Shown here: positions 1 through 12,937 of the stretch, in pieces
Position numbering within the stretch: the first letter of the stretch is position 1
Layout: every line of letters begins with the position of its first letter
DNA from: Candidatus Ratteibacteria bacterium
GTDB taxonomy: Bacteria > Ratteibacteria > UBA8468 > B48-G9 > JAFGKM01
Direction of reading: 5' to 3'
NCBI GenBank assembly: GCA_046296715.1
Contig: JBKBIN010000033.1
Coordinates: forward strand, 1 to 12,937
DNA length: 12,937 nucleotides
Notes under the pieces: model-generated
Seen by the model: only the letters and a program-made list of their open reading frames with translations
What the model was told of the DNA's origin: nothing
Database searches by the model: none
Made by a program: the position numbers and the translations under genes

Positions 1-594
1 TGTCTTTTCATCAATATCAACATCTGTACAATCAGCAGTTAAACCTGTTTTAACCTTAACAGATACAGCAGGAATAAAGCTTCTTCCTATCATAGTTGCA
101 GCAGCAATTACTATATTTGGTTTATATTTTTTTATTAAATAACTCAACGCATCAGCATAAACTTCTTCTTTAAATTCACAAAAAATATCATCATCTATAA
201 AATAAACTTTATCTGCTCCTTTCTTTAATAAATTGCTTACTTTATCTTTTATATTTTTACCAAAACAGACACCACAAATTTCTTCATTCAATTTCATTTT
301 CAATTTTTTGGAAGCATTTAACATCTCATAAGAAACTGAAGATATTTCTCCATCCTTGGTCTCTGCAAAAAACCATATCCCTTTAAATTGAGATAAATCA
401 ATTTTTTCTTTCTCTTTCTCTTTCTCTTCTTTTATAAGCGCTTTTTCAGGACATATTTTTATACATAATCCACAGATATTACATTTTTCATTTATAAAGA
501 TTTTATTATCTATAATTTCAATAGCACCAAAAGGACATTTTTCAACACATTTTTTACATAGATTACATTTTTCATAAATAACTTTTATGGCCAT
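1..594 (-). CDS. etfA: Electron transfer flavoprotein alpha subunit with N-terminal 2x[4Fe-4S] ferredoxin domain (3' part outside window)
   Basis: Not in the ORF track, translated by hand from ATG at 594, directly after the etfB stop: MAIKVIYEKCNLCKKCVEKCPFGAI...CNICGLCIKICPEKAL...KGIWFFAE...GADKVY...ATMIGRSFIPAV...GLTADCT. It has two CxxCxxCxxxCP motifs plus EtfA motifs, and the frame stays open to position 1. Confidence 0.93.
   Translation of the reverse strand, partial: MAIKVIYEKCNLCKKCVEKCPFGAIEIIDNKIFINEKCNICGLCIKICPEKALIKEEKEKEKEKIDLSQFKGIWFFAETKDGEISSVSYEMLNASKKLKMKLNEEICGVCFGKNIKDKVSNLLKKGADKVYFIDDDIFCEFKEEVYADALSYLIKKYKPNIVIAAATMIGRSFIPAVSVKVKTGLTADCTDVDIDEKT
409..426 (-). repeat. 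(GAGAAA)x3 in-frame hexamer repeat encoding the EKEKEK linker between the ferredoxin and ETF domains
   Basis: Three perfect tttctc copies at 409-426 on the + strand, with a degenerate flanking copy. Confidence 0.6.
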
Positions 595-1380
595 TTATAA
601 AACTCCCAATTTCTTTAATTCTTTTATAATTTCTTCAGCCATTAAATCAGGAGCACCTTCAACTTTTCTTCCTTCTTTTTTTATTTCTTGTGTCCAAACA
701 TCAATAACTCTTGTAGGAGAACCATCCTGACCAAATAAACTTTGATCTCCACCAAGCACTTCAGCATTCCATACAGGTATTTCAACCTTTTTAGCCCTTA
801 ACATATTTTTTAAAGATGGAATTCGCGGCTGATTTATTTCCTTAATAACAGTTATAAGAACAGGTAATTTTGTTTTTATAACTTCATAATGGTCTTCCAT
901 AAGACGAATGCATTCAATTTCGTTTCCTTTTATATCAACAATTTTACTTACATAAGTTATATAAGGTATTCCAAGATGGACTGCTATCCCAGGGCCAACC
1001 TGTCCTGTGCTTCCATCAAGTGTTTCTCTTCCACATATTATAATATCAACATCTCCAATTTTTTTTATTGCAAGAGAAAGAGTATAAGAAGTTGCAAGAG
1101 TATCACTTCCTGCAAACTTTTTATCACTTAAAAGAATGCCATTATCAATACCCATACTTATCGCTTCTCTTATAGCACTTTCTGCCTGAGGTGGTCCCAT
1201 TGAAATAACCCAACTTTCTCCTCCAAATCTTTCTTTTAATCTAATCCCTTCTTCAATAGCATAAAGGTCATACGGATTGATTATACTTTTAACTCCCTCT
1301 CTTATAATCCTTTTTGTTTCAGGGTCAACCTTTACATCAAAACTTTCTGGAACTTGTTTAATACAGACAACTATTTTCAT
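595..1380 (-). CDS. etfB: Electron transfer flavoprotein beta subunit (EtfB/FixA family)
   Basis: Motifs MKIVVCIKQVP, INPYDLYAIEE, SMGPPQA, FAGSDTLATS, GRETLDGSTGQVGPG, PRIPSL and GSPTRV. GGAG RBS at 1389-1392. Abuts etfA. Confidence 0.96.
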   Translation of the reverse strand: MKIVVCIKQVPESFDVKVDPETKRIIREGVKSIINPYDLYAIEEGIRLKERFGGESWVISMGPPQAESAIREAISMGIDNGILLSDKKFAGSDTLATSYTLSLAIKKIGDVDIIICGRETLDGSTGQVGPGIAVHLGIPYITYVSKIVDIKGNEIECIRLMEDHYEVIKTKLPVLITVIKEINQPRIPSLKNMLRAKKVEIPVWNAEVLGGDQSLFGQDGSPTRVIDVWTQEIKKEGRKVEGAPDLMAEEIIKELKKLGVL

Positions 1381-1411
1381 TTTTAAAACTCCATTTTTGA
1401 TTTAAATAAAT

Positions 1412-1441
1412 AATTTTATCATAAAATTTCAAATTTCTAAA
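1412..1441 (-). promoter_or_regulatory. Possible internal sigma70-type promoter for etfBA, overlapped by an 8-1-8 palindrome
   Basis: Minus strand has TGATAAAAT (extended -10, 1421-1413) and TTTAGA 17 nt upstream. The inverted repeat AATTTTAT-C-ATAAAATT spans 1412-1428. AT-rich DNA makes chance matches likely. Confidence 0.3.
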
Positions 1442-2406
1442 ATTTTGTTTTCAAAGTATGACTTGTAAACCAAATCACTTAATAATGCTACATTCTCCAC
1501 TATTTTCCAATCAGTTTGAGGTTGTTTTTTTCTCTTTATACATTCAATTAAATCCTCTGCAGGGCTTTTAACTTCTGGTTCTAAATCTTCTATGTTTTTT
1601 ATCTCTTTTTCTCCTTTAAACTGAACATAAGAATTTTCCGTAGCAGATAACTTTAAAACATTATTTTTGTCATCCCATATAAAAAGACCTTCTCTAAAAG
1701 ATGGATCAAATGCAAGAATACTAAAACTTCCTATTGCTCCTTCTTTAAATTTAACTATAAAAGCAGAATTCATATCAACTTTTTCACCTTTAAAATCAAT
1801 AAAAGAAGCAACCTTTTGTGGTGTAAAATTTGTTAAAAAGAATATTAAAGCAACAAAATGACTTCCAGAATCAGTTAGTTGTCCCTTACCTGAAAGTTTT
1901 GGATCCATTCTCCAAGGCCTTCTTATACTTAAAGGTTCGTAATAATATTGCGAAAGAAAACCTGACATAAATATTATATTTCCAAACTTTTCTTTTAAAA
2001 TTTTTTTTGCACCATTAAAAACTGGCATATAATGTCTCTGGTAAGCAACAACTACATTTTTGCCCGTTTTTTCCATTGTCCTTCTTATCTCAACTGCTTC
2101 ATCATAACTAACTACTGCTGGCTTTTCAACAAGAACATCTATCCCATTTTCAAGAGCAATTTTTATCTGTGAAAAGTGTAAAGTATGAGGAGTACATATA
2201 ACCACACCATCAAGTTTTTCCTTTTCAATCATTTCTTTTTCATCAGTATATAAATTCAACTTTTCTCCATATGTCTCCTGAAATTTTTTAAAATTATTCT
2301 CATTTGGCTCAATAACTGAAACAATTTTAACACCTTCAATTTTTTTCAAATCATTTAAATGTCTATAAGATATTCCGCCAGTCCCAATAAATCCAATTTT
2401 TATCAC
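1429..2406 (-). CDS. Gfo/Idh/MocA-family NAD(P)-dependent oxidoreductase
   Basis: Rossmann motif IGFIGTGGI, ICTPHTLH, VLVEKP and GQLTDSGSH (DxxxH). GTG start preceded by AAGGAGG. Confidence 0.92.
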   Translation of the reverse strand: MIKIGFIGTGGISYRHLNDLKKIEGVKIVSVIEPNENNFKKFQETYGEKLNLYTDEKEMIEKEKLDGVVICTPHTLHFSQIKIALENGIDVLVEKPAVVSYDEAVEIRRTMEKTGKNVVVAYQRHYMPVFNGAKKILKEKFGNIIFMSGFLSQYYYEPLSIRRPWRMDPKLSGKGQLTDSGSHFVALIFFLTNFTPQKVASFIDFKGEKVDMNSAFIVKFKEGAIGSFSILAFDPSFREGLFIWDDKNNVLKLSATENSYVQFKGEKEIKNIEDLEPEVKSPAEDLIECIKRKKQPQTDWKIVENVALLSDLVYKSYFENKILEI

Positions 2407-2419
2407 TTTTCCCTCCTTT

Positions 2420-3271
2420 TTATAAAATTATTGGATTAGTCCATCCTTTTTTATTTTCTTTATTTGTTATCTCTATCCTTATGTATTTCTCTATTCCTTT
2501 TATTTTATATTCTGCATAGTTAAACTCTTTTCCATTTTTATAAATTCTTGTACCAGTTGAACCATAACCAATAAAATCAACAATAATAGATGGAGAAAAA
2601 GAAATTTTAATTGTACTGTCTTCAACTTTTAAATCTTTAATTATAACACCACTTGATGAATAAAACAATCCATTTTTAATTGAACTACATATTTCTTTTT
2701 CATTAAGAGAATTTGATTTTACCATTATAAAACCACCAAAAACATCTTTTTCACTGTGGCAATCATCAACTGCAAATCCTAAAATATTCAATCCTTTTTG
2801 TAGAAGTTCATCATAATGAGTAGTTGAATATCCTTTCCCTTTCTCAATTTCACAACTATTATTAAATATTTCAATACCAATAAATCCAGATAAAGAAAAA
2901 ATATCAATACTTGTTAATGCACTCCAATAAGGATGACAGATAATTGCAAAACCACCTATATCATTTATTTTTTTAATTATTTCCTGTGTAGATAGATTGT
3001 CAGTTGAAAAAGGTTGTTCAATTCCAAGTCCAAGGATATGAAAACTTTCTTTATTAAATTCAACACCTTTAATTGTCAAAAAATTATTTAAAGGACTTTT
3101 ATAATCAGTAATTTTATTATGGTCTGTTATAAAAAGAAAGTCATAAAAATTTTACATATAGATTTTAACTATTTCCTCAGGCGAAAATTTTCCATCCGAA
3201 TTTTTTGTATGAGTATGCAAATTCCCTTTAAACCATTTCCCTGTCTTTTCAAAAGGATTATTAAATTTCAT
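2420..3271 (-). pseudogene. PHP-fold metallohydrolase (CehA/McbA-like) with an internal in-frame TAA at 3152-3154
   Basis: ATG at 3271 with an AAGGAG RBS gives MKFNNPFEKTGKWFKGNLHTHTKNSDGKFSPEEIVKIYM*NFYDFLFITDHN...KGVE...HILG...CHP...IEIFN...DDCH. This is in frame with the track ORF 2420..3079, which lacks the HxH and TDH metal ligands. Confidence 0.8.
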
Positions 3272-3280
3272 ATTGCTCCT

Positions 3281-4975
3281 TTAAATTTTAAAACTTAATT
3301 TAGTATAATTCTCAAAAGGTGGGATTTCAAGAAAGTTTTCAATTACCTCATCATCTTTATCATAGAAAATATACAAGTAAATAGGGATCTTTGTTTTGCC
3401 CTTCAATATAATCTCAAGATTTTTATCAAAATTAATTTTTTCTATTGAGACACCTTGTAAATTTTTAGAATACAAACTTATATAATCATAACTTTTAAAA
3501 ATTATGTTCTTCGTCTTTATTGAGTTTATTATTCCCTTTATTATTTCTTCCCATTCTTCAATTTTTAAAAATGAGATCCTTTGTTCATGAGTCATTAAAC
3601 ATCCAAAAAACTTATTTTCAAGCCCACTCTCAATCTGAAATATCCCTCTTCTAATTGCTCTTTTAATATCTGTTGAATTGTTCTCATTCCAAAAAATTGT
3701 GCACTTATAAAGAAAATCAAAATCTACTTTTTTCTCATCTGATAATTTTTCCTCTATTTTTAATGGAAGAGATAAAACATTAAAGAAATCATTATCTTCA
3801 GGTAGTTCACTTAAAGAAAAGTTAATTTTATTGTATGGTTTTAAATCCCATATATGACCTTTTGGATCAGAATATGCTTTCCCAATCCTTATAATATTCA
3901 TTAAAAAATTCTGCTTCCTTTCTTTTAAATATGGAAGTGATTTAATTCCAACTTCTCCAAAATGGGCATTTAAAGTTATAGATGGTCTTATTCCAAATAA
4001 CTCAAATTTTCTATCAACTCTACCAAAGTTTTCTTTTAATTCATTGTCTGAAAACTCCTGTCCATTATGTTTCATATAGATTGGATACTCATTTATATTG
4101 TTTGGATCTGAAAAAGCATGAGGAGAAAATTCTGCCTGTTTTTCAAAATATTTTTCTCTTAATACTGGTATATCCTCATTTTGTATGTCATCAATAAAAA
4201 GTCCAAGATTTGGGATTATTTTATACTTATTTAAAATATCAACATATTTAAACCTTTCAACTGTCTCTTTATATTTTGCAACCTTACTTCCAGAACCAGA
4301 AACATCGTCAATCCTTGCAGTTATAAAAGGTGGCATTGTCTTTGTTATAAGTGGTTTTTTACTTGCCCAGACTAAACTTCTAAAAAAAATATCATCAAGT
4401 CCTTCTGTATGACCTAATATCTCATCTTGCCATAATCCAGCAGATGTAAGGAATAAAACTATTTTACCTTTACCAAATCTTCCATATATTCCACACACTT
4501 GCCAATCTTCACTGTAAAGAAAGGCATTCCAAAATTTATTATCAAATTTAACAGAATAAAACATCAATTCATTTTTTAATTCAATTTCATCATTGTAAGT
4601 TCCCTGACATATCCATGAATTTTTTTCAAGTTTTATTTTAGAAGTCCTTTTGGGAATAATTTCTTCTATTTTAAGACTTTTTAAAAAATCAGAAGGATAT
4701 GATGAAATATATCCATCAAAAATAACAATTCCAATTCCTGAATAAAGATTTTTTAGCAAAATATCTGTTTCTAATTTCCCAAGTGAAAACCCAAGACCTT
4801 CCTGACCAATAACAATTAAATTTGTATTTTCAATCTCCCTTTCAAAAAATCTTTCAAAAGCAAGGTCAATAATCTTATAGTGAAATCCAAAATGTTCTAT
4901 AGCAGAAAAAATCCCTTTTTCAGATCTTGAATATTGAACTGTCTTTAAAGAATCTATAATAATTTTTGTTTCCAT
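3281..4975 (-). CDS. Hypothetical protein with a possible C-terminal polysaccharide-deacetylase/GH57-like barrel domain
   Basis: 564-aa ORF whose start overlaps the hxlB stop (TAATG). ARIDD, EFSPHAF, AHFGE and MTHEQ resemble NodB-like (RxDD...H...H) motifs. The ORF is well supported, but the function is inferred. Confidence 0.55.
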   Translation of the reverse strand: METKIIIDSLKTVQYSRSEKGIFSAIEHFGFHYKIIDLAFERFFEREIENTNLIVIGQEGLGFSLGKLETDILLKNLYSGIGIVIFDGYISSYPSDFLKSLKIEEIIPKRTSKIKLEKNSWICQGTYNDEIELKNELMFYSVKFDNKFWNAFLYSEDWQVCGIYGRFGKGKIVLFLTSAGLWQDEILGHTEGLDDIFFRSLVWASKKPLITKTMPPFITARIDDVSGSGSKVAKYKETVERFKYVDILNKYKIIPNLGLFIDDIQNEDIPVLREKYFEKQAEFSPHAFSDPNNINEYPIYMKHNGQEFSDNELKENFGRVDRKFELFGIRPSITLNAHFGEVGIKSLPYLKERKQNFLMNIIRIGKAYSDPKGHIWDLKPYNKINFSLSELPEDNDFFNVLSLPLKIEEKLSDEKKVDFDFLYKCTIFWNENNSTDIKRAIRRGIFQIESGLENKFFGCLMTHEQRISFLKIEEWEEIIKGIINSIKTKNIIFKSYDYISLYSKNLQGVSIEKINFDKNLEIILKGKTKIPIYLYIFYDKDDEVIENFLEIPPFENYTKLSFKI

Positions 4976-5490
4976 TATTCTAAATTTGTATGCCTTTCTT
5001 TCATTGTATCAAAACTGATTTTATACTTTTCAATATAAAATTGGATAAACTCTTCTAAAAACAAAAAGCATACCTGTTCAAATAAAGAATTCCCAAATTG
5101 GATTGTTTTTTTGGTAGGTATATAAATTAAGCAATCAGAAATTTGAGCAAGTTTACTTTTCTTATTTGAAGTTATAGTTAAAATCTTCCCTTTCTCTTTT
5201 TTACATATCTTTGCAATTTCTAAAATTGAAGTTTTTTCTCCAGAACCAGAAATAAAAATTATAAGGTCATTACTGGTAAATCTTGGTGTTATTGTTTCAC
5301 CTAAGAAGAAAGAATTCAAACCAAGATGAAATAATCTCATACAAAAACATTTACCAATCAATCCACTCCTTCCTACACCATAAACAAAAATTTTTTTACT
5401 TTTTGAAATTAAATTTTCAATTTTTTCAAATCCTTCTTCTTTCTTTATATTTCCATATACATTTAATACTTCATTAATTACATTTCCCAT
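4975..5490 (-). CDS. hxlB: SIS-domain 6-phospho-3-hexuloisomerase-like protein
   Basis: FVYGVGRSGL...MRLFHLG, GETITP, ISGSGE, GNSLFEQ and C-terminal RHTNLE (PHI hallmark RHxNLE). The start is ATG 5490 or GTG 5508. Confidence 0.82.
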   Translation of the reverse strand: MGNVINEVLNVYGNIKKEEGFEKIENLISKSKKIFVYGVGRSGLIGKCFCMRLFHLGLNSFFLGETITPRFTSNDLIIFISGSGEKTSILEIAKICKKEKGKILTITSNKKSKLAQISDCLIYIPTKKTIQFGNSLFEQVCFLFLEEFIQFYIEKYKISFDTMKERHTNLE

Positions 5491-5498
5491 TTTTCTAA

Positions 5499-5567
5499 AT
5501 TTTAACACTATTTATAAAACTTTCAATCTATGATATAATTATATTTGCTTTCAAAAGAAGGAGGCAA
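5499..5567. promoter_or_regulatory. Divergent promoter region
   Basis: Plus strand: TGATATAAT extended -10 at 5531-5539 and AAGGAGG RBS before ATG 5570. Minus strand: TTGAAA (5526-5521)-N16-TAAAAT (5504-5499) with TGn extension, and a second TATAAT at 5543-5538 within the palindrome ATATAATTATAT. Confidence 0.55.
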
Positions 5568-5569
5568 AA

Positions 5570-7030
5570 ATGGCAATAAATTTAGAGAATAGAATTTTAA
5601 CAATTATGGAAAAAGGCGCCTCTCAAAAAGTTATAACAGGATTATTAAATGCTTCTTTAAAAAATTCAATAACAAGAAGAGCACTGATAAACGCGATTGA
5701 TAAAGCAACATATAAAATGTCTCTTCAAACATATGAAAGGCCAAAAAAAGTTTTAGAGGAAAGATACTATATGGGAAGAGCACTTTTACATTCAATAGAG
5801 AGATTGTTTGATACAGATAGTATTTCTCCAAACTGTGTAAGAGCACTTTCAAATATATTTCTTGGAAAAGTTTTTATTCAAGGAATTTATACAAGAAGGA
5901 CATTTGAAGAAAAACATGGATTTAGACCACCATGTTTTGTAACAATCTCACCAACAAATATATGTAATTTAAAATGTAAAGGTTGCTATGCAGGTGAAAT
6001 TTACGAAAAAAATACTTTAAAATTTGAAATCTTTGATAGAGTTATAAAAGAAATAAAGGAGCAATTTGGTGCATATTTTTTTGTTATTTCTGGAGGAGAA
6101 CCATTTATGTATAAAAGTGATGGAAAGACCCTCTTTGATATACTTGAAAAACATAATGATGCTTATTTTATGGCCTATACAAATGGAACTATGATTAAAA
6201 AAGATGTTGCAAAAAAATTATCCGAACTTGGTAATTTCACACCTGCTATATCTGTTGAAGGATTTGAAAAAGATACAGACGATAGAAGAGGAAACGGTGT
6301 TTTCAAAAGATTGATGGAAGTGATGGATGATTTAAGGGAAGAAGGTGTTCCTTTTGGAATATCTGTAACTCCGACAAGATATAACGCTGATTTACTTTTA
6401 TCAGATGAGTTTATTGATTTTTATTTTGAAAAGAAGGGTGCTTTTTATGGATGGTATTTTCAGTATATGCCTATAGGAAGAAAACCTTCGGTTGACTTAA
6501 TGGTAACACCAGAACAAAGATATAAAATGTTAAAGAGAATATGGCAACTTGTTATTGAAAAGAAAATTTTTATTGCTGATTTCTGGAACTCTGGAACTGC
6601 TTCTGATGGATGTATGGCTGCTGCAAGAGGTGGTGGATATTTTTATATAATGTGGGATGGAACAATAACTCCTTGTGTATTTATTCCATTTAAGGATAAA
6701 AACTTAGGAAATCTTTATAAGATCTATGAGGAGGGTAAAACAATAACTGATGCAATTAAATCACCATTATTTGAAAAAATAAGAGATTGGCAGAATAACT
6801 ACTGGATAAAAAGAAGTAAAAAAGAATGTGGAAACCTTCTCACCCCTTGTATAATAAGAGACAATTCCTTAGAGTTTTATAAGATAGTAAAAGATACTCA
6901 AGCTCAACCTATTGATGAAGGCGCGAAAGAATATCTGAAATTTATAGAAGAAGGAAAGATGCCAGAATATAACAAAAAATACAGAGAATTAACCGATCCT
7001 CTTTGGATAAATGAATATTTGAATGAGTAA
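5570..7030 (+). CDS. Radical SAM protein with C-terminal SPASM/twitch-like Cys motif
   Basis: CNLKCKGC (CxxxCxxC), SGGEPF, YTNGT, AISVEG, WYFQYMPIG and DFWN. Auxiliary cysteines in GCMAA...PCVF...CGNLLTPC. Strong RBS. Confidence 0.92.
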   Translation: MAINLENRILTIMEKGASQKVITGLLNASLKNSITRRALINAIDKATYKMSLQTYERPKKVLEERYYMGRALLHSIERLFDTDSISPNCVRALSNIFLGKVFIQGIYTRRTFEEKHGFRPPCFVTISPTNICNLKCKGCYAGEIYEKNTLKFEIFDRVIKEIKEQFGAYFFVISGGEPFMYKSDGKTLFDILEKHNDAYFMAYTNGTMIKKDVAKKLSELGNFTPAISVEGFEKDTDDRRGNGVFKRLMEVMDDLREEGVPFGISVTPTRYNADLLLSDEFIDFYFEKKGAFYGWYFQYMPIGRKPSVDLMVTPEQRYKMLKRIWQLVIEKKIFIADFWNSGTASDGCMAAARGGGYFYIMWDGTITPCVFIPFKDKNLGNLYKIYEEGKTITDAIKSPLFEKIRDWQNNYWIKRSKKECGNLLTPCIIRDNSLEFYKIVKDTQAQPIDEGAKEYLKFIEEGKMPEYNKKYRELTDPLWINEYLNE

Positions 7031-8636
7031 ATTTATAAGAACCATCCGAAAAATTAGAAGAATTAGAAGAATAGTAAATGTTCTTGTAAAATATGGGTTT
7101 GAAATATTTTTAGAAAGAATTCATATCTCAATATTTCCTCTCAAAAAGAAAAAAAAACTTGAATATTCATTGCCTTTAAGGGTTAGAAAAATTTTAGAAG
7201 AACTCGGTCCAACATTTATTAAACTCGGACAGATTTTGAGCACAAGACCTGACTTAATACCTTTTGAATACATAAAAGAACTTGAAAATCTTCAGGATAA
7301 TGTAAAACCAGAAAAATTTGAAGTAATGAAAGATACAATTGAAAAAGAATTTAATAAGAAATTAGAAGAGATTTTTGATAAATTTGATGAGCAACCAATT
7401 GCTTCTGCTTCACTATCCTGTGTTTATAAAGGTGTCTATAAAGGAAAAGAAGTTGCCGTTAAAGTTCAAAGACCAAATATAAAACAACAGATTTTTACTG
7501 ATATAGAAATTTTGTATGATATTGCTAATTTAATAGAAAGATTTATAAAGGAAAGTGAAATATACCAACCAATAAAGATAATAAAGGAGTTTGAAAAAAG
7601 TATCAAAAAAGAACTAAATTTTCTTATAGAATTGAGACATATTGAAATTATGAAAGAGAAAATGAAAAATTTTGAAAATTTGTTTATTCCTGATGTTTAT
7701 AAAGAAATCTCAACTGAAAAAATACTTGTAAGTGAATATATAGATGGTATAAAAATCAATAAAGTTGACCAGTGGAGTAAATATGTAAATAAAGAAGATG
7801 TACTGAAAAATGGGATTGATATAATTTTAAAACAGATTTTTGATGTTGGATTTTTTCATGGAGACCCGCATCCAGGGAATATCTTCATTCTTAAAGATGG
7901 AAGAATTGCTTTAATTGATTTTGGAATTGTTGGGCATCTTGATGAAGAAAAAAAGTATTATATTGTCAATCTGCTTTCAGGTATTATAAAAGGACAAGTA
8001 GATAGAATTATATATACTTTAAAACTTATGGGTTCACTAAATGAAACAATTGATATTCAAGAATTAAAAAATGATATTGAAGATATGATTGAACTATATA
8101 AAGATCTTCCTATCAAAAAAATAAAAATTGGAGAAGTTATGGGTAGTTTCTTTGATTTAATTAGACAATATAAAATTAAAATCCCTGTGAGTTTTTCTTT
8201 AATGAGTAAGTCAATAATTACTCTTGAAGGTATATGCCACTTTATTGAACCTAATTTTAAACTTACCGAAGCAATTGAACCATTTTTCATTGAAATTGTT
8301 GAGAAAAAAGTAAAACTTTCCTATTTTTTAAAGGAGTTTCAAAACATAATTACAAGATTAAATTATACAGTTAAAGAGATACCAGATACTATAGAAACAT
8401 TTATTGATGCAGTTAAGAACTTCAAAAGAAAAAATTATGAAAATGAAAATATTTTTCAAGATATAAACAAAGAGATTAAAAGGACAAGCATAAAAATTTC
8501 TTTCTCAATTCTAATTTCATCTTTTCTGATTTGTTCAACTTTTCTTTTTATTTCTAATTATTTTATTTTTGGTATTACTGGCTTTACTGTTTCTGCAGTT
8601 TTAATTCTTATATTTCTTCTAAAATTGGGAGGATGA
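7023..8636 (+). CDS. UbiB/AarF/ABC1-family atypical kinase-like protein, C-terminally membrane anchored
   Basis: LGPTFIKLGQILSTRPD (KxGQ), PIASAS, VAVKVQRP, HGDPHPGN and DFG motifs. Two hydrophobic C-terminal segments. 8-nt overlap with the radical SAM gene. Confidence 0.93.
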   Translation: MSKFIRTIRKIRRIRRIVNVLVKYGFEIFLERIHISIFPLKKKKKLEYSLPLRVRKILEELGPTFIKLGQILSTRPDLIPFEYIKELENLQDNVKPEKFEVMKDTIEKEFNKKLEEIFDKFDEQPIASASLSCVYKGVYKGKEVAVKVQRPNIKQQIFTDIEILYDIANLIERFIKESEIYQPIKIIKEFEKSIKKELNFLIELRHIEIMKEKMKNFENLFIPDVYKEISTEKILVSEYIDGIKINKVDQWSKYVNKEDVLKNGIDIILKQIFDVGFFHGDPHPGNIFILKDGRIALIDFGIVGHLDEEKKYYIVNLLSGIIKGQVDRIIYTLKLMGSLNETIDIQELKNDIEDMIELYKDLPIKKIKIGEVMGSFFDLIRQYKIKIPVSFSLMSKSIITLEGICHFIEPNFKLTEAIEPFFIEIVEKKVKLSYFLKEFQNIITRLNYTVKEIPDTIETFIDAVKNFKRKNYENENIFQDINKEIKRTSIKISFSILISSFLICSTFLFISNYFIFGITGFTVSAVLILIFLLKLGG

Positions 8637-8638
8637 AT

Positions 8639-9085
8639 ATGAAAATAGAAAATAAAAGTGCCTATCATAATTATGAAATACTTGAAAAGATTGAAGCAGG
8701 GATTGTCCTTAAAGGAAGCGAAGTAAAATCAATAAGAGATGGGAAAATTTCATTTAAAGATGCATATGCGAAAGTGGAAAATGGAGAAGTATTTCTTCAT
8801 AATTTTTACATTGCTCCATATCAATCATCATTTGAAAAAATAAATCCTTTGAGAAAGAAAAAACTATTACTTAATAAAAATGAAATCAGACGAATTGAAA
8901 GAAAAGTATCTGAAAAACACTTGACACTTATACCTCTTTCAGTGTATTTTAATAATAAAGGATTGGCAAAAATTGAACTTGCAGTTGCAAAAGGTAAAAA
9001 GCTCTTTGACAAAAGGAGAGAATTAAAAGAAAGAGAAATAAAAAGAGAGATAGAAAGAAAAATGAAAAATATGGGGGCGAAATAG
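8639..9085 (+). CDS. smpB: SsrA-binding protein SmpB
   Basis: NKSAYHNY, EAGIVLKGSEVKSIR, RKKKLLL, LTLIPLSVY and AKGKKLFDKR. GGAGG at 8628-8632 favours ATG 8639 over ATG 8633. Confidence 0.97.
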   Translation: MKIENKSAYHNYEILEKIEAGIVLKGSEVKSIRDGKISFKDAYAKVENGEVFLHNFYIAPYQSSFEKINPLRKKKLLLNKNEIRRIERKVSEKHLTLIPLSVYFNNKGLAKIELAVAKGKKLFDKRRELKEREIKREIERKMKNMGAK

Positions 9086-9425
9086 GGTTCGACAGGAAGA
9101 AATCTTTGATAATGTTGCCTGCCAAGTTTGTCAGGAACTTGTAAAAACCTGACAAAAAATAACTGCCGCAACAGCAAATACTTTGGCTGCATAAAAGCAG
9201 TCACCCATTTACAGAGTTTGCCTCTGACTCTGTAAAATGGGTCGGCAAAGAGGCATCTTGTTTGAGGTTATCCTTTCTTCCTCAAACAAGATTATCAAAA
9301 AGGATGCGAGTAAAAAGGTCTGTCAGAAGTACCTTTTTACTCAAAGATTAAACTTCTGACTACGCAGGTAGAGACATTATCAAAGATCTTCCTGGACGCG
9401 GGGGCAGTACCCGCCGCCTCCACCA
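9073..9425 (+). ncRNA. ssrA: tmRNA (one-piece, 353 nt)
   Basis: Acceptor stem GGGGGCG (9073-9079)/CGCCTCC (9415-9421) with a G3-U wobble and encoded ACCA. Helix 2 is ATCTTTGATAATGT/ACATTATCAAAGAT. PK1 is CAAG/CTTG plus GTCAGG/CCTGAC, followed by three further pseudoknot-like stems. T-stem GCGGG/CCCGC. Tag ORF ends in LAA-stop, and the gene adjoins smpB. Confidence 0.97.
9165..9194 (+). other. tmRNA tag reading frame, (A)AATANTLAA*
   Basis: After the upstream element AAAAATAACT the frame reads GCC GCA ACA GCA AAT ACT TTG GCT GCA TAA. The stop codon sits in the loop of hairpin GGCTGC/GCAGTC. Confidence 0.85.
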
Positions 9426-9446
9426 ATTAAAAATAAAGGTGAAAAG

Positions 9447-10550
9447 ATGCATAGAGAAAAAAAGTATTTTATATTTTTTTTTATTTTTCTTTTATTATCT
9501 TTAAACTTACATTCGTTTAACTTAGAAGAAGAAGTAAAGATAAAAAAATTGCCTACCTATTTAATAAAAAATGTTCAATATATATCATTAAAGTCCTTTC
9601 TTAAAATTATAAATTCAGATAATTGGGCAAAAATAGAAGATAGAGTTTTTTTATTTACTGATGAGACACAGATAAAATTTAGAATAGATGATACGAGTGT
9701 ACTTGTAGGTGGGAAAAGAATTGAAATTAAAAACCCTCCGAAAGAAGTTGAAGGTGAAGTTTTAATTCCAATTGAAGATTTTTCAAGGATATTTTCTGAT
9801 TTAAAAATTTCAGAAAAAAAGGAAGAAACAAAAAATATAATTGAAGAAAAAAAAGTAGATAAAAAATTTGTTATAGTAATAGATCCTGGACATGGAGGTC
9901 ATGATTCAGGTGCAATTGGAAATTTTGGCCTTAAAGAGAAAGATGTAAATCTTGATGTCTCCTTACGTCTTGAAAGATATCTAAAAAAACAACTTGAAAA
10001 TTACAAAAATATAGAGATTTATTTAACAAGAAAAGAAGATATTTTTATTTCTCTTGAAGAAAGAGTGAATATTGCAAAGACATACAATGCTAATATTTTC
10101 TTTTCTGTTCATACAAATTCCTCAAAATTTAATAGATATGAAGCAACTGGATTTGAAACCTATTTCCCTTATAGTAAAGTAGAAACAGATATTCTGCCTA
10201 AATCTAATAATAATGAGGAACTGTCTAATGAGAAAATTAATGATCCGGTTTTAACTGAAATATTGAATAATTTAAATGAGACAGATGTTATAGAAGAAAG
10301 CAGAATCCTTGCTGAATATGTACAGGAAAAACTTGCAGAACGGCTCATAATACCAGATAGAGGTGCTAAAAGAGGTAATTTCTATGTTTTAAAATATACA
10401 CCTATGATCTCAGTTTTAACCGAAATTGGTTTTATTTGCAATCCAAATATAGAATTTAATCTAAAAGATATTGAAGTAAGACAAGCAATTGCAGAAGCAC
10501 TTGGAAAAGGGATTATTGAATATCTTAAGAAAAGAGAAATAATTAAATGA
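9447..10550 (+). CDS. N-acetylmuramoyl-L-alanine amidase (Amidase_3, AmiC-like), secreted
   Basis: N-terminal hydrophobic signal. Zn/catalytic motifs IDPGHGG, EKDVNL, LTR, SVHTNS and LTEIGF. AAAGGTGA RBS. Confidence 0.93.
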   Translation: MHREKKYFIFFFIFLLLSLNLHSFNLEEEVKIKKLPTYLIKNVQYISLKSFLKIINSDNWAKIEDRVFLFTDETQIKFRIDDTSVLVGGKRIEIKNPPKEVEGEVLIPIEDFSRIFSDLKISEKKEETKNIIEEKKVDKKFVIVIDPGHGGHDSGAIGNFGLKEKDVNLDVSLRLERYLKKQLENYKNIEIYLTRKEDIFISLEERVNIAKTYNANIFFSVHTNSSKFNRYEATGFETYFPYSKVETDILPKSNNNEELSNEKINDPVLTEILNNLNETDVIEESRILAEYVQEKLAERLIIPDRGAKRGNFYVLKYTPMISVLTEIGFICNPNIEFNLKDIEVRQAIAEALGKGIIEYLKKREIIK

Positions 10551-11341
10551 ATAAGAATCCAATAGGTATATTTGATTCAGGCGTTGGTGGTTTAAGTGTT
10601 GTTAGGGAGATTATAAAAGTTTTACCAAATGAAAATATTGTTTATTTTGGAGATACAGCAAGAGTTCCTTATGGAACTAAATCTGAAAGGATAATTAAAA
10701 AATTTGCACTTGAAAATGTTAACTTTCTTTTAAAATTCAATCCTAAACTAATAGTAATTGCCTGTCATACTGCTTCTGCCTATGCTTTTACATATTTGAA
10801 GAAAAAAATAAAAAGAGTTAAATTTATTGATGTTATTGAACCAACAGTAGAAAAGGTTGTAAAATTAACAAAAAGTAAAAAAATTGCTGTTATTGGAACA
10901 ACTGCTACAATTTCAAGTATGAGATATCAAAAACTGTTTTCTAAATATGAGGGATTGACTGTTTATACAAAAGATTGTCCCCTTTTTGTTCCTTTGGTAG
11001 AAGAAGGATGGTTTGAAAATGAGGTAAGTTATAAAATTGCAGAAATTTATTTAAATAAATTCAAAGGGAAAAATATTGATACACTTGTTCTTGGATGTAC
11101 ACATTATCCATACTTGAAGAAAACAATAAAAAAAATTATTGGTGAAAGTGTAAATATAGTTGATTCTTCTTATGAAGTTTCCTTAAAAGTTAAAAAATTT
11201 CTTGAAAAAAATCGTTTAGAAAATAAAAATGGAAAAGGGAAATTGCAACTTTATTTCAGTGATATAAGTCCACATATAAGAAAAACAATTGAAATTCTTT
11301 TTGGGAAAAAAGTAAAATATAAACTAACTAAAAATGTATGA
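10547..11341 (+). CDS. murI: Glutamate racemase
   Basis: IGIFDSGVGGLSV, GDTARVPYG, ACHTAS and LGCTHYP, with both catalytic cysteines present. Confidence 0.96.
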   Translation: MNKNPIGIFDSGVGGLSVVREIIKVLPNENIVYFGDTARVPYGTKSERIIKKFALENVNFLLKFNPKLIVIACHTASAYAFTYLKKKIKRVKFIDVIEPTVEKVVKLTKSKKIAVIGTTATISSMRYQKLFSKYEGLTVYTKDCPLFVPLVEEGWFENEVSYKIAEIYLNKFKGKNIDTLVLGCTHYPYLKKTIKKIIGESVNIVDSSYEVSLKVKKFLEKNRLENKNGKGKLQLYFSDISPHIRKTIEILFGKKVKYKLTKNV

Positions 11342-11702
11342 ATTAAGAGTAAATGGAGAGTTTTCATCTGCTCATAGTTTAAGAAATTATAAAGGAAGAT
11401 GTGAAAATTTACATGGCCATAACTGGAAAGTCGAAATTATTGTATCTGGAGAATCTCTTGACAGTATTGGTCTACTTATAGATTTTAATATCTTAAAAAG
11501 GAAACTTAATATCGTTTTAAAGATGCTTGACCATAAAAACTTAAACTTAATACCATTTTTTAAAGAAAGAAATCCAAGTTCAGAAAATATTGCTTTCTTT
11601 ATATACAAAAAGATGGAAAAACTTCTTAAAGTTTATCCTATTAAAATAGAAAAAGTCACTGTTTGGGAAAATGAAAAACAATCTGCAAGTTACTACGAAT
11701 AA
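11334..11702 (+). CDS. queD: 6-carboxy-5,6,7,8-tetrahydropterin synthase
   Basis: FSSAHSL, CENLHGHNW (CxxxHGH), LDHKNLN, PSSENIA and VWE. Confidence 0.94.
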   Translation: MYELRVNGEFSSAHSLRNYKGRCENLHGHNWKVEIIVSGESLDSIGLLIDFNILKRKLNIVLKMLDHKNLNLIPFFKERNPSSENIAFFIYKKMEKLLKVYPIKIEKVTVWENEKQSASYYE

Positions 11703-12168
11703 AAATTTCTGGATAGTTGAAATATATAAGAAAAAAAATCTGAGAGATGTCTTTGGACAAGATATTAAAAAAAGTATTGAAGAATTAGGTATTTCTAAAA
11801 TTGAAGAAGTAAAAGTTTCTAATCTATATAAAATTGAGTGTAAAGCAGATAAAAAAAAAATAGAAAAGATTGCAAAACAACTTCTTATTGATAATATTTC
11901 TGAAAACTTTAAAATTTACAAAAAAACAAGGGCAAAGAAAAATTATTGGATTGTTGATGTATTTTTAAAAGATGGGGTTACTGATCCTGTTGGTGAAACA
12001 ACAAAAAAAACAATAATAGAGAGTAAGATTTTAAATGATGTTGAAGTGAAAACAGGTAAAAAATATTATATTAAAGGCAAGTTAAATCAATCTCAAATAA
12101 AGAATATATGTGAGAAAATTCTCGCAAATACTTTAATCCATAATTATTTTATTTTAAAAAGGACTTGA
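11671..12168 (+). CDS. purS: FGAM synthase PurS-like subunit with two tandem PurS domains
   Basis: Two similar halves: WIVEIYKKKNLRDVFG...VKVSNLYKIE...QLLIDNISENF and WIVDVFLKDGVTDPVG...VKTGKKYYIK...KILANTLIHNY. Lies directly upstream of purL. Confidence 0.82.
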   Translation: MKNNLQVTTNKNFWIVEIYKKKNLRDVFGQDIKKSIEELGISKIEEVKVSNLYKIECKADKKKIEKIAKQLLIDNISENFKIYKKTRAKKNYWIVDVFLKDGVTDPVGETTKKTIIESKILNDVEVKTGKKYYIKGKLNQSQIKNICEKILANTLIHNYFILKRT

Positions 12169-12171
12169 TAG

Positions 12172-12937
12172 ATGAGTTATATAAGAGAAATTGATATTTT
12201 AAATGCAGATGAAAAGACACTAATTGAAATTTCTGAAAAGAATCTTTTATCACTTGATATAGAAGAAATGAAAAAAATAAAAGAATATTTTCTTTCCCTT
12301 GGAAGAAATCCAACTGATTGTGAACTTGAATGCATTGCTCAAACATGGAGTGAACATTGCTATCACAAAACATTTAAAGCAGATATTCAGTATATTGAAA
12401 AACTTGGCAAAAAGGAAGAAAAATTTAATATCTGTTTACTAAAAGAAGTTATGGAGGTTACAGAAAAATTAAATTATGATTGGTGTATATCAGTTTTCAA
12501 GGATAATGCTGGGATTATAAAAATAAATGAAAAATATGGTGCTGCTTTTAAAGTTGAAACACATAATCATCCTTCGGCTCTTGAACCATATGGAGGAGCA
12601 GGAACAGGTATAGGAGGAGTTATAAGAGATATACTTGGTGTTGGTCTTGGAGCAAAACCAATTTTAAACACAGATATTTTTTGCTTTGGTCCTCTTGATT
12701 TTCCTTATGAAAAATTACCAAAAGGGATCTTGCATCCAAAAAGAATTTTCAGAGGGGTTGTAAGTGGTGTAAGGGATTATGGAAACAGAATGGGTATTCC
12801 AACAGCAAATGGAGCAATAATTTTTGATGATGGATATGTTTATAATTGCTTAGTTTACTGTGGATGCGTTGGTATTATACCTATTGATAAAGTAGAAAAA
12901 AAAGTAAATGATGGTGATTTAATAGTTGTTATTGGTG
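12172..12937 (+). CDS. purL: Phosphoribosylformylglycinamidine synthase subunit PurL (3' part outside window)
   Basis: Not in the ORF track, translated by hand: MSYIREID...GRNPTDCELECIAQTWSEHCYHKTF...DNAGII...KVETHNHPSALEPYGGAGTGIGGVIRD...YGNRMGIPT. AAAAGGA RBS, frame open to the window end. Confidence 0.96.
   Translation, partial: MSYIREIDILNADEKTLIEISEKNLLSLDIEEMKKIKEYFLSLGRNPTDCELECIAQTWSEHCYHKTFKADIQYIEKLGKKEEKFNICLLKEVMEVTEKLNYDWCISVFKDNAGIIKINEKYGAAFKVETHNHPSALEPYGGAGTGIGGVIRDILGVGLGAKPILNTDIFCFGPLDFPYEKLPKGILHPKRIFRGVVSGVRDYGNRMGIPTANGAIIFDDGYVYNCLVYCGCVGIIPIDKVEKKVNDGDLIVVIG

What the first reader, a model, noticed from the sequence alone, without database searches (positions are those of the whole stretch)
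9071..9085. smpB stop codon lies inside the mature tmRNA: possible trans-translation autoregulatory loop
Seen: smpB ends ATG GGG GCG AAA TAG (9071-9085) while the tmRNA acceptor stem starts at G9073, giving a 13-nt same-strand overlap. Known: RNase P makes the tmRNA 5' end, and stop-less mRNAs are substrates of tmRNA-SmpB; arfA is controlled through a non-stop mRNA. Inference: cutting tmRNA out of an smpB-ssrA co-transcript at 9072/9073 leaves smpB mRNA ending ...AAA AAT AT without a stop codon. SmpB made from it would be tagged and degraded when trans-translation is active, giving negative feedback on the SmpB:tmRNA ratio. Ribosomes finishing smpB would also melt the acceptor stem, coupling translation to tmRNA maturation. 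I do not recall this arrangement being described, but could not check.
Basis: partly seen in the sequence, partly recalled or inferred. Interest (0 to 1): 0.85.

Follow-up and report, generated by a model that had tools for sequence, protein, structure and literature searches.

The report
smpB stop codon inside tmRNA gene
In this uncultured bacterium the gene for the ribosome-rescue protein SmpB borrows its stop codon from the first bases of its partner RNA gene; the layout is real and shared by many relatives, but the feedback idea is already published for an insect symbiont and the evidence points mainly to tight gene packing around a promoter hidden inside smpB.

Summary
Observation confirmed: smpB (8639-9085) ends 13 nt inside tmRNA (9073-9425). 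It is not an artefact. The same overlap occurs in 24 of 53 scorable Ca. Ratteibacteria genomes, most likely two independent gains and one reversal. The layout and the feedback idea were published for Carsonella (Hudson 2014), and this scan noted similar cases on other DNA. New here: clade-wide conservation with an intact SmpB tail, and a sigma70-like ssrA promoter inside smpB (TTGACA in 24/24 overlap genomes, 0/11 genomes with a spacer promoter), so most tmRNA is probably made independently of smpB mRNA. Controls argue against selected regulation. An unrelated gene (mtnA) ends 10 nt inside tRNA-Val in 9/9 scorable genus members. Upstream stop gains are absent in non-overlap clades too. ClpX and RNase R were not found in 65 genomes. 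The ArfB-like factor does not track the overlap. Overlaps also turned up in 8 genomes of other lineages. Best reading: spacer collapse onto a pre-existing TAG, with non-stop smpB mRNA as a by-product (0.68). Selected autoregulation is not excluded (0.2) and has not been tested.

The parts
8639..9085 (+). smpB, 148 aa, full C-terminal tail (DKR+22). The last base of codon 145, Gly-Ala-Lys and the TAG stop come from tmRNA nt 1-13
   Evidence: start chosen by comparison with relatives
9073..9425 (+). tmRNA (ssrA), one-piece, CCA encoded
   Evidence: Rfam RF00023 167.5 bits, model 1-374; fold z-score -10 for 8957-9440
9073..9085 (+). 13-nt overlap: acceptor-stem 5' strand plus the AAATAG of the D-loop-like region
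9165..9194 (+). tag reading frame AATANTLAA*
   Evidence: relatives end LAA, MAA or LPA
8921..8950 (+). putative internal sigma70-type ssrA promoter: TTGACA (Leu-Thr codons), 18 nt, TATTTT; inferred start near 8957, about 116 nt before the tmRNA
   Evidence: consensus scan; synonymous-site conservation; not shown experimentally
9003..9019 (+). small predicted hairpin holding a second TTGACA (9006-9011) with no -10 at the usual spacing; GAC codon fixed in 11/11 genus members; unexplained
7023..8636 (+). upstream UbiB/ABC1-type kinase gene, ending 2 nt before the smpB start; probably co-transcribed
   Evidence: upstream of smpB in 11/11 genus members
9447..10550 (+). downstream N-acetylmuramoyl-L-alanine amidase gene starting 21 nt after the tmRNA end; no + strand terminator-like site found after ssrA

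Best explanation
The overlap is a tolerated result of gene packing. ssrA has its own promoter inside the smpB coding sequence (inferred), so the spacer was dispensable. When it was deleted in the one frame where the tmRNA 5' end already held a stop (TAG at nt 11-13), smpB took that stop and gained Gly-Ala-Lys. This probably happened twice in the order (inferred from a tree). The state persists because a point-mutation stop upstream would shorten the SmpB tail, which is under selection in all clades; only an insertion reverses it (seen once). Most tmRNA would mature from the short internal-promoter transcript. Full-length SmpB is made while the tmRNA 3' strand is not yet transcribed or a ribosome covers the stem (inferred). 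Once RNase P cuts a read-through transcript, the remaining smpB mRNA is non-stop, and its product (144 aa plus the tag) goes to proteases other than ClpXP (inferred). Any damping of SmpB is a side effect, not the reason the overlap exists.
For: Shown: the TAG pre-exists in 14 of 19 non-overlap genomes of the order, and the other two frames read 20-218 nt into the tmRNA. Internal TTGACA is in 24/24 overlap genomes, 0/11 genomes with a TTGACA-17/18-TANNNT promoter in the spacer, and 4/8 gapped genomes without one; background TTG/Leu in the order is 0.05-0.24. Control 1: mtnA ends 10 nt inside tRNA-Val(CAC) in 9 of 9 scorable genus members and in G013, and 22 nt inside in four g5/g6 genomes; 2 of 41 tRNAs in this genome are overlapped by an upstream ORF. 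Control 2: a rough neutral expectation of stop gains at DKR+17/+18 is 4.9 (g1), 7.9 (f2) and 6.7 (non-overlap g3/g5/g6); none was observed in any of the three. ClpX is over cut-off in 0/65 and an RNB-family nuclease is found in 0/65 genomes. A short ArfB-like frame is in 10/11 of g1 and in most non-overlap f1 genera, but in 0/15 of the overlap family f2 with this query. Overlaps of 1, 8, 11, 24 and 32 nt occur in other lineages, with no fixed design.
Against: Both inferred origins have the same register (DKR+18 codons+2 nt) with no indel in 24 genomes. Short spacers (7-48 nt) persist in genomes that also have the internal promoter, so the promoter does not force the overlap. The promoter is inferred from sequence only. 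The stop-gain expectation is crude (4-fold tree length x paths/3, near saturation). The genomes are incomplete MAGs. An overlap that began as packing could have been co-opted later.
Confidence: 0.68

Rival explanations
1. Selected autoregulation. RNase P turns most smpB mRNA non-stop. Active tmRNA-SmpB tags the product for Lon, ClpCP, FtsH or Tsp. When trans-translation is limiting, a nearly complete SmpB (tail to DKR+18) is released and works. tmRNA comes from its own promoter, so the loop tunes SmpB alone.
For: Probably two independent gains at the same register, P(overlap) about 0.1 at the order ancestor; one reversal among 26 genomes of the two clades; recurrence in 8 genomes of other lineages. 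The truncated product keeps the positions matching E. coli I154/M155 (DKR at 137; importance of I154/M155; the residue match is my count). RNase P, ClpP, a Lon fragment at a contig end, a ClpA/B/C-type ATPase, FtsH and Prc are present.
Against: mtnA-tRNA-Val is as conserved with no such logic. Retention is matched in non-overlap clades. 29 of 53 scored genomes manage without the overlap. ClpX and RNase R not found. ArfB-like factor not found in f2.
Confidence: 0.2
2. The overlap is kept as an mRNA-turnover device, not as SmpB feedback. In a lineage without RNase R/II, the RNase P cut punctuates the long operon transcript and leaves an unprotected 3' end that sets the lifetime of the upstream mRNA. 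The same would hold for mtnA-tRNA-Val.
For: RNB-family nuclease in 0/65 genomes; operon layout with no + strand terminator-like site near the junction; parallel conserved CDS-tRNA overlap.
Against: Punctuation works equally with a few-nt spacer, as in G013, G016 and G034; no expression data.
Confidence: 0.08
3. Assembly error or recent stop-codon loss in this genome.
For: None found.
Against: The same junction is in 11 of 11 species of the genus (SmpB 78-94% identical to this one) and in 13 scored genomes of another family.
Confidence: 0.01

Closest known systems
smpB-ssrA overlap in Ca. Carsonella ruddii (Mao et al. 2009, not read, as cited in Hudson, Lau & Williams 2014, PMC4131195)
   Same: smpB CDS runs into ssrA on the same strand; the authors state that tmRNA maturation would make smpB mRNA a non-stop substrate of its own product.
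   Different: [quoted passage not shown] Here SmpB is complete, the 13-nt register is fixed across a genus and most of a family, and an internal ssrA promoter is conserved.
Same-strand CDS overlaps with t(m)RNA genes (Hudson 2014, Table 4: 250 upstream-CDS cases among 115,660 valid t(m)RNAs, e.g. 44 in Helicobacter)
   Same: A CDS borrows a stop from an RNase P substrate, and the overlap is inherited within a clade; mtnA-tRNA-Val in this genome is another case.
   Different: Here the CDS encodes the rescue factor itself, which makes a loop formally possible.
arfA control by non-stop mRNA (RNase III site; cited in Hudson 2014, mechanism otherwise recalled)
   Same: A nuclease cut before the stop would expose the product to tagging, and the truncated product could be active.
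   Different: arfA is a backup factor with demonstrated regulation. Here the cut would be by RNase P, nothing is demonstrated, and release by a backup factor is doubtful in f2.

Membership tests
Standard one-piece tmRNA + SmpB | Full RF00023 match, G3.U acceptor stem, tag ORF | tested here: met
Standard one-piece tmRNA + SmpB | SmpB with intact GKK..DKR tail | tested here: met
Carsonella-type smpB/ssrA overlap | smpB stop inside the mature tmRNA, same strand | tested here: met
Carsonella-type smpB/ssrA overlap | RNase P available to cut the co-transcript | tested here: met
   RF00010 304 bits; PF00825 over cut-off
arfA-type non-stop-mRNA regulation | Most mRNA is cut before the stop in vivo | not testable with these tools
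   needs RNA end mapping; no RNA run was available to lay
arfA-type non-stop-mRNA regulation | Product tagged and degraded when trans-translation is active | not testable with these tools
   ClpX not found; other proteases present
arfA-type non-stop-mRNA regulation | Backup release factor co-occurring with the non-stop design | tested here: not met
   ArfB-like frame in g1 and non-overlap genera, 0/15 in overlap family f2 with this query; no ArfA or RqcH-type match in this genome
arfA-type non-stop-mRNA regulation | Conservation beyond what packing and protein constraint explain | tested here: inconclusive
   controls match the retention, but two gains at one register

The most novel reading that the evidence does not exclude
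Bacteria from several phyla have repeatedly moved the ssrA promoter into smpB and placed the smpB stop inside the tmRNA. RNase P cleavage then makes SmpB synthesis self-limiting through trans-translation, and in Ratteibacteria it does so without ClpX or RNase R. This would be a recurring, selected autoregulatory circuit of the core rescue system, not a Carsonella oddity.
Probability: 0.2. Interest if true: 0.7.

Novelty: new member of a known kind. Interest (0 to 1): 0.32.

Why it matters
It corrects the published statement that the overlap is confined to Carsonella: it is fixed in two Ratteibacteria clades and scattered in other lineages. It also gives a case with an intact SmpB and natural overlap/non-overlap sister pairs (G034 against its genus; g1 against g4/g7), in which the 2014 feedback idea can be tested. 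If the loop is real, the main ribosome-rescue system would set the level of its own protein. If not, the case shows that bacteria tolerate routine non-stop mRNA from RNase P cuts.

Tried and rejected
ARAGORN found no tmRNA in the window; Rfam was used instead. The look-up of sequencing runs: no RNA holder listed, so no reads were laid; this is no evidence either way. The first broad GTDB pattern gave mostly chance hits (1 smpB-bearing locus of 120). The second stopped at 120 rows and was built to favour short distances, so 8 of 39 is not a frequency. A search for earlier notes on look-alike stretches gave nothing. The second TTGACA at 9006-9011 was rejected as the main promoter: no -10 at 16-18 nt. 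The script stopped with an error after the order-level rows; tags were redone, where the regular expression misread or missed many rows and I read those by eye. This genome has no rpoC match over the search threshold, so it and G009, G013, G051 and G057 are placed in the tree by SmpB alone. A single origin at the order root was considered; it needs 4-5 losses and got P about 0.1. Paper searches found no report beyond Hudson 2014 and none on Ratteibacteria tmRNA; the library lacks most subscription journals. Mao 2009 and all supplements were not read and may list further overlaps. No structure or complex prediction was run, as it would not bear on the question.

Full report
Observation. smpB (SmpB families over cut-off) runs from ATG 8639 to TAG 9085. 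Rfam places a complete tmRNA at 9073-9425 (167.5 bits), with the acceptor stem 9073-9079/9415-9421, G3.U and an encoded CCA. The last 13 nt of smpB are therefore the first 13 nt of the mature tmRNA. The tag frame 9165-9194 encodes AATANTLAA. A cut at 9072/9073 would leave 144 whole codons and two bases with no stop.

Already in print. [quoted passage not shown] They call it a feedback situation in which smpB mRNA becomes a non-stop substrate of its own product, and say they found it nowhere else and in only half the strains. Five paper searches and passages of the 2025 tmRNA database paper showed no other report. Unchecked notes of this scan describe the same layout in two small-genome bacteria and similar overlaps with other genes.

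Distribution. Public records with the same tmRNA 5' end and SmpB tail are titled Ca. Ratteibacteria, Omnitrophota or TA06, so I take the lineage to be Ratteibacteria. Of 65 phylum genomes, 56 had a tmRNA match. G030 and G060 were partial and G050 lacks most of smpB, leaving 53 scored. The exact 13-nt overlap is in 24 of 53: 11 of 11 in the window's genus (g1) and 13 of 14 in family f2. G050 also reads in the same frame by eye. The other 29 have spacers of 1-200 nt. An RpoB-RpoC tree gives (f2,(f3,f1)) with g1 nested among non-overlap genera and G034 (7-nt spacer, 14 nt longer) nested in f2. A two-state model on 50 genomes gives P(overlap) about 0.1 at the order ancestor, 0.001 at f1, 0.999 at g1 and 0.95 at f2: two gains and one loss. 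All overlap genomes have the same register, DKR+18 codons+2 nt. The stop is used: TAG in 25/25 overlap genomes, CAG in 5/19 others of the order. Outside the phylum, a truncated and distance-biased pattern scan gave 39 smpB-tmRNA loci, 8 with overlaps of 1-32 nt (Caldatribacteriota, Elusimicrobia, two deltaproteobacterial MAGs, Clostridia, Sungbacteria, Erysipelotrichales, one unnamed). All 8 tmRNAs were confirmed by Rfam. The overlap is thus far more widespread than published.

A hidden promoter. Genera g5 and g6 carry TTGACA-17/18 nt-TANNNT in the spacer, mostly with the -35 on the smpB TGA stop (11 genomes). Overlap genomes instead fix TTG-ACA at a Leu-Thr pair followed 18 nt later by TATTTT or TATACT (window 8921-8950): 24/24, against 0/11 in genomes with a spacer promoter and 4/8 (6/8 as TTGACN) in gapped genomes without one. 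In the overlap clades TTG makes up 11-21% of Leu codons, and four-fold tree lengths are about 11-13 substitutions per site, so this is not simple inheritance. I infer an ssrA promoter inside smpB with a start near 8957. It would make the spacer dispensable and supply tmRNA without smpB translation, which undercuts the proposed coupling of translation to maturation. It does not remove the non-stop consequence for smpB mRNA. Of the 8 overlaps outside the phylum, 7 could be read at this codon pair; one has TTGACA and one TTGACC.

Is the overlap selected for regulation? Four tests say it need not be. (1) mtnA ends 10 nt inside tRNA-Val(CAC) in 9 of 9 scorable g1 genomes (G007 truncated, G004 without a hit) and in G013, and 22 nt inside in G015, G019, G023 and G029 (30 loci examined). 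A fumarate hydratase subunit overlaps tRNA-Arg in 3 of 11 genus members. So 2 of this genome's 41 tRNAs are overlapped. (2) Stop gains at DKR+17/+18 were expected about 5, 8 and 7 times if neutral in g1, f2 and the non-overlap clade g3/g5/g6, and none occurred in any. Tail length is under selection regardless of the overlap, and non-overlap tails in the order are DKR+19 to +21. The estimate is rough. (3) The TAG pre-exists in 14 of 19 non-overlap genomes and the other frames read 20-218 nt into the tmRNA, so a 13-nt overlap is the easy outcome of a spacer deletion. (4) ClpX is over cut-off in 0 of 65 genomes (8 have sub-cut-off matches) and RNB-family nucleases are in 0 of 65; here a lon fragment follows clpP directly. 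RNase R is the main non-stop mRNA decay factor in E. coli (PMC4176180, passages); that ClpXP is the main protease for tagged proteins is recalled. An ArfB-like 118-aa protein (GGQ-type RF-1 domain, below the ArfB cut-off) is in 10/11 of g1 and in non-overlap g3, g4, g5 and g7, but was not found with this query in f2 (0/15).

Two origins at one register, one reversal in 26 genomes, recurrence across phyla, and short-spacer genomes showing that the promoter does not force the overlap. The truncated SmpB would keep the tail past the positions matching E. coli I154/M155 (my count from DKR), so it could be active. RNase P and alternative proteases (ClpP, a ClpA/B/C-type ATPase, FtsH, Prc, partial Lon) are present. 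No expression data could be examined.

Mechanism, by status. Shown: overlap, conservation, use of the stop, synonymous conservation of a promoter consensus, parallel CDS-tRNA overlaps. Inferred: promoter activity, RNase P cleavage of the read-through transcript, normal termination by ribosomes that reach the stop before the tmRNA 3' strand is made, and tagging of SmpB from cut transcripts. Verdict: a real, clade-conserved new instance of a published arrangement, most likely packing with a non-stop by-product (0.68); selected autoregulation 0.2. Interest 0.32.

Noticed in passing
G000:C7:47554-48612 and tRNA-Val(CAC) 48603-48677 (L288): mtnA stop codon lies 10 nt inside tRNA-Val in 9/9 scorable genus members and G013; a 22-nt overlap in four g5/g6 genomes.
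   Followed up: yes
G000:C4:27815-28381 and tRNA-Arg(GCG) 28359-28432 (L287): A fumarate hydratase beta-type gene runs 23 nt into tRNA-Arg; sporadic in the genus (3 of 11, different lengths).
   Followed up: yes
phylum-wide, loci L227-L282: rpoB and rpoC appear fused: single open frames of about 2500-2650 aa in most genomes.
   Followed up: partly
phylum-wide: No ClpX over cut-off and no RNase R/RNase II family protein in 65 genomes although tmRNA-SmpB is kept; clpP is followed directly by lon in G000:C66.
   Followed up: partly
families f4 and f5: RNase P protein (PF00825) not found in 13 of 13 genomes, against 45 of 52 in the window's order; may be divergent or replaced.
   Followed up: no
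window 9003-9019: Small predicted hairpin with a second TTGACA; the GAC codon is fixed in 11/11 genus members against 9-20% background use. Family f2 also fixes unusual codons just downstream.
   Followed up: partly
L012, L016, L023, L014, L039, L040, L054 and others, 40-60 nt after the tmRNA 3' end: A short recurring GC-rich element follows ssrA in many relatives but not in this window; may be a mobile repeat.
   Followed up: no
L360, L107, L440, L420, L344, L404, L358, L367: smpB-ssrA overlaps of 11, 24, 32, 32, 11, 11, 8 and 1 nt outside Ratteibacteria.
   Followed up: partly
window 3281-4975 (-) and 2420-3079 (-): 563-aa and 219-aa ORFs with no Pfam match at E 0.001; the first also has no NCBIfam match.
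   Followed up: no
window 11671-12168 (+): PurS-like ORF with two PurS-type stretches, suggesting a tandem PurS domain protein.
   Followed up: no
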